Source: Leucoraja ocellata
Lineage: Eukaryota
Length of the DNA stretch: 64,000 nt
Reading direction: 5' to 3'
NCBI GenBank assembly: GCA_036785375.1
Contig: JAWMAR010000145.1
Span: 4,836,001-4,900,000, forward strand
The notes beneath the pieces are model-generated. The model was not told where the DNA came from. It was given only the letters and a program-made list of their open reading frames with translations, and searched no databases. The position numbers and the translations under genes were made by a program. The number at the start of each line of letters is the position of its first letter. The first letter of the stretch is position 1. Shown here one piece after another: positions 1 to 64,000 of the stretch.

Positions 1-344
1 TTCTCTCTTTTTCCACAGTTGCTGATTTACTGGCTGGGTTTTTCCAGCCGTTCTGTTTTTCTTTCAGATTACAGTATCTACAGTTTTATTTGTTTATCAT
101 TGTAATCTTTGACCTTCAAAACCTTGGAAACTACCTACAATGATCGATTTGATGTACTACAATGCTGATTGCAGAATTGTGGGCCAGAATTTCTGGTGAT
201 TTTAACTGAAAATCACCTTTTGTACAATTATCAAAGTTAAACCAAGCAGTTTAAAAGGCAAAATAAAATGTGAACTAGCATATATTTCAAATGAAGAGTA
301 TTGTGTTAAGAAAAATGTTAAAGAATATCCTCCATTATCAAAAT

Positions 345-493
345 AGACACAAAGTGCTGGAGTAGCGAGTCAGGCAGCATCTCTAGAGAATACTAAGGTT
401 GGGACCCTTTTTTAGACCCAACTCAAACGTCACCAATTCATGTTCTCCAGAGGTACGCCTGAAAGGCTGTTATTCCAGTATCTGTAGTTTCTT
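345..493. mobile_element. Degenerate head-to-head palindromic Penelope-derived insert
   Basis: agacacaaagtgctggagtagcgagtcaggcagcatctctagagaa followed by aaacgtcacc...ttctccagag...; both arms match the 3' terminal repeat of the GIY-YIG element at 24862-25886. Confidence 0.6.
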
Positions 494-1364
494 ATTAAGT
501 CTACATTCTCCATTATCAAACTTCATCTGATTATTGTGAACATGATCTTTTATTTATTTTATCCCTTCATTTGTGGCTAGATTTTAATTTCTGATCTTCT
601 ACAATCTTGGTGAAGCATAATTCAAATAGGCAAATGGTTCAACTGTGGTCTAAAACCATTGTAGTTCTAATGCAGTCATTATTCATCTGAAACATATGGT
701 ACAAGAATGGACATAGAGGATGGGTCCAAGTGGAGAAGGCTCATAGTTTGAGGAGCTCATTTGGATGATTTTGATCTTATGCATTAAAAGATAAAGGATT
801 GAAGCTAAACTGTCGAGCAAAGGCTTGTATGAAGGAGAGAGTTGTTTGTTTGTCAGACTGAATGACTCTAGGACGATGCATGTTATTGTCTTTTATCAGA
901 AGAAAAATAATGCCATCATCACCATTTTCAGAAACGCACACATGACTTAATCTTGACATTCAACAATCTGCATTTACGAATATAATTGTTGATTGCATAT
1001 GCAAAGTATTTCAGTACATAAATCTGATTCAAACATCGTATGCTCTCCAGATATAAGGTCAGAAACACTAAGTGCAATCCAGTTGGCATAGCAGGCTGAC
1101 TGATAAAAAGGATATTTTGAACATTTTATCACTTTGACATATCTATCCTATTGTTAAGTGTTTCTCTATTTTTGTTCAGGCTGATTGCTGAAGGAAGGAA
1201 TAAATGAGCTGCATCATAAAGGTTTGCCAGATGACTATTTTTATCCAGAATTTACTGAATTCCTGATCCAAGCACAGCACGTCTTGGTAAATTTGTTGAA
1301 CCTTGATCAGGATTTAGCTGCAATATCTACAATACCAGTTGTTTCACTGATCATGTTCACGTTT

Positions 1365-2175
1365 TAGAAACATTAGACAGGTGCATGGATAGGACAGGTT
1401 TGGAAGGATATGGGCCTAATGCAGGCAGGTGCTGCAACGTTTATGTCTGTGTTGGACTATGGTGATGTTTTATATATGAATGCATCTTCAAAATGCCTAC
1501 CGTCTTTGGACACGGTCTACTACGGAGCACTGAGATTTGTTACTAATTTTAAAACCCTCACGCACCACTGCTCTTTGTATGCTCAAGTTGGATGGTTTGC
1601 CCTGTCCACCCGCAGACTCCATCATTGGCATATCCTTATTTATAAGACTATCCTCGGTGTTCTTCCTTCATACCTGCAGAAGTATGTGATTTGAAAAAGC
1701 ACAGGAACTTATCAGCTCCGCTCTGAGGACTTGTTCTTACTAACTGTACCTAAAGTCCGCACTGAACTGGGGAAAAGGGCATTTAATTATGCTGCTCCCT
1801 TTGCATGGAACCAGCTGCAGAATGAACTGAAATTTAAGGAGCTGGTTTCTATAAACAGATTTAAATCCCTTCTTAATGATGTTGAAGCAGGCTCTTCTGT
1901 CTGTACATGCTTTGTTTGATGGTGTTTTGACTGTGACTATTTATATGTTCTCTGTTGTTTTTAAATTATTGTCTGTAACTGTGGAACTGTGCTGCTGCCT
2001 GTCTTGGCCAGGACTCTCTTGTAAAAGAGATTTTTAATCTCAATGAGACTTCTCCTGGTTAAATAAAGGTTAAATATAAAAAAGGTGGGGCTAATGTAGA
2101 TAGGACTTGTTGGTCGGTGTGGGCAAGTTGTGCTGAAGGTCCTGTTTCCACACTGTAGGACACTATGACTCTATG
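1365..2175 (+). mobile_element. CR1 LINE 3' end (1365-1431 + 2083-2175) split by a younger LINE insertion
   Basis: ttagacaggtgcatggatagg...ggatatgggcctaatgcaggcaggtg continues after the insert as aggtggggctaatgtagat...cctgtttccacactgtaggacactatgactctatg. Confidence 0.75.
1432..2082 (+). mobile_element. 5'-truncated L2/CR1-group LINE (ORF2 C-terminus + 3' UTR)
   Basis: ORFs 1410-1694 and 1731-1919 are one frame with a single stop (VLDYGDVLY...L.W..L..RR...VPKVRTELGKRAF.YAAP..WN.L); tail cctggttaaataaaggttaaatataaaaa; AGGTG duplicated at 1427-1431 and 2083-2087. Confidence 0.85.
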
Positions 2176-2714
2176 TTCATTCTTCTTGCACAGTCCTTCA
2201 GAATCAAGAGTGATTTGTTTCCACTCCTGATAGATGGATTCTGAGGTGGCAGATGAAGCCAATGTAGGATCGATCCACACTCTGGTTCCTTGGGAGGTTG
2301 TGGTTTTCTTCTGCTACATGCAGCTGGCCTCTGGATTATAAAGACTCAAGATGCTCAGTGCCTTCCTGATTGTTCCTTCTCCATTTTGAGGAAGGGGATA
2401 CACACGAAAAGTGATACACTTACATTTTTCAATGAATCTTTGAGAACTTCATGAAGCATGCTTTGTCTCTTTCTGGAGCCCTCTTTCTGCAAGGGAACTT
2501 GGAATAACTGTTGTCAGACTTGCGGACATTGCGGTGAAACATTGGCGCTGAGCCTGAAGAATAAGACCAAGCGATCCCAGCGAGAACCTTCTATTTTTTC
2601 CTTCTTGAAGCTGCCATGAATCCATCAAAGGAGATTCTTAGTATCCAACAGCTGTGATATCAGCAGGTTGGATGAGCAGGCAAATACTTACAATAAACCA
2701 ATAATAAGCTCATT

Positions 2715-3070
2715 TTTGTGGGGGAATTTCTTTGGTCTGAGCGTTGTGAATCTGTGGAATTTATTGTCACGGACAGCTGAGGATGGCAAGTCATTTTTAA
2801 GGCGCAGATTGACAGATTCTTGATTAGTAAGTGTGTCAAGGGTTATGGGGAGAAGGCAGGAGAACAGGGTTTAGAGGGGAAGATAGATCAGCCATCATTG
2901 AATGGCAGAGTAGACTTGATGGTCCGAAATGGCTTCATTCTGTTCCTAGTAAAATGGAAAAGATTAGAGCACATGGTATTGGGGGGTAGGGTATTGACAC
3001 AGATAGAGAACTGGTTGGCAGACAGGAAGCAAAGAGTAGGAATTAACGGGTTCCTTTCAGAATGATAGGT
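2715..3070 (+). mobile_element. CR1 fragments (3' end, then an internal RT piece)
   Basis: gttgtgaatctgtggaat...ggttatggggagaaggcagg; WIENWLADRKQRVGING motif. Confidence 0.8.
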
Positions 3071-3072
3071 AG

Positions 3073-3168
3073 TTCAGACTGAAGAAGGGTCTCGACCCGG
3101 AACGTCACCCATTCCTTCCCTCTCGAGATGCTGCCTGTCCCGCTGAGTTACTACAGCATTTTGTGTCT
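3073..3168 (+). mobile_element. Penelope-derived terminal repeat with hammerhead motif (GAAA mutated to GGAA)
   Basis: ctgaagaagggtctcgacccggaacgtcacc at 3079. Confidence 0.8.
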
Positions 3169-5994
3169 GTAAAATAGATTTGTCAGGCCATAGAGTTTGC
3201 TCAGCAGTGAATATGGTTTGGTATGCCTTCTGAGGATCATTCAGGCCTCATGAAACACATCACACGATTTTCTGAATCCTTGACCAGAAACATTAACTAA
3301 CTTGCTCTTTGCACATATGTTGCTTGATTTGCTGAATATCTTCAGCATTTTCTTTTTTTTTTATCATGTTTTCCAGTTTAAAGCAGTTTGATATTGCATT
3401 GGATTAACAACCCATAAAGAATTGAGTGCATTTGTCCTCTAATTGCAATTATAATGAATTAACTTCTTTATAAACTGTGCAGAAATGAACTGCAGAGCAA
3501 TATGAGATGCAAATACAATTGGTTCTAAATGTTAAAACAAATAAAAAATGTAGGCTTTTTAAATAAGCCTAATCTGATGAAGAAAAATACATATGGAGGA
3601 GGATAATGGATAAAGTTAATTCATGGTGTGAAATATTTCAACGGAAGTAATCCATTAATTTATTTAATATTACTGGACACTTCTGATCCTTGTGCTGGCT
3701 TGTAATTTTAACTATTCCTGTTTCCATTTTTGTCAATGCAAGAATTGACCTACAAGCTCAACCTAAGAATTTGCTGATAGCCAGCTTTTCTTAAAGTAAC
3801 ATTTTGATTTATATGAACAGGGTTACTGCAGTTCTTAACTCTGAGCCACGAAGGTTAGATGTGTGGGAAATCTCTCATTAGAGGCATTTGTTTCAGCTAA
3901 CCAAATTTCAGCAGCTAATTTAGAAAAATATACATGATTAATATTGATCAAGTAAAGAGAAGAACCTTCTTTCTGACTATCAAAACGTGTATTCTAGACC
4001 CCAAAACTGCCAATCTGTATTTTGAAACGTTAGTATTAACTACATTTTCTTTGAATACATATATTTATTAATTTTTTAATACTTTCCTTGCAATAAATTG
4101 CTGATGAATATTTTAAGAAATCAATGGAAGGGAAATAATCAATGCATTTTTCCATAAAAATGCAGAAAAACTTGTCTATAGTTAAAAATAAGGATAAGAT
4201 GGAGTAAAACTCACATTGGTGAATGAGGCAGAACAGAGCTATTGACATTGAGAACTAGATATCATGCCTCATCATTCCAATTCATTCCAACCTTTACCTG
4301 GAGGGGGATGGTCGTGAAGGATGACTCCAAATGAAAAACAATTGTAAGGCTATCAATCAGTGATCCAAGTGGGTACTCCTCCACCTATTTCATGATCTAC
4401 AGCTTTCCCATATTACGATCGAATATAGAAACACCTCTTTTTCTCTAATCGTTTACATCATTGCTGTTATATTTCACCTACGTGTGTTATTTAAATTAGA
4501 AAAAATACATTTGCAGCCAGTTTATCATTTGGTCCGAACGTCTTAAATGATGCTATTTTGTTTGTTTTTTCCCCTTCTCTGTAATGATGGATGAGGCAGG
4601 ATTATTACCAGATTAACCTTACTTTATATTTTAAGGGGACTAACCAGAAGCAAGAATACGCCAAAGGATGGGAAGCAGAGGGGAAAGGGATGTTTAAATT
4701 GTTTTTGATATTTCTCGGATGTTTCAGCATAGACATATTCAATATTACTTTACTAAAATCAGTCATGCACGAAATAACTCTATAGAGACATTGCCTAATA
4801 CATTAATGGGCATCAAATTATCCCATGATGTAGCATTAATATAATTTAAAATATATGATGTCATTAATGTTTGTGTTTAACAAGCATAACGTGACACATC
4901 TATTTCCTCTGTACCCCAGTCTACGTATCAGGAAGTGTTTGTAAAAGGCATGTTTCTATGGCTTTTTGTAGGGAAAAAAAGAATAGCAGTGAGAGTGTTT
5001 TCCAACAGCTCAGCTCAGTTCAGTTCCCTTCAGTTTAGTTTATTGTCACGTGTACCACGGTACAATGGAAGGTTTTTTGTTGCGTGCTAACCAGTCAGTA
5101 GAAAGACAATACATGATTACAATCAATCCATTTATACTTGACAAATACATGCATTTTATTATCTTATCTAATTTCACTTTTCACAATGGAAAGTAACCTT
5201 ACATTTTAAAAATCTAATCATTTTTCTTCTGCGCAAATTTTGACTTGAAGATAAAAAATCGCATCATAGTCTGTTCCATTTGAAATATGCATTCAATCAA
5301 TATATATCACAGAATAATGGCACAATTGTTGTGCCACTATTACCCCTTGGTAGAAAAACATCCAACAAATCTCTCATAGATGTTGGAAATATTATACACA
5401 CATTAAAATAACATCCTTTAAGGCCATTGTAATCCATTCTGTTGGATTTTGTTTTTTTACAATAACTGGGAAAGATCTGCATTTCCACACTTCTGAGAAA
5501 TGTCTGAATGCCTTACACAAGTCACTATTTTTATGGAGCACAATAAAAATAATTTCACATATAGTGTGAGTGATGTTTTGCAAGGGCTTTAGTTACATTC
5601 TTCAGGGGTGTGATGTCCTGAGGCCATGGTACAGGAAGCTTTTGGTGACAACATCAGAACTGTGCCTAAAAGCAGAAAAATAAACATAAATTCTTCAGCT
5701 GCAAAGTCCTTGTCATTCATTTGCAAGTACTGAATGTAACGAGTGCGCAATTATACTGCTTTTGGATAATGTCACATGGATATGCAGGGAATCAAAGGAT
5801 ATGGATCATGTGCAGGCAGATAAGAGTTGGTGTTGGCATTATGTTTGGCACAGACATTGTGGGCTGAAGGGCCTGTTCCTGTGCTGTTCTATGTTCAATG
5901 TCATGATGAAGAAAATCATGCATTATATTTTTAACTCGTGCCTGTTCCTGGCAAGTAACCTTTGCCCAACATGTTTTAAATGAGAAGGCAATGC

Positions 5995-6308
5995 ATTTAG
6001 TTTAGTTTAGTTTAACTGGCGATACAGCGTGGAAAGAGGCCCTTCGGCCCAACGAGTCCGCACCAACCAGCGATTCCTGCGCATTAACACTATCCTACAC
6101 ACACTAGCAACAATTTACATTTATACCAAGCCGATTAACACACAAACCTGAACGTCTTTGGAGTGTGGGAGGAAACCAAAAATCTCAGAGAAAACAGGTC
6201 ACGGGAAGAGCGTACAAACACTGAACATTCAAGCACCCGTAGTCAGGATCGAACCTGGGTCTCTGGTGCTGAGAGGCAACAACTCGACCGCTGTGCCACT
6301 ATGCCGTC
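5995..6308 (-). mobile_element. tRNA-derived V-SINE (HE1-like)
   Basis: A/B-box head, V-domain (ggtttcctcccacactccaaagacg) and (AAACT)n tail on the minus strand. Confidence 0.85.
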
Positions 6309-6559
6309 CACAGCACATTCTGCCTAAATTTCAATTTTTTTTTAATTTTTCATCTCAATTGCATACATCTCTTACAGACTTCTGCTTTCAAACCATTATG
6401 CAGGGAAAGAAGTGTTGAGAGCCAAACCGTTCTGTTGTATGCAAAAAATCTCTCAGAAGAATCTGAAATTGATATATTCTGAAGAACTTTTTCTATATTC
6501 TCCCTGTTGTCCCCCACATAAAATAATTAGGATGAATTTAGACAGTGATTTTCAAATTT

Positions 6560-6745
6560 ACTGGGTGCTCCAGTTTCCTCCAACACTCCAAAGACATGCA
6601 GGGTCATAGGTTAATTAGCTTCTGTAAGTTGTTACTAGAGCGTAGGATAGAACTAATGTGCGGGTGATCATTGGTCAGTGTTGACTCGGTGGGCTAAAGG
6701 GCCTGTTTCAACACTGTATCTCTAAAACTAAAATTCAAACTAAAT
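6560..6745 (+). mobile_element. V-SINE 3' half
   Basis: cagtttcctccaacactccaaagacatgcagg...gggcctgtttcaacactgtatctctaaaactaaa. Confidence 0.75.
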
Positions 6746-6852
6746 AGAAGCAGAAAATCCTGGAAAATGTCAACAGGTCACGCAGCATCTGTGGGGAGAA
6801 GCAAAGTTAACAATTCAGGTTGAAGACTATTCACTGGAATTGTTTGCTATTC

Positions 6853-7160
6853 GGTTGGCACAATGGCGCAGTGGTAGAGTTGCTGCCTTACAGTGCCAGA
6901 GACCTGGGTTCAATCCTGACTACGGGTTTGTCTGTACGGAGTTTGTACGTTCTCCCCGTGACTCTGTGGTTTTTCCCCCGAGTGCTATGGTTTCCTCCCA
7001 CACTCCAAAGACGTGCAGGTTTGTAGGTTAATTGGCTTTGGTAAAATCTGTAAATTGTCCCGAGTGTGTGGAATAGTGCTAGTGTAATGGGAACCGCTGA
7101 TTGGCGCGGACTCCGTGAGCTAAAGGGCCTGTTTCCATGCTGCATCTCTAATCTAAACTA
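6853..7160 (+). mobile_element. Full-length V-SINE (HE1-like)
   Basis: A box tggcgcagtgg, B box ggttcaatcc, V-domain, CR1-like 3' tail gggcctgtttccatgctg...aaact. Confidence 0.9.
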
Positions 7161-7176
7161 GCGAAATTACAAAGCA

Positions 7177-7304
7177 CTGAAGAAGGGTCTCGACCCAAAA
7201 CATCACCTATTTCCTTCGCTCCATAGATGCTCCCTCACCCGCTGAGTTTCTCCAGCATTTTTGTCTACCTTCGATTTTCCAGCATCTGCAGTTCCTTCTT
7301 ACAC
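7177..7304 (+). mobile_element. Penelope-derived terminal repeat starting at the hammerhead motif
   Basis: ctgaagaagggtctcgacccaaaacatcacc...ccagcatctgcagttccttcttacaca. Confidence 0.8.
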
Positions 7305-7746
7305 AAGCACAGGATCATGTCAACTGTGTTTCTCTTGCCACAGATGCTTCCTGATATGCTGAGTGCTTCCAACACTTTCTGTTTACATCTATTTATTTCC
7401 AACATTAGTAGATTTTTGATTTTTACCTTGCACCAGAGAGCAGAGAATTCCACCTGGAAGTTTAGGGCTCCAGTGATCTTGGACTACTTTTCTAAATTAT
7501 AATTAGCAGAAGCTTATAAATAATTAAACCGAAAAAAAATATTTTACATAAAAAATTGACCAGAGGCCCAGGACCGGACAGAGGCCCAGGACCGTTGGTG
7601 CAGTGGAGGAGGGTCAGGGCTTTTACCAAAATCCGTAACGTTCCACACTCCATAGTGAGGGTTCTGGTGGAAGCCGCTGATTGGTGGAAGCAGACTAGAG
7701 GAAGCAGCTGATTGGGTGCAACATCAGGTTAGCATTTGTGCTTTCT

Positions 7747-7935
7747 GGTTAAAGGGGCAGTGCTTTAGTTAAGGTACAGTGGGTTAAAGGTGCAGTGGGT
7801 TAAAGGTACAGTGGGTTAAAGGGGCAGTGCTTTAGTTAAGGTACAGTGGGTTAAAGGTGCAGTGCTTTAGTAAAAGGTGCAGTGGGCTAAAGGTACAGTG
7901 CTTTTTGTTTATATAATAAAGGTGCAGTTTAAAGG
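7747..7935 (+). repeat. Degenerate 16-21 bp tandem repeat (ggttaaaggtRcagtg) in the CR1 5' UTR
   Basis: About 9 copies of taa(a)gg(t/g)(a/g)cagtg visible; also an 18-bp duplication at 7561-7594. Confidence 0.8.
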
Positions 7936-8033
7936 TCACGAGGGAGCAGCTGTTGTGAGTCAGATTCCTGCTGATTTCTCCCAGCAGTTTCTATTGTATT
8001 ATACTGGTATCAGATCCAGGGTAAGGCGGGAGA

Positions 8034-8966
8034 ATGACAGTCAGAGCAGTATACTGTTCTGGATGTCAGATGTGGGAGGTCATGGTGTCGGATGGCCCTC
8101 CAGACATCCACATCTGCACCAGGTGCAGCGAGATGGGGCTCCTAAGGGACCGTATTAGGATCCTGGAGCAGCAGCTCGATGACCTCGCTCTGATCAGGGA
8201 GAGTGAGGAGGTCATAGAGGGGAGTTATAGAGAGGTGGTCACTCCAAAACCACGGGAGAGAGACATGTGGGTCACGTTAAGGAAGGGCAAGGGGCAGAGG
8301 CAGGAACGAGTGAGTACTCCAATGTCGGTACACCTTGCAAATAAGTACTCCTGTTTGAGTACGGATGGGGGTGACAGCCTACCCGGGGGTAGTGACAGCG
8401 GACGGGCCTCCAGCACAGAGACCGGCCCTGTTGCTCCAAAAGCTAGGGAAAAAAAGAGTGCAATAGTAATTGGGGACTCTATTGTTAGGGGGTCGGATAG
8501 GCGATTCTGTGGATGCAGTCGGGAGACCAGGATGGTGGTCTGCCTCCCTGGTGCCAAGGTCTCGGACGTGTCTCAACGCATCCAAGATATCCTTAAATCA
8601 GAGGGAGAGGAGCCTGAGGTCGTGGTACATATAGGTACCAATGACATAGGGAAAAAAAGGGAAGAGGTCCTGAAGGGAGGATTTAGGGAGTTGGGAGGAG
8701 AGTTAAGAAAAAGGACCAAAAAGGTAACAATCTCAGGATTACTGCCTGTGCCACGCGACAGAGAGAGTAGGAATGGAGCGAGGTGGAGGATAAATGCGTG
8801 GCTGAAAGACTGGTGCAGAGGGCAGGGATTCAAGTTCCTGGATCATTGGGACTTCTTTTGGGGAAGGTGGGACCTGTACAGAAAGGATGGGTTGCACTTG
8901 AACCCGAGGGGGACCAATATCCTAGCGGGGAAATTTGCAAAGGCAGCTGGGGAGACTTTAAACTAG
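8034..8966 (+). CDS. CR1 ORF1p: zinc finger/leucine zipper + SGNH (GDSL-like) esterase
   Basis: CSGC...CTRC, heptad repeat LRDRIRILEQQLDDL, GDSIVR, HIGTND and DGLHLN motifs; open for 310 aa. Confidence 0.95.
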   Translation: MTVRAVYCSGCQMWEVMVSDGPPDIHICTRCSEMGLLRDRIRILEQQLDDLALIRESEEVIEGSYREVVTPKPRERDMWVTLRKGKGQRQERVSTPMSVHLANKYSCLSTDGGDSLPGGSDSGRASSTETGPVAPKAREKKSAIVIGDSIVRGSDRRFCGCSRETRMVVCLPGAKVSDVSQRIQDILKSEGEEPEVVVHIGTNDIGKKREEVLKGGFRELGGELRKRTKKVTISGLLPVPRDRESRNGARWRINAWLKDWCRGQGFKFLDHWDFFWGRWDLYRKDGLHLNPRGTNILAGKFAKAAGETLN

Positions 8967-11911
8967 AATGGTTGGGGCGAGGGACTCAAATAGCGAAAGG
9001 TAGTAGACAGAATGGGAGGCAGGAAGCAGAAATGGGAAGCACTCGGACACAAGAGGAGAAAGGAAAAAAAGGAAATAAACAGAGAATAAGAGACGGGGGT
9101 TTTCTTAAATGTGCATATTTTAATGCTAGGAGCATTGTAAGAAAGGTGGATGAGCTTAGAGTCTGGATAGACACCTGGAAGTATGATGTTGTGGCGATCA
9201 GTGAAACGTGGTTGCAGGAGGGCTGTGATTGGAAACTAAATATTCCAGGATTTCGTTGCTTCAGGTGTGATAGAATTGGAGGGGCAAGAGGTGGAGGTGT
9301 TGCATTGCTAGTCAGGGAAGATATTACAGCAGTGCTTTGGCAGGATAGATTGGAGGGCTCATCTAGGGAGGCTATTTGGGTGGAATTGAGAAGTGGGAAA
9401 GGTGTAGCAACACTTATAGGGGTGTATTATAGACCGCCAAACGGGGAACGAGAATTGGAAGAGCAAATATGTAAGGAGATAGCAGAGATTAGTAGTAAGC
9501 ACAAGGTAGTGATTGTGGGAGATTTCAACTTTCCACACATAGACTGGGAAACACATTCTGTAAATGGGCTGGATGGGTTGGAGTTTGTAAAATGTGTGCA
9601 GGATAGTTTTTTGCAGCAATACATAGAGGTACCTACTAGAGGAGGGGCAGTGCTGGACCTCCTGTTAGGAAATGAGACTGGACAGGTGGCGGAGGTATGC
9701 GTTGGGGAGCACTTCGGGTCCAGTGATCACAATACCATTAGTTTCAATATAACTATGGAGAGGGTCAGAACTGGACCTAGGGTTGAGATTTTTGACTGGA
9801 GAAAGGCTAACTTTGATGCGATGCGAGATGATTTAAAAGGAATGAACTGGAACATTTTGTTTTATGGGAAAGATGTAGAAGAGAAATGGAGGACATTTAA
9901 AGGGGAAATTTTAAGAGTACAGAATCTTTATGTTCCTGTTCGGTTGAAAGGAAACAGTAAAAATTGGAAAGAGCCCTGGTTTTCAAGGGAAATTGGACAT
10001 CTTGTTCGGAAAAAGAGGGAGATCTACAATAATTATAGGCAGCATGAAGTAAACGAGGTGCTTGAGGAGTATAAGGAATGTAAAAAGAATCTTAAGAAAT
10101 AAATTAGAAAAGCTAAAAGAAGATATGAGGTTGCTTTGGCAAGTAAGGTGAAAGTCAATCCAAAGGGTTTCTATAGCTATATTAATAGCAAAAGGATAAG
10201 GAGGGATAAAATTGGTCCATTGGAGAGACAGAGTGGACAGCTATCTGCAGAGCCAAAAGAGATGGGGGAGATATTGAACTTTTTTTTTTCTTCGGTATTC
10301 ACCATGGAGAAGGATATTGAATTATGTGAGGTAAGGGAAACTAGTAGAGTAGCTATGGATACTATGAGTTTCAAAGTAAATGAAGTACTGACACTTTTGA
10401 AAAATATAAAAGTGGATAAGTCTCCAGGTCCTGACAGGATATTCCCTAGGACATTGAGGGAAGTTAGTGTAGAAATAGCCGGGGCTATGACAGAAATATT
10501 TCAAATGTCATTAGAAACGGGAATAGTCCCCGAGGATTGGCGTACTGCGCATGTTGTTCCATTGTTTAAAAAGGGTTCTAAGAGTAAACCTAGCAATTAT
10601 AGACCTGTTAGTTTGACTTCAGTGGTGGGCAAATTAATGGAAAAGATACTTAGAGACAATATATATAAGCATCTAGATAAACAGGGTCTGATTAGGAACA
10701 GTCAACATGGATTTGTGCCTGGAAGGTCATGTTTGACTAATCTTCTTGAATTTTTTGAAGAGGTTACTAGGGAAATTGACGAGGGTAAAGCAGTGGATGT
10801 TGTCTATATGGACTTTAGTAAGGCCTTTGACAAGGTTCCTCATGGAAGGTTGGTTAAGAAGGTTCAACTGTTGGGTATAAATGCAGGAATAGCAAGATGG
10901 ATTCAACAGTGGCTGCATGGGAGAAGCCAGAGGGTAATGGTGGATGGCTGTTTATCGGGTTGGAGGCAGGTGACTAGTGGGGTGCCTCAGGGATCTGTGT
11001 TGGGTCCTTTGTTGTTTGTCATGTACATCAATGATTTGGATGAAGGTGTGGTAAATTGGATTAGTAAGTATGCAGATGATACCAAGATAGGGGGTGTTGT
11101 GGATAATGAAGAGGATTTCCAAAGTCTACAGAGTGATTTAGGCCATTTGGAAAAATGGGCTGAAAGATGGCAGATGGAGTTTAATGCTGATAAATGTGAG
11201 GTGCTACACCTTGGCAGGACAAATCAAAATAGGACGTACATGGTAAATGGTAGGGAATTGAAGAATACAGTTGAACAGAGGGATCTGGGTATAACCGTGC
11301 ATAGTTCCTTGAAGGTGGAATCTCATATAGATAGGGTGGTAAAGAAAGCTTTTGGTATGCTAGCCTTTATAAATCAGAGCATTGAGTATAGAAGCTGGGA
11401 TGTAATGTTAAAATTGTACAAGGCATTGGTGAGACCAAATCTGGAGTATGGTGTACAATTTTGGTCGCCAAATTATAGGAAGGATGTCAACAAAATAGAG
11501 AGAGTACAGAGGAGATTTACTAGAATGTTGCCTGGGTTTCAACAACTAAGTTACAGAGATAGGTTGAATAAGTTAGGTCTTTATTCTCTGGAGCGCAGAA
11601 GGTTAAGGGGGGACCTGATAGAGGTCTTTAAAATGATGAGAGGGATAGACAGAGTTGATGTGGACAAGCTTTTCCCTTTGAGAATAGGGAAGATTCAAAC
11701 AAGAGGACATGACTTCAGAATTAAGGGACAGAAGTTTAGGGGTAATATGAGGGGGAACTTCTTTACGCAGAGTGTGGTAGCGGTGTGGAATGAGCTCCCA
11801 GTGGAAGTGGTGGAGGCAGGTTCATTGGTATCATTTAAAAATAAATTGGATAGGCATATGGATGAGAAGGGAATGGAGGGTTATGGTATGAGTGCAGGCA
11901 GGTGGGACTAA
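8963..11911 (+). pseudogene. CR1 ORF2p: APE endonuclease + reverse transcriptase, one in-frame TAA at 10100-10102
   Basis: NARS, ISETW, YRPP, GDFN and SDH endonuclease motifs; QHGF, DFSKAFD, GVPQGSVLGP and YADD RT motifs; ORFs 8783-10102 and 10136-11911 are the same frame. Confidence 0.95.
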
Positions 11912-13242
11912 GGGGAAAAAAAAAATTTGTTCGGCACAGACTTGTAGGGCCGAGATGGCCCGTTTCCGTGCTGTAATTGTTATATGGTTATATGTTATAT
12001 GGTTATAAGGAGAGAGATATATTTGAAGTTCTCGTTTAAATGTTTGAAGCGTTGCTACAGGATTTGATGCCATGTACTTGACACGTAGCCGCCCGCAATG
12101 ACGCTCTGGTGATTAGTTGTGAGGTTGCCTGGATGAGAGGAATAGGGGTGAAAATTGTCACCAAAAGACTGACGTCTCTTATTGCTCATTTTGTTTTCCC
12201 CTACCCATCCCATCCACTAACAAAAAAAACCTTTGAACCAACCTCCAGCATAGCATTTGGCATAAAGCGGAATTTGTTTAGTAAACTATTAGCTACCTCA
12301 TTTGTTGTCTACCTTCAATGATTGAACACGTAGGTTAGTCCCCTTTCACTGAAGTCATATTTCTACTACATTGGTGCATTGTTTATTTTTATCTTTTAGT
12401 AACACTCTAAAGCAGCTCTACGGTCACCAGGTCAAAAACATTGTGTGTTTCAGGTCAACTATAAAGTGAAAATTAAAGATGGTGCTTATGAAGTTTATTG
12501 GACTGTTTCAATATTCCTTGCTTAAATCTCTCTAACAATGGCTCAAACTCCAATCATGGAGTTCCATTTCAATTTGTAATCAACAACTCAAAAAGCTCAG
12601 TTGAATAGAAGATAATCTTCCTACTGCCTTTATTCTTGCTCATAACTGCTTAATTAGATTTCTTGTGGAATCCATGGGTTAATAAACAATAGTGGAATGT
12701 ATTGGGATAAATGGTATCTCTGATGAAATAAAGTGCAGGTAGTAAGAATGGTCATGTTGTGCTTGAAGAGTTTGAGATACTGTTTGAAGTACTATACATT
12801 GACACTGTTTGTTTATTAGCAAAGTTGCTGCTGTGCTTTTAAAGTGATGGATGGGCTGCAGTTCCAGCCTCAGTGGTTGTCATCAGTCATGCATGAAGTG
12901 ACATTTCCTTATGTGTTCAGTTCCTAACATAAGCAAATAGCAGCTAAGTGTTTAACGCTGGAGCTGGGCTCTGTGCCATTTTGATCAAGCTGCCCTATTT
13001 TGGATTTTGCTCTGTGTGTGTGTTCATTGCTATTTATTAAATTTAAGCAAATATCGTTCCAGATTCTTATTCTATTTCAATTCACTTCTCGCTCGTTTGG
13101 TCCTGCACGCTTGCCTAGTCAAATTAGCATAATTTTATACAGTATCAATGTGACTTGGCCACTTTAATTGCTTTTGTTTATACAAATAAAATTATTGTGT
13201 TAAAACTATATCGATATTATCAACCAACTTTAGAGCTACCTT

Positions 13243-13341
13243 AGTCTGAAGAAGGGTTTCAACCCGAAACGTTGCCTATTTCCTTCGCTCCATAGATGCT
13301 GCCTCACCCGCTGACTTTCTCCAGCATTTTTGTCTACCTTT
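13243..13341 (+). mobile_element. Penelope-derived insert with an intact hammerhead core
   Basis: agt-CTGAAGA-a-GGGTT-tc-AACCC-GAAAC-GTT-gcc; flanked by GAGCTACCTT (13233) and GAGTTACCTT (13342). Confidence 0.85.
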
Positions 13342-13589
13342 GAGTTACCTTGTAATCATCTACATTTTTTCAATAAACTTTTTAATGATATTATTAGGAG
13401 TGTTCAACCTCGTTTCGGGATGGCACCCTGACACAATGGCTTGAAGCAACACTGACAGTGATATTCACGTTGCTGGTCTATGCTAAAATGAAATTCATCT
13501 CTTACATTTAATTTTAAAGATATACATGCAGAAGCCTCCTGGCGCAGATCCCTGTTTAAATATTGCTTTATTATCATCATATGTACCAA

Positions 13590-14160
13590 GAAACAATGAA
13601 GGATTTTGTTTGCATACTATCCAGTCCAATTGTATTGTGCATGAGTACTATTACACTATGCAGAAGTACAACAGGTAGTGCAAAGAGAAAAATACCAGAG
13701 TGCAGCATTATAGCATTACAATTACGGAGAAAATATAGATTAAAAAATGCAATGGGTGCAGTGAGGTAGGTTGAGAGATCGGGAGTATACCCTTATGAGC
13801 AGTAGTCATAAGCTTGTAGTAACTCATTGAAAATGGCGGGTAAGAATCTGCTCCTGAACCTTCCAAGTTTTTGGATTTTTGCCCAATTTGAGAGGATAGA
13901 AGAGATAATGACTGGGGTGTAAATGGCCATTGATTAGATTAGCTGCTTTCCTAAGACACTGAAGTGTAGATGGAATCAATGCGGGGTGGGGAAAGCTGTT
14001 TGGCGTGATAGATTACATCCATAATTCTCTGCAATTTCTTGCAGACTTGGGCAAACCAAGCTGCGATGATTCCCAGCAGGTAACTTTCTATGCTGCCTGT
14101 ATAGAGATTGCTAAATGTCATTGGAGATGCACTAAACTTCCTTAGTCTTCTGAGGAAATT
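13590..14160 (-). mobile_element. Old Rex1/Babar-like LINE 3' fragment
   Basis: ctgctcctgaacc..., gcttggttt, ttctgaggaa segments homologous to 34584-35200. Confidence 0.55.
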
Positions 14161-14203
14161 GAGGGGTTGGGGTGAGCTTTATTCAATCACAATTGAAGGA
14201 ATT

Positions 14204-14301
14204 GAAGGTCTGAAGAAGGGCCTCAACCCAAAACGTCACTTTCTTCTCTCCAGAGGTGCTGCCTGTCCTGCTGAGTTACTGCAGCATTTTGTGATCTAGC
14301 T
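14204..14301 (+). mobile_element. Penelope-derived insert with hammerhead motif
   Basis: ggtctgaagaagggcctcaacccaaaacgtcac; perfect 11-bp TSD TTGAAGGAATT at 14193 and 14302. Confidence 0.85.
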
Positions 14302-14613
14302 TTGAAGGAATTCATACCCATGTTCCTACTTTGGTGGCGCACTGGTGTGCTACAGCCTTACAGTGCCAGAGTTGCAAACACTGCCCAGTCCATCACCGGC
14401 TCTGACCTCCCCACAATCAAAGGGATCTATCGTAGTCGCTGCCTCAAAAAGGTAGCCAACATCGTCAAAGACCCACACCATCCTGGCCACACACTCATCT
14501 CACCACTGCCATCAGGAGCCTGAGAACTGTAACGTCTAGGTTCAGGACAGCTTCTTTCCTACAGCCATCAGGCTATTAAACATTACAACCTCATAAGCTA
14601 TGAACTACTATAG

Positions 14614-14661
<48 letters not shown>
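14614..14661 (+). repeat. (ATT)16 microsatellite
   Basis: Seen directly. Confidence 0.95.
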
Positions 14662-14722
14662 GCAGTTATTGTTTGGGTTTTTTCTGAGTTTTTGTTATAT
14701 TGTTTATATGATTACATATTCT

Positions 14723-14868
14723 CTTCTTCTTCTTCTTTTTCGTGTGTATGGCGTGCACAGCCTAAATTCTATTTCTATGTTCTATTTGATCTTATTTGAT
14801 TGTGCACGCCAGGTTGATTGCATTTGTTGAAACACGGGGGACCACGTGAAGGTTGCAATCTCCCATCC
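14723..14868 (-). mobile_element. 146-bp non-autonomous (GAA)n-tailed retroelement (Vingi/Ingi-like)
   Basis: Perfect 10-bp TSD TACATATTCT (14713-14722 and 14869-14878); (GAA)n tail; same tail recurs at 45127-45171. Confidence 0.8.
14817..14868 (-). ncRNA. Putative HDV-like self-cleaving ribozyme (P1 degraded in this copy)
   Basis: GGAUGGG-AG-AUUGCA-ACC-UUCACGU-GGU-CCCCCGU-G-UUUCAA-CAAA-UGCAAU follows the P1-P2-P3-L3-P3'-P1'-P4-J4/2-P2' order. Confidence 0.7.
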
Positions 14869-16164
14869 TACATATTCTGTTCTGCTGCAGCAAGTAAGAA
14901 TTTCATTGTTCTATCTGGGACATATGACAATAAAACACTCTTGACTTGACTCTTGACCCGGGTTCAACCCGACTACCGGTGCTTGTCTGTGTGCAGTTTG
15001 TACGTTCTCCCTGTGACCCGCGTGGGTTTACTCCAGGATCTCCGGTTTCCTCCCACACTCCAAAGACGTACATGTTTGTAGGTTAAATGGCTTGGTATAA
15101 ATGTAAACAGAAATTGTCCCTAATATCTATAGGATCGTGTTAATGTGTGGCGATCGCGGGTCGGTGCGGACTCAGTTAGCCGTTGGGCCTGTTTCCATGC
15201 TGTATCTCTAAACTAAACTATACTGAAACAATAAAGATTGAAGCTATGCTCAGAACCAACCAAGCAGTTACTAAAATTGTACACCACATGTTGATTGTGG
15301 CACTTTGGGCCCAATGTTTAGTTACTTACTTTGTTCTTAACATTAAACACTTAACTGAAGCCGCCCGCGTCAAGGCTAGGCCACCTAAGCACACCAGGTT
15401 CCATCCCCAAAGTACGTAAGTAAAACTGAGGGGATTTAATATCAACCTAATAGTCTTATCCCCACCAATATGAATGATAGACTTGTATTCCAAAATGTTT
15501 AATTTTTGAATTTTAAAGATCTGGCTATTTGTGGGATTTGAACTCATGATTGCTGATTGCTCCTTTAGACTCCGTAAAGTAACATAATAGCAATGTATCA
15601 CAGCGAACCAATGTATCCCCATCATTGACATAAACTGGGGGAAAATGTAAGATGCCAGGTCATGTTATGCCACTCTTCATATTTGGCCTGAAAACAGCAG
15701 AAAGCAAATTCAGAGCGAGACCTCAGTTTTGGTGCACTGGCACGCTATAAATGAATAGCATGATACATGAAAGAAAAATTGAAAATAAAGAAATCAAAAT
15801 AAATATTTCCATTAATATTTTATTTTATAGTATTTGATAGACCTGTTTTAAAAAAATAATCGGGAATGGTTTAGAAATTGTATCATTTAAATATTGGTAC
15901 TTAATCGACTTTCTTAAATAAAAGGCCCAACAATCACAGAATTGCAGTTGAAAAAGAAATGCTTTGCTTCGTGGTATTGGTTTATTATAGTCACAAGATG
16001 AGAAAACTTAGTTTTGTGTGCTATCCAGGCAAATCATACAATTATGTCAATATAATAGTCATCATTATAATAGTAAATGTTTCCTATTTATTGTGTGCCA
16101 TCCTGTTTCACTTCCATAAATGCAGCACCTCACATTTCTCGACATGCATTTCCATTCCTGTTTT

Positions 16165-16661
16165 GTTCAAGTTCAAGTTCAAGTGAGTTTATTGTCATGT
16201 GTCCCTGTATAGGACAATGAAATTCTTGCTTTGCTTAAGCACACAGAAAATAGTAGGCATTTACTACAAAACAGATAAATGTGTCCATATACCATGATAT
16301 AAATATATACACACATGAATAAATAAACTGGTAAAGTGCAAATAACAGAAAGTGGTTATTAATAATCAGAGTTATGTCTGAGCCAGGTTTAATAGCCTGA
16401 TGGCTGTGGGGAAGTAGCTATTCCTGAAGCTGGTTGTTGCAGTCTTCAGGCTCCTGTACCTTCTACCTGAAGGTAGCAGGGAGATGAGTGTGTGGCCAGG
16501 ATGGTGTGGGTCTTTGATGATACTGCCAGCCTTTTTGAGGCAGCGACTGCGATAAATCCCCTCGATGGAAGGACGGTCAGAGCCGATGATGGACTGGGCA
16601 GCGTTTACTACTTTTTGTAATCTTTTCCTCTCCAGGGCGTTCAAATTGCCGAACCAAGCCA
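16165..16661 (-). mobile_element. Rex1/Babar LINE 3' end
   Basis: ORF 16372-16644 nearly identical to the C-terminus of 34782-35828; (TTGAAC)n tail. Confidence 0.9.
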
Positions 16662-18309
16662 GTTTATCGCTTTCCTCCTCTCAATGAGCCATGGTGTTAA
16701 TTATTTTAGAGCAACATGCTCTCCCCCCATACGCCCATTTCATTTAATAGCTCAATAAATGTTCAGTAGGTAAACAAAACCATTAAAAGTAGACACTATT
16801 TGTAAGTTTAAAGTTCAAAGGGCCATTCTGGTAAAAGTTTAGAGGTGCTCAATCATATGCTATACTGTTTCCTTGCTGTCGGCCCATCTTGTCCGTGCGA
16901 ACCAAAGTGGCATTCTGCACAGGAGGTTATTCAAGGGAACCCTTTAGTCTAACCTGGGCTGTTGCATTGTGCAATTTGAATGAAATTAGGAGCAGGTGTA
17001 TATATTAAACAGAACTGAAAACAGTATGTTCTCTCAATGAAACTGAAGCCACAAGAAGAAATCAGGGGTCTATTTTTGTGTCATTAGTCCTTTTGCAGCT
17101 TCTTGCAAATGATTTAGGTTCAAGTTAAGAAAGTCATCAGGTGCCATGTAGTGTTGTTACAATTAGTGTATATATATGTCTTTAAATAATGTTTATACAA
17201 GGCAGAGTTTAAAACATGTCCACATTTCTCTCATCCGCAAAAGAAAACTAGTAATAGTATTCCAGAAATGTTTCGTCCATGGAAAGCTGTTCACTCTTGT
17301 CATCATTTGTGCTTCCAACAATTCTCTTTAGCTCACTGGCCGGGCATATCGCTTACAGGAGGCATGATTTATACATATGCCATTACCGCATTCAGTTGTG
17401 ATACAAAGAGCAGACACAAAATGTACAGCAACAGATAGACATACCTCTTGCCAATCACCTTAATGGGTTCAGACTGGGTTAGGACCCAACTTTGACAGCA
17501 CACTTTCCAAGGTCATGTTTCACTCCAATAAATGCCACTGACTGTGGACAAAGCTGAAGGAGAAACAGTTTCTCTTTGATTCAGAGCTAATAACAGTTAA
17601 CCCATCTCATGCTGTAACATGATATTACCTAAGACAGAAGCATATTGAACTAATTTTATCATACAGAATGCCAATGAGATTTGTTGTAGTATGTCGAGTA
17701 AACAAGCTCCTTGAAAACCTGAACTATTAATCAACTAATTTACAAATTCCTTTGTTGTAATATGGCTCAATTTGAGTTGTTGATCCCAGATATGCAAATC
17801 TGACAAATCTTTATCCATTTTCCATTGACCTCATGTGTGCTCCATTCATTGTCCAACAGAAAAATCAGGCTTGAGATCAGGGAGATCATTCTCAGGAGCA
17901 CTTTAGTTTTGTTTAGTTAAACGCCATGTACCCAGGTACGGTGAAAAGGTTGTAATTCGTAAGAAATGGCCTAATTCAGCTTCTATCACTTATGAACTTA
18001 TGAACTAATTTGTTGCTTGCTATACAGTCTGTGAAAAGACTACACATGATTAGCATAATGGAGGGTGCAATGCATTTCCAATTCCTTTACGGAAAGGATT
18101 ATTTATGTAAAATGCTGAGCAAGCAAGTGGTTCGATGTTGGGCAGGATAGCAATGTGACCTCTGTGATGTAGCACGGCATGTCACAGAAAATCAACTGTG
18201 ACAGGCAGGGCTAGTGTGCCACATGGCTGAGGATGGGGAGTCCTTGAAGGTGACTATGTATGTTGCCGCTGATGAAAGGACATCAGACACTCAGTACCTT
18301 CCCTTTGGC

Positions 18310-18438
18310 TCAATCTAGTGTAATTGAGTTGAACGTGATTGCATTAATGTGTGGTGTATCTGATCTGTTTGGATAGCGTACAAAACAAACCTTTTCGCTG
18401 TACCTCGGTGCATGTGAAAATAATAAACATAAATCCAA
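18310..18438 (+). mobile_element. LINE 3' tail (Rex1-like)
   Basis: ctgtacctcggtgcatgtgaaaataataaac; related tails at about 5010-5135, 17905-18050, 28967-29070, 30115-30250, 36686-36842. Confidence 0.6.
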
Positions 18439-18439
18439 A

Positions 18440-18734
18440 TAACCATATAACCATATAACAATTACAGCACGGAAACAGGCCATCTCGGCCCTACAAGTCC
18501 ATGCCGAACAAATTTTTTTCCCCGTAGTCCCACCTGCCTGCACTCGTACCATAACCCTCCATTCCCTTCTCATCCATATGCCCATCCAATTTATTTTTAA
18601 ATGATACCAATGAACCTGCCTCCACCACTTCCACTGGGAGCTCATTCCACACCGCCACCACTCTCTGCGTAAAGAAGTTCCCGCTCATATTACCCCTAAA
18701 CGTCTGTCCCTTAATTCTGAAGTCATGTCCTCTT
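18440..18734 (-). mobile_element. Young 5'-truncated copy of the same CR1 family as 7561-12007
   Basis: Near-identical to 11701-12007, including the (TATATGGT)n tail. Confidence 0.92.
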
Positions 18735-19552
18735 AAAGTCAAAACTCTGTATGTAACTCCTAGTTAATGTAAAGTCAAAACTCTGATAAGTCAATGTGGA
18801 AGAAGTGAATATACAATTCTTCTGGATGGTAGGAAAGGGAAAGGACTGAATTGCTTGATATGATTGCAGAGAAGTTAGAAGCACAAGATGGATATACAAC
18901 TGGAGTGTTCTGGTATGGAGAGAGTTGAGGCACTGAGCTGGGAGTGTGCAAAGCCCGGATGTGGTAAAGTACACAAGATCAAAGATTAATGGAAAAGGGA
19001 ATGAATATGGTGAATAAATATGTTGTTGTTCAATGATTTGGTCTGTGATGCAAAATGATTGGCATAAACCAGTATTTGGGTGTCTCTGTAAATAAGGGTA
19101 CCAACCTGTGACATGGGTGGCCATATTTCAAAGGTATTAAATCATAATGAAATACCACAGGATAAATAATGGGCCTACCTATGATCCCTTTGAGCTAATT
19201 TGTAATCAAAATCGAGCAAAATTTGAACAAAATTTAATCCTTTCAAAATCTGAAACAATTTTTAATAAACCATATAAGAAATATTGGACACTTATTGATT
19301 TCGAAGCTACCTTACAAAATGTAGGCACGTAACCCACGAGGCCCGTAGTTCATGCCAGGGTTGTTACAAACGCATCGCAACGAGTGCAAAATAAACCTGT
19401 AATAGTGCTATAAATAGCATTCATGATGTTACTCAACATGGGATAACAACAACGTTACTCAACGGGGTGGGGGCTGGGGTCAACAGAATGATACATCACT
19501 AAAATAGGTGAGCAAACTAGATTTGGGGCATCAGAAAACCTTATCAGGTGAT

Positions 19553-19915
19553 AGACAATAGGTGCAGGAGTAGGCCATTCGGCCCTACGAGCCTGCACCG
19601 TCATTCAATGTGATCATGTCTGATCATCCAAAATCAATACCCCGTTCCTGCCTTCTCCCCATATCCCCTGACTCCACTATCTTCAAGAGCTCCAACTCTG
19701 TCTTGAAAGCATTCAGAGAATTGGCCTCCACTGCCTTCTGAGGCAGAGAATTCCACAAATTCACAACCCACTGTGTGAAAATGTTTTTCCTCAACTCCAT
19801 TCTAAATGGACTACCCCTTATTCTTAAACTGTACAGCCCTAGTTGTGGACTCCCCCAACATTGGGAACATGTTTCCTGCCTCTAGCATGTCCAAACCCTT
19901 AATAAACGTATATGT
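19553..19915 (-). mobile_element. CR1 3' fragment
   Basis: ggtgcaggagtaggccattcggccc...ttctccccatatcccc...aacatgtttcctgcctct. Confidence 0.85.
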
Positions 19916-21159
19916 TATAAATGATAAAAATCATAAGCATAATCAGAATTTGGCTTGTATAGAGTTATTTAATTGAAAAAATAATGTAATCTTTTTGGTA
20001 TAAATTAGCTTAAGGAGTTGATGAAATCCTGCTTGAAAAATGTCAAAAAAAAGGAAAGAAAACACAGGGACATATCTGATATTTTTCTTTGTAAAAACAG
20101 ACTTATTTATTTTTGCTTCATCTCATTATTTTGCCTATACACCATGATCTATGCTACTTAAAATACAGGATATGAAACATGGGAATATTACATAAAAATC
20201 AGGAAAATAAGCTGGAAGTTTCACTACTGAGTGCTGTATTTACGGAAACACCCATTTGCAAGTTCACAAGTTATAGTAGAATTAGGCCTTTTGGCCAATC
20301 GAGTCTACTCTGCCATTCAATCATGGCTGATCTCTGCCTCCTAATCCTATTTTCCTGCCTGCTCCTCATAACCTTAAAATTAAGAGGAAGAAGATTGGAC
20401 TTTTTTGCCTTCCATCAGTGAGTAATGTGGGGAACCCGCTGTGGTGAATGTATGTTAGCTTTTATGTAGTTGTGTGGCTTGTCGCTTTAATTCAGCCTAG
20501 CTGTATGGTAATTTGAGTTTCACTGTACCTTAATTCATGCATGTGACAATAAACTGACCTTTGAACCCCTGACACCCATTTACCCGATTATTTAGACCTA
20601 ATCAGTGTCAAACAGTTGACAAAAAACAATGATAAAGGGTAACCATGATTAAACAGTTAATGATTGCCAGCCACATGACTTACAATGAAATAGGCTTAAG
20701 ATTTAAATGTTTTTGCTCAGGGAAGAAGAAGAAAACTAATGCTTCTGGCAAAACCGAATGGACGTGCAGTTTGGTGCCAGGGGGAACATCCTTGCAAAAT
20801 CTAGTGCCAGAGGCATTCCAGAAAACATTTATAGAATAACTGATATTCCATGTCATTTATTTTGTGCAATTTTACAGCTTATAAAAGCTCCGATTACGAC
20901 GCCTCCTTTTTGTGATGATGGTGTAGTTGTCACGCTACCATCAAAACTCAATTTGACAAGAAAAGCGCAATCTTGCACTTAAATTATTGTTTTAATACCG
21001 AAGGGCCGCAAGGCCATAATATGAGAGTGAGGAGTGCAGGAAAGAGAAGATGACCGGAGAAAGATTGAAGTGGGAGGGTTTTAAGAAAGATTTGTTAAAT
21101 TGAAAAGATTGCAAAGGAGAGAGGTTGGGAAAAATAATCCTCAGTCAATTAGACTCTGC

Positions 21160-21685
21160 AATAGAAAATAGGTGCAGGATTAGGCCATTTGGACCTTCGA
21201 GCCAGCACTCCCATTCACTGTGATCATGGCTGGTCATCCACAATCAGTACCCTGTTCCTGCCTTCTCCCCATATCCCTTGACTCCGCTATCTTTAAGAGT
21301 TCTATCTAACTTGAAAGCATCCAGAGAATCGTCCTCCACTGCCTTCTGAGGCGGAGAATTCCACAGATTCACAACCCTCTGTGTGAAAAGGTTTTTCCTC
21401 ATCTCTGTTCTAAATGGCTTATTCCTTATTTTTAAACTGTGGCCCCTGGTTCTGGACTCCCCCAACATTGGGAACATGTTTCCTGCCTCAAGCATGTTCA
21501 AACCCTCAATAATCTTATATGTTTCAATAAGATCCCCTCTCATCCATCTAAATTCCAGAGTATACAAGCTCAGCCGCTCTATTCTATCAACATATGACAG
21601 TCCCGCCATCCCGGGAATTAATCTTGTGAACCTACCCTGCACTCCCTCAATAGCAAGAATGTCCTTCCTCTAATTTGGAGACCAC
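21160..21685 (-). mobile_element. CR1 3' fragment
   Basis: ORF 21244-21642 RFTRLIPG...RGDLIETYK...RVVNLWN. Confidence 0.9.
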
Positions 21686-22156
21686 AGAAATGTAGAACAC
21701 GGAAATCTCAGCTATCTGCTCTTTGAGTGAATGACAGTGAATATATTGGAGTTGTTGTTGTGCACGAGAACGGACAAAGATGGTGTGAGTATCTTGCTCT
21801 GAGGATTGTAAAGATATCAGGGAAAGTTATGGGCTTTTCAGCAACTTTTTTCCCAGGCACGAAATACTGTTAAAATCAGATTGCCCAAACCTTTAAATGT
21901 GCTGCCACGTTTATAGGGAAAGGCCAAGGCCAGAATGTGTTCTACATCTGATACTGCAATTAGGCGTTTTCTATCCCCATGGGGAACTGCTTGTTTGTGA
22001 TCATCACTACAAGATTAGTTTGTGTTGAGGAAGTTGGATCCAGTTGCCTTCAAGAAATTCAGACCACAAGTGTTTTTATAGGTAGCTCTGGCAATGGTGT
22101 GATGCGCTTAACCAGTGAAATGCTCATTGTTCTTACTAATGACTTCTTGAAAACAA

Positions 22157-22483
22157 AAGATAGATACAAAATGCTGGAGTAACTCAGCGGGACAGGCAGC
22201 ATTGCTGGAGAGAAGGAATGGGCGACGTTTCTGGTTGAGACCCTACTTCAGACTGGTTAGGAATAAGGGAAACGAGAGATATAGAGGATGATGGAGAGAG
22301 ATAAAGACAATGAATGAAAGATATGCAAAAAAAGTCACAATGATAAAGGAAACAGGCCATTGTTAGCTGTTTGTTGGGTGAAAATGAGAAGCTGGTGCAA
22401 CTTGGGTTAGAGAGAGATGGAATTAGAGAAATCAACGCTCGTACGTACCACTGGGCTGTAAGCTGCCCAAGCAAAATATGAGA
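22157..22483 (-). mobile_element. Penelope-like 3' end (GIY-YIG tail, UTR, hammerhead repeat)
   Basis: Reverse complement of 25520-25860. Confidence 0.85.
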
Positions 22484-23356
22484 AGCCAGGATCCAACTTC
22501 AGAAGCACTTTGGTCTCGCAAAGGCATTCACGGCCATGCTCCACTGAAGCATAAAGATTGCAGCTATCCTTTGAGCCAAACAGCAAGACACTGAGTTTGT
22601 ACACCATCTGATGATTGGAGCACTTTGAGCCGAATGTTTAGATCTGGCGGAAGCACCTGCACCAGTTACTTGCTGCATTTCTTAACCTTCACCAATTACC
22701 TCCACTTACTTAGTGAAGTCTGTGTAGATTCAATTACACAGTCCTGCGCTTGTTTCTCTCCATGAGTATAAGAGAGCATCAGCACATGACTCCCTCCTCA
22801 TTAGATTAAATAAATCACAACAACATCATCAGGCTCAAGAGGTCTGTAAATGAATGTTGTTCTATGATTTTCACAAGCATAATTAGATCAGGGGACAGCA
22901 ACAAGGGTCATTGGTCCAGTTATTTCCTATTCAGAAAAGCATTTAATTAAAAGTTGTTGTAAAATTATATCTGTGCTTCTACCTACATTATAGTGATATT
23001 GTGTTTACAGGTAGATTAAAATAAAATCCTTATTTAATACACCAGGTAGTGTTAATGCTGTATCGAAATGCTTACTTTACCAGTGGAGAGTGTTTATCTT
23101 TGCACAATAAAGGATGCAATATCATGGCACTTTGAGAACAATAACATGATTGAGTAGAGTCCACATAGATGTATGATATGGAAATCATGTCTGTTCATTC
23201 TAGTGAAGTTATTTGTGGATGCATCTAGTAAAGTAGATCAGGAAGAAAAAGTGGAGGCTGCATTTTTGAATTTTCAGAAGGATGGTTCAGTGTTGTGTGG
23301 TTGTGGGGCAGTGATGGTGAATGATTCTAGGTTGAACTTGAATAACTTACTTTCAT

Positions 23357-23625
23357 AAGGTCATAGGAGCAGAATTAGGCCATTCGACCCCTCACATCTA
23401 CACCATTCAATCATGGCTGATCTATCTTTCCCTCCTAACCCCATTCTCCTGCCTTCTCCCCATAACCTCTGACACCCGTACTAAATCAAGAATCTATTTC
23501 GGTCTTTAAAATATCCACCGACTTGACCTCCATAGCCTTCTGTGGCAAAAAAAATCCACAGATTCACCACCCTCTGACTAAAATAAATTTCTAATCTCCT
23601 TCCTAAAAGAACGTCCTTTAATTCT
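23357..23625 (-). mobile_element. CR1 3' fragment
   Basis: ataggagcagaattaggccattcg...ccttctccccataacc. Confidence 0.8.
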
Positions 23626-23794
23626 ACTTTCCTGGCAGCTGTCCTGATAAATTGGTAGTGGGCAACGACCCCAGACGTCCACAGACACCAAGTTTTCTGA
23701 CAGTAAAGTAAAATAACGTGGGCTCTTAGACTGGCAAACTTGCATCAGGGGTTAAAAATTGACTCGGACCAGAATGTACCCAGGCAAATTTCTT

Positions 23795-24028
23795 GTGTAG
23801 GAAAGAACTGCAGATGCAGGTTTAAACCGAAGATAGACACAAAAGTAACTCAGCGAGCCAGGCAACATTTCTGGAGAGAAGGAATGGGTGACGTTTCAGG
23901 TTGAGTCCCTTCTTCAGACTGAAGGAAGAAAGATTGAAGAAGGATCCAAACCCGAAGGGTCACCCATTCCTTCTCTCCAGAGATGCTACCTGTCCCGCTG
24001 AGTTACTCCAGCTTTTTTTGTCGATCTG
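23795..24028. mobile_element. Palindromic Penelope-derived insert
   Basis: Reverse arm and forward arm meet at the hammerhead; TSD AGGCAAATTTCTT (23782) / AGGTGAATTTCTT (24029). Confidence 0.85.
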
Positions 24029-24861
24029 AGGTGAATTTCTTAAATGAAGTAAAATACCTTGGAAATGGTCATTAATGTGTTTCAATGTGAAATAAAATTG
24101 ACTTCTCATTGCATGGTGCTGAATCAAAGCAGTATTTTGCAATTGAATTTCTAATTTTATGCCTTCTTCTGAAAGCAATTGCAGGCATTACTAAATATCC
24201 CACCAATTTATTTTATTAAGCTTATTTAAAACTGAGAAACAGAGAAAGTATGGAGACGTTGCTGAGGAAACCTAAAATCCTTAATATTCAAATCTATGTA
24301 TATTCTGACATCATCAAAACATTTGCCACAGCAAAGACTGTCTTTGTTTACTATATTCAATAATTATAATTTCCTTTAGAAAATAAACTACATTTGCAAA
24401 TTAGGACATTTCCTCATCTCTCCATTCTACTTTTACATGCATCTCCAATAAATTATTAGATGCGATAGACATTTACATGAATGTTATTTCAGAGCCACAT
24501 TTTTATTATAAAGTTCTGTGCACAGAGGTACATTTCATGAAAGAATGGTATTGCTTTTCCCTTAGGCTAACATTCGCTCTCTCCATGGAAGTCTTCACAG
24601 TTATCTAAAACATTGCTGTCGGTACGAAAAGTGACAACTGAATAATTATCATACCTTTTATTTGCACGAACCTTTCATATAATGTCTTAAAGCAGAACAC
24701 ATCCATGTGGTATAACAGAAGAATATTTCAATCTCATGTGTATCCTGCAGTGTAGTGGTATTGGAGGATATGCCATTATAACAGCCAGAGACCATTTTGA
24801 TCATGGCCCTCTCCTGCAAACTAACTTTAAGTCTCAGGCTCAGTCAAATTAATGTATTACA

Positions 24862-25886
24862 CTTTCAGGGAATGGGGCTTCCCCTCTTCCATCATAGAAG
24901 AGGTCCTCACACATGTCTCCTCGGTACCCTGCAGCTGCGCCCGTGCTCCACCTCCCCCTAGTCACGATAGCAACAGAATCTCCCTAGTCCTTGCCTTTCA
25001 TCCCATCAGCCATCGCATACATCACATAATCCTCTGACATTTTCGACAACTCAAATGTGATCCCAACACTAATCATAGCTGCCCATCTCCACCCTTTTCT
25101 GCCTTCCGCAGAGACTGTTCTCTCTCTGCAGCTCCCTGGTTAACTCATCCCTTCCCACCCAAACCACTCCCTTCCCAGGTACCTGCCCCTGCAACCGCAG
25201 GAGATGCCCCTTTACCTCCTCTGTCAACTTTGTTCAGGGACCCTAACAGTCCTTTTAGGTTAGGCAGAGGTTCACTTGCACTTCCTTCAACTTCATCTAC
25301 TGTATCTGTTGGCAAGATGTGGACTCTTATACATCAGCGACCAAACATAGACTGGGCGATCGTTTTGCTGAACACCTTTGCTCATTCTGTCTGAACCTAC
25401 CTGATTTCCCAGTTGCCAAACACTTTAATTCCCTTTCCCATTCCCACACTGACCTTTATGTCGTAGGCCTCCTCCATGTCAGAGTGAACCAAAATGTAAA
25501 TTGGAGGAACAGCATCCCATATTTTGTTTGGGCACCTTACAACCCAGTGCTATGAATATTGATTTCTCTAACTTCAAGTAACCTCTGCATTCCCTCTCTC
25601 TCCATCCCTCCCCCACCCAAGTCACACCGGCTTCTCATTCTGACCTAGCAAACAGCTAACAATGGCCTGTTTCCTTTCTCATCGTTACTTTTTTGCATAT
25701 CTTTCATTCATTTGTTCGACATCTAAATACATCACTGTCTATATCTCTTGTTTCCCTTTCCCGTGACACTCAGTCTGAAGAAGGGTCTCCGCACCTATTC
25801 CTGTTCTCTAGACATGCTGTCTGACCCGCTGAGTTACTCCAGTTTTTTGTGTCTACCTTCGGCTTAAACTAGCATCTGCAATTCCT
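24862..25886 (+). mobile_element. Penelope-like element 3' part: decayed GIY-YIG endonuclease, UTR, terminal repeat
   Basis: Across frameshifts: GFPSSII...FHP...AFRRD...PCNRRRC...FTCTSFNFIYCI...GLLYI..TKHRLGDRFAEH...VAKHFN...LEEQH.IF.LGTLQP..MNIDF*, stop at 25579-25581; hammerhead remnant at 25775. Confidence 0.9.
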
Positions 25887-25954
25887 GGGGAAACGAGAGT
25901 GGAAGGAGTATGGAATGATCAGGGCTTGATGTCAAGGATGATGACTAGGTATGT

Positions 25955-26073
25955 GTAGGAAGGAACTGCAGATGTTGGCTTAAACCGAAGATAGACACAA
26001 AACGCTAAAGTAACTCAGCGGGACAAGCAGCATCTCTGGAGAGAAGGAATCGGTGACATTTCGGGTAGAAACC
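25955..26073 (-). mobile_element. Penelope-derived terminal repeat insert
   Basis: TSD GACTAGGTATGT (25943) / GACTAGTTATGT (26074). Confidence 0.85.
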
Positions 26074-26844
26074 GACTAGTTATGTACTTGTTTGGTCAGG
26101 TACGTGATAGGAAAGGTTTAGAAGGATATGGACCAAACCCAGGTAGGTGGGACTAGTGGAGATGGGGCATCTTGGTCAGCATGGGCAGGTTTGGCCGAAG
26201 CGCCTATTTTCATGCTGCCTGACTTTTTTACTCCATTTGTAGGTAAGTCGTGAATAATATGGCCCCATCAAAATAATGAAGAACAAATTAGTAATAGCAT
26301 CTCCAATGTAAATAGAATATGGGTCCTGGATAGATTAACAAAATAATCTGGCAAGGATTACTTAATCTTTTGGAAAAAGGGATTTTTAAACTAATATTAG
26401 AGAGCCATTGCACGCATGCATTTTACTGGTTAAATAATGAAATTGAGCACTACTTGTATATTTTATAAATTTGCATGAAAAAATGAATTGGAATGAAAAA
26501 GACACTGATGTTTTGAGGCAGTGAAATCTAATTGGCCTGCAAGAAGTTCTGTGATATGATATGACATGAATGCATCCAGGAAATTTCCATCTAATAAAAA
26601 AAATTGATTTGCTATTCTCTAGAATTTGACAACATCAAATCTGATTCTAGAACTCCCATCCTTTCTCCATTCTCACCTCTCCCAAAGAGCCAAAGGAAAT
26701 CATTTATTATGTGGGCTGGATCCTCCCTTTTTTCTATAATAGATGTCTTTCAGGTTATTCAAGCATGTTTTAAAACCATAATATCAAATAATCATACTAT
26801 CTTCAGCCTTTGTGCATGGCATAAGTATTTCAAAATGGGAATCC

Positions 26845-27093
26845 ACATTATAGGAACCTGAGGGGCAAATGTTTTACACATAGGATGTTGGGTGCATGGA
26901 ACAAGCTGCTAGAGGAGGTGGTTGAGGTAAGTACTATCATAACATTTAAGAAACATTTGGACAGGTAAATGGATAGGAATGGTTTAAAGGGATATGGGCT
27001 AAATGATAGCAGTTGGGACTAGTGTAGATGGGGCATGTTGGTCGAGGTGGGAAAGTTGGGCCAAAGGGCCTGTTTCCACACTCTATGACTCTA
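26845..27093 (+). mobile_element. CR1 3' fragment
   Basis: aggaacctgaggggc...ggatatgggc...gggcctgtttccacactctatgactcta; a similar piece lies at 26095-26235. Confidence 0.8.
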
Positions 27094-27289
27094 ATGTACT
27101 GCAATAATATATTAAAAGAAGAAAAGATTAATTAAGGCAGATAAGCTGTCAGTGGCTTCACTGATTTTATAGCTTCCGGTCTTCTGTCTCTTTGTACATC
27201 TTTTTTTGCGAGAATTAGGCTTCTGCTTGGTTTGATTTCAAATAAGCAGAAGTACCAAAGGCCTTCGCAGAAAGATAGTGACTCGTCTG

Positions 27290-27620
27290 AATAACATGTT
27301 CCCGATGTTGGGGGAGTCCAGAACCAGGGGCCACAGTTTAAGAATAAGGGGTAAGCCATTTAGAACGGGGAACGAGGAAACACTTTTTCAACCAGAGAGT
27401 TGTGAGTCTGTGGAATTCTCTGTGTCAGAGGGCAGTGGAAGCTGGTTCTCTGGATGCTTTCAAGAGAGAGCTAGACAGAGCTCTTAAAGAGAGCGTAGTC
27501 AAGGGATATGGGGAGAAGGCAGGAAAGGGGTACTGATTGTGGATGATCAGCCATGATCACATTGAATGGCGGTGTTTGCTCAAAGGGCTGAATGGCCTAC
27601 TCCTGCACCTATTGTCTATT
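27290..27620 (+). mobile_element. CR1 3' fragment
   Basis: MFPMLGESRTRGHSLRIRG; tail gcctactcctgcacctattgtctattgtct. Confidence 0.9.
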
Positions 27621-28144
27621 GTCTAATAAGTAGCTCAAAAAGCTCAAACATTATGGGGATCACACAGCAGTGAAGACAAGAGGCCAGAGACAATAGTAGA
27701 AGAGGTTTATATTGGTGATGAATTAAATAACTTTGCAAATAAAGCTGGAGGAATAAATAGTTGAAGAACAGGAGGATTAGAGTTGCACAGCTTATAGGAT
27801 CACTTTGCTGATCCAGATTCTCAAGAATAAATTTGAAAAACTCAAATACCTTAAAACTAAAGGACTTTTTTTTAGCAGGATATCTATTTTTAAAGAAACA
27901 ATAAAACATAGATATATTTGTCTGGAAATGCACTCTTTTGGGTGTAATAAATTGTTATTTCAGGGTTCTCTAAGTCTGATTCAAAGACACTTAAGAAATT
28001 ACAATATTTGCGAGCACTGGTTGAAAACCAGTGTCAGTGGGGCCCTTACAGCGATAACACTCGGATTCAAGAGTAGTAGGTTTTACTGGTCATATGTCTC
28101 ACTGCTTCAGCATTTGTACCTGAAGCTGACAGCTCAATAACCAT

Positions 28145-28263
28145 GTGTAGGAAGGAACTGCAGATGCTGGTTTAAACCGAACTTAGACACAAAATGCTGA
28201 AGTAACTCAGATTGACAGGCAGCATCTCTGGCGAGAAGGAATGGGTGACGTTTCAGGTCGAGA
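28145..28263 (-). mobile_element. Penelope-derived insert truncated within hammerhead stem II
   Basis: Perfect 10-bp TSD CAATAACCAT at 28135 and 28264. Confidence 0.9.
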
Positions 28264-28534
28264 CAATAACCATACTTAATGTACAAGCACATAAAAATAG
28301 CCACCCTCTTATCGCTCCTAGTGAACAGTATTTCATCCCATGTCTGTCCCATTAGATTCCTGAGTATGGGGAGAATACTCCAAGATTGACTAAGATGAAA
28401 CTTGAGTAGTAGGATTTTACGTAGCCGGCAAGAATAGTATCCTCTATTCAAGGAGGGCACAGAGACATGGGTTGTCAACAATGTATGTTAAAAATTAAAT
28501 GACATTATAATGAGCAGCATAATGACAGACTATA

Positions 28535-28666
28535 TGTGTAGAAAGGAGCTGCAGATGCTGGTTAGATCGAAGACAGGCACAAAATGCTGGAGTAACTCAA
28601 CGGGTCAGGAAGCATCACAGGAGAAAAGGTATAGGTGACGTTTTGGGTCGAGACTTCTTCAGACTT
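28535..28666 (-). mobile_element. Penelope-derived insert
   Basis: gtgtagaaaggagctgcagatgctgg...ggtgacgttttgggtcgagacttcttcagact. Confidence 0.85.
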
Positions 28667-28756
28667 CTGTAATGTAAAACATTTTTTTTTTTTGTTTTCC
28701 AACATCCACAGTATTTTACTTATAAATCGTTAATAAATTGGCAAATGGTAAATAAA

Positions 28757-29360
28757 TAGAGTTGTAGAGTTGTACAACATGGAAACAGGCCTTTCAGCCC
28801 CTTGTCTATGTTGTCCAAGATGCCTATCCATATTAGCCCTATTTACCCGCATTTCACCCATATCCTTCTCGGTCTTTCCTCTCCATGTACTTGTCCAAAT
28901 ACTTTATAAATGTTGTTATTGTACCTGCCTCAACCATTTCCTCTGGCAACTTGTTCCATATACTGTTTAGTTTAGTTTCATTTAGTTTAGTTTAGTTTAT
29001 TGTCACGTGTACTGAAGCTTTTTTGTTGTGTGCTATCCAGTTAGCGGAAAGACTATACATGATTACAATCACAAATAAGTGTCCCTCAAGTTCCTATGAA
29101 ATCTTTCCCCTCTCACCTTAAACTTATGCCCTCTAGTCCTTGATTCTTTAACCCAGAGAAAATAAACCATGCATTCACTTTACCTATGTCCCTCATGATT
29201 TTATACATGTAAACAAGATCACACCCTCAGTCCATTATGATCCAAGGAATAAAGTCCAAGCTTGCTGGCCTCTCCATACAATACAGTCTCTCGAGTTCTG
29301 GCAACATCATCTTAAGCTTTTACTGCCCTCTTTCCAGCTTAATGGCATCTTTACATAACA
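28757..29360 (-). mobile_element. Older CR1 3' fragment interrupted by a LINE tail at about 28967-29070
   Basis: ggaaacaggccttt...acctgcctcaacc...ctctcaccttaaac. Confidence 0.7.
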
Positions 29361-29653
29361 GGCTGATAAACTTTTTTTTTAATGAATCCTCATTGCCTGT
29401 TAAGCTGATTACACATTTCCAATCACCTGTTAACATTTTCTTCAAAATGGATCTGCGTTGTGATGTTCTGACAACAGGCTAATTCAGGTCAACGCTGCCC
29501 TTTTATCACTCTGAAACCCTGCTTAACAGAAATTTTTATTTCGACTTATGAGTGGTTATGATACTTATATTTCATGAGCAAAGTGTGCAGGGTGCAAATT
29601 GGACAGGATTTATGTGCCGCTTTGGGTGCCAAAACCAGCGTTACATTCCAAAG

Positions 29654-29785
29654 ATAGTCACAAAAAGCTTGAGTAACTCGGGCAGCATCTCTGGGGAAAA
29701 GGTATAGGTGACTTTTCGGGTCGAGACCCTGCTGCAGCTTTTTGTGTCTATCTCTGGTTTAAACCAGCATCTGCAGTCCCTTCCA
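29654..29785. mobile_element. Inverted-arm Penelope-derived insert
   Basis: TSD TTACATTCCAAAG (29641) / TTACATTCTAAAG (29786). Confidence 0.85.
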
Positions 29786-31983
29786 TTACATTCTAAAGTT
29801 TTAAAAATAAATCCATAGTATTTTTTAAATAAATACAGTATTAAAAGATTGCACGAACATCACAGCTTGAAGGTCAACTAAAGTAGTCTGAGCTGGGGAA
29901 AGGAAGAGGTCTCGCATCGATTTGCCTTCAGGTGCAATGAAGCTTGTGTGGAAAGCTGCATGTCGGCAGGCAGTGACAGGTTAGAGTCGATGAGACCATT
30001 TGTGGAGCTGAAGTTGTCCAACATGTGCATCTTTTTATTGATGACGGATGTGGATTAAAACAAAACAGCAGCAGCAGGTAACAATGAGCAAGTACCAGAG
30101 ATTGGCACGGACAGATAGTTTACAATTTAGTTTATTGTCAGGTGTACCAAGGTACAGTGAAAAGCTTTTTGTTGTGTGCCAACCAGGCAGCGGGAAGACA
30201 ATGCATGTCTACAATCGAGCCCTTAACAGTGTATAGACACATGATAAGGGAGTGTATATAGTGGTGGCAGGTGGAAAGGTAATCACAGTAGCTCTTGGAA
30301 AAGCCTTTATGCCAAATAATTAAGTTTTGCCTCAGTTATACAGAGTCTTGAGCAGACCATCTGGAGTAGATACTGTTGTTCCATTTGGGCATCAATGCCG
30401 AAGAAAAATATGTTGTTTTTGGAAGAGATCTGCATTGATACACCGTAGTGGATTAAATTATCCGATGAAATTGTATGAAGTAGGCCCGCGTTCCACTGAG
30501 TTTTAGACCTTGAGAACTGCTTAAAATAGCTAAGTTATTTGATAACATAGATGAGGAAACGTAGTTCCTCAGGGGAAGGGGGGAGGGGAATGTGGAGAGG
30601 GGTATAGATTGCAAACCATCTTAATTAATAAGGAAACATTTTGAAGAGAAGGGTGATGGATAGCTGGAACTCATAATGTTACACTGGTGTAATTCACAAG
30701 ACTGAAGCCAATTCATTTATTTTGGAAAAGGGTATCACAAGACCTGAAACAAAGGATTTAAATAGAGTTGAGGTGCAAATCAGCCGTGATTTATTTGAGT
30801 GGCAGAACAGGCTTGACGGTGGAATGACCTCCTCCTATTCCTAAGTGTCACCCAATGTAGCAAGATAGCTATAAAAAACCTGGCACATTAATTTAGGGAA
30901 CAGAGACAAACCAGATTATGTTTTTGATGTACTTTTCTGCATTAAATTGTAATGCGTACAAATAGCTCTCACTTATACCACTACCATGGTTTCCTTTGAT
31001 CTTCTAATGCAGATCTGCTTTTTCAGAAGATGAAAGGGAAAATTGGCCACATTGAAGAGCATCATTGCAACTAAGATGTTGTTGTATAAAAAGCCAAATA
31101 AAAGGGTCCTAGTGTAGTTTTAAATGGCCTTTTTTGTTTGAGAAAAAATATAGAATCGCTCTATTGCAGTTTTTAATGGCTGGCTGTAAGTGAATCTATT
31201 CACGGTGGAGATTCTATAGTGTCTCCCACTTAAGCGGTGCAAAGGGAGGACAGTTATGTTATTTTGAGGGAATAGACAGCACACATTCAAGCATTAGTAT
31301 CTCTCAAGTGGCTTTTAGCTGTAGTCCTTCAATAGATCTATGTGCCCAATTGAATTCACCCAAGTGAAAAGATCCACTGAATTCTGGGCGCACTGGCTGG
31401 TGTGAGGAATGGATGCAGGCTATTTACTAATTGTCACATAAAATCAACGCATGTTCGCAAAGATTGCATACTCTTTTGTGGGAGCAGAGAGAAATAAACA
31501 TTGCGGAAGTTATATTGTATGTTACATCACTGTGGCAAATGAGGGTGCAAGAATATGATAAACCATGAGAATGAAATATATATTTTAAAACAGTAGTTAA
31601 TTTATTTTTAAGTTAGAATCCTGGAAATTACTTTGGGCTATAATTATACACCAATGCTTAACCTATTTGTAGAGTTTTATTGCCACAGTTTCCAGAGATA
31701 TCAATCTACAGGTTTTTACATATCCCATCAATATTGTAATGTGAAGAAAGTATACATTTGCAATAAGATTTCCCCCAATATTAGTATTAACATTAATTTC
31801 ATGTCCTTTATTAAGCTCAGTAAACATTTTTATTGGTAACTCTTGGTCAATGTTTTGTAATACCTTTGCTATTTTTGAATATTTATACTGGCAGAAGGCA
31901 AATACACCATAATTGCAACAGAGCATAGAACAACCCATTGTGTCTGTGCTAATCATGATGCCCATCTAACCAATCCCTTCTAC

Positions 31984-32224
31984 ATGTATAGAAAGGAACT
32001 GCAGATGCTGGTTTAAACCGAAGATAGATTCAAAAAGAGGGAACGACTCAGCGGGTCAGACGGTATCTCTGGAGAAAAGGAATAGGTGACGTTTCAGGTC
32101 GAGACCCTTCTTCAGACTGAGAGTCAGGGGAAATAGATATAGACGGTGATGTAGAGAGATTGGGAACAAATTAATGAAAGATATGCAAAAAAGTAACAGA
32201 TAAAGGAAAAAGGCCATTGTTAGC
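31984..32224 (-). mobile_element. Penelope-like 3' UTR + terminal repeat with intact hammerhead core (32085-32118)
   Basis: Minus strand reads agt-CTGAAGA-a-GGGTC-tc-GACCT-GAAAC-GTC-acc. Confidence 0.85.
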
Positions 32225-32243
32225 GGAAGGTTGGGTCAAAACA

Positions 32244-32488
32244 AGTTACTCGTAGGTAGTCGAAGGTAATTTTGGATGGTCTTCATCATAGTCAAAGGGA
32301 GGTCGAAGGAGATCGAAGGCGGCTGTCTTCACTCTCCACTATTCGGTGTCCAATTTTCCCGAAGTTAGTCGTAGCTAGTCGTAGCTGGTCTTCAACATAG
32401 TGAAGGAGGTTGAAGGAGGTCTTCAACATGTCATTTTTTTAAACTCTTCTATTCTCGCCAATTAGGTCGCCCAAGTGGGACAGCCCCT
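32244..32488 (+). mobile_element. Right half of a PIF/Harbinger-like MITE
   Basis: Homologous to 55600-55845; ends cgcccaagtgggacagcccct followed by TTA. Confidence 0.75.
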
Positions 32489-32529
32489 TTAGGCTGTATC
32501 ACTCAATTCCCTGCCTGTTCATATGTATA

Positions 32530-32750
32530 GGGCAGAACAGTGGCACAGCAGATGAATTGCTGTCTTACAGCGCTAGAGTCCCTGGTTCAATCCTGACTTC
32601 AGGTGTATGTATGGAGTTCATACGTTCTCCCAGTTCTCACATGGATTGGCTCCCGGTGCTTCAGTTTCCTCCCACACTCCAAAGATGTACAGGTTTGTAG
32701 GTTGATTAGCTTTGGTAAAAATAATAAATTGTCCCTAGTGTGTAGGATAC
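32530..32750 (+). mobile_element. V-SINE
   Basis: A/B boxes and V-domain. Confidence 0.8.
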
Positions 32751-32769
32751 TGAAGAGGGAACAGATAAG

Positions 32770-33950
32770 ATTAAGTAGAATCTAAAGACATCTTACAGGA
32801 ACATTAAGAAAAAGAGGGTGAGAGAGAATAGGGCCTCCCAAAACCAAAGCAATCATCTATGCTAGGAATCACAGAAGATGAGCAAGGTCATCAATTACTA
32901 TTTCTTCTCTGCTCTTACTGTGGGGAAAGACAGAACAGTGTACATTGTCGGCGGTCATGGTGGCACAGCGGTAGAGTTGCTGCCTTACAATGAATGCAGC
33001 ACCGGAGATCCAGGTTCGATCCCGACCATGGGTGCTATCTGTACGGAGTTTGTATGTTCTCTCCATGACCTTGTGTGGGTCTTCTCCGAGATCTTCAGTT
33101 TCATCCCACACTCCATAGATGAACAGGTTTGTAGGTTAATTGGCTGTGTAAATGATAAAATTGTCCATAGTGGGTGTAGGATAGTGTTAATGTGCGAGGA
33201 TCGCTGGTCGGCGCGGACCTGGTGGGCTGAAGGGCCTGTTTTCGTGCTGTATCTCTAAACTAAACTATACTAGTAATAGAGATATCTTCAGGACAGACCG
33301 CATTATGGTCAAGGAGATGCTGGACATCCCAAGGCCCTGGGCCTGATCAGAAATATCCGAGGACATTGTGGGAAGCTGCAGAGCAATTTGCAGGAGACTT
33401 AACTGAGATATATGAATCATCGTTAGGCATCATTACAGATGAAGTGTTGGATGACTGGAGGGTGCCTAATGTTGTGCCTCTATTTAGTTTTGATCACCCT
33501 GCAGCAGGAAGGATGTAATTAGAGTTGGAAAGAGTGCAGAGAAGATTTACAAGGATTTTGCCAGGACTAGAGGGGCTGAGCTATAGGGAGAGGCGGGCTA
33601 GGACTTAATTCCATGGATCACAGAAGGCTAAGAGCTGATCTTATGGAGGTATATAAAATCATAAGGGGTATTGATAAGGCGAATACAGACAGTCTTTTAC
33701 CTAGGATAGGGGAATCATGAACCAGATGATATAGGTTTAAGGTGAGAGGGGAACAATTTAATAGGAATCAGAGGGGCAATCTTTCAATACAGGGTGTGGT
33801 CATTATACTGAATGAGATGTCAGACCAAAATGCATAAGATATATTTAGTGGGATAGGGTTCAACGGTGAGGAGGTGGGATTCATTTTTGGTCGGCTAGGG
33901 CAAGTTGGGCCAAAGGGCCTGTTTCCAAGCTGTATCACTCTATGACTCTA
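32770..33950 (+). mobile_element. Old CR1 ORF2 remnant split by a SINE
   Basis: gactggagggtgcctaatgttgtgcc, ggaaagagtgcagagaagatttac, tail ctatgactcta. Confidence 0.75.
32950..33270 (+). mobile_element. Full-length V-SINE (HE1-like)
   Basis: ggtggcacagcggtagagttgctgcc...ggttcgatcc...gggcctgttttcgtgctgtatctctaaactaaact. Confidence 0.9.
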
Positions 33951-34317
33951 GGACTAAGAAATTCAACACCATATAGACTGGCTGACGTCCATTTAAAACA
34001 TGGTGCATATGCCCTCATCAATCTTTGATTAATCTTTACAAAACCCAATCAAATTCGAGAGACACCATCTCCCATGTACAAAACAATATTGACGATCCCT
34101 AATCAGCCTTCGTCTATCCAAATGCGTATATATCTTATCCCTCAGAATCCTCTCCAGCCCCTCCTTGATCTATTCTTCAACTTCATAAACAACATTTTGA
34201 ATGAATGTGACTGGTTCCTTTCATTTCTTGGTGTTATCTGTTATTTCTATCACTTATTTTGCAACCAGCGTAAACTAAGTATTATAAAACTAGTTCCATG
34301 CTTGTTATTCTCCCGCT

Positions 34318-34568
34318 TCTTCTTCTTGCGTTTGAGGCAGCAGCAGTTATGTAACGCCCTCCAGGCGCTGTAGCCAGTTCAATGTGCTGTTGCCGAGGGC
34401 CGTCAGGTCTACCCCTCCACCAGGGGGGCGGAGGACAGCGCAGTCGAAAATGATGCACTGCGCTGTTTTCTGGTTCGCTGGTCTGCCCCACACACGCAGG
34501 CTGCTGATGAACATCGCCCCCAGCGATCCATGTTGGCGTTGAACTGGCTGACCCCTGTACAGAGCCGT
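34318..34568 (-). mobile_element. Vingi/Ingi-like LINE 3' end (C-terminal zinc knuckle, (GAA)n tail)
   Basis: RLCTGVSQFNANMDRWG....CVCGADQ / KTAQCIIFDC; TSD TTCTCCCGCT (34308) / TTCTACCGCT (34569). Confidence 0.7.
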
Positions 34569-34583
34569 TTCTACCGCTAAGAA

Positions 34584-36685
34584 GAATCGAGAATCATGAG
34601 AGTTTATTGTCATGTGTCCCTGATAGGACAATGAAATTCTTGCTTTGCTTCAGCACAACAGAATATAGTAGGCATTGACTACAAAACAGATCAGTGTGTC
34701 CATATACCATTATATAAATATATACACACATGAATAAATAAACTGATCAAGTGCAAATAACTGTTAATGGGCTATTAATGTTCAGAGTTTTGTCCGAGCC
34801 AAGTTTAATAGCCTGATGGCTGTGGACAAGTAGCTATTCCTGAACCTGGTCATAGCAGTTTTCAGGCTCCTGTACCTTTTACCTGAAGGTAGCAGGGAGA
34901 TAAGTGTGTGGCCAGGATGGTGTGGGTCCTTGATGATACTGCAAGCCTTTTTGAGGCAGCGACTGCGATAGATCGCCTCGATGGAAGGGAGGTCAGAGCC
35001 GATGATGGACTGGGCAGTGTTTACTACTTTTTGTAGTCTTTTCCTCTCCAGGGCGCTCAAGTTGCCGAACCAAGCCACGATGCAACCGGTCAGCATGCTC
35101 TGTACTGTGCACCTGTAGAAGTTAGAGAGAGTCCTCCTTGACAAACTGACTCTCCGTAATCTTCTCAGGAAGTAGAGGCGCTCATGTGCTTTCTTAATAA
35201 TTGCATCAGTGCTCTCGAACAAGGAAAGATCTTCAGAGATGTGCATGCCCAGGAATTTGAAGCTCTTGACCCTTTCAACCATCGACCCATTGATATAAAC
35301 GGCACTGTGGGTCCCCATCGTACTTCTTTCAAAGTCCACAATCAGTTCCTTGGTTTTGCTGGTATTGAGGACCAGGTTATTGTGCTGGCACCATATGGAT
35401 AGTCGCCCGAACTCTCTTCTATACTCTGACTCAACCCCATCAGTTATGCATCCTACAACAGTGGTGTCGTCAGCGAACTTGATGATGGAGTTCACACTAT
35501 GACCGGCTACGCAGTCATGAGTATAGAGTGAGTACAGCAGGGGGCTGAGCACGCAGCCTTGAGGTGCTCCCGTGCTGATTGTTATCGAGTCTGACATATT
35601 TCCACCAATTGGAACAGACTGTGGTCTGTGAATGAGGAAGTCGAGGATCCAATTGCAGGGGGATGCGCAGAGACCCAGTTCTGCGAGTTTGGTAACCAGT
35701 TTGGAGGGGATGATGATATTAAATGCCGAGCTGTAGTCAATGAATAACAGACTCATCATATGTCTCATGAAAGGAGTTTTTGTTGTCCAAGTGGTCCAGT
35801 GCGGAGTGGAGTGCCAGCAAGATTGCATCCACTGTTCATCTGTTGTGGCGGTAAGCGAACTGCAGTGGGTCCAGGTTTTTGTCGAGGTAGTTGATTTGCG
35901 CCATGATCAACCTCTCAAAGCACTTCATCACCACAGGCGTTAGTGCCACTGGTCGATAATCATTGAGGCACGTCACCTTACTCTTCTTGGGCACTGGTAT
36001 AATTGATGCCCTTTTAAAGCAGGTGGGAACCTCAAACCTCAGAAGTGAGAGGTTGAAAATGTCCATTAAAAACTCCAGCCAGTTGGTCCACACAGGTTTT
36101 TAGAACACGACAGGTATACCATCAGGTCCAGGCGCCTTTTGAGGGTTTATCCCGCTGAAGGATTTCCTGACGTCGGCCTCTGTGACTGACTGAAATACCA
36201 TCACAGCGAATGGAGGCTCAGGAAGGCACATCAGTATTCTCCCTATCAAAGCGTGCGTAAAACGCATTGTGCTCGTCAGCGAGTGATGTTTCGCCGACAT
36301 TCGAGCTGCCTCTTGATTTCGCTGTGTAGGAGGTGATTGAATTCAGGCCCCACCACAGCTGTCAAACATCTGTCTCATCCTCCAGTTTGGAGCAGAAGTC
36401 CCTTTTGGCCTTTTTGATTGTCTTACCAAGGTCGTATCTGGACTTCTTGTAGACCACTGTATCATTGGACATGAATGCCCGGTGTCTGGTCTTCAGAAGA
36501 GTGCGGATCTTAAAGTTCATCCAAGGTTTCTGATTGGGAAACACTCAGAAGGTTTTTGTAGGGATGCAGTCGTCCACAGATTTCTTTATGAAGTCTGTAA
36601 CGACTGCGGCGTATTCGTTTAAGTCCGTTACCGAGTCCTTGACATTGCCCAGTCTACAGACTCCAAACAGTTCTGGAGTTGTTCT
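34584..36685 (-). mobile_element. Rex1/Babar LINE, 5'-truncated, RT frameshifted
   Basis: [72 protein letters not shown]. Confidence 0.95.
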
Positions 36686-37560
36686 TCTGCTTTACCTTGC
36701 ACTAAAAGTTATTCCCTTATGTATCTATATACTGTAAATAGCTTGATTGTAATCATGTATTGTCTTTCCGCTGACTGGTTAACACACAACAAAATCTTTT
36801 CACTGTACCTCGGTACACGTGACAATAAACTGAAGTGAACTGGTGTAAGTTAACGATGCCTCAACCTTCAAAGTTTAATGGAGAAAGAATTTAATATTTT
36901 GAATTATTTTCATACAGTTAACAAATGAAAGAAACTCTGAGTTGAATTGGTGGCCATCTGTTTGAGAAATATTCTCTAAATGTCGTTATAATTAATGGAA
37001 AAGTCATTATAAATTCATCATTTATTAACCCCTCAATTGCACAAGCTGCAGGGGCCTATTTTGTCCTAATTGCATTCATTTGGTGCTGGCAGTAATATAG
37101 AATACAATATCGAACAAATGATCTTTTAATTTATACCAATCAGCACAGCTTGCCTACTGCTAATATCTTTTTCTGCCGTCTTGTTTTCATAGAAGAGTCA
37201 GTCTCCAAGTGAGAGACTGAGTGGGATGTATGGAAGTGGAAACGGCAGTATTGGGCTTGTTTGATTTCAAGTGTATCATGAGGTTGAATTATTTGGTCTC
37301 AAAGATAAAAATGGCAATGGTGTAGTTTTGATGTTGTTATCAGTTATAATACTGGATTGACATTTAGGTTCACTATTGTCATGTGTACAGGTTAAGAGTA
37401 ATGCTTTGTTTAGCATGCTATCCAAACAGATCACATATACCATACCTAAATACATTCAAGTCAAGCTCAAGTACTTTAGATTGAGAAAAGGGGAAAAGAG
37501 TGCAGAATATACTTCTCAGCATTGTAACATGTCAGTTCCACAGACAAAGTCCAATGTCCA

Positions 37561-38606
37561 GTGACTAGTGGGGTACCGCAAGGCTCAGTACTGGGACCCC
37601 AGCTATTTACAATATATATTAATGATCTGGATGAGGGAATTGAAGGCAATATCTCCAAGTTTGCGGATGACACTAAGCTGGGGGGCAGTGTTAGGTGTGA
37701 GGAGGATGCTAGGAGACTGCAAGGTGACTTGGATAGGCTGGGTGAGTGGGCAAATGTTTGGCAGATGCAGTTTAATGTGGATAAATGTGAGGTTATCCAT
37801 TTTGGTGGCAAAAACGGGAAAGCAGATTATTATCTAAACGGTGGCCGATTGGGAAAGGGGGAGATGCAGAGAGACCTGGGTGTCATGGTACACCAGTCAT
37901 TGAAGGTAGGCATGCAGGTGCAGCAGGCAGTAAAGAAAGCGAATGGCATGTTGGCTTTCATAGCAAGAGGATTTGAGTATAGGAGCAGGGAGGTTCTACT
38001 GCAGTTGTATAGGGTCTTGGTGAGACCACACCTGGAGTATTGCGTGCAGTTTTGGTCTCCAAATCTGAGGAAGGACATTATTGCCATAGAGGGCGTGCAG
38101 AGAAGGTTCACCAGACTGATTCCTGGGATGTCAGGACTGTCTTATGAAGAAAGACTGGATAGACTTGGTTTATACTCTCTAGAGTTTAGGAGATTGAGAG
38201 GGGATCTTATAGAAACTTACAAAATTCTTAAGGGGTTGGACAGGCTAGATGCAGGAAGATTGTTTCCGATGTTGGGGAAGTCCAGGACAAGGGGTCACAG
38301 CTTAAGGATAAGGGGGAAATCCTTTAAAACCGAGATGAGGAGAACTTTTTTCACACAGAGAGTGGTGAATCTCTGGAACTCTCTGCCACAGAGGGTAGTT
38401 GAGGCCAGTTCATTGGCTATATTTAAGAGGGCGTTAGATGTGGCCCTTGTGGCCAAGGGGATCAGAGGGTATGGAGAAAAGGCAGGTACGGGATACTGAG
38501 TTGGATGATCAGCCATGGTCATATTAAATGGCGGTGCAGGCTCGAAGGGCCGAATGGCCTACTCCTGCACCTAATTTCTATGTTTCTATGTTTCTATGTT
38601 TCTATG
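37561..38606 (+). mobile_element. Young 5'-truncated CR1 (uninterrupted 312-codon RT C-terminus) inserted into a LINE tail
   Basis: GVPQGSVLGP...FADD; (TTTCTATG)n tail; ATGTCCA at 37554-37560 and 38604-38610. Confidence 0.95.
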
Positions 38607-38679
38607 TCCATAATGGGGTAGAGGTGACTCCGGCACAATATTGTGGCAACTATATAAATACTGCAAATTCACTTTCGGG

Positions 38680-39005
38680 ATAGAAACATGGAAACATACA
38701 AAATAGGTGCAGGAGCAGGCCATTCGGCCCTTGAAGCCAGCCATTCTGATCTGCCATTCAATATGATCATGGCAAATCATCCAAATTCAGTACCCCATTC
38801 CTGCTTTCTCCCCATCTCCCTTGATTCAGTTAGCCCTGAGCTATATCTAACTCTCTCTTGAATACAGCCAGTGAATTGGCCCCCACTGCCTTCTATGGCA
38901 GAGAATTGCACAGATTCACAACTCTCTGGGTGAAAAGATTTTTCATCATCTCAGCCCTAAGTGGCCTAACCCTTATTCTTAAACTGTGACCCCTGGTTCT
39001 GGACT
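38680..39005 (-). mobile_element. CR1 3' fragment
   Basis: Reverse-complement homolog of 38280-38600. Confidence 0.85.
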
Positions 39006-39314
39006 CGTTTACCTATCTGCAACAATGTTCGGAAAAATTAGAAGATCCTTTAGTTCGATAAGGATGAAATAGTTTTAGTAAACAATTTAAAGAAAGTCTG
39101 AACTATTGGGGAAAAAAATGCTTATTAAGTGAACAGTTACTGAGATTAACTGGTTTTCATGCACTTAATGTCGAAGGGGCACTTACTTTCTGTATACTAG
39201 TCGTGGAAAGTGGTAAGGGGGCCTCTGATTTCAGTTTTCCTGAGTCTCAGTAGATGACTTAAGAGAACTGAAGTCTGTGGTTCCTTTACCATTTAGGATT
39301 GTCTAGGAGTTTAA

Positions 39315-40925
39315 AGTCATGGAGACATACAGCACGGAAACAGGCCCTGCGGCCTAACTCGTCCATGCCAACCAAGATGCCCTGTCTAAGCTAATCCCAT
39401 TTGCCTATGTTTGTCAGATATCTCTCTAAGCATTTTCTATCCTTGTATATGCTGTATATCATCTGCCTCAACCACATTCCCTGGCAGCTTGTTCCATCTA
39501 CCCACCCACCTGAGTGAAAAAGTAGCCCCTCACATTTGTATTAAATCCCACTCCTCTTAGATAAAACATATGCATTCTTATTTTTTGATTCCCCTATCCT
39601 GGGTAAAATACTCTGTGGATTTATCCTATGTGTTATAAATAAATATTATTAACACTCTTTCCAATTTAGTAACATATTTCCTGTGCCAGGATGCCCAAAA
39701 CTGAACACAGAATTCCAAGAAAGGCCTCACCAATGTATTTTACAACTGTAACATAACATCCCAACATCTATAGTTAATACCCTGACTGATGAAGGCCAAT
39801 GTACCAAAATCTTTCTTAACTACACTATCTACCCATGACACTACTTTCAGGGAATATGTGCCTATACTCACAGATCTCTCAGCTCTAGAACATTCCCCAA
39901 GGCCCTACCATTCACTGTGAAGGTCCTGCCCCAGTTTTATTTCCCAAAATGCGACACCTTTCCCTTACCTTTGTTAAATTCCATTAGTCATTCCTCACTT
40001 GCCCAGAAAATCAAAAGCCTGCAGTAATTTTTGATAACCAGCTTCACTATCTATGATACCCCTTATTTTAGTGTCATCTGCAAATTACTAATCATTCTCA
40101 TCCAAATCATTGATATAAATCACAAACAGCAATGGCCAGGCACAGCTCCCTGAGACACAGCACTTGTAAGAAGCTTCTAGCCTGAAAAGCATCCTTCAAC
40201 CTCCTACATATCTTTCAACTACATATCTACATATCTTTCTATGAAGCCAATTCTGGATCCCGTTAGCTAGGGATCTGGATCCCATGGATCCCATGCAATC
40301 TAACCTTCCAGAGCAGTCTACCATGCAAAACCTTATCAAAGGCCTTGCTAACGTCCATAGAGACAACATCACAACCGTGCCGTCATTTACCTTTTTTGGT
40401 TATCTCTTCAAAAAATGCAATCAAATTCATAAGAAACAATCTTCCACAAACAAAATTATGCAGGTATAAGCACCTGTCAATCCAAATGCATCTAATCCCA
40501 CAGAATCTACTCCGGTAACTTACTCACCACAGATGTTCACTGGTCTACGGTTCCCAACCTTTTCTTAAAAGGAAGCACAACATTTGCCACTTTCCATTCA
40601 TCCGGCACCTCACCTGTGTCAAACAATGATTTATATATCTCACCCATGCCTCCTGCAATTTCTTCTCCAGCTTCCCACAGCATCCTTGGACAAATCTGAT
40701 CAGGCCCTGGAGATTTATCCGCCTTCATATGCCCTAAGATGTCCAGTACCTCTTGAACGTAATGGACTGCCCACAAGACATCTCCATTAATGGTCGCAAC
40801 TTCCCTAGCCTTCATGTTTTTTTTATTCACAGTAAAATCAGGGGAGAAATACTCATTGCTGACCTTGCCCATCTCCTGTGGTTCCATACATAGGTGATCG
40901 CTTTGGTTTTCTGTGGGGCCCTATT
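39315..40925 (-). mobile_element. Old CR1 ORF2 remnant
   Basis: ORF 40537-40887 DKSPGPD.I.PR.L.E...W..ANV; degenerate 3' end. Confidence 0.85.
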
Positions 40926-41118
40926 TAATTTGTACAATATCATAAAGATTTGGGGTTGTATTGATAAAAACTCTACTGATATTTTGGAGATAAACCAAGC
41001 ACCTCAGTCGTAGTAGCTTTCATACCTCTGGACACCCTCTGATAGGTGGTTGATTCAACCTAGAAACCGTGTTAAAAAGTTGACCTCATCCTGCAAATCA
41101 GGATCATGTTACTGACAT

Positions 41119-41360
41119 TGTGTAGGAAGGAAATGCAGATGCTGGTTTTACACCGAAGATAGACACAAGATGCTGGAGTAACTCAGCCGGACAGACAGTA
41201 TCACTGGAGAGAAGGAGGGGGTGATGTTTTGGGTTGTGAGCCTTTCTTCAGACTTTTCCGAAGTGTGAAGAAGGGTCTCAACCTGAAACGTCACCCATTC
41301 CTTCACTCCTGTGATGCTGCCTATCCCACTGAGTTACTGCAGCATCTTGTGTCTATCTTC
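41119..41360. mobile_element. Palindromic Penelope-derived insert (about 95-bp arms)
   Basis: 41155-41253 is inverted relative to 41265-41360. Confidence 0.85.
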
Positions 41361-41409
41361 ATGTTTTTGGATGTCTAATCTTATATTTAATTGATTAACT
41401 GAATGATAC

Positions 41410-41760
41410 CAGCAGTGTTGGTGAGCCGTGGTCAAGAGCTCTGGAATCGTACGTTCATCCCACAATTAACTCTGTGGAACTTAAATTCAGTGAAATAAAA
41501 TTGAAAAATCTTACGTCATTGGCCATGAATCATCTATAAATTCAATCGGTTCACCAAGTAAAGGGAATACAAAATTGTTTCCAGTTCTTGGCTATATGTG
41601 ACTCCACACCCTTGGCAAGAGGTTTGTGCAGCAGTAGGTGAGCAAGCCAATCTGTTATCAAATTGCTTTGTGAAGTTCAACAGATGGTTCACTGTCTCCT
41701 TCATAGCCTACTTAGGAATGATGAATAAACCCTAAAATAAAATCCAATTAATGAAATAAA
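41410..41760 (+). mobile_element. Ancient SINE, DeuSINE/SacSINE-like
   Basis: ggctatatgtgactccacaccc...gagcaagcca motif; related minus-strand remnant at about 51780-51960. Confidence 0.5.
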
Positions 41761-42211
41761 CATGATTCATTATAGCTCCTTTTTAACATTTGTATTCCCT
41801 CCTTCCCCGATCCGCAATACCACCCACATATACGCATACTCAATCCATCTTGATTATGACGTAATATTTTGGAGTGTAAGTATGGAGGCATAATTTGGAT
41901 AGACAGTCAGAGACTTTTCGTCAGCATGGGAATGTCAAAAACATGAGGGCATAGCTCGAAAGTGAAAGGGGCAGAGTTTAAACAAGAAGTTCTTTAAACA
42001 GAGGATGATGGATGGCCAGAGCAAGCTGCCTGGGATGATGGTGGGGTCAGATACAAAAGTGCCATTGACAAAATGGGCCAAAAGGCCTGTTCCTGTGCGT
42101 ACTTTCTAGATTCTGTTCTATATTGTAGAGCACACAGAAACTAATCTGCACACAGGAAATGACAATTAGAATGACCTGATAATCATTAATTCTGTAAACT
42201 GCGGGAGTAGT

Positions 42212-42460
42212 GTTTAGTTTGTTTTTGTTTAGTTTAAATGAGCAACATCGAAACAGGCCCTTCGGCCCACTGACTCCATGCTGACCAATGATCACCCATA
42301 TACTAGTTCTATGTCCGACACACTGGGGGCAATTTGCAGAAGCCAATTAAGCAACAAACCTGCATGACTTTGGAAAGTGGGAGGAAACCAGAGCACCCAG
42401 AATTAGCAGTCAAATTGAGAACTTAAAAATCCACGCAGGCAGCACCCATAGTCAAGGTAC
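42212..42460 (-). mobile_element. V-SINE
   Basis: aaacaggcccttcggccc...gtgggaggaaacc. Confidence 0.75.
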
Positions 42461-42960
42461 TGTGCTATCCTTAATTCCCGTGTTCTCCAGGTTACCTGAG
42501 GTAACATCTCTGCTCTTCAGAATTGTGCTATGGAACCTTCTTAAACGAACAGTTTAGCAAATCCTGACAACAGCGTAGTACTCCTTTGGTTGTCTACTAG
42601 AGTGTGACTTGAACATGGATCCTGTTCATTAAGTGGCATATGTACCAAATGAATCACAGCCTAGGAAAAGTGGGAAGAATCAAGAAAGAAATAACAAGTA
42701 CAAAGCTTTGACCAGAAGTAAGTCATCGAATCAAGTCAAGTGTACTCTCGTATGCATTAGGATGGTGAGTTACAGTACAATGGATATTTTGCAAGCAGCA
42801 GCATCACAGGCACAAAGAATCAGACAACACACAAAAACATTAATTATGTGAAAATTATGCATAAATTACGTAAATTCTAAAAGACAGTGAAAAGAAACAA
42901 ACGGTGCAAAAAAAGACATTAGTGCAAAAAGACAAAATTAGAAAATACGTTCGAAATATA

Positions 42961-44479
42961 CAGACACTCCCTAGCAATGTTACAAAATTTTGAGATTTAA
43001 AAAATCAAGTCTGCAATTTATCCCATCAGATAAAGCATAACAATAAGTTTAATTTGACACCTAATTCACTTTCATATCTCAAGTAATAAAAAGGTTATGG
43101 CCATTTTCATACTCGGAAATTAGCATCTTGTTCCCTATTGATTTTCTATGGACATAACAAAAAAGCTGTGACCGAGGACAGTCAAAAGCCCATAACCTTC
43201 TTAAAAATTAAGAGAACTGAATGAAATTTTCAGTTATCATAGATTGAAGCATTCTGAAACAAATATAAAATAATCTTACTTTGATGACCTGATATTAAAG
43301 CATATAATTAGTTAGTTACCCAATTGTAGCTAATTTCAAACTTCAATTACTAGATCTAAACATCTATCCATTTCTTAATAAATGATTAACATTTTTAAAT
43401 AACCCAAGTGTCCAAATAATATTCACAAATAATTCACAATAAAACATGATTTTTAAATCTCATTTACATCAATTTATAGGCCAAATGGAAGGAATTTAGT
43501 GTTCAATTGCTGTAAATGAAAGTCAATTTAAATCAGCTTTCTAGTGGGTTCCTGTGAACGCGCTGGTTTAGAACGTTCACATTGCGCTGGATTTGTGCCC
43601 TCAAATGCCCAGAAAAACACTGCGGGATATAAAGAGCCCAAAATGAGCTACTCGCTATAGTAAACTTTATATACAGGGTTCTTGAGAAGCCCCATTTAAT
43701 GTAAAAATAAGGTACATACCTTTAATTGTTTGCTTTATAAAACCCTGGGGCTGCGAGAGGTTGCGAGTTTAGAGAGTGATTTTTAAACTACTATAACTAT
43801 TTTACAAGGCCATAAAAACTAATAATACCTTTTGCGACGGGGTCTTTCAGCGATTTTCCGTTAATGATTTACTAGGCTGAACATTTTCGATTGCAACAGC
43901 CCAGTGAAAATCGCGTTTTAAACCCGCCCCCTCTAAACAGCGCCAAAATCGCGCACACGGGGTAGGGCAGATGCTCAGCCACGATTCAGGTAGGTTTTGT
44001 AACATACCTACACTCCCCGCTTACGCAATTGGCAACTTAAGTAACTCACACTTAGTTAACAATTCTGTACTCAGTGACTAGTGCAATCAATAGGCAATAA
44101 AAATAACCCACAGATACTCGTTAATACCAAAGATAGAAACAAAATGGCGAACTAACTCAGCGGGTCATCCTAACTCAGTGTCTATACTAGTGCAATCAAG
44201 GCAGTTTGTAATTCCCACAACACTGTGTTCAGGTTTATATTGGCAACAAGCCACAGAAAGTGCCCCAACTGCGAGACGGAAGTCAAGCTGGCAATGGTAG
44301 GGGTGTTCACCCAGAAGGTTGCATGCCACAGAAAGTGCCCCGGACACAGCTGGATGCCGCTGAGGCAGTTGGTACTCTCAGTGAGTATGGGCACAGCGTC
44401 GGTGATCCCGACTTGCGTCAAATCTGATTTATGTGAGGGTTCACGGAATGTAATCCTTATGTAAGTTGGGTAGTGCCTG
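42961..44479. mobile_element. Tc1/mariner (Tigger/pogo-like) MITE hosting a nested element
   Basis: TIRs CAGACACTCCCCGCTTACG (split by the insert) and CAGGCACTACCCAACTTACA; TA on both sides (42959-42960, 44480-44481). Confidence 0.65.
42972..44010. mobile_element. 1039-bp non-autonomous DNA transposon (hAT-like)
   Basis: 16-bp TIR TAGCAATGTTACAAAA / TAGGTATGTTACAAAA; CACTCCC duplicated at 42965-42971 and 44011-44017. Confidence 0.8.
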
Positions 44480-45126
44480 TATTCAGAAACTGTATGTGTC
44501 AGTAACGTATCCAAATAGATTTTTATTTGCAAATATGCACTGGACAACATGGTACCAAGAAGAGTTATACAATGCATGTGACTTAAGGCACACATCATAG
44601 TCTTGCCTCCACATGTAGAATTGTTGCTTCACAGCAGGGTTCTTTTATTAACAGCCTGTTAATGCCGAACAGATTTTCCATTTTACTGTTCTAATAAGCA
44701 TGTGTAGTGCACTGAGAAATGGATTGCTCCCTGCATAAATAGTCTAAAAACCTAACCATCAGGCCATGTACATGGCAATCAATGGATTGGTCGATTGTGA
44801 ATTTCTAAAATTGATCCAAACTTGGCAGAAAGCTTGCTGGAAGAGAATTTAATTGGTTTAATTCCCTCAGGTGGAATAAACAAGAACCACACATTGGAAT
44901 GAGTTGTTTGTCCAAAGAATAAACAAGTTTGTACGGCACTTATTATAATTTTGAATCTACTTGCTGAATAAGTAAATCAGCTCAGGGTAGCTCATTGTGT
45001 GTGTTTTTTTTTTAATTAATATCAGTCTCAGGATGTGCGATAGGATAAAATGACTTTTTTGATATTTGGGAATCGAACCACCCATTGGTCTGTTCAAATG
45101 TTCTCAAAAGGACGGAGAAACAGTGC

Positions 45127-45171
45127 CTTCTTCTTCTTGCGTATGGCGTGCACAGCCTAAAGTTGTAGGTC
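45127..45171 (-). mobile_element. 3' tail of the Vingi-like short element
   Basis: ttcttcttcttgcgtatggcgtgcacagcctaaa matches 14723-14766. Confidence 0.75.
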
Positions 45172-45339
45172 AAGGGTAGACACCCAGGCAAGGACAGCAT
45201 CAGTTACTGGGTGGATGGCTTTGATGACAGCAGGAAATAGCCTCAGTGAGCAGTCATTCACAATGTGTGGGATGGGATGGTCTGGTCTGGATGTCCGCAG
45301 TCGCAAGCAGGGCTGTCTGTCATCCCCCACTTATGCAGA

Positions 45340-45580
45340 TGATTTTTCACACAGAGAGTTGTGAGTCTGGAATTCTCTGCCTCAGAGGGCGATGGAGGCC
45401 AGTTCTCCAGATACTTTCAAGAGAGAGCGAGATAGGGCTCTTACAGATAGCAGAGTCAGGGGATATGGGGGAAAAGGCAGGAATGGGGTACTGATTGGGG
45501 AAGATCAGCCATGATCATATTGAATGGCGGTGCTGGCTCGAAGGATGGCCTAATCCCGCACCTATTGTCTATTGTCTATG
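45340..45580 (+). mobile_element. CR1 3' fragment
   Basis: acacagagagttgtgagtctggaattc...cctattgtctattgtct. Confidence 0.85.
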
Positions 45581-45696
45581 AAGGGCTGTTCTTGCATAGA
45601 GGGTGTGGATTCTGTTCCTAGAATAGAATATTCTAGGAATAAACCATCAGAACTGTATGCATTTGGCAGTTGATTTTTCTTGCAGTATCTGATTTT

Positions 45697-46450
45697 ATAG
45701 AAACATAGAAACATAGAAATTAGGTGCAGGAGTAGGCCATTCAGCCCTTTGAGCCTGCACCGCCATTCAATATGATCATGGCTGATCATCCAACTCAGTA
45801 TCCTGTACCTGCCTTCTCTCCATACCCCCAATCCCTTTAGCCACAAGGGCCACATCTGACTACCTCTTAAATATAGCCAATTAACTGGCCTCAACTACCT
45901 TCTGTGGCAGAGAATTCCACAGATTCACCACTCTCTGTGTAAAAAATGATTTTCTCATCTCGGTCCTAAAAGACTTCCCCCTTATCCTTAAACTGTGACC
46001 CCTTGTTCTGGACTTCCCCAACATCGGGAATAATCTTCCTGCATCTAGCCTGCCCAACCCCTTAAGAATTTTGTAAGTTTCTATAAGATCCTCCCTCAAT
46101 CTTCTAAATTCTAGTGAGTACAAGCCGAGTCTATCCAATCTTTCTTCATATGAAAGTCCTACCATCCCAGGAATCAGTCTGGTTAACCTTCTCTATACTC
46201 TCTCTATGGCAAGAATGTCTTTCCTCAGATTAGGAGACCAAAACTGTATGCAATACTCCAGGTGTGGTCTTACCAAGACCGTGCACAACTGCAGTAGAAC
46301 CTCCCTGCTCTTATACTCAAATCCTTTTGCTATGAATGCTAACATACCATTCGCTTTCTTCACTGCCTGCTGCACCTGCATGCCTACTTTCAATGACTGG
46401 TGTACCATGACATCCAGGTCTTGTTGCATCTCCCCTTTTCCTAATCGGCC
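45697..46450 (-). mobile_element. CR1 3' fragment (same family as 37561-38606)
   Basis: ORFs 45881-46165 and 46193-46486; (TTTCTATG)n tail. Confidence 0.92.
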
Positions 46451-46669
46451 AGGATTCCTAATATGCAGGATTAAACAATAACCCAATTCCGCAGATGCTG
46501 TAAATCTGATCTAAAAAAATAAAACTGCTGGAAATGCACAGCAGTACCACTTTTGGCTTCTCTCTGGTTTTATTTCATATTGGGGCTAACAATGTTAGCA
46601 AATATTACAAGCAAACATTGTTAATCAACTAGTATAGCAATCTTATACATAACAGAAAAAGGTGAGTAA

Positions 46670-47322
46670 AACTAGTTATTGAACATACTGACTGGTTGCA
46701 TCATGGCCTGGTTCGGTAACTTGAACACCCAGGAATAAAGGAAGCTGCAAAAATTGGTTGACATGGCCTGGTCCATCACAGGCACTGAGTTCCCCACCAT
46801 TGAAGGGATCCACAGGAAGCGCTACTTAGTGTGGTTCTTTGATGACATTAGCTGTCTTTTTGAAGTAGCGGTTCCTGTGGATACCATCAATCTAATTGTA
46901 ATGGATGAACAGTTCTCCAAGTTTGATGGTAAGTTTTGAGTTAAAACATAAATTATACGTAAATTTTATGAGACAGTGAAAAGGAGAAAAAAAGACCATA
47001 AAGCAAGACATCAGTGCAAACCTATACAATTAAAAAGCAAGTGTAAGAAATGGTCCATAATTTTCCCAGATGGAGATAGAATGTGGATAGTGCAAGTCGG
47101 TTCAAGAAGCCGATGGTCGTTGGAAAAGAACAGTTCCTGACCCTGATGGTGTGGGATTTCCGTGGTCTGTACTTCCTGCTGACGATAGCAATGAGAAGAG
47201 CATGGCCAGATGATTGTGATACTTGATGAGAGATGCTGCCTTCTTGAAGCAGCTCCTTGTATAGGTGTTTTGGATGGTGGGGAGCCTGTGTCCATAATAG
47301 ATCGGGCTGAGTCCAATACCCT
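46670..47322. mobile_element. Old Rex1-like fragments (46670-46825 +, about 47010-47322 -)
   Basis: tgcatcatggcctggttcggtaac; SITGTEFPTIEGI. Confidence 0.65.
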
Positions 47323-47324
47323 GT

Positions 47325-47502
47325 AAAGGAGTAGAAAGGAACTGCAGATGCTGGTTTCACACCTTACTTGTCCATATCTCTAGACTCCCTCTCCCTTGAC
47401 TCACAGTCTGAAGAATGGTCTTAATCCGAAATGTCACCAATTTCTTCTCTCCAGAGATGCAGCCTGTCCTGCTGAGTTACTCCAGTTTTGTGTGTCCACC
47501 TT
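47325..47502. mobile_element. Penelope-derived insert (short inverted arm + forward repeat, hammerhead at 47408)
   Basis: cagtctgaagaatggtcttaatccgaaatgtcacc. Confidence 0.8.
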
Positions 47503-48234
47503 GTTAATAAGACTGTGGTCTAATCAGCTCTGTTCAGTTAAAAGCTATTGCAGAATGCAACAGCCAACCTGATTCAATGGTGTGCAAAAGCAGCTATGTC
47601 TCCATTTACAAAGCTCCATCTCGTGTGTGAAGTTAGACTTATCTGTTACAATGATATAAAGTTTTCTAAATATTCCAACATTGCTCTATATATGAAGATA
47701 AATTGTTTACAATCTTTCATGCAGCATTTCAATTTAGTTAATGGAAGTTACTTCAAAAATTGAGAATGAGGTTTTCAGATATTGACATATTTTCAGTTTG
47801 ATGCCTTTGAATATGATACAGCACTACAATGGCTAGTAACAAAACAGACGAACCCAGAAGGAGATAAGTATCTCCCATTTCACTGGTATTTGCGCTATGT
47901 GTATAGAGAAGTAGTTTACAATCTTTAATGTAACAAATAGATTCAGTTTCTGGAAGTTTTCTTTGTAAATTGAGAACCTGCTTTGCCTATTCATTGGCAA
48001 CGCTCCCCTGTAGCTCGAGAAGTCTTGTTCGTATGTTTTTTCAAGAGCCGGCTGTAAACATAGGCCCTGCTATTTTATGTTATATTGACAATGAGAATTT
48101 GCTAACACGTTAACGGGGAAGTCATGCGGTAATTACCAAGGCAGCATTAACTGCAAAACATGGTAACATTGTTCCACAATGGTGGTTCTTGCTCTTAAAG
48201 TGACTTCCACAAACTGTGTTACTGTATAGATGCA

Positions 48235-48905
48235 TCGTAGAAAGCATTGTATCAGGATGCATCACAGCTTGGTTTGGCCACAGCACTGTCCAAGACTGGA
48301 AGAAATTGTGGAGAGCTGCGTTATAGTAGCCCAGTCCAGCACACAGACCAGCCTCCCTCCCCCCATTGATTCCATCTACACTCCAGGCTGCCTTGGGAAA
48401 TTAACCAAAATAATCAAGGACCATTTTCACTCTGGTCATTCACTCTTCTCCCCTCTCCTGTCGGGCTGAATATACAAACGCATGTACCATCAAATGCAGG
48501 AACAGCTTCTTCCCCGCTGTTATCAAACTTCTGAACGGTTCTCCCATAAGCTAAGATGTAGTCCAATCTTCCAACCTACCTAATTGTGCTTTTCCTCTGT
48601 TTCTGCGCCATTGTGTTGTTACCGATTGTTACCAATCCTTACTGAATAAGATCTGCTAACGAGGAATTCGAGGATCCACTTGCATAGGGAGGGACAGACA
48701 CACAGTTTCCTGAGTATAAAAGGGATGAGGGTGTTGAACGGAGAGCTGTAGTTGAGGAACAACAACCCGATGAACACTTTACTGTAGTCCAAGTGATCCA
48801 GCACAAATTAAAGAGCCAGCGAGATCACAAACATTGTTGGTCTGTTGCAGTGGTAGGTGAATTAAAATAGGTGCAGGTCATTATGGCAGGAGTTGATTTG
48901 CATGA
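48235..48905. mobile_element. Old Rex1-like fragments (+ then -)
   Basis: IIKDHFHSGHSLFSPL; LFLNYSSPFNTLIP. Confidence 0.7.
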
Positions 48906-49285
48906 GTTCTCTCATACTCTGTATGTTGCATTGCCTGTGGGCAAGAAACCAGTGCAACTGGGCTCCCAAGCATCGTTAGGCTATCCAATATCAGCATCTC
49001 TATTTCAATAAATGAATAAAAAGAAAAAAAACTGATCGCAGTCAAACCTGTCAATTGAACATGCTGACATGTGGAGTTTTTCTGGGAGGATACGTTACAA
49101 GTCTAAGGCAGAACTATAACCTGGTAAATAAGGCATATTTTTCCAAACAGGGATTATTTCAATAGAACTTGTCATTAAAAATGTTCTGAGAATAACAAAT
49201 GCATAGAACCATGCAGACATGAGAGCCTTTCAAAGGAATTATTAATTCATTGCAAATTTAGGCATTGATGTTGGAAAAATAACTT

Positions 49286-50155
49286 AGTCATAGAGTAACA
49301 CAGTGTGGAAACAGGCCCTTCGGCCCAATTCGCACGCACCAGCCAACAATGTCCCATCTACCCTAGTCCCACTTGCCTGCGCTTGGACCATAAACCTCCA
49401 AACCTGTCCTATCCATGTACCTGTCCAACTGTTTCTTAAACAATGGGATAGTCCCAGCCTCAACTACCTCCTCTGGCAGCTTGTTCATACACCCACCACC
49501 CTCTGTGTGAAAAAATAACCCCTAGGATTTCTATTCAATCTTTTACCCTTCACCTTGAACCTATGTCCTCTGGTCCTCGATTCCCCTTCTCTGAGTAAAA
49601 GACTCTGTGCATCTACCCGATCTATTCCTCTCATGATTTTTTTTACCTCTATAAGACCTCCCACATCCTCCTACGCTCCATGGAATAGGGAACCAGCCTA
49701 CTTAACCTCTCCCTATAGCTCACACCCTCTAGTCCTGGCAACATCCTCGTAAATCTTTTCTGAACCCTTTTAAGCTTGACAATATCTTTCCTATAACATC
49801 ATGCCCAGAACTGAAAACAATATTCTAAATGCAGTCTCACCAACACCTTATACAACTGCAACATGACCTCCCAACTTCTATACTCAATACTCTGACTGAT
49901 GAAGGCCAAAGTGCCAAAAGCCTTTTTGACCACCTTATCTACCTGCGACTTGACCTTCATGGAACCATGCACTTGTACTCCTGGATCCCTTTGCTCTACA
50001 ACACTACTCAGAGGCCTACCATTTACTGTGTAAGTCCTGCCCTTGTTCGACGTTCCAAAACGCAACACCTCACACTTCTCTGTATTAAATTCCATCAACC
50101 ATTCCTCCGCCCACCTGGTCAATCGATCCAGATCTTGCAGCAATCCTTCACCTTT
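49286..50155 (-). mobile_element. CR1 3' fragment
   Basis: ORF 49799-50251 WLMEFNTEKCEV...VVKKAFGTLAFI...LEYC.QFW. Confidence 0.9.
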
Positions 50156-50859
50156 GGCCAATCGACCTTTGGAGAGTCCAATGTAGTTTACAGCAACAAA
50201 ATACTGATCTGTTGTAATTGTCGTTAGCAGTGTAGGAAACATTGGAACCAAGACTAACCAGACTTTATTCTGGCATAGTGAGGTAGCACTGTCACCGCAC
50301 CGCCCTGTTGTTTAATTAGACAGTATTGCTGTCTAATTTTTATGTTCACAATGAGACGTTTGAGTCTATGAACTTCTAACTCTCAGAACTACCACTGAGC
50401 AATTTTCCCAAAAACACTCTCTTAATTATACTTCCTTTTCCAAACGTGGCCAGGTTATATCTGGTAGATCTGTGGAAACAAAATACATTCAATGGGGTAC
50501 TGGACCCTGTAATAGTAATGGTAAACAGTTAAAAGTGTATAAATCCATCACTTTGCGTCTATTCCAGGAGACAATTTTGCACTGAGTTAACTGAGGAATG
50601 TAACTCAATATAATGATTTTAGGACATGATTACTAATGGCAAGATATTAAGATCACATCATTTAAAGCAATAAAATAAATATCTATCACAGGACTGTAAT
50701 TTATCGAAGAGATTTGAATGTCATTGTGCACAGAACTCCAATGTTTGTTCAGCAATCTAAATCCCATTCTGGTATCAAGATCCTGGACACATCCTTTACA
50801 TATGTAGCTGATCGATGAATGAACAATTTTGGCTCATAGTTTTGTGCACTGAAATAAGG

Positions 50860-51240
50860 CTATAAGACCATAAGTGCAGAATTACGCCTTTTGGCCTATT
50901 GTCTCTACTCCGCCATGGCGGATCTAGTTTTCCCTCTCAACCCATTCTCCTGCCTTCTCCCCTTAAACTTTGACGTCCATACTAATCAAGGACCGAGCAA
51001 TCTCTGCTTTAAAAATAACCATTGACTTGGCCTCCACAGCTGTCTGTGGTAGTGCATTCCACAAATTCAGCAAACTCCATTCTAAAGATACACCCATTTC
51101 TTCTGAGTTTTTGCTCTCTGGTTCGAGACTCTCCCAATACTGGAAACATCCTTTCCATCCACTCCACTCTATCTAGGCCTTTCATTATCCGGTAGGTTTC
51201 AATGAGATCTCCCCTCATCCTTCTAAACTCCAGTGAGTAC
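50860..51240 (-). mobile_element. CR1 3' fragment
   Basis: MRGDLIETYRIMKGLDR. Confidence 0.85.
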
Positions 51241-53134
51241 AGATGTTGTTCTTAAGACAGTGGAATCAAGGATCATGGAAGCTGGAAGAGAGCACTGAAT
51301 TTGAAAGATCAGCCATGCTCATGCTAAAAGGCAAAGAAGGCTCGCAGGGCTGAATGGATTCCTTCTGCAGTTATTTTTCACATTGGCCTCTATGTGTAAC
51401 TTGGTTTTAGCCCTCAACTCTGCAAACTGCTGATGCGGACTAGGTATTTACTGCACCTCATTATAAATCTGAGCCGAGTGTCCCCAAACAGGTTAATTTC
51501 CCCAAATAGGTTTGTAATATAAGGACTCATTAATGCAGTTACCTCAGTTATCAATGAACAATGCCTATTTAGTTGATTCATTCAAGGGTTGCAAACATAA
51601 TTGGCAAGGCTAAGATTCATGCTTATGCCTTATTGTCCCAGTGATAGGTCTCATGTCATGCACTGGACCAGACAAGGTCAAGGTCATAAGATGACTGTAA
51701 AGTTACTCCAGCACTTTGTGTTTCCAAGTTACTCCATCACTTTGTGTCTTTTTTATGTAAAAGTGAAAGACTTCCATCCCTAAAGAAAAATCTGTTTTTT
51801 CCACAATCTGGTAGTTTTATGGTTATCTTTATTGATTATAGCTTTTCTACTCCAGATATATACTAATTTATAAATTTGTCTCAAATGCTGTTGTGGTATT
51901 TAAACACAGATCAATGTTCCAGGCCACTGGGTAATAAGTTGGTTTGTTAACTGCCACACCAGACGACTGAGTTGTATAGTTACCCTCAGGCAAGGTTATG
52001 GGATACGAGTGGGTGCAGAGGCAATTAATAAAGTCACAAGTGTTCAATTGGAAGAAAGGATGATCGGACAAAGGGAAAAATAGTTTAGCTTGTGCTATGT
52101 GGGAACTAACAATCAATCTCATTACTGCTGTAGAGTTGGAATGAGTACTTTTACATTCCCTCGCTCCAGATTCAAGTAAATATTTTTCGACAAACTTTTT
52201 GCTAACTATTTCCTGTAGTTCTGTCTGCATTATTCGGTTACACTGTTTAATCTGAGGAAGAAGTGCAGACCTGAAATGTCATGACACCATACCACAGTGG
52301 AACTTCTTAATAGGAAGGATGTTTTTACTGAGAAATTATATATTGTTCAAAATTTTCTGCATGTTATGCAGGAACAATATTACATGGTAGTGATTGCAAG
52401 GTAATAAAATGTTTGAAGGACTCAGATGAAGCAATCAACTGCACGACTGATGTTTAATAACTCATATGAACTCTGAGGTCAGATTAAACCCTTGAAATTA
52501 TTCCACAGTATTTTATTAAATAAAAAAAAATGTACTCTTGAAATTCATAGACGTGTTTTCAATCAGTTTGAGGTGTTTTTTGCTGATGGTGACTGTCTTG
52601 GCAATTAGTGTGTTGCTTGTGTAACATTGAGAACACTGTGGAAATATTTAATTATTGATAACCAACAGATGGCTACTGAGAAATCACATTCAGTTTAAAA
52701 TAATGCATACCTATCTGAATTTTCTTTTGTGAATGTTTGTGAATAATTTCATTTTGTTGTCACATCAGCAGACAATGAACAGAAATACACATGTAATTTT
52801 TCTTTTGTACTGAGCAAAGTGAAGGTCAGGGCAAATAAATCAGTTTAATTCCAGTTTAGTTCCTCAGGATGACTCCCAGGTCAGGAAAAGACGCATAAAG
52901 AGTAGTGTGACATTTTTTCACCACCCAACAATATGTGCGGTTTGCATTATTGAGACATTCCTGTTAGACATTATGTTGATATTTATTGGGATACATTTTT
53001 GTATTTGTATTATACGCTAATGATTTTATGGTAGGACAACTATGGTACTGGTGGAAGATGAGCAACAAAGTATTCTACAGTCCTAGCCACTTCTCCATCT
53101 TCAGTAAATTCCACCAAAATCAGATTAAATGAAA

Positions 53135-53635
53135 GATACATGTCGGCTTTGGAAAGGGTGCAGAAGAGGTTTACCAGAATGCTGCCTGGAGTAGAGGGTA
53201 TTAAATATAAGCAGAGGTTGGACAATTGTGGATTGTTCTCCCTGGAGCGTCAGAGGTTGAGTTCACAAAATTGTGCAAGGCATACATCGGGTAGACAGCC
53301 AGAACCTGGTGTTCACCCAGATACCAGGGTAGAAACATCAAATACCAGAGGACAAGGTGAGATGGCGAAAATTTAAAGACAATGTGAAAGGTATGTTTCT
53401 TACACAGAAAGTAGAAGGTACCTAGAATGGCTTGCCAGAGGTAGTGGTGAAAGCAGGTTGAATGGATGATATTGGCATTTAGGAGACTTTTAGATAGGCA
53501 TGTGAATATGCAGGAAATGAACGGATGTGGATCACATGCAGGTAGCAGGTAGAAGGGATTATTTTTAGTAGGCAATATGTTTGGCACAGTCATTGTGGAC
53601 CAAAGGACTGTCCCTGTGCTTTATCATTCTAGGTT
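53135..53635 (+). mobile_element. Old CR1 3' fragment
   Basis: LERVQKRFTRMLPG...GLFSLERQRL. Confidence 0.8.
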
Positions 53636-55160
53636 CTTAAATGGTCATTCATCTCATTGCTATGTACAGAGCCATGCATGGAAAAAAATGTCTATTCTGT
53701 TTGACATTCCACGATAATCTTTATATTTCCAAATAATTAATTGAATCTGAAACAATTTCGAGATGTGCTTGGGAAGTATCGTCAGGTGCTATATAAATAC
53801 CAGAATATTTATTTTACTCGTTGGTGTGCGCCCAGAGGCATAATAAAGTTCCCTAATGAACTATTGACAGTGGGGGATGCATCATGGTGTCTGCTCATGC
53901 TGGCAGATTGGAAAGAATTGGTTGTGCATCCTGTACACACTTGTGAAATTGTTGAAAGATAGAAATGCAGAATCTAGCTGTTCTGAAGAAAGTAACTCCA
54001 ATCTCCCTGGTAATCTGGCACAGAGACGGGTTTTAATGTGTCTGGCTGGTCAAGTAGAGGGTGTGTTTAACTGAGTTCCTTAATAACTTGATATTGTGAA
54101 TGTGAAGAAAATGAATTCCAAGTTCATGCTCTAATGGTAGATGGGTCATTGTGGTCTTGTCATAACATTCTCCCGGGGCCCGATCTCTGACTTCCCATTT
54201 AATCCTTCATTTTGCTTTGAAATGTATTGTTGATTTTGGATGCGGATTGGAATCTATTCATTATGTGGGAGAGCTTCTTTTGTAAACAAATTCCTGTTCT
54301 TCCAGTTAGCCCCTCAGTATGTTCTGTTGCACAGATCATTAGTAAATTGACTGCTGTGTGCAGTTATAGGGCATCCCACAGTTGCAAAGTGCACAATATG
54401 ATTATCTTGCCTCTTCAATAACATAGCAATTTTATAATGGTTATAAACACTTAGGCTACTGATATATTTCTTCTTGCCAACCATGTTGAGCTTTAAGATG
54501 TTTTTAGCTCAAACAGTTTTGAAGCCCTAAAAAAAACACTTTTAACACTTTTTAAAGAGCCATCCGTGAGCAGCTTTAATGCTGCATATGAGATAATATT
54601 GAAAGAAGTAATAAAGACTTTGGGGGAGAATTGCTATGTGGGCCTTGTGCTCATCTGCTGCAACTTTAGTACATCCTCCAAAAACTTCATTGAGGTGGTA
54701 TAAATGTATAAAATTCACTGAAATTAAAGCGCCTGCAGAAATCCATCTTGATTTCTTTTCAATATTTTTTTACTCTTGGTTTTTCTTTTTCTTTGTCATG
54801 CTCTGTATTAACTATTGTTTGGACTTCTTTTCTCTCAACCTCATAAATATTTATGGAGGGAAAAAAACAATTATTTGTCAGTTTGCTTTGTCTTCCAGCC
54901 CCAAAATGCATCTGGAGGTTGCATAAATTGCAAAGCATTGACCTTTGATTGGCTGAAAGTGAAATCAGCAGCAATTAGCATTTGTGCAGGGTTGTGAATG
55001 TGAAGGAAAGGCTCAAGGGACTTCACTGAAGCTGAATGGAGGCAGAGAAGGAGGATGATAAATAACAGTGAGTTTATGTGACTACAGTTGGTGGAATGGA
55101 CATGCTTAGAAATGTAGCACCAGAGGGAAAGTGGCTTCTACAGCAAAAAAAGGGACAACT

Positions 55161-55925
55161 TTAGTTTAGTTTAGTTTCAAGATGCAGCATGTAAACAGGT
55201 CCACATATTAACATTATCCTACATACATTAGGGACAATTTTTACATTTATACCAAGCCAATTTACCTATAAACCTGTACACCTTTGGAGTGTGGGAGGAA
55301 ACCGAAGATCTCGGAGAAAACCCACGTGGTCACGAGGAGAACATACAAACTCCATACAAACAGCAACCTTAAGGGCCTTTCCCACTTGGGCGAGTTTGCC
55401 CTCGACTCATACTCACAGCATGGTTGACAAGAGGTCATAGGAGGTCTTCATAACTCTCCTTCATGCTCGACAGTGGTCTCCGTGTACCCGAGGCCTCAGC
55501 TAGGTTGTGCCGTCTTTTTGAATATGTTAAAAAATGCCCACGAGTAAAAAAAGGTAGTCGTGGAAAAAATCGATACTTTTTTTACTCGTAGTTTAGGCGT
55601 AGTAGGTCGTAGTCGGTCAGCGTAGGTCGGCATGTTAGTCGTAGGTAATCGAGGGTATTTGAAGGTAGTCGAAGGTAGTCTTCATGATAGTAGAAGGAGA
55701 TCGAAGGGGGTTATCATCACTCTCCACTATTCGGTGTCCAATTTTCCCGAAGTTAGTCGTAGCTAGTCTCAACATAGTCGAAGGAGGTCTTCAACATGTC
55801 ATTTTCTAAACTCGCCAATTAGGTCGCCCAAGTGAGACAGCCGTTTTAGCTGCGATCGAACCCGAATCTGCAGTGCTGCAAGCGCTGTAAGGCAGCAACT
55901 CCACCGCTGCACCACTGTGCTGCCC
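55161..55925 (-). mobile_element. V-SINE split by a Harbinger-like MITE
   Basis: Tail and V-domain at 55161-55368, head at 55849-55925. Confidence 0.85.
55372..55845. mobile_element. PIF/Harbinger-like MITE (474 bp)
   Basis: Imperfect TIR AGGGCCTTTCCCACTTGGGCGA; TTA on both sides (55369-55371, 55846-55848); internal gtagtcg/gtaggtc repeats. Confidence 0.8.
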
Positions 55926-56161
55926 TTGTATTGTTTTCTGGAGCATCAGAGGCTGAGAAGGGATCTGCCAAAAAATCATAACATTATGAGGGACATAGAT
56001 AGGGTAGAAAGTTAGAACCTTGTTCCTGGTGTGGAAATGTCAAAGACAAGAGGGCGTAGTTTTTGGGCGAGAGAGCAGAGTTTAAAGGAGATGGGCAGGG
56101 AAAGTATTTTACACAGAGAAATTCAAAAAACGACACTATAAGCTGCAGTAAATCTGTGATC

Positions 56162-56343
56162 AAGCAGTATCTCTGGAGATTATGTATATGTAACATTTCA
56201 GATCTGGACTCTTCATTCTGAAGAAGGGTCTCCAACTGAAATGTCGCCTATTCCTTCACTCCATAGATACTGCCTCACCAGCTGAGTTTCTCCGGTTTTT
56301 ATGTCTACCTTCGATTTTTCCAGCATCTGCAGTTCTTTCGTAA
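56162..56343. mobile_element. Penelope-derived insert with inverted arm (hammerhead at 56218)
   Basis: ctgaagaagggtctccaactgaaatgtcgcc. Confidence 0.75.
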
Positions 56344-56454
56344 TCACTTTTTCATTGAGTGGTGAGTTAGGTTTACTCCAAGTGGCATGGAGTAAAAAAT
56401 AATTGAAGTCATGCTAAGATTATTCAGAGGTTTGGTGAGAATTTATTTAGAATA

Positions 56455-56740
56455 GCCTCAGAATAAAAGGGCATACCTTTAGAAAGGACATGAGGAGGAA
56501 TTTATTTAGTCAGAGTGTAGTGAATCTGTGGAATTCATTGCCGCAGACAGCTGTGTGTCCAAGTCACTGTATCTTTTTAAGGCGGAGTTTGACAGATTCT
56601 TGATTAGTATTGGTGACAGGGGTTATGAGGATAAGGCAGGAGAATGGGTTGAGAGGGAAAGATAGATCAGACATGATTGAATACCCAGTAGACTTGATGG
56701 GCTGAATGGCCTAATTCTGCTACTAGAACTTATGAACTTG
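56455..56740 (+). mobile_element. CR1 3' fragment
   Basis: gtgaatctgtggaattcattgcc...ggcctaattctgct...ttatgaac. Confidence 0.8.
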
Positions 56741-56852
56741 TGTAACGCGCACTGTTTTGGTCTCCACATACCTAAAGAAGAATATATTGTCTTTGAAGAT
56801 AGAGCAACATAAACTCACTGCAATATTCCCTGGGACAGGAAGGAGACGAGTA

Positions 56853-57556
56853 GAGATCAGAATCAGAATAGTACTTTATTTGCCAAGTATGTTTTGCAAC
56901 ATATGAGGAGTTTCATTTGCCAGGTCAGTCATACAAATAAAAGTAATGGAACAAAACACATTTTAACATGAACATCCACCACAGTGACTCCTACACATTC
57001 CTCACTGTGATGGAAGATGAAATTAAGTTCAAGTTTCTTCCCTTTGTTTTTCCGCGGTTGGGAGCCTCGAGCCCTCCATTGACGGGATGATCATGACTCC
57101 CGTAGCTGGCAGCGTTTGGGCCCTCCGCGTCGAGGTGATCAGCTCTTGCACAGGGGGGATGTCAGCTCCCCCGTGCTGGACGATCGAACCTCGCGTCGGG
57201 GCTGGTCGAACTTTCCACAACGTTGGAGCTCCCGACTCGGCCTCCCCCTTGACTGCGAGCCCTTGATGGTAAATCCGCAGGCCATGATTGGAGCGATCCC
57301 AGACAAGGGATCAGCTCCGATGTTAAGGCCGCGTCCCTCTGTGGGGCTCACGACAGTCCGAGGAGGCCTCCAGCTTCATCGATGGCAGGCCGCAAAGCAC
57401 CCAGAGAATGCAATGCAAAATCAATCGCATCTCCGGCAAGGTGAGAACCTGAAAAAAAGTTTCTCCCGATCCCCTCGCCCTCCCCCTAAATAAGACAAAC
57501 CGAAGAACATTAAAACAAACTTTTAACAAACACTAAAAATAGAAAAAAGATGAAGA
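56853..57556 (-). mobile_element. Unclassified non-autonomous retroelement (LINE-like tail + GC-rich body)
   Basis: Minus-strand caaataaagtactattctgattctgat tail; CpG-rich segment at 57050-57490. Confidence 0.45.
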
Positions 57557-58499
57557 CAGGAGAATGGGATTGAGAGGGAAAGATAGATCCGTCATGATTG
57601 AATGGTGGAGTAGACTTGATGTGCCAAATGGCCTAATTTTGCTCCTGGAACTTATGAAAGGGAGGAACAGCTAAATATGATTCTGTAAATTCAAGTTAAG
57701 CAAACTTAGAACATACAGGGTATATATTTTTTTCAATTTTTATTTCAGTGGCTTTAAAAAATATCTATATAACTAAAAGTCTCATCTTGACCACTTCCTG
57801 TCTGCGCTGAATATTGATTTTAGAAAAAAATGCTACCATATATCGCTATGATTTTTGGCCATCTTACTCACAGTCCTCCTCTGCTGAGGTAGCCCCGAGG
57901 AATTTTCCAATCGATGGAAAAAAAAAGTTATAAATGTTTAAAAAATCTTGAGATAAACTGATTGGTCCTCTCGCCTGTCAATCACCACTATGAATGTAAT
58001 ACCCCTTCCGGGGGGGGGGGGGGGGGCAGGCCTATATAACCCTGGATGCCTGGACATGAATCAGTCACTGAAATATCGTGAGGGAGAGTCCACAACTGTG
58101 ATTTTAAAATGAATCTACTGAACTGTGAGTCTGCAATGTACTTGCAATAAATTATTTGTTTGCCGTTAATGACAATGCGATGGGTTGTTTGGCAATTTGG
58201 TGGTCTGCACTCTGCCTGAAATGTGATGAGATTGAGTTTGGTGGCCTGCACTCTGCCTGAAATGCTATAAAATAGTAAGATTAAATGAGAACTTACCAGT
58301 TCGAAGTTTGATCTGTATTTTGTGAGGAGTTACGGTGAGGGATCACGTGAAGAACCCGTCCAGCACGCATGCGTGGCATACTTCAAAGCAACCATGTGGA
58401 ATCACAGAAGACACAATAATTGAAAGAAACATAGTAAAGAAAAAGAGAACTTATCTGATGCCTGAGTTGATCTCTATAATTGAGGATGGGAGTGGAGGG

Positions 58500-58612
58500 C
58501 ACATAATCCCTCATTGTAATTCCTCATAAAATACAGATCAAACTTCGAACTGCTAAGTTCTCGTTTAATCTTACTATTTTACTTCGGAGTCACGTGAGTG
58601 ACTACGTGAAGA
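58500..58612. other. DIRS internal complementary region (ICR)
   Basis: First part is the reverse complement of 58269-58349, second part the reverse complement of 62537-62573. Confidence 0.92.
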
Positions 58613-58794
58613 TTTTAAAGCTCTGTGATTTCAAACCGTGTAACAGTTCATACTTCACTCGCTGCCAAAGTCATTCGAGGGAGGAAGTATGTTATCGTAA
58701 TCAACCATGAATCTGTTTGTAAAACAATAATGGTGTTATTAACAATAACAAGACCAAAATGCTCCCCCGGGCTTTAATTATATATTTGCAGATT

Positions 58795-59480
58795 CTAATA
58801 CTTTTTCTGCAAATGATACAGTTTCTGCCAGCGGCTTGTTATAAAAGTTTGGAACGTATACTCCCTAGACCACCCTGCTGTAGCCAGGATGTGGTCCATA
58901 GGCACGTCCATTCTCTTAGTCATCGATGTGGATGCTGCCCTGGTGGAGTAAGATTTATACATGTTAGTATTTACTCCAGCAATTCCCAGTACCTGCTTGA
59001 GCCACTTGAGATAGTTTGGCTCGTCACCCAACCATGAGGTTTCTTGTGGCTGACCCATAAGGCTTTTTCTATCCCTTGGGGATTTCTTATTGTGTCGATG
59101 TAATTCAATAAATGGGTCATGACACATAACCGTGGTTCAGGTGGGTATGCCTTGAATTCCATGACTGGACCTGATGTTCCTGGTCTGCTCTGTTTGACCA
59201 GCCCCTGAATGGTAAATGTGACACGGTCTGGTGTTATAACCATATTGTCCAATCATAGTAGATGGAGGAACTGAACTCTTTGTGCTGAGACAAGGTCATC
59301 AGCCTGACCGTCTTCAGGGTAGGCTGTTCCAAGGTGAGGGACCTGGCTGGTGACCATCCCCTAAGGTACGTCAGGACCACACTGACATCCCAGATTTGGA
59401 TGTACCTAGGTCTAGGGGATTAGAGTTGAATATGCCTCTCATGAGTTTGATCACCAGCGGTTGGGACCCTAGTGGTTGTG
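58795..59480 (-). pseudogene. DIRS tyrosine recombinase remnant
   Basis: WDVSVVL...YPPEPRLCV...WLKQVL..AGV...(H>Y)STRAASTS...ILATAGWS...TF..F. Confidence 0.9.
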
Positions 59481-59639
59481 GCTGTGTGGGCCAGTCGGGT
59501 ACTATCAAAATACCTGAAGCAGAGTCCATCTGTATTTTGCGTAGTACCCGAATGATGAGGCCGTAGTACCTGACTGATGAGGTAGAAAAGGGGAGAACAT
59601 AGAGATTAGATTCCCCCCCCCCCCCCCGTTCAGCGGGAA

Positions 59640-60760
59640 TGTATCCATTGCCGCTGCCTCAAGGTCTGGTTTCATGCGACATACATCGGTACGCGGTGAT
59701 TCAATTGGAATACAAGGAAATCGATATCTGGTGTTCCATATTGCTTTGTAATTTCAGCAAATACTTTGGTTTAATATGTCTGTTTACAGTATTTAGCTCA
59801 CCTGGTAGGTAAGTTGCTGATGGTCAAATATGTTTGACGACATACGGTTACCAATTGTTAAATAAATTGTCACATGATATTGATTTTATTCCACCCAAGT
59901 GGTTTGGTATATGCCACCACTGTGATGTTGTTAATTTATAAACGAACATGCAAAATGGTGCACTGCTGAGCAATATGCTTTTACCCATAGAACGTACTCA
60001 ATATTTCCAACTAGGTTTTATGTCCAGTGTCTGTAGTGATGATGACTCCAGATTAGTCCATTTACCACCTGTTCTGGGTATCGGTTATTTTGTTTAAACA
60101 CTAGCACCTTAGCTCTAATGGAAAGGTTCAAGTTAAGTAGCTGGTAATGCTGCTACTAATTCCCAATTACTCTTGCCACTTTGTGGAATGGTTGGTTGAT
60201 TGTTACCATTAATTGTTACAGGTTGTGCCATACGCTGACTCTCCTTTTGGCAACGTTATAGACAAGTGGATAGAGTTAATTGAATACCAGCTAGTCCATA
60301 GTTGTGGATGGTGTCAACGTTGATTTATCTGGATTGTGTGACAGAGCCCAGGCTAAATAAGTTTTAGTAGCTAATGCTGCTGATTTAGCTATTTCCATGG
60401 TTTTGTCTGTCGTTAATATCATAGAGACATGCCATGACGATATGTTCCTTAATAGTGTCAGGGCTGGTTTGAATATCTTGGAAAACAGTTTTGGCTCATA
60501 TTTAGCCACTGTCAATAATTTATACTGCCATAGTTACCCCATCCAGGTAAATTGTGGTATCTCTGAAGATCTTTTATGAATGGGTACTGAATAGTATGCA
60601 TCTTTTAAGTCGATGTCTACCATAAAGTATCCTAGGAAATCCATGGTTATCAGTTACAAGTTTCCATAAAGTGTGTATACCTGGTGAAAATATTCAAGTG
60701 GTTAAGTCAATGATGGTGTGACATTCACCATCTTTGGGGTTTTTGGTACCAAAGGTTCAT
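59640..60760 (-). pseudogene. DIRS RT/RNase H/methyltransferase-like remnant
   Basis: DLKDAYY at 60591-60611; PKLFSKIFKP; YGTPDIDF at about 59717-59740; many frameshifts. Confidence 0.8.
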
Positions 60761-62568
60761 ATTAGACTTCTTTATGACCCCTTTGTATATCTTCTCCAGT
60801 TAGCTAGTCCCTCATGTTCTTTTTTTAGTGGGAGGGTAAACCCCTTTGGGGTGCGTGCTGAACTGGTGGCAAGTTTCTTAATTCAATTTTTATCCTTGAA
60901 TACTTTTGGTACATAACTACCAAGTGTGATAGTTCTTCATGCTTCCAAACCCAGGTGTGATTCCCCCCCCCCCCCCCCTTGTTAGTACAAACCCTTCACC
61001 TTTTATGTGATGGTAGGAACCATACTTATCTGTCTTCACTGTTGTTTAGTGGTGTGTTCATTTCTTCGGTTTCTGGTTCCTTGTCTGTCGAGATGGTGTT
61101 GTTGGGGGGTGGCACATTTTCCATGGGGCCCGCTCTGGACCCTGGCCTGAAAAGGCTTACGGGGGCTAGCATGCGGGCCCCGAGCTTTCACCAGTACCAG
61201 TAAGTAGGCGCCTACTGGTGGACGTGTGGAGGTACTGCTGTCTGGTTTTGTGTGGTTTGCTCATTCCAGGCCCTGTCCTCATGATGCCGAATATCTTGGA
61301 TACTTCGTCCAATTTTTAGACTTGATTTGGTAAATTTACCAGATAGCAGCATCTGTGGTTGTGAGGTCGGCGTTCTCACAGTTCTGTGAATTTTTTAGGT
61401 TGAGGGCAGGTTTTATGACTTCCTTCAAGAGGTTGTGGATCACATACTGTGATGAACAGTAGGGTCAGGTGTTTTGCCATACTACCCTGCCCCTCTGGAA
61501 TGAGCATGCGAAAATGATAGCCGACATCAGGGGCATCAAATGCAATTTAAGATATTTGGGTTTTTAAATGCCCTGCTCAATGTACCCCAAATAATAGTAG
61601 GCACTTTGTGTAAATGCAATTTTGGGGAGGCGTGATAAAATCCAACGCCTCATGACTACCTGTCTTGGAGAGGTTTTTTGGAAAGACAGGTCGTAAGCTG
61701 GCCGTCAATTTAGACTGAAAGGGCCATCTCGCTCATGGTGTAGCCACGTAGCGGTATCTCACACCCAGTAGCTCCTCCTGATCCTGTACCTCAAGCATAC
61801 TCCCGATGTTGTTCAGCCAGTGACCCCTCTTCTTGACCAGCCCAGCCCTGGTCGCCATCAATCTCCTCTGATGAGGGAGATGGCCAGTGCTGTTAGTGCA
61901 CTGGAGCGGGAGTGTTATGCTCCCTTGGCGAACTTGCCCCAGCTCCCGAGGCAAGCCTCGCTGGAGCTTTTACTCCATGACCTTTCTCTAGGCTTGGAAA
62001 ACAGACACTTACTCACTCTCGAGCGCTAGTTTGAAGTGCCGGTTCCATCTTCCGTGTCTGTCTCCAGCCCGAGGTTTGATTGCTGACTTTGCTCTAGAGG
62101 CTGCCTGCCGTTTTCGGGCAGCTTTGCTGCCGTTCTCGGGCGGTGAGTCTCCTTGATGGGAGTATGCAGGGATTACCGGCCGGTTTTTGAATTTCCCTCC
62201 AGTCTGCTGCTGTTGGTCAGACAGCTGTTAGCGGACTGGGCATCGGCTCAGTACCCGACTGTGGACCGCAGCGTGTGCGGTCCAGGTGCCGCCTCTCGCC
62301 CCCTCCACTGACGGAACACTCCTTCCCTGGAGTCGAACGGGGGCCGTTTCCCTCTGTGCTGCTTTGCTCCAGTTTCCCCTGGTGCACAAAGAGGAGCAAA
62401 GTTGTGAGTTTGAACCTGTGGGTAAGTACTTACCTAACGGTCCATTCCTTCAAGCTTGTAGCGGGAGCACCCGTGCTCCCGTTCGTCGCTGTTGTACTCC
62501 GTGAATGCTCATGTCGCGCATGCATGCTGGATGGGTTCTTCACGTAGTCACTCACGTGACTCCGAAGT

Positions 62569-62690
62569 GAAATTGAGTTTGGTGGCCTGCACTCTGCCTG
62601 AAATGCTATGAAATTGAGTTTGGTGGCCTGCACTCTGCTTCAAATGCTATTAAACTGGATTTGGTCGGCTGCAAGCTGCTTGAAATGGAA
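62569..62690 (+). repeat. 40-bp minisatellite of the Helitron (continues at 58192-58268)
   Basis: gaaattgagtttggtggcctgcactctgcctgaaatgctat units on both sides of the DIRS. Confidence 0.9.
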
Positions 62691-62707
62691 TTTCAAGGAA
62701 TAGCCAT

Positions 62708-62926
62708 GAGTGAACTACCAGCCCACCAGCCCCGAGTGACTGATCTGCCAGCCCACCAGCCCTGAGTGACTGATCTGCCAGCCCACCAGCCCTGAGTGAC
62801 TGAGCTGTCAGCCCACCAACCCTGAGTGACTGAGCTGCCAGCCCACCAGCCCTGAGTGACTGAGCTGCCAGCCCACCAGCGCTGGGTGACTGAGCTGCCA
62901 GCCCACCAGCCCTGAGTGACTGTGCT
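62708..62926 (+). repeat. 30-bp minisatellite, about 7 copies
   Basis: gagtgactgagctgccagcccaccagccct repeated head to tail. Confidence 0.95.
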
Positions 62927-64000
62927 GAATCCATTCGGCCCACAAAGTCCACACTAGCCATCTGGAAACCAGTCCCCCCACCCCCACTGGCTACCAATAT
63001 TGGAATTGGTGGAGAGGTGGAATATTGCGTTGGAGGACCAGCCCTCCTGTGTGAACATGGGACCCAATGGGTCCCACTTAGTCTAGTATACTATATACGG
63101 CTGTTCCACAGTAAGGAGCCAGTTTCATTACTTCACTCAATCCATCTTAAACTGTTCTAAATTCAGGAATATTGTAAGATCGGATGTGTACTTTCTTCTC
63201 ATTCTATTTGATATTGATGATCACTAAACATGCCCAGAAATTTGATCTGATGTCCTGTAATATGTAAATTGAGAAATATCTGTCTCTCATGGGATAATTG
63301 AACATAAACGCAATAGAGAAGATTGCACGGAAGATCTGATCCTATTTCATTAGTTTTTGAGCTTTAACAGACTTGCATTTTTGGAAAATCTTTTTGACAA
63401 GCAATCCTTTTGTTTGCTGCGAGAGCAGAGCCAAAAGATCAGTTAACAATTTATATTACAATGTCTCTTTTGTAAGTGATTCAGAGAGACAGTTTAATGG
63501 GAATTATGTCACTTATGCTTTTGGAAAGCAAGTAAATAAAAGTTTGCATGGCACATTTGTACAAGGATAGTGGCCCTTTAAATATCTGCCTGTTTAAAAT
63601 TAAACAAGCAAACATGGCAGTGGAGTAACATTCAGATTCACATAAAAAAGAATCAAATAACTGGTTCAACAGAATAAACGAACAAATGGGAGAAATCTAA
63701 AATGGTCATTTTTCTTTCGATCTCTGAACAGCTAAGTCAGTGATAATCTTTCAGTCCTGTCAGAATTGATTGAAAGATAATGCAAGATTTTTTTTCTGCC
63801 ACAATTTACTGCATGTATCCATTAGGAATAATTATGGCTGCATGATTTTGCTGGCTTTTATCTTTACAAGTGTTACTAATGGTTTTATCAATTACTCCCT
63901 GTCCAATAACTGCATGGTTGTAACTTAATTTAAAGACTCTCTATCAGCAGACTGATTTGTGTAGTAAATGACTGCATTTGAGGCACCAGCCTGTACACAT

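Follow-up and report, generated by a model that had tools for sequence, protein, structure and literature searches.

It is a long-standing question how the second open reading frame (ORF2) of a LINE is translated; L1 and SART1, the cases that have been worked out, favour reinitiation. The question is raised again by a CR1 copy of the skate Leucoraja ocellata, found in a 64,000-nucleotide stretch of contig JAWMAR010000145.1 (the window; all positions below refer to it). An earlier note made from this sequence had placed a coronavirus-type slippery site at the junction of the two reading frames and proposed that ORF2 is reached by ribosomal frameshifting. Here, the junction was compared with other copies of this genome, with distant relatives and with known recoding systems.

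The CR1 copy and its ORF1-ORF2 junction

The window CR1 copy is very young. It shares 97% identity across 4,427 nt and a common 5' end at 7578 with a sister copy (L275), and the 381-nt junction was identical in 19 of 40 scored matches, the window copy included (976 candidates). ORF1 extends from stop to stop at 8025–8966 (ATG at 8037, stop at 8964–8966) and codes for a GDSL/SGNH esterase (Pfam PF13472, E 5e-14), whose closest named protein is from skate (94% identical). ORF2 codes for an APE endonuclease and a reverse transcriptase (RT), as identified by Pfam. The element thus has the SGNH esterase in ORF1 and the APE and RT domains in ORF2 that mark esterase-type CR1; the layout of the domains, the 3' end and ORF1 homologues from turtles are the grounds for assigning it to this type. 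The features of the copy are as follows.

7578..12001, + strand: full-length young CR1 LINE copy (esterase ORF1, APE-RT ORF2, 3' hairpin, short tandem tail)
8037..8966, + strand: ORF1, 309 aa, with Cys motif, coiled-coil-like stretch (by eye) and SGNH/GDSL esterase; ends T-L-N-stop
8957..8963, + strand: slippery heptamer U_UUA_AAC in -1 phase, kept across lineages
8964..8966, + strand: ORF1 stop abutting the heptamer, TAG in the window copy, TGA or TAA in other families
8970..8983, + strand: G-rich tract GGTTGGGGCGAGGG, beginning 6 nt past the heptamer; candidate stimulator
8963..9103, + strand: -1-frame linker from shift site to endonuclease, 50–79 codons long; every young family keeps it open in its intact copies
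9032..9034, + strand: in-frame ATG, peculiar to the window subfamily and not conserved
8963..11911, + strand: -1-frame ORF2, coding for APE endonuclease and RT; interrupted in the window copy by an in-frame stop at 10100–10102

The junction as described in the earlier note is present in the sequence. ORF1 ends ACT TTA AAC TAG, which places TTTAAAC in X_XXY_YYZ phase directly before the stop, and ORF2 lies in the -1 frame, which is open from 8771 to 10099 and reads GDFKLEWLGR through the site. The 6-nt spacer, TAGAAT (8964–8969), is followed by the G-rich tract, and the ATG at 9032 is in the ORF2 frame and in good context (G at -3 and +4). The window translation across the predicted shift is the 13-residue peptide AAGETLNLEWLGR. 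For the family, the coordinates give a fusion of 309+982 = 1,291 aa, in agreement with the roughly 1290 aa proposed. In the window copy, a premature in-frame TAA (10100–10102), which most sister copies lack, would limit the fusion to about 688 aa. Because its ORF2 is broken, the question concerns the family and not this particular insertion.

Conservation of the heptamer in CR1 lineages

Each ORF2 contains 2–5 in-phase heptamers. Since a lone in-phase heptamer is not rare, other esterase-CR1 copies were sampled without regard to the junction, through the upstream DGLHLN esterase motif or by protein search, both blind to the heptamer. Among 215 sampled loci, 212 were anchored, and the ORF1 stop was found at the expected distance in 193, the remainder being frame-broken. 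T_TTA_AAC followed by a stop was common to at least seven esterase-CR1 lineages of this genome, whose ORF1 ends are listed below.

Lineage A (window family): Thr-Leu-Asn-TAG, exact in 77 of 78 clustered copies
Lineage B: preceding residue Ala or Val, stop TGA
Lineage C: preceding residue Gly, stop TAA, exact in 5 of 7
Lineage D: preceding residue Ser, stop TAA, exact in 33 of 33
Lineage E: preceding residue Ala, stop TAA
Lineage F: preceding residue Asp, stop TAA
Lineage G: preceding residue Gly, stop TAG
Lineage H: preceding residue His, stop TAG

The codon ahead of the heptamer varies among lineages (ACT, GCT, GTT, GGT, TCT, GAT and CAT, for T, A, V, G, S, D and H), and all three stops (TAG, TGA and TAA) are found behind it. 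Departures from the heptamer were seen in some old copies (L038, L044, L062, L077/78, L086, L244/245 and L267). We also found TTTAAAY in 8,281 of 8,498 genome-wide matches to a Leu/Phe-Asn-TRR pattern that left the Leu codon and the base before it free, a figure that is descriptive because the copies are kin. The earlier note had made its proposal depend on the heptamer and the -1 phase being kept in diverged CR1 families. Both are: the heptamer occurs in lineages that differ in preceding residue and stop, and the -1 linkers are open in intact copies. What lies beyond chance is this conservation at the junction, not the single occurrence.

The silent-site test was confined to the three young intact families, A, B and D, which are 60–64% identical in the esterase. 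In their codon alignment of 809 columns, four-fold sites agreed in 13 of 105 cases, a single codon was used in 4 of 38 conserved Leu columns (TTA throughout in 0 of 38), and conserved Asn columns had AAC throughout in 1 of 12. For columns with three different residues, the third base was shared in 14 of 184 and was T in all three families in 2 of 184. Silent sites of A, B and D are near saturation, though all three share the heptamer; its conservation at synonymous positions, also raised in the earlier note, is therefore upheld. Given an x-L-N end, codon usage predicts that both B and D would repeat the heptamer with a probability of 0.017 x 0.017, or about 3e-4. That the heptamer was kept while other silent sites diverged makes frameshifting likelier than restarted translation.

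ORF1 homologues at the protein level end with L-N in 39 of 64 cases (skate, rays, sharks, two turtles and others), and nine different residues precede this end. The residues K, E, Q, M and W, whose codons never end in T, were found before L-N in 0 of 39 homologues and one position earlier in 27 of 39; counted by residue type, their absence has a p value of about 0.03. Besides, two stingray gene models (P0031 and P0065) continue as F-K-L, which is the -1 reading of the site. Fish ORF1 homologues have ends other than L-N.

Two junction layouts in distant relatives

A metagenome scan yielded 78 loci with 22–41% esterase identity, presumably DNA of animal hosts. Among the 27 relatives that could be scored (esterase match plus endonuclease start), one had the -1 layout (L121), 17 had ORF2 in frame behind one stop, one had no stop separating the two domains and eight were broken or unassignable. 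L121, a single locus, reads G_GGA_AAC UAG and ends its ORF1 with G-N; it has a -1 ORF2 open for 930 codons, a G-rich tract and a Met just ahead of the endonuclease. A 14-row endonuclease tree placed it with the window families (support 88/90), on a long branch. The stop of the 17 in-frame loci was always TGA, with TGA-C in 15 and TGACTA in 9, and UGACUA is known as the type II readthrough motif (PMC13517186). A linker Met was present in 13 of the 17 and absent from 4. Except for L124, which stands apart, these loci look like one clade (16 of 17, seven of them tested in the tree). L122, L167 and L196, which are more distant, also had ORF2 in frame behind TGA-C, and in two of the three no Met precedes the endonuclease. 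Both layouts, the -1 heptamer and the in-frame UGA-C, would yield an ORF1-ORF2 fusion.

No relatives were found in viral contigs. Prokaryote genome contigs contained 13 loci at 24–30% identity, and ORF2 was absent behind the esterase at both loci examined (L314 and L316). A search for longer proteins gave three matches, gene models only, and two distant ORF1 proteins, used as queries against this genome, revealed no new family in 35 loci examined.

The G-rich tract as a candidate stimulator

The earlier note had suggested that the tract behind the spacer forms a two-tier quadruplex or a weak stem. A positioned G tract is indeed shared, whereas the stem lacks significance and folding of the window copy predicted no quadruplex. 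The window hairpin did not stand out from shuffled sequences (z +0.91), 164 of 200 of which fold equally well, and none of nine representatives had a hairpin or pseudoknot-like fold better than shuffles (z -1.9 to +1.8); a local stimulator of this kind was dropped for lack of signal in these nine. Quadruplex-aware folding likewise predicted none in the young families A, B and D. With regard to position, a G occupied +6 after the heptamer in 7 of 9 representatives, and the G-run score at +7/+10 was the element-wide maximum in families B and D and within the top 1% in A. It has been reported that a stimulator spacing of 5–8 nt is typical and that synthetic quadruplexes 6–8 nt behind UUUAAAC cause up to about 7% shifting (PMC3919603). 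No natural quadruplex-stimulated frameshift was known to the 2016 recoding review, as far as its available text goes (PMC5009743).

The 3' UTR is pyrimidine-rich, and its pairing with the G tract ranked 1 of 1,555 windows in D, 4 of 1,490 in B and 36 of 1,460 in A; it was the best in D, the third cluster in B and unremarkable in A. Such long-range pairing is a weak lead. Alternatively, the G runs could result from a G-rich strand bias and a relaxed linker.

Reading frame, start codons and possible separate translation of ORF2

In intact copies, the -1 frame was open from heptamer to endonuclease, with linkers of 50, 52, 61, 62, 74 and 79 codons, and frames 0 and +1 were closed within 0–34 codons past the heptamer. 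The -1 frame was shut 1–5 codons upstream of the heptamer in D and E and in several copies of C, F and G, so that ORF2 can have no earlier start there.

Alternatively, termination-reinitiation at an AUG or non-AUG codon might yield ORF2 as a protein of its own, in which case the TTTAAAC-stop-G-tract block would act in cis on termination or on the retention of ribosomes and would not be a shift site. It counts against frameshifting and for this explanation that no fold exceeded shuffles in the nine representatives and that a linker Met lies 22–35 codons past the heptamer in all three youngest families (in 39 of 40 A-P copies, all B-type copies of B and 32 of 32 in D); L121 has a linker Met too. 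The good Kozak context at ATG 9032 and the ATG that old lineage G (L260 and L278) carries in frame 2 nt past the stop also point in this direction, and L1 and SART1 provide the precedent (PMC5972666, PMC2881922). However, the linker Mets of A-P, B and D are at non-homologous places and are absent from C copies. In the sister subfamily, which has 1,879 motif matches, 13 of 15 open copies had no Met ahead of the endonuclease, ATG 9032 included, and 9 of 12 long-open copies had none before codon 140, the first Met being mostly deep in or beyond the endonuclease. In addition, the T of ATG 9032 was A in 47/60, 25/52 and 2,697/4,210 RNA reads of a related organism, which represent mixed copies. Dispensability of this ATG, which the earlier note had named as one of the points to check, is consistent with its absence from the sister subfamily and its alteration in these reads; it is not conserved.

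Except for lineage G, no conserved start codon was found at or near the ORF1 stop among the families, and no common near-cognate start lies beside it (CTA in most, CTG only in B). An upstream UGGGA-type motif serves ribosome retention in termination-reinitiation of the SART1/L1 type; 6 of 9 representatives contain TGGGA within 130 nt, at sites that encode Trp-Asp/Glu-type codon pairs. The frame remains open upstream of the Met, and reinitiation predicts neither the change from UUU to GGG in L121 nor the in-frame UGA-C relatives. We consider a separately reinitiated ORF2 unlikely.

Lower still in probability is the use of both routes, with frameshifting giving a minor fusion and free ORF2p from a linker ATG carrying out retrotransposition wherever that ATG is present. 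Besides the linker Met of the youngest families, this would agree with the persistence of many CR1-group lineages without ORF1, which indicates that ORF2p is workable alone (PMC13343379). However, the sister subfamily reached about 1,900 motif matches with most open copies lacking such a Met, and a Met in a linker of 50–80 codons is expected by chance (estimate about 2 in 3).

RNA-level evidence

RNA reads of the related organism contained no joints and no heptamer indel (thresholds 3% and 5%), and splicing or an RNA-level indel as frame correction was rejected on these reads. Read invariance at 8947–8966 also spans ten bases upstream of the heptamer and is thus not specific evidence. None of the indexed runs listed as carrying the sequence was recorded as RNA. 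The view that the motif is a by-product, either of an L-N required at the esterase end with inherited codons or of RNA-level correction (splicing or polymerase slippage), can draw on the near-invariant L-N and the common ancestor of all families, but is strongly disfavoured and very improbable in light of the near-saturated silent sites elsewhere, these RNA reads, the G-N end of L121 and the other ends of fish homologues.

Discussion

Frameshift signals are recognized by an X_XXY_YYZ heptamer in zero-frame phase, an open -1 ORF and conservation of the heptamer beyond coding need, and all three were found at this junction. As judged from the sequence comparisons, the junction block is a real, selected signal, and it is likely that the site is a programmed -1 frameshift signal giving a Gag-Pol-like ORF1-ORF2 fusion in esterase-type CR1. 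The observations behind this reading are the heptamer, its phase, the adjoining stop, the open -1 linker, the conservation and the lack of a conserved downstream ATG. On mammalian ribosomes, both U_UUA_AAC and G_GGA_AAC rank with the most shift-prone heptamers (PMC5009743).

According to the frameshift model, ribosomes completing ORF1 would hold tRNA-Leu and tRNA-Asn on UUA AAC. The majority would end translation at the codon that follows, releasing ORF1p, and a minority would slip in tandem from UUA AAC to UUU AAA just before termination and read on (…ETLN-LEWLGR…), giving a minor esterase-APE-RT fusion of ~1,290 aa. A high ratio of ORF1p to polymerase may be fixed in this way, as for Gag and Gag-Pol. 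The pause signal, the least certain part, may be the adjoining stop, the G tract at its 6-nt spacing (as quadruplex or by long-range pairing), or both.

Coronavirus 1a/1b and retroviral gag-pol have the same heptamers (U_UUA_AAC and G_GGA_AAC), phase and structural-to-polymerase layout as CR1, which likewise has a candidate 3' element at 6-nt spacing. Unlike these sites, the CR1 junction is non-viral, its stop abuts the heptamer, and no pseudoknot or hairpin was found; Pfam detected no protease domain that could free the polymerase. For TRE5-A and TRE3-A of Dictyostelium, APE-RT LINEs of the L1 clade (non-LTR), a -1 frameshift is stated to be required for ORF2 (PMC5911963). They are amoebal, belong to another clade and have another ORF1, whereas the CR1 elements are from vertebrates, carry an esterase in ORF1 and have kept their heptamer despite silent drift. 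The RNA of human L1 and silkworm SART1 is also bicistronic, and how much ORF2 product is made depends on the translation of ORF1 (PMC2881922, PMC5972666). Their ORF2 is ascribed to termination-reinitiation (PMC5972666), which uses a spacer or a UAAUG overlap and gives free ORF2p; in contrast, the CR1 frames overlap at the slippery site and have no conserved start. UGA-CUA readthrough in alphaviruses and the readthrough of MuLV gag-pol resemble the distant esterase-LINE relatives, which have ORF2 in frame behind UGA-C (mostly UGA CUA), and not the window element (PMC13517186).

Canonical vertebrate CR1 (subgroup 7, ORF1 type IVB; PMC4120745) shares the Cys-motif esterase ORF1, the APE-RT ORF2 and the short-repeat tail. 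Descriptions of it (PMC4120745, PMC2734521) cover the domains and, in the text available, not the mode of ORF2 translation. The 2016 recoding review ascribes LINE ORF2 to unusual initiation, with no mention of CR1 in its accessible part (PMC5009743). The word "frameshift" is absent from the main text of LINE-translation reviews (PMC3894237, PMC2881922, PMC5972666), and a 2026 survey of the vertebrate CR1 group (PMC13343379) contains, in its available text, none of "frameshift", "slippery", "overlap" and "translat". No report of programmed frameshifting in CR1 was found in the literature searched, whose scope did not extend to older subscription papers, including the early CR1 consensus. Such recoding is already known as a mechanism; its employment by the main vertebrate CR1 clade, and an alternation with readthrough among relatives, seem undescribed in the literature searched.

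More tentatively, with somewhat less than even confidence, we propose that the whole group of esterase-ORF1 LINEs, with the dominant vertebrate CR1 clade among them, recodes for a Gag-Pol-like fusion. They would alternate between -1 U_UUA_AAC/G_GGA_AAC and UGA-C readthrough, use a natural G-tract stimulator (quadruplex or 3' UTR pairing) and tether the RT to a membrane-binding ORF1 assembly. CR1-group elements make up 22–34% of shark and ray genomes (PMC13343379), and Gag-like membrane properties have been described for the esterase (PMC3905857). If the shift site is true, the start of CR1 ORF2 has been mis-annotated, the CR1 polymerase would be attached to an esterase with these properties, and the G tract would be a candidate for a natural quadruplex stimulator. 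LINEs and retroviruses would then have converged on one trick for setting the ratio of their products.

The window copy and its surroundings

The window copy of the CR1 LINE carries an in-frame stop in ORF2 at 10100-10102, and is otherwise intact and very young. Its 5′ UTR holds the following feature, whose copy number varies between sister copies:

Window 7680-7940: variable tandem array of TTAAAGGTGCAGTGGG-like units, in the element's 5′ UTR

Single-cell RNA reads from a related organism accumulate on the sense strand at the A-rich stretch 9052-9070 and end there in poly-A, a pattern that likely reflects internal priming. Window positions 18527-56591 hold over 20 additional LINE fragments with RT-like sequence (28-89% identity), and none of them contains an ORF1 junction.

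CR1 ORF1 sequence was also found within four public records (P0023, P0030, P0065 and P0066) named as a Pseudomonas aeruginosa hydrolase or as the ray host genes ribosomal protein S24, hydroxyacid oxidase 2 and VSIG10L2. These occurrences are likely due to contamination or mis-joined gene models.

Variation at the ORF1/ORF2 junction

In four copies (L040, L049, L059 and L075), the junction region was fused directly to distant parts of ORF2, which in some of them came from another CR1 family. These fusions are products of internal deletion or of template switching close to the junction. In the old copies L044, L080, L246 and L259, the junction G tract has grown to long poly-G runs directly 3′ of the ORF1 stop. 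In family D (L272/L273), the best pairing partner for the junction G tract is the C tract of a long 3′ UTR. Ahead of the usual CR1 end, this UTR has tracts rich in U and in C as well as a GA-rich block:

About 2,980-3,330 nt past the ORF1 stop (L272/L273): long 3′ UTR of family D, about 345 nt

Locus L145 belongs to the clade of metagenome relatives whose other members carry ORF2 in frame behind one TGA stop, a candidate readthrough layout. At the junction position of this TGA it has an Arg codon, and its esterase and endonuclease form a single uninterrupted open frame as a result. The difference between L145 and its relatives resembles the opal/Arg alternation of alphaviruses but may be a neutral change.

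Follow-up and report, generated by a model that had tools for sequence, protein, structure and literature searches.

The minus strand of a 64,000-nucleotide stretch of Leucoraja ocellata DNA (the window; contig JAWMAR010000145.1, positions 4,836,001 to 4,900,000) carries a short (GAA)n-tailed element whose first bases resemble an HDV-like ribozyme, which raises the question of what this element is and what sets its 5' end. An earlier note, made from the letters alone, had described it as a 146-bp insertion; this description is borne out by the sequence (Table 1), and in L233 a host site without the insertion backs the 10-bp target-site duplication around it. The element lies antisense, just past a decayed LINE ORF that resembles one at 34782-35906 and that we take to be Rex1/Babar. 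Elsewhere in the window, a nearly complete LINE, presumably CR1-like, whose two ORFs stay open over long stretches, occupies 8025-11911 (plus strand), with more fragments at 37528-38499 and 49799-50311.

Table 1. Coordinates of the short element, of its predicted ribozyme and of related copies (window positions unless a locus is named; p, consensus position)
Feature	Position	Strand	Remark
Short non-autonomous element, window copy	14723..14868	-	consensus positions 2 to tail; 89% identity to near-consensus copy L216
Predicted 54-nt HDV-like ribozyme region	14816..14869	-	p = 14870 - window position; position 1 (14869) is a host A
P1 5' strand, positions 1-7	14863..14869	-	partner 14840-14834; 3 mismatches in window copy; consensus pairs 7/7
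P2 5' strand, positions 10-16	14854..14860	-	partner 14822-14816; 7/7 paired
P3 (17-19 with 27-29) and L3 (20-26)	14841..14853	-	C22-G37 (14833) possible as one-pair P1.1
P1 3' strand, positions 30-36	14834..14840	-	2 substitutions relative to consensus
J1.1/4, stub replacing P4, J4/2	14823..14833	-	predicted catalytic C44 at 14826; P1-to-C spacing 7 nt
Part from parent LINE 5' end (about first 81 nt)	14789..14868	-	from alignment of L216 to LINE copy L173
11-bp inverted repeat closing the body	5' arm 14801..14811; 3' arm 14759-14749	-	
Part from parent LINE 3' end, with ORF stop codon (14764-14762) and 3' UTR	14732..14766	-	
(GAA)n tail	14723..14740	-	
Target-site duplication, 5' copy, 10 bp	14869..14878	-	
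Target-site duplication, 3' copy	14713..14722	-	
5'-truncated parent LINE copy (ORF end, 3' UTR, GAA tail)	45127..45343	-	91% identity to L101
Family B copies	L362:93-3230 (G000:C82), L364, L346, L350		
Family C	L333-L338, L345, ~1490-1690		duplication in L337

The element belongs to a multi-copy family, as had been supposed. A 26-mer from its middle has at least 4,200 exact matches against 0 for the control (3.44-Gb genome), a count that misses mutated copies and includes duplicated loci; the initial genome scan had returned 1,270 candidates, which is above chance. We sampled 70 copies chosen by their middle only and removed 10 duplicates, and the remaining 60 distinct copies have a mean identity to the consensus of 95.4%, a value biased upward by the exact-match selection. 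Their 5' ends pile up at the first base of the family consensus (G1), a behaviour that the earlier note had named as a check. Alignments begin at position 1 in 43 copies, at 2 in 6 and at 3 in 3 (52/60 from positions 1-3), the rest starting at position 6 (1 copy) or at positions 13-81 (7 copies). An exact target-site duplication, with a median length of 11 bp, was recovered for 36 of the 53 near-full copies (17 yielded none): 13 end at G1 and 11 overlap it by 1-2 target Gs (24/36 together), while 12 stop 1-10 nt before it. The target-G overlap at so many junctions suggests microhomology at the 5' junction. In four public runs (organisms A-D), loose contig ends likewise heap at G1 and the preceding base (for example 193 and 313 contigs ending at G1, among the best-supported rows); these are assembled contigs, which cannot show transcript starts or expression. 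Immediately before G1, the 53 copies have T 26 times, G 17 times and C only 4 times. A repeated variant (L034; L110:285-360, minus strand) carries the head to about position 31 followed by unrelated sequence, and is probably a truncated insertion amplified within another repeat.

We then asked where head and tail come from. Searching the genome with patterns that leave out the middle of the short element, first by the common 3' end and then by the common head, located a LINE that shares both its head and its tail, the kind of Vingi-like partner that had been anticipated. This LINE is ~3.1 kb long, with a single ORF whose pieces match APE and RT domains; the common head lies ~105 nt ahead of the APE domain, and the ORF stop falls within the stretch that the two 3' ends have in common. 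When aligned to it, the short element matches the first 81 nt and the last 45 nt (42/45 identical), and ~13 nt of the middle derive from neither end. Two copies of the LINE (L171, L172) hold the head and the tail 2.8 kb apart within one duplication, with an internal deletion. LINE copies are 84-93% identical pairwise, and the 10 long copies examined are all broken, so that no active partner was met among them. The closest intact protein (P0002; 1,019 aa) is 67% identical to the parent ORF and the next-closest are 39-49% identical, named insect proteins among them. For one relative at 42% identity (P0112), encoded on a 3.5-kb contig, the database entry names the cyanobacterium Moorena sp., which is likely contamination.

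APE and RT domains are present in 37/37 aligned relatives, and RNase H was found in none of these 37 nor in 5 parent ORF pieces. Vingi elements are defined, in the accessible text of PMC13708176, by a compact single ORF with APE and RT and no RNase H, and the parent fits this definition. Searches of PDB sequences, which retrieved nothing beyond RTs of the L1, R2 and group II kinds, and of the ESM atlas, with unnamed RT clusters only, named no clade, and we call the LINE Vingi-like on domain content and on the likeness of its sister family B, described below, to Vingi-2_Gav. Judged by its sequence, the short element derives from a Vingi-like LINE by internal deletion, with the first ~81 and the last ~35-45 bases retained. 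The SINE-like family of the earlier note is thus better termed a bipartite non-autonomous LINE in the sense of the available portions of PMC4494074 and PMC5786205, as only the two ends of an autonomous LINE make it up and it has no ORF. The absence of a tRNA head or A/B box does hold (ARAGORN, 0 genes; loose patterns, 0 in a near-consensus copy), and in the window copy and 5 near-consensus copies Rfam gives no match to the tRNA, 5S, 7SL or snRNA head by which a SINE is recognised. That the element might still be a SINE proper, whose Pol III head has escaped recognition and whose fold is a coincidence, is in keeping with its size and copy number but highly improbable: the head derives from the 5' end of the LINE itself, so that the alignment to the LINE largely refutes this reading, no tRNA or A/B box is present, and compensatory changes keep the fold in relatives (below). 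An 11-bp inverted repeat connects the 5'- and 3'-derived parts; it differs by one change from the LINE and pairs better in the short element. The junction has a second small hairpin, which is replaced in the window copy.

The head itself had been drawn from a G1 that proves to be wrong by one base, the family starting one G further 5', at 14869. Counted from there, P1 is paired in 93.1% of cells across 53 copies, compared to 65.7% in the earlier register, which we rejected since two of its columns fail (paired in 5/52 and 0/51). The claimed coincidence of the cleavage site with the insertion boundary therefore stands for the family and falls for the window copy, where the boundary is one base inside the ribozyme; there, the host duplication ends with the A at 14869 and the G1-U wobble that had been read is absent. 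P2 pairs perfectly as described, over 7 bp rather than 6. The other features listed in the note are found in the window sequence: P3 pairs, L3 is as noted, P4 is minimal, a C occupies the predicted catalytic position and P1 has three mismatches. Because it lacks G1 and carries these mismatches, the window copy is probably inactive; its P1 and P3 together reach -0.1 kcal/mol, against -12.4 in the consensus, and the segment from J1.1/4 to J4/2 holds two CpG-type G-to-A changes.

In the family consensus P1 is restored, as it had to be if the fold were real according to the earlier note, and the UUCG loop and CGAA junction that it had foreseen are both there. The consensus head pairs at 7/7 positions in P1 (with a G1-U36 wobble), 7/7 in P2 and 3/3 in P3, and its core comprises G1-U36, an L3 equal to the Rfam CPEB3 consensus, a single C22-G37 pair and C44. 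The minimum-energy fold of these 54 nt is exactly P1 plus P3 (-12.4 kcal/mol), and we predict from this modelling an HDV-like double pseudoknot in which P1 pairs throughout and P4 is all but missing. Neither the short-element consensus nor that of the LINE has lost a helix or a core base (position 32 differs between the two with the pair retained), and every pair and core base is retained in 15/60 copies. The head contains four CpGs, located in L3, P1', the P4 stub and the predicted catalytic C, and these have changed at a rate of 17.5% compared to 3.9% elsewhere; beyond CpG decay, variants are frequent at position 8, which lies in J1/2, and at position 45, which follows the C.

The proposed scan with Rfam HDV-like models leaves the head unrecognised, with no ribozyme match in the window copy or in 5 near-consensus copies. 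In a pseudoknot-free model of full-length L216, bases 2-5 pair with 56-59 instead of forming P1. The spacing from P1 to the C is 7 nt in the family (the parent stub is identical) and 18-53 nt in 15 relatives, and because P4 is reduced to this 7-nt stub the activity of the head may be low. The absent Rfam score and the short P4 also speak for another account of the same origin, in which the fold, lacking P4, has little or no activity throughout the family and G1 marks the start from an internal Pol II promoter in the 5' end of the LINE; such a promoter, too, would be expected to give precise 5' ends. A cap may leave a single extra G before the 5' end of an insertion, and this was seen in 0 clean-duplication junctions, a weak point against a promoter start. 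As far as the available part of PMC4035085 goes, L1Tc and NARTc heads function as promoters and some well-folded SIDER heads failed to cleave. We nevertheless hold a weak or dead fold to be unlikely, since both consensus sequences retain every helix and core base and P4-less HDV-like ribozymes cleave in vitro (PMC10879173, partial text). The L1Tc/NARTc head is promoter and ribozyme both (PMC4035085), so that a ribozyme head, which we prefer, need not make the family promoter-less, as the earlier note had it.

Relatives of the LINE share the fold, with compensatory changes, as far as sequence comparison can tell. From 80 metagenome loci, 50 had a match starting in the first 50 residues, and 42 upstream regions were kept after dropping 8 late-starting contigs. 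A strict fold descriptor hits 7/42 of these regions (3/126 shuffles), and a relaxed descriptor, tuned after inspection of the sequences, hits 17/42 (0/168 shuffles), the distance from the fold to the expected start of the ORF being 14-104 nt; the other 25 give no hit with the relaxed descriptor either. Among the fold-bearing relatives, a selected set from which the near-duplicates L297 and L311 were removed before pair counts, changes on both sides occur at 10/15 pair positions (a MAFFT alignment of 8 heads, in which P2' failed to align, was left out of the counts). A partner shuffle gives 96.7% paired versus 71.4%, a circular comparison as the helices had been picked for pairing. When 16 chosen relatives were run against Rfam, a check that does not depend on the descriptor, 6 matched CPEB3_ribozyme and 1 HDV-F-prausnitzii, all below the cut-off. 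At the foot of P4, seven loci (L253, L273, L276, L295, L300, L302 and L309) have in common an internal loop rich in purines, presumably akin to the loop-E motif.

Within the genome, matches to RF00622 above the cut-off were obtained for 56/59 scored candidates, and for 0 in 14 control genomes; 30 loci, from two overlapping candidate sets, were inspected. Family B is a young Vingi-like LINE of 3.12 kb that duplications bound exactly at G1 (L362, L364), and its exact 5' end scores 56-65 bits (maximum 64.7, above cut-off) on RF00622, 'Mammalian CPEB3 ribozyme'. Copies are 96-97.5% alike pairwise, with ORFs broken in 8/8 examined, and the protein is 37% identical to P0002 over 1,015 aa. Family C, ~190 bp long and GAA-tailed, is a second short element; it too has an HDV-like head, where compensatory changes have flipped P1. 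Family D (L351, L356, L360, from ~1512) has a third CPEB3-type head, with an altered P2, in short deleted copies, and this head reads as preceding an APE start.

The existence of family B bears on which protein moved the short element. Another LINE, such as this younger sister, could have done so instead of the parent, given that all parent copies examined are broken and that family B, with its higher pairwise identity, also ends in GAA repeats. We regard this as very unlikely, however: the 3' end of family B differs from the parent's, which the last 45 nt of the short element match at 42 positions, and the ~95% identity of short copies to their consensus fits the 84-93% pairwise identity of parent copies. 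The parent itself remains our preferred source of the protein.

Family B also points beyond this genome. Its 5' end agrees by eye with that of the printed Vingi-2_Gav (3,128 nt) at 43/50 positions (33/38 + 10/12). Nucleotides 2-74 of this gharial element are printed in the supplement of PMC5786205, and nt 2-72 agree, again by eye, with the Rfam CPEB3 consensus at 48/50 positions outside P4 (36/38 + 12/12), far above what the six invariant bases of the HDV-like fold (PMC8256844, partial text) explain. The same supplement shows an altered copy of the Vingi-2_Gav 5' end behind the tRNA head of alligator SINE2-1_AMi. In the available portion of PMC5786205, CPEB3 is absent from the main text and Vingi from the list of ribozyme clades; Vingi traces are present in the human genome (PMC5753468, available part). 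On balance we favour the view that the Vingi clade starts with an HDV-like ribozyme, that ribozyme-headed miniatures arose from it more than once here (the short family having the 54-nt P4-less form), and that the mammalian CPEB3 ribozyme is a domesticated Vingi-2-type 5' end. Such an origin appears likely for the CPEB3 ribozyme because sister family B begins with a close match to it, the direction of descent being read from family B and Vingi-2_Gav rather than from the CPEB3 locus.

What is directly observed, the two-part anatomy, the common head and tail, the duplications, the pile-up of 5' ends at G1, the complete pairing of P1 to P3 in the consensus and its recurrence with altered sequence in relatives, leads us to a mechanism that we consider probable and that is modelled on R2 and L1Tc/NARTc (PMC4035085 and PMC8256844, both in part). 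Transcription would begin at a host promoter lying upstream or at an internal one; the first 54 bases of the element would fold as a pseudoknot and cleave the transcript just before G1. The parent protein, acting in trans, would bind the 3' UTR and GAA tail and copy the RNA by target-primed reverse transcription at an APE nick. Insertion leaves duplications of ~11 bp, and CpG decay would then disable most copies.

Ribozyme-headed deleted LINEs as such are already known from NARTc and the R2 SIDEs, and by analogy the short element may work like either. NARTc, RIME and SIDER of trypanosomatids (Ingi clade, with the Pr77 hallmark; PMC4035085, partial text) are likewise short deleted LINEs with an HDV-like 5' end, and Ingi is the sister clade of Vingi. 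The NARTc parent has an RNase H, however, and its 77-nt head was shown to cleave and to promote, whereas the short family has a predicted head of 54 nt with no real P4, and an animal host. R2 SIDEs, as the available parts of PMC3414825 and PMC4035085 present them, also combine a ribozyme head with the parent's 3' end in a deleted LINE, but R2 has a restriction-like endonuclease and a 28S rDNA target, while the short family is APE-type and dispersed. Internal deletion that keeps both ends is seen in Vingi derivatives as well (Vingi-1_EE; the Vingi-2_ACar parts in SINE2-1_ACar; PMC5786205 and PMC4494074, in part); unlike these, the short family adds no tRNA head. With the CPEB3 ribozyme (RF00622) the head has in common the numbering to U38, L3, the one-pair P1.1 and the CGAA junction, and it differs in its stem sequences, in lacking P4 and in having no score on the model. 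The P4 domain is likewise absent from minimal HDV-like ribozymes (drz-Mtgn-1, theta), but according to the accessible text of PMC10879173 these are nearly 99% phage-borne and tRNA-linked, whereas here the fold heads an animal retrotransposon.

What appears to be new is the Vingi clade as the setting, the lack of P4 in a large animal genome and a 5' end that scores as CPEB3 in a sister LINE. The open-access literature gave no link between Vingi and a ribozyme, no P4-less animal form and no connection of CPEB3 with Vingi, though Ruminski 2011, Kojima 2011, Repbase and Dfam may hold part of this. Vingi-1 5' UTRs are employed in gene-writing platforms (PMC13708176, available part), and if they self-cleave too, this would have consequences for capping and template design there. 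For an animal, a natural HDV-like ribozyme of 54 nt that lacks P4 would, if true, be unusual, because such forms have been reported almost only from phages (PMC10879173, in part). With the sister families at hand, the origin of the CPEB3 ribozyme can be put to a direct test. For the elements themselves, the findings would add the Vingi clade to those whose 5' ends are defined by a ribozyme, and offer a model for how a 150-bp element may reach thousands of copies in an animal genome without a Pol III head.
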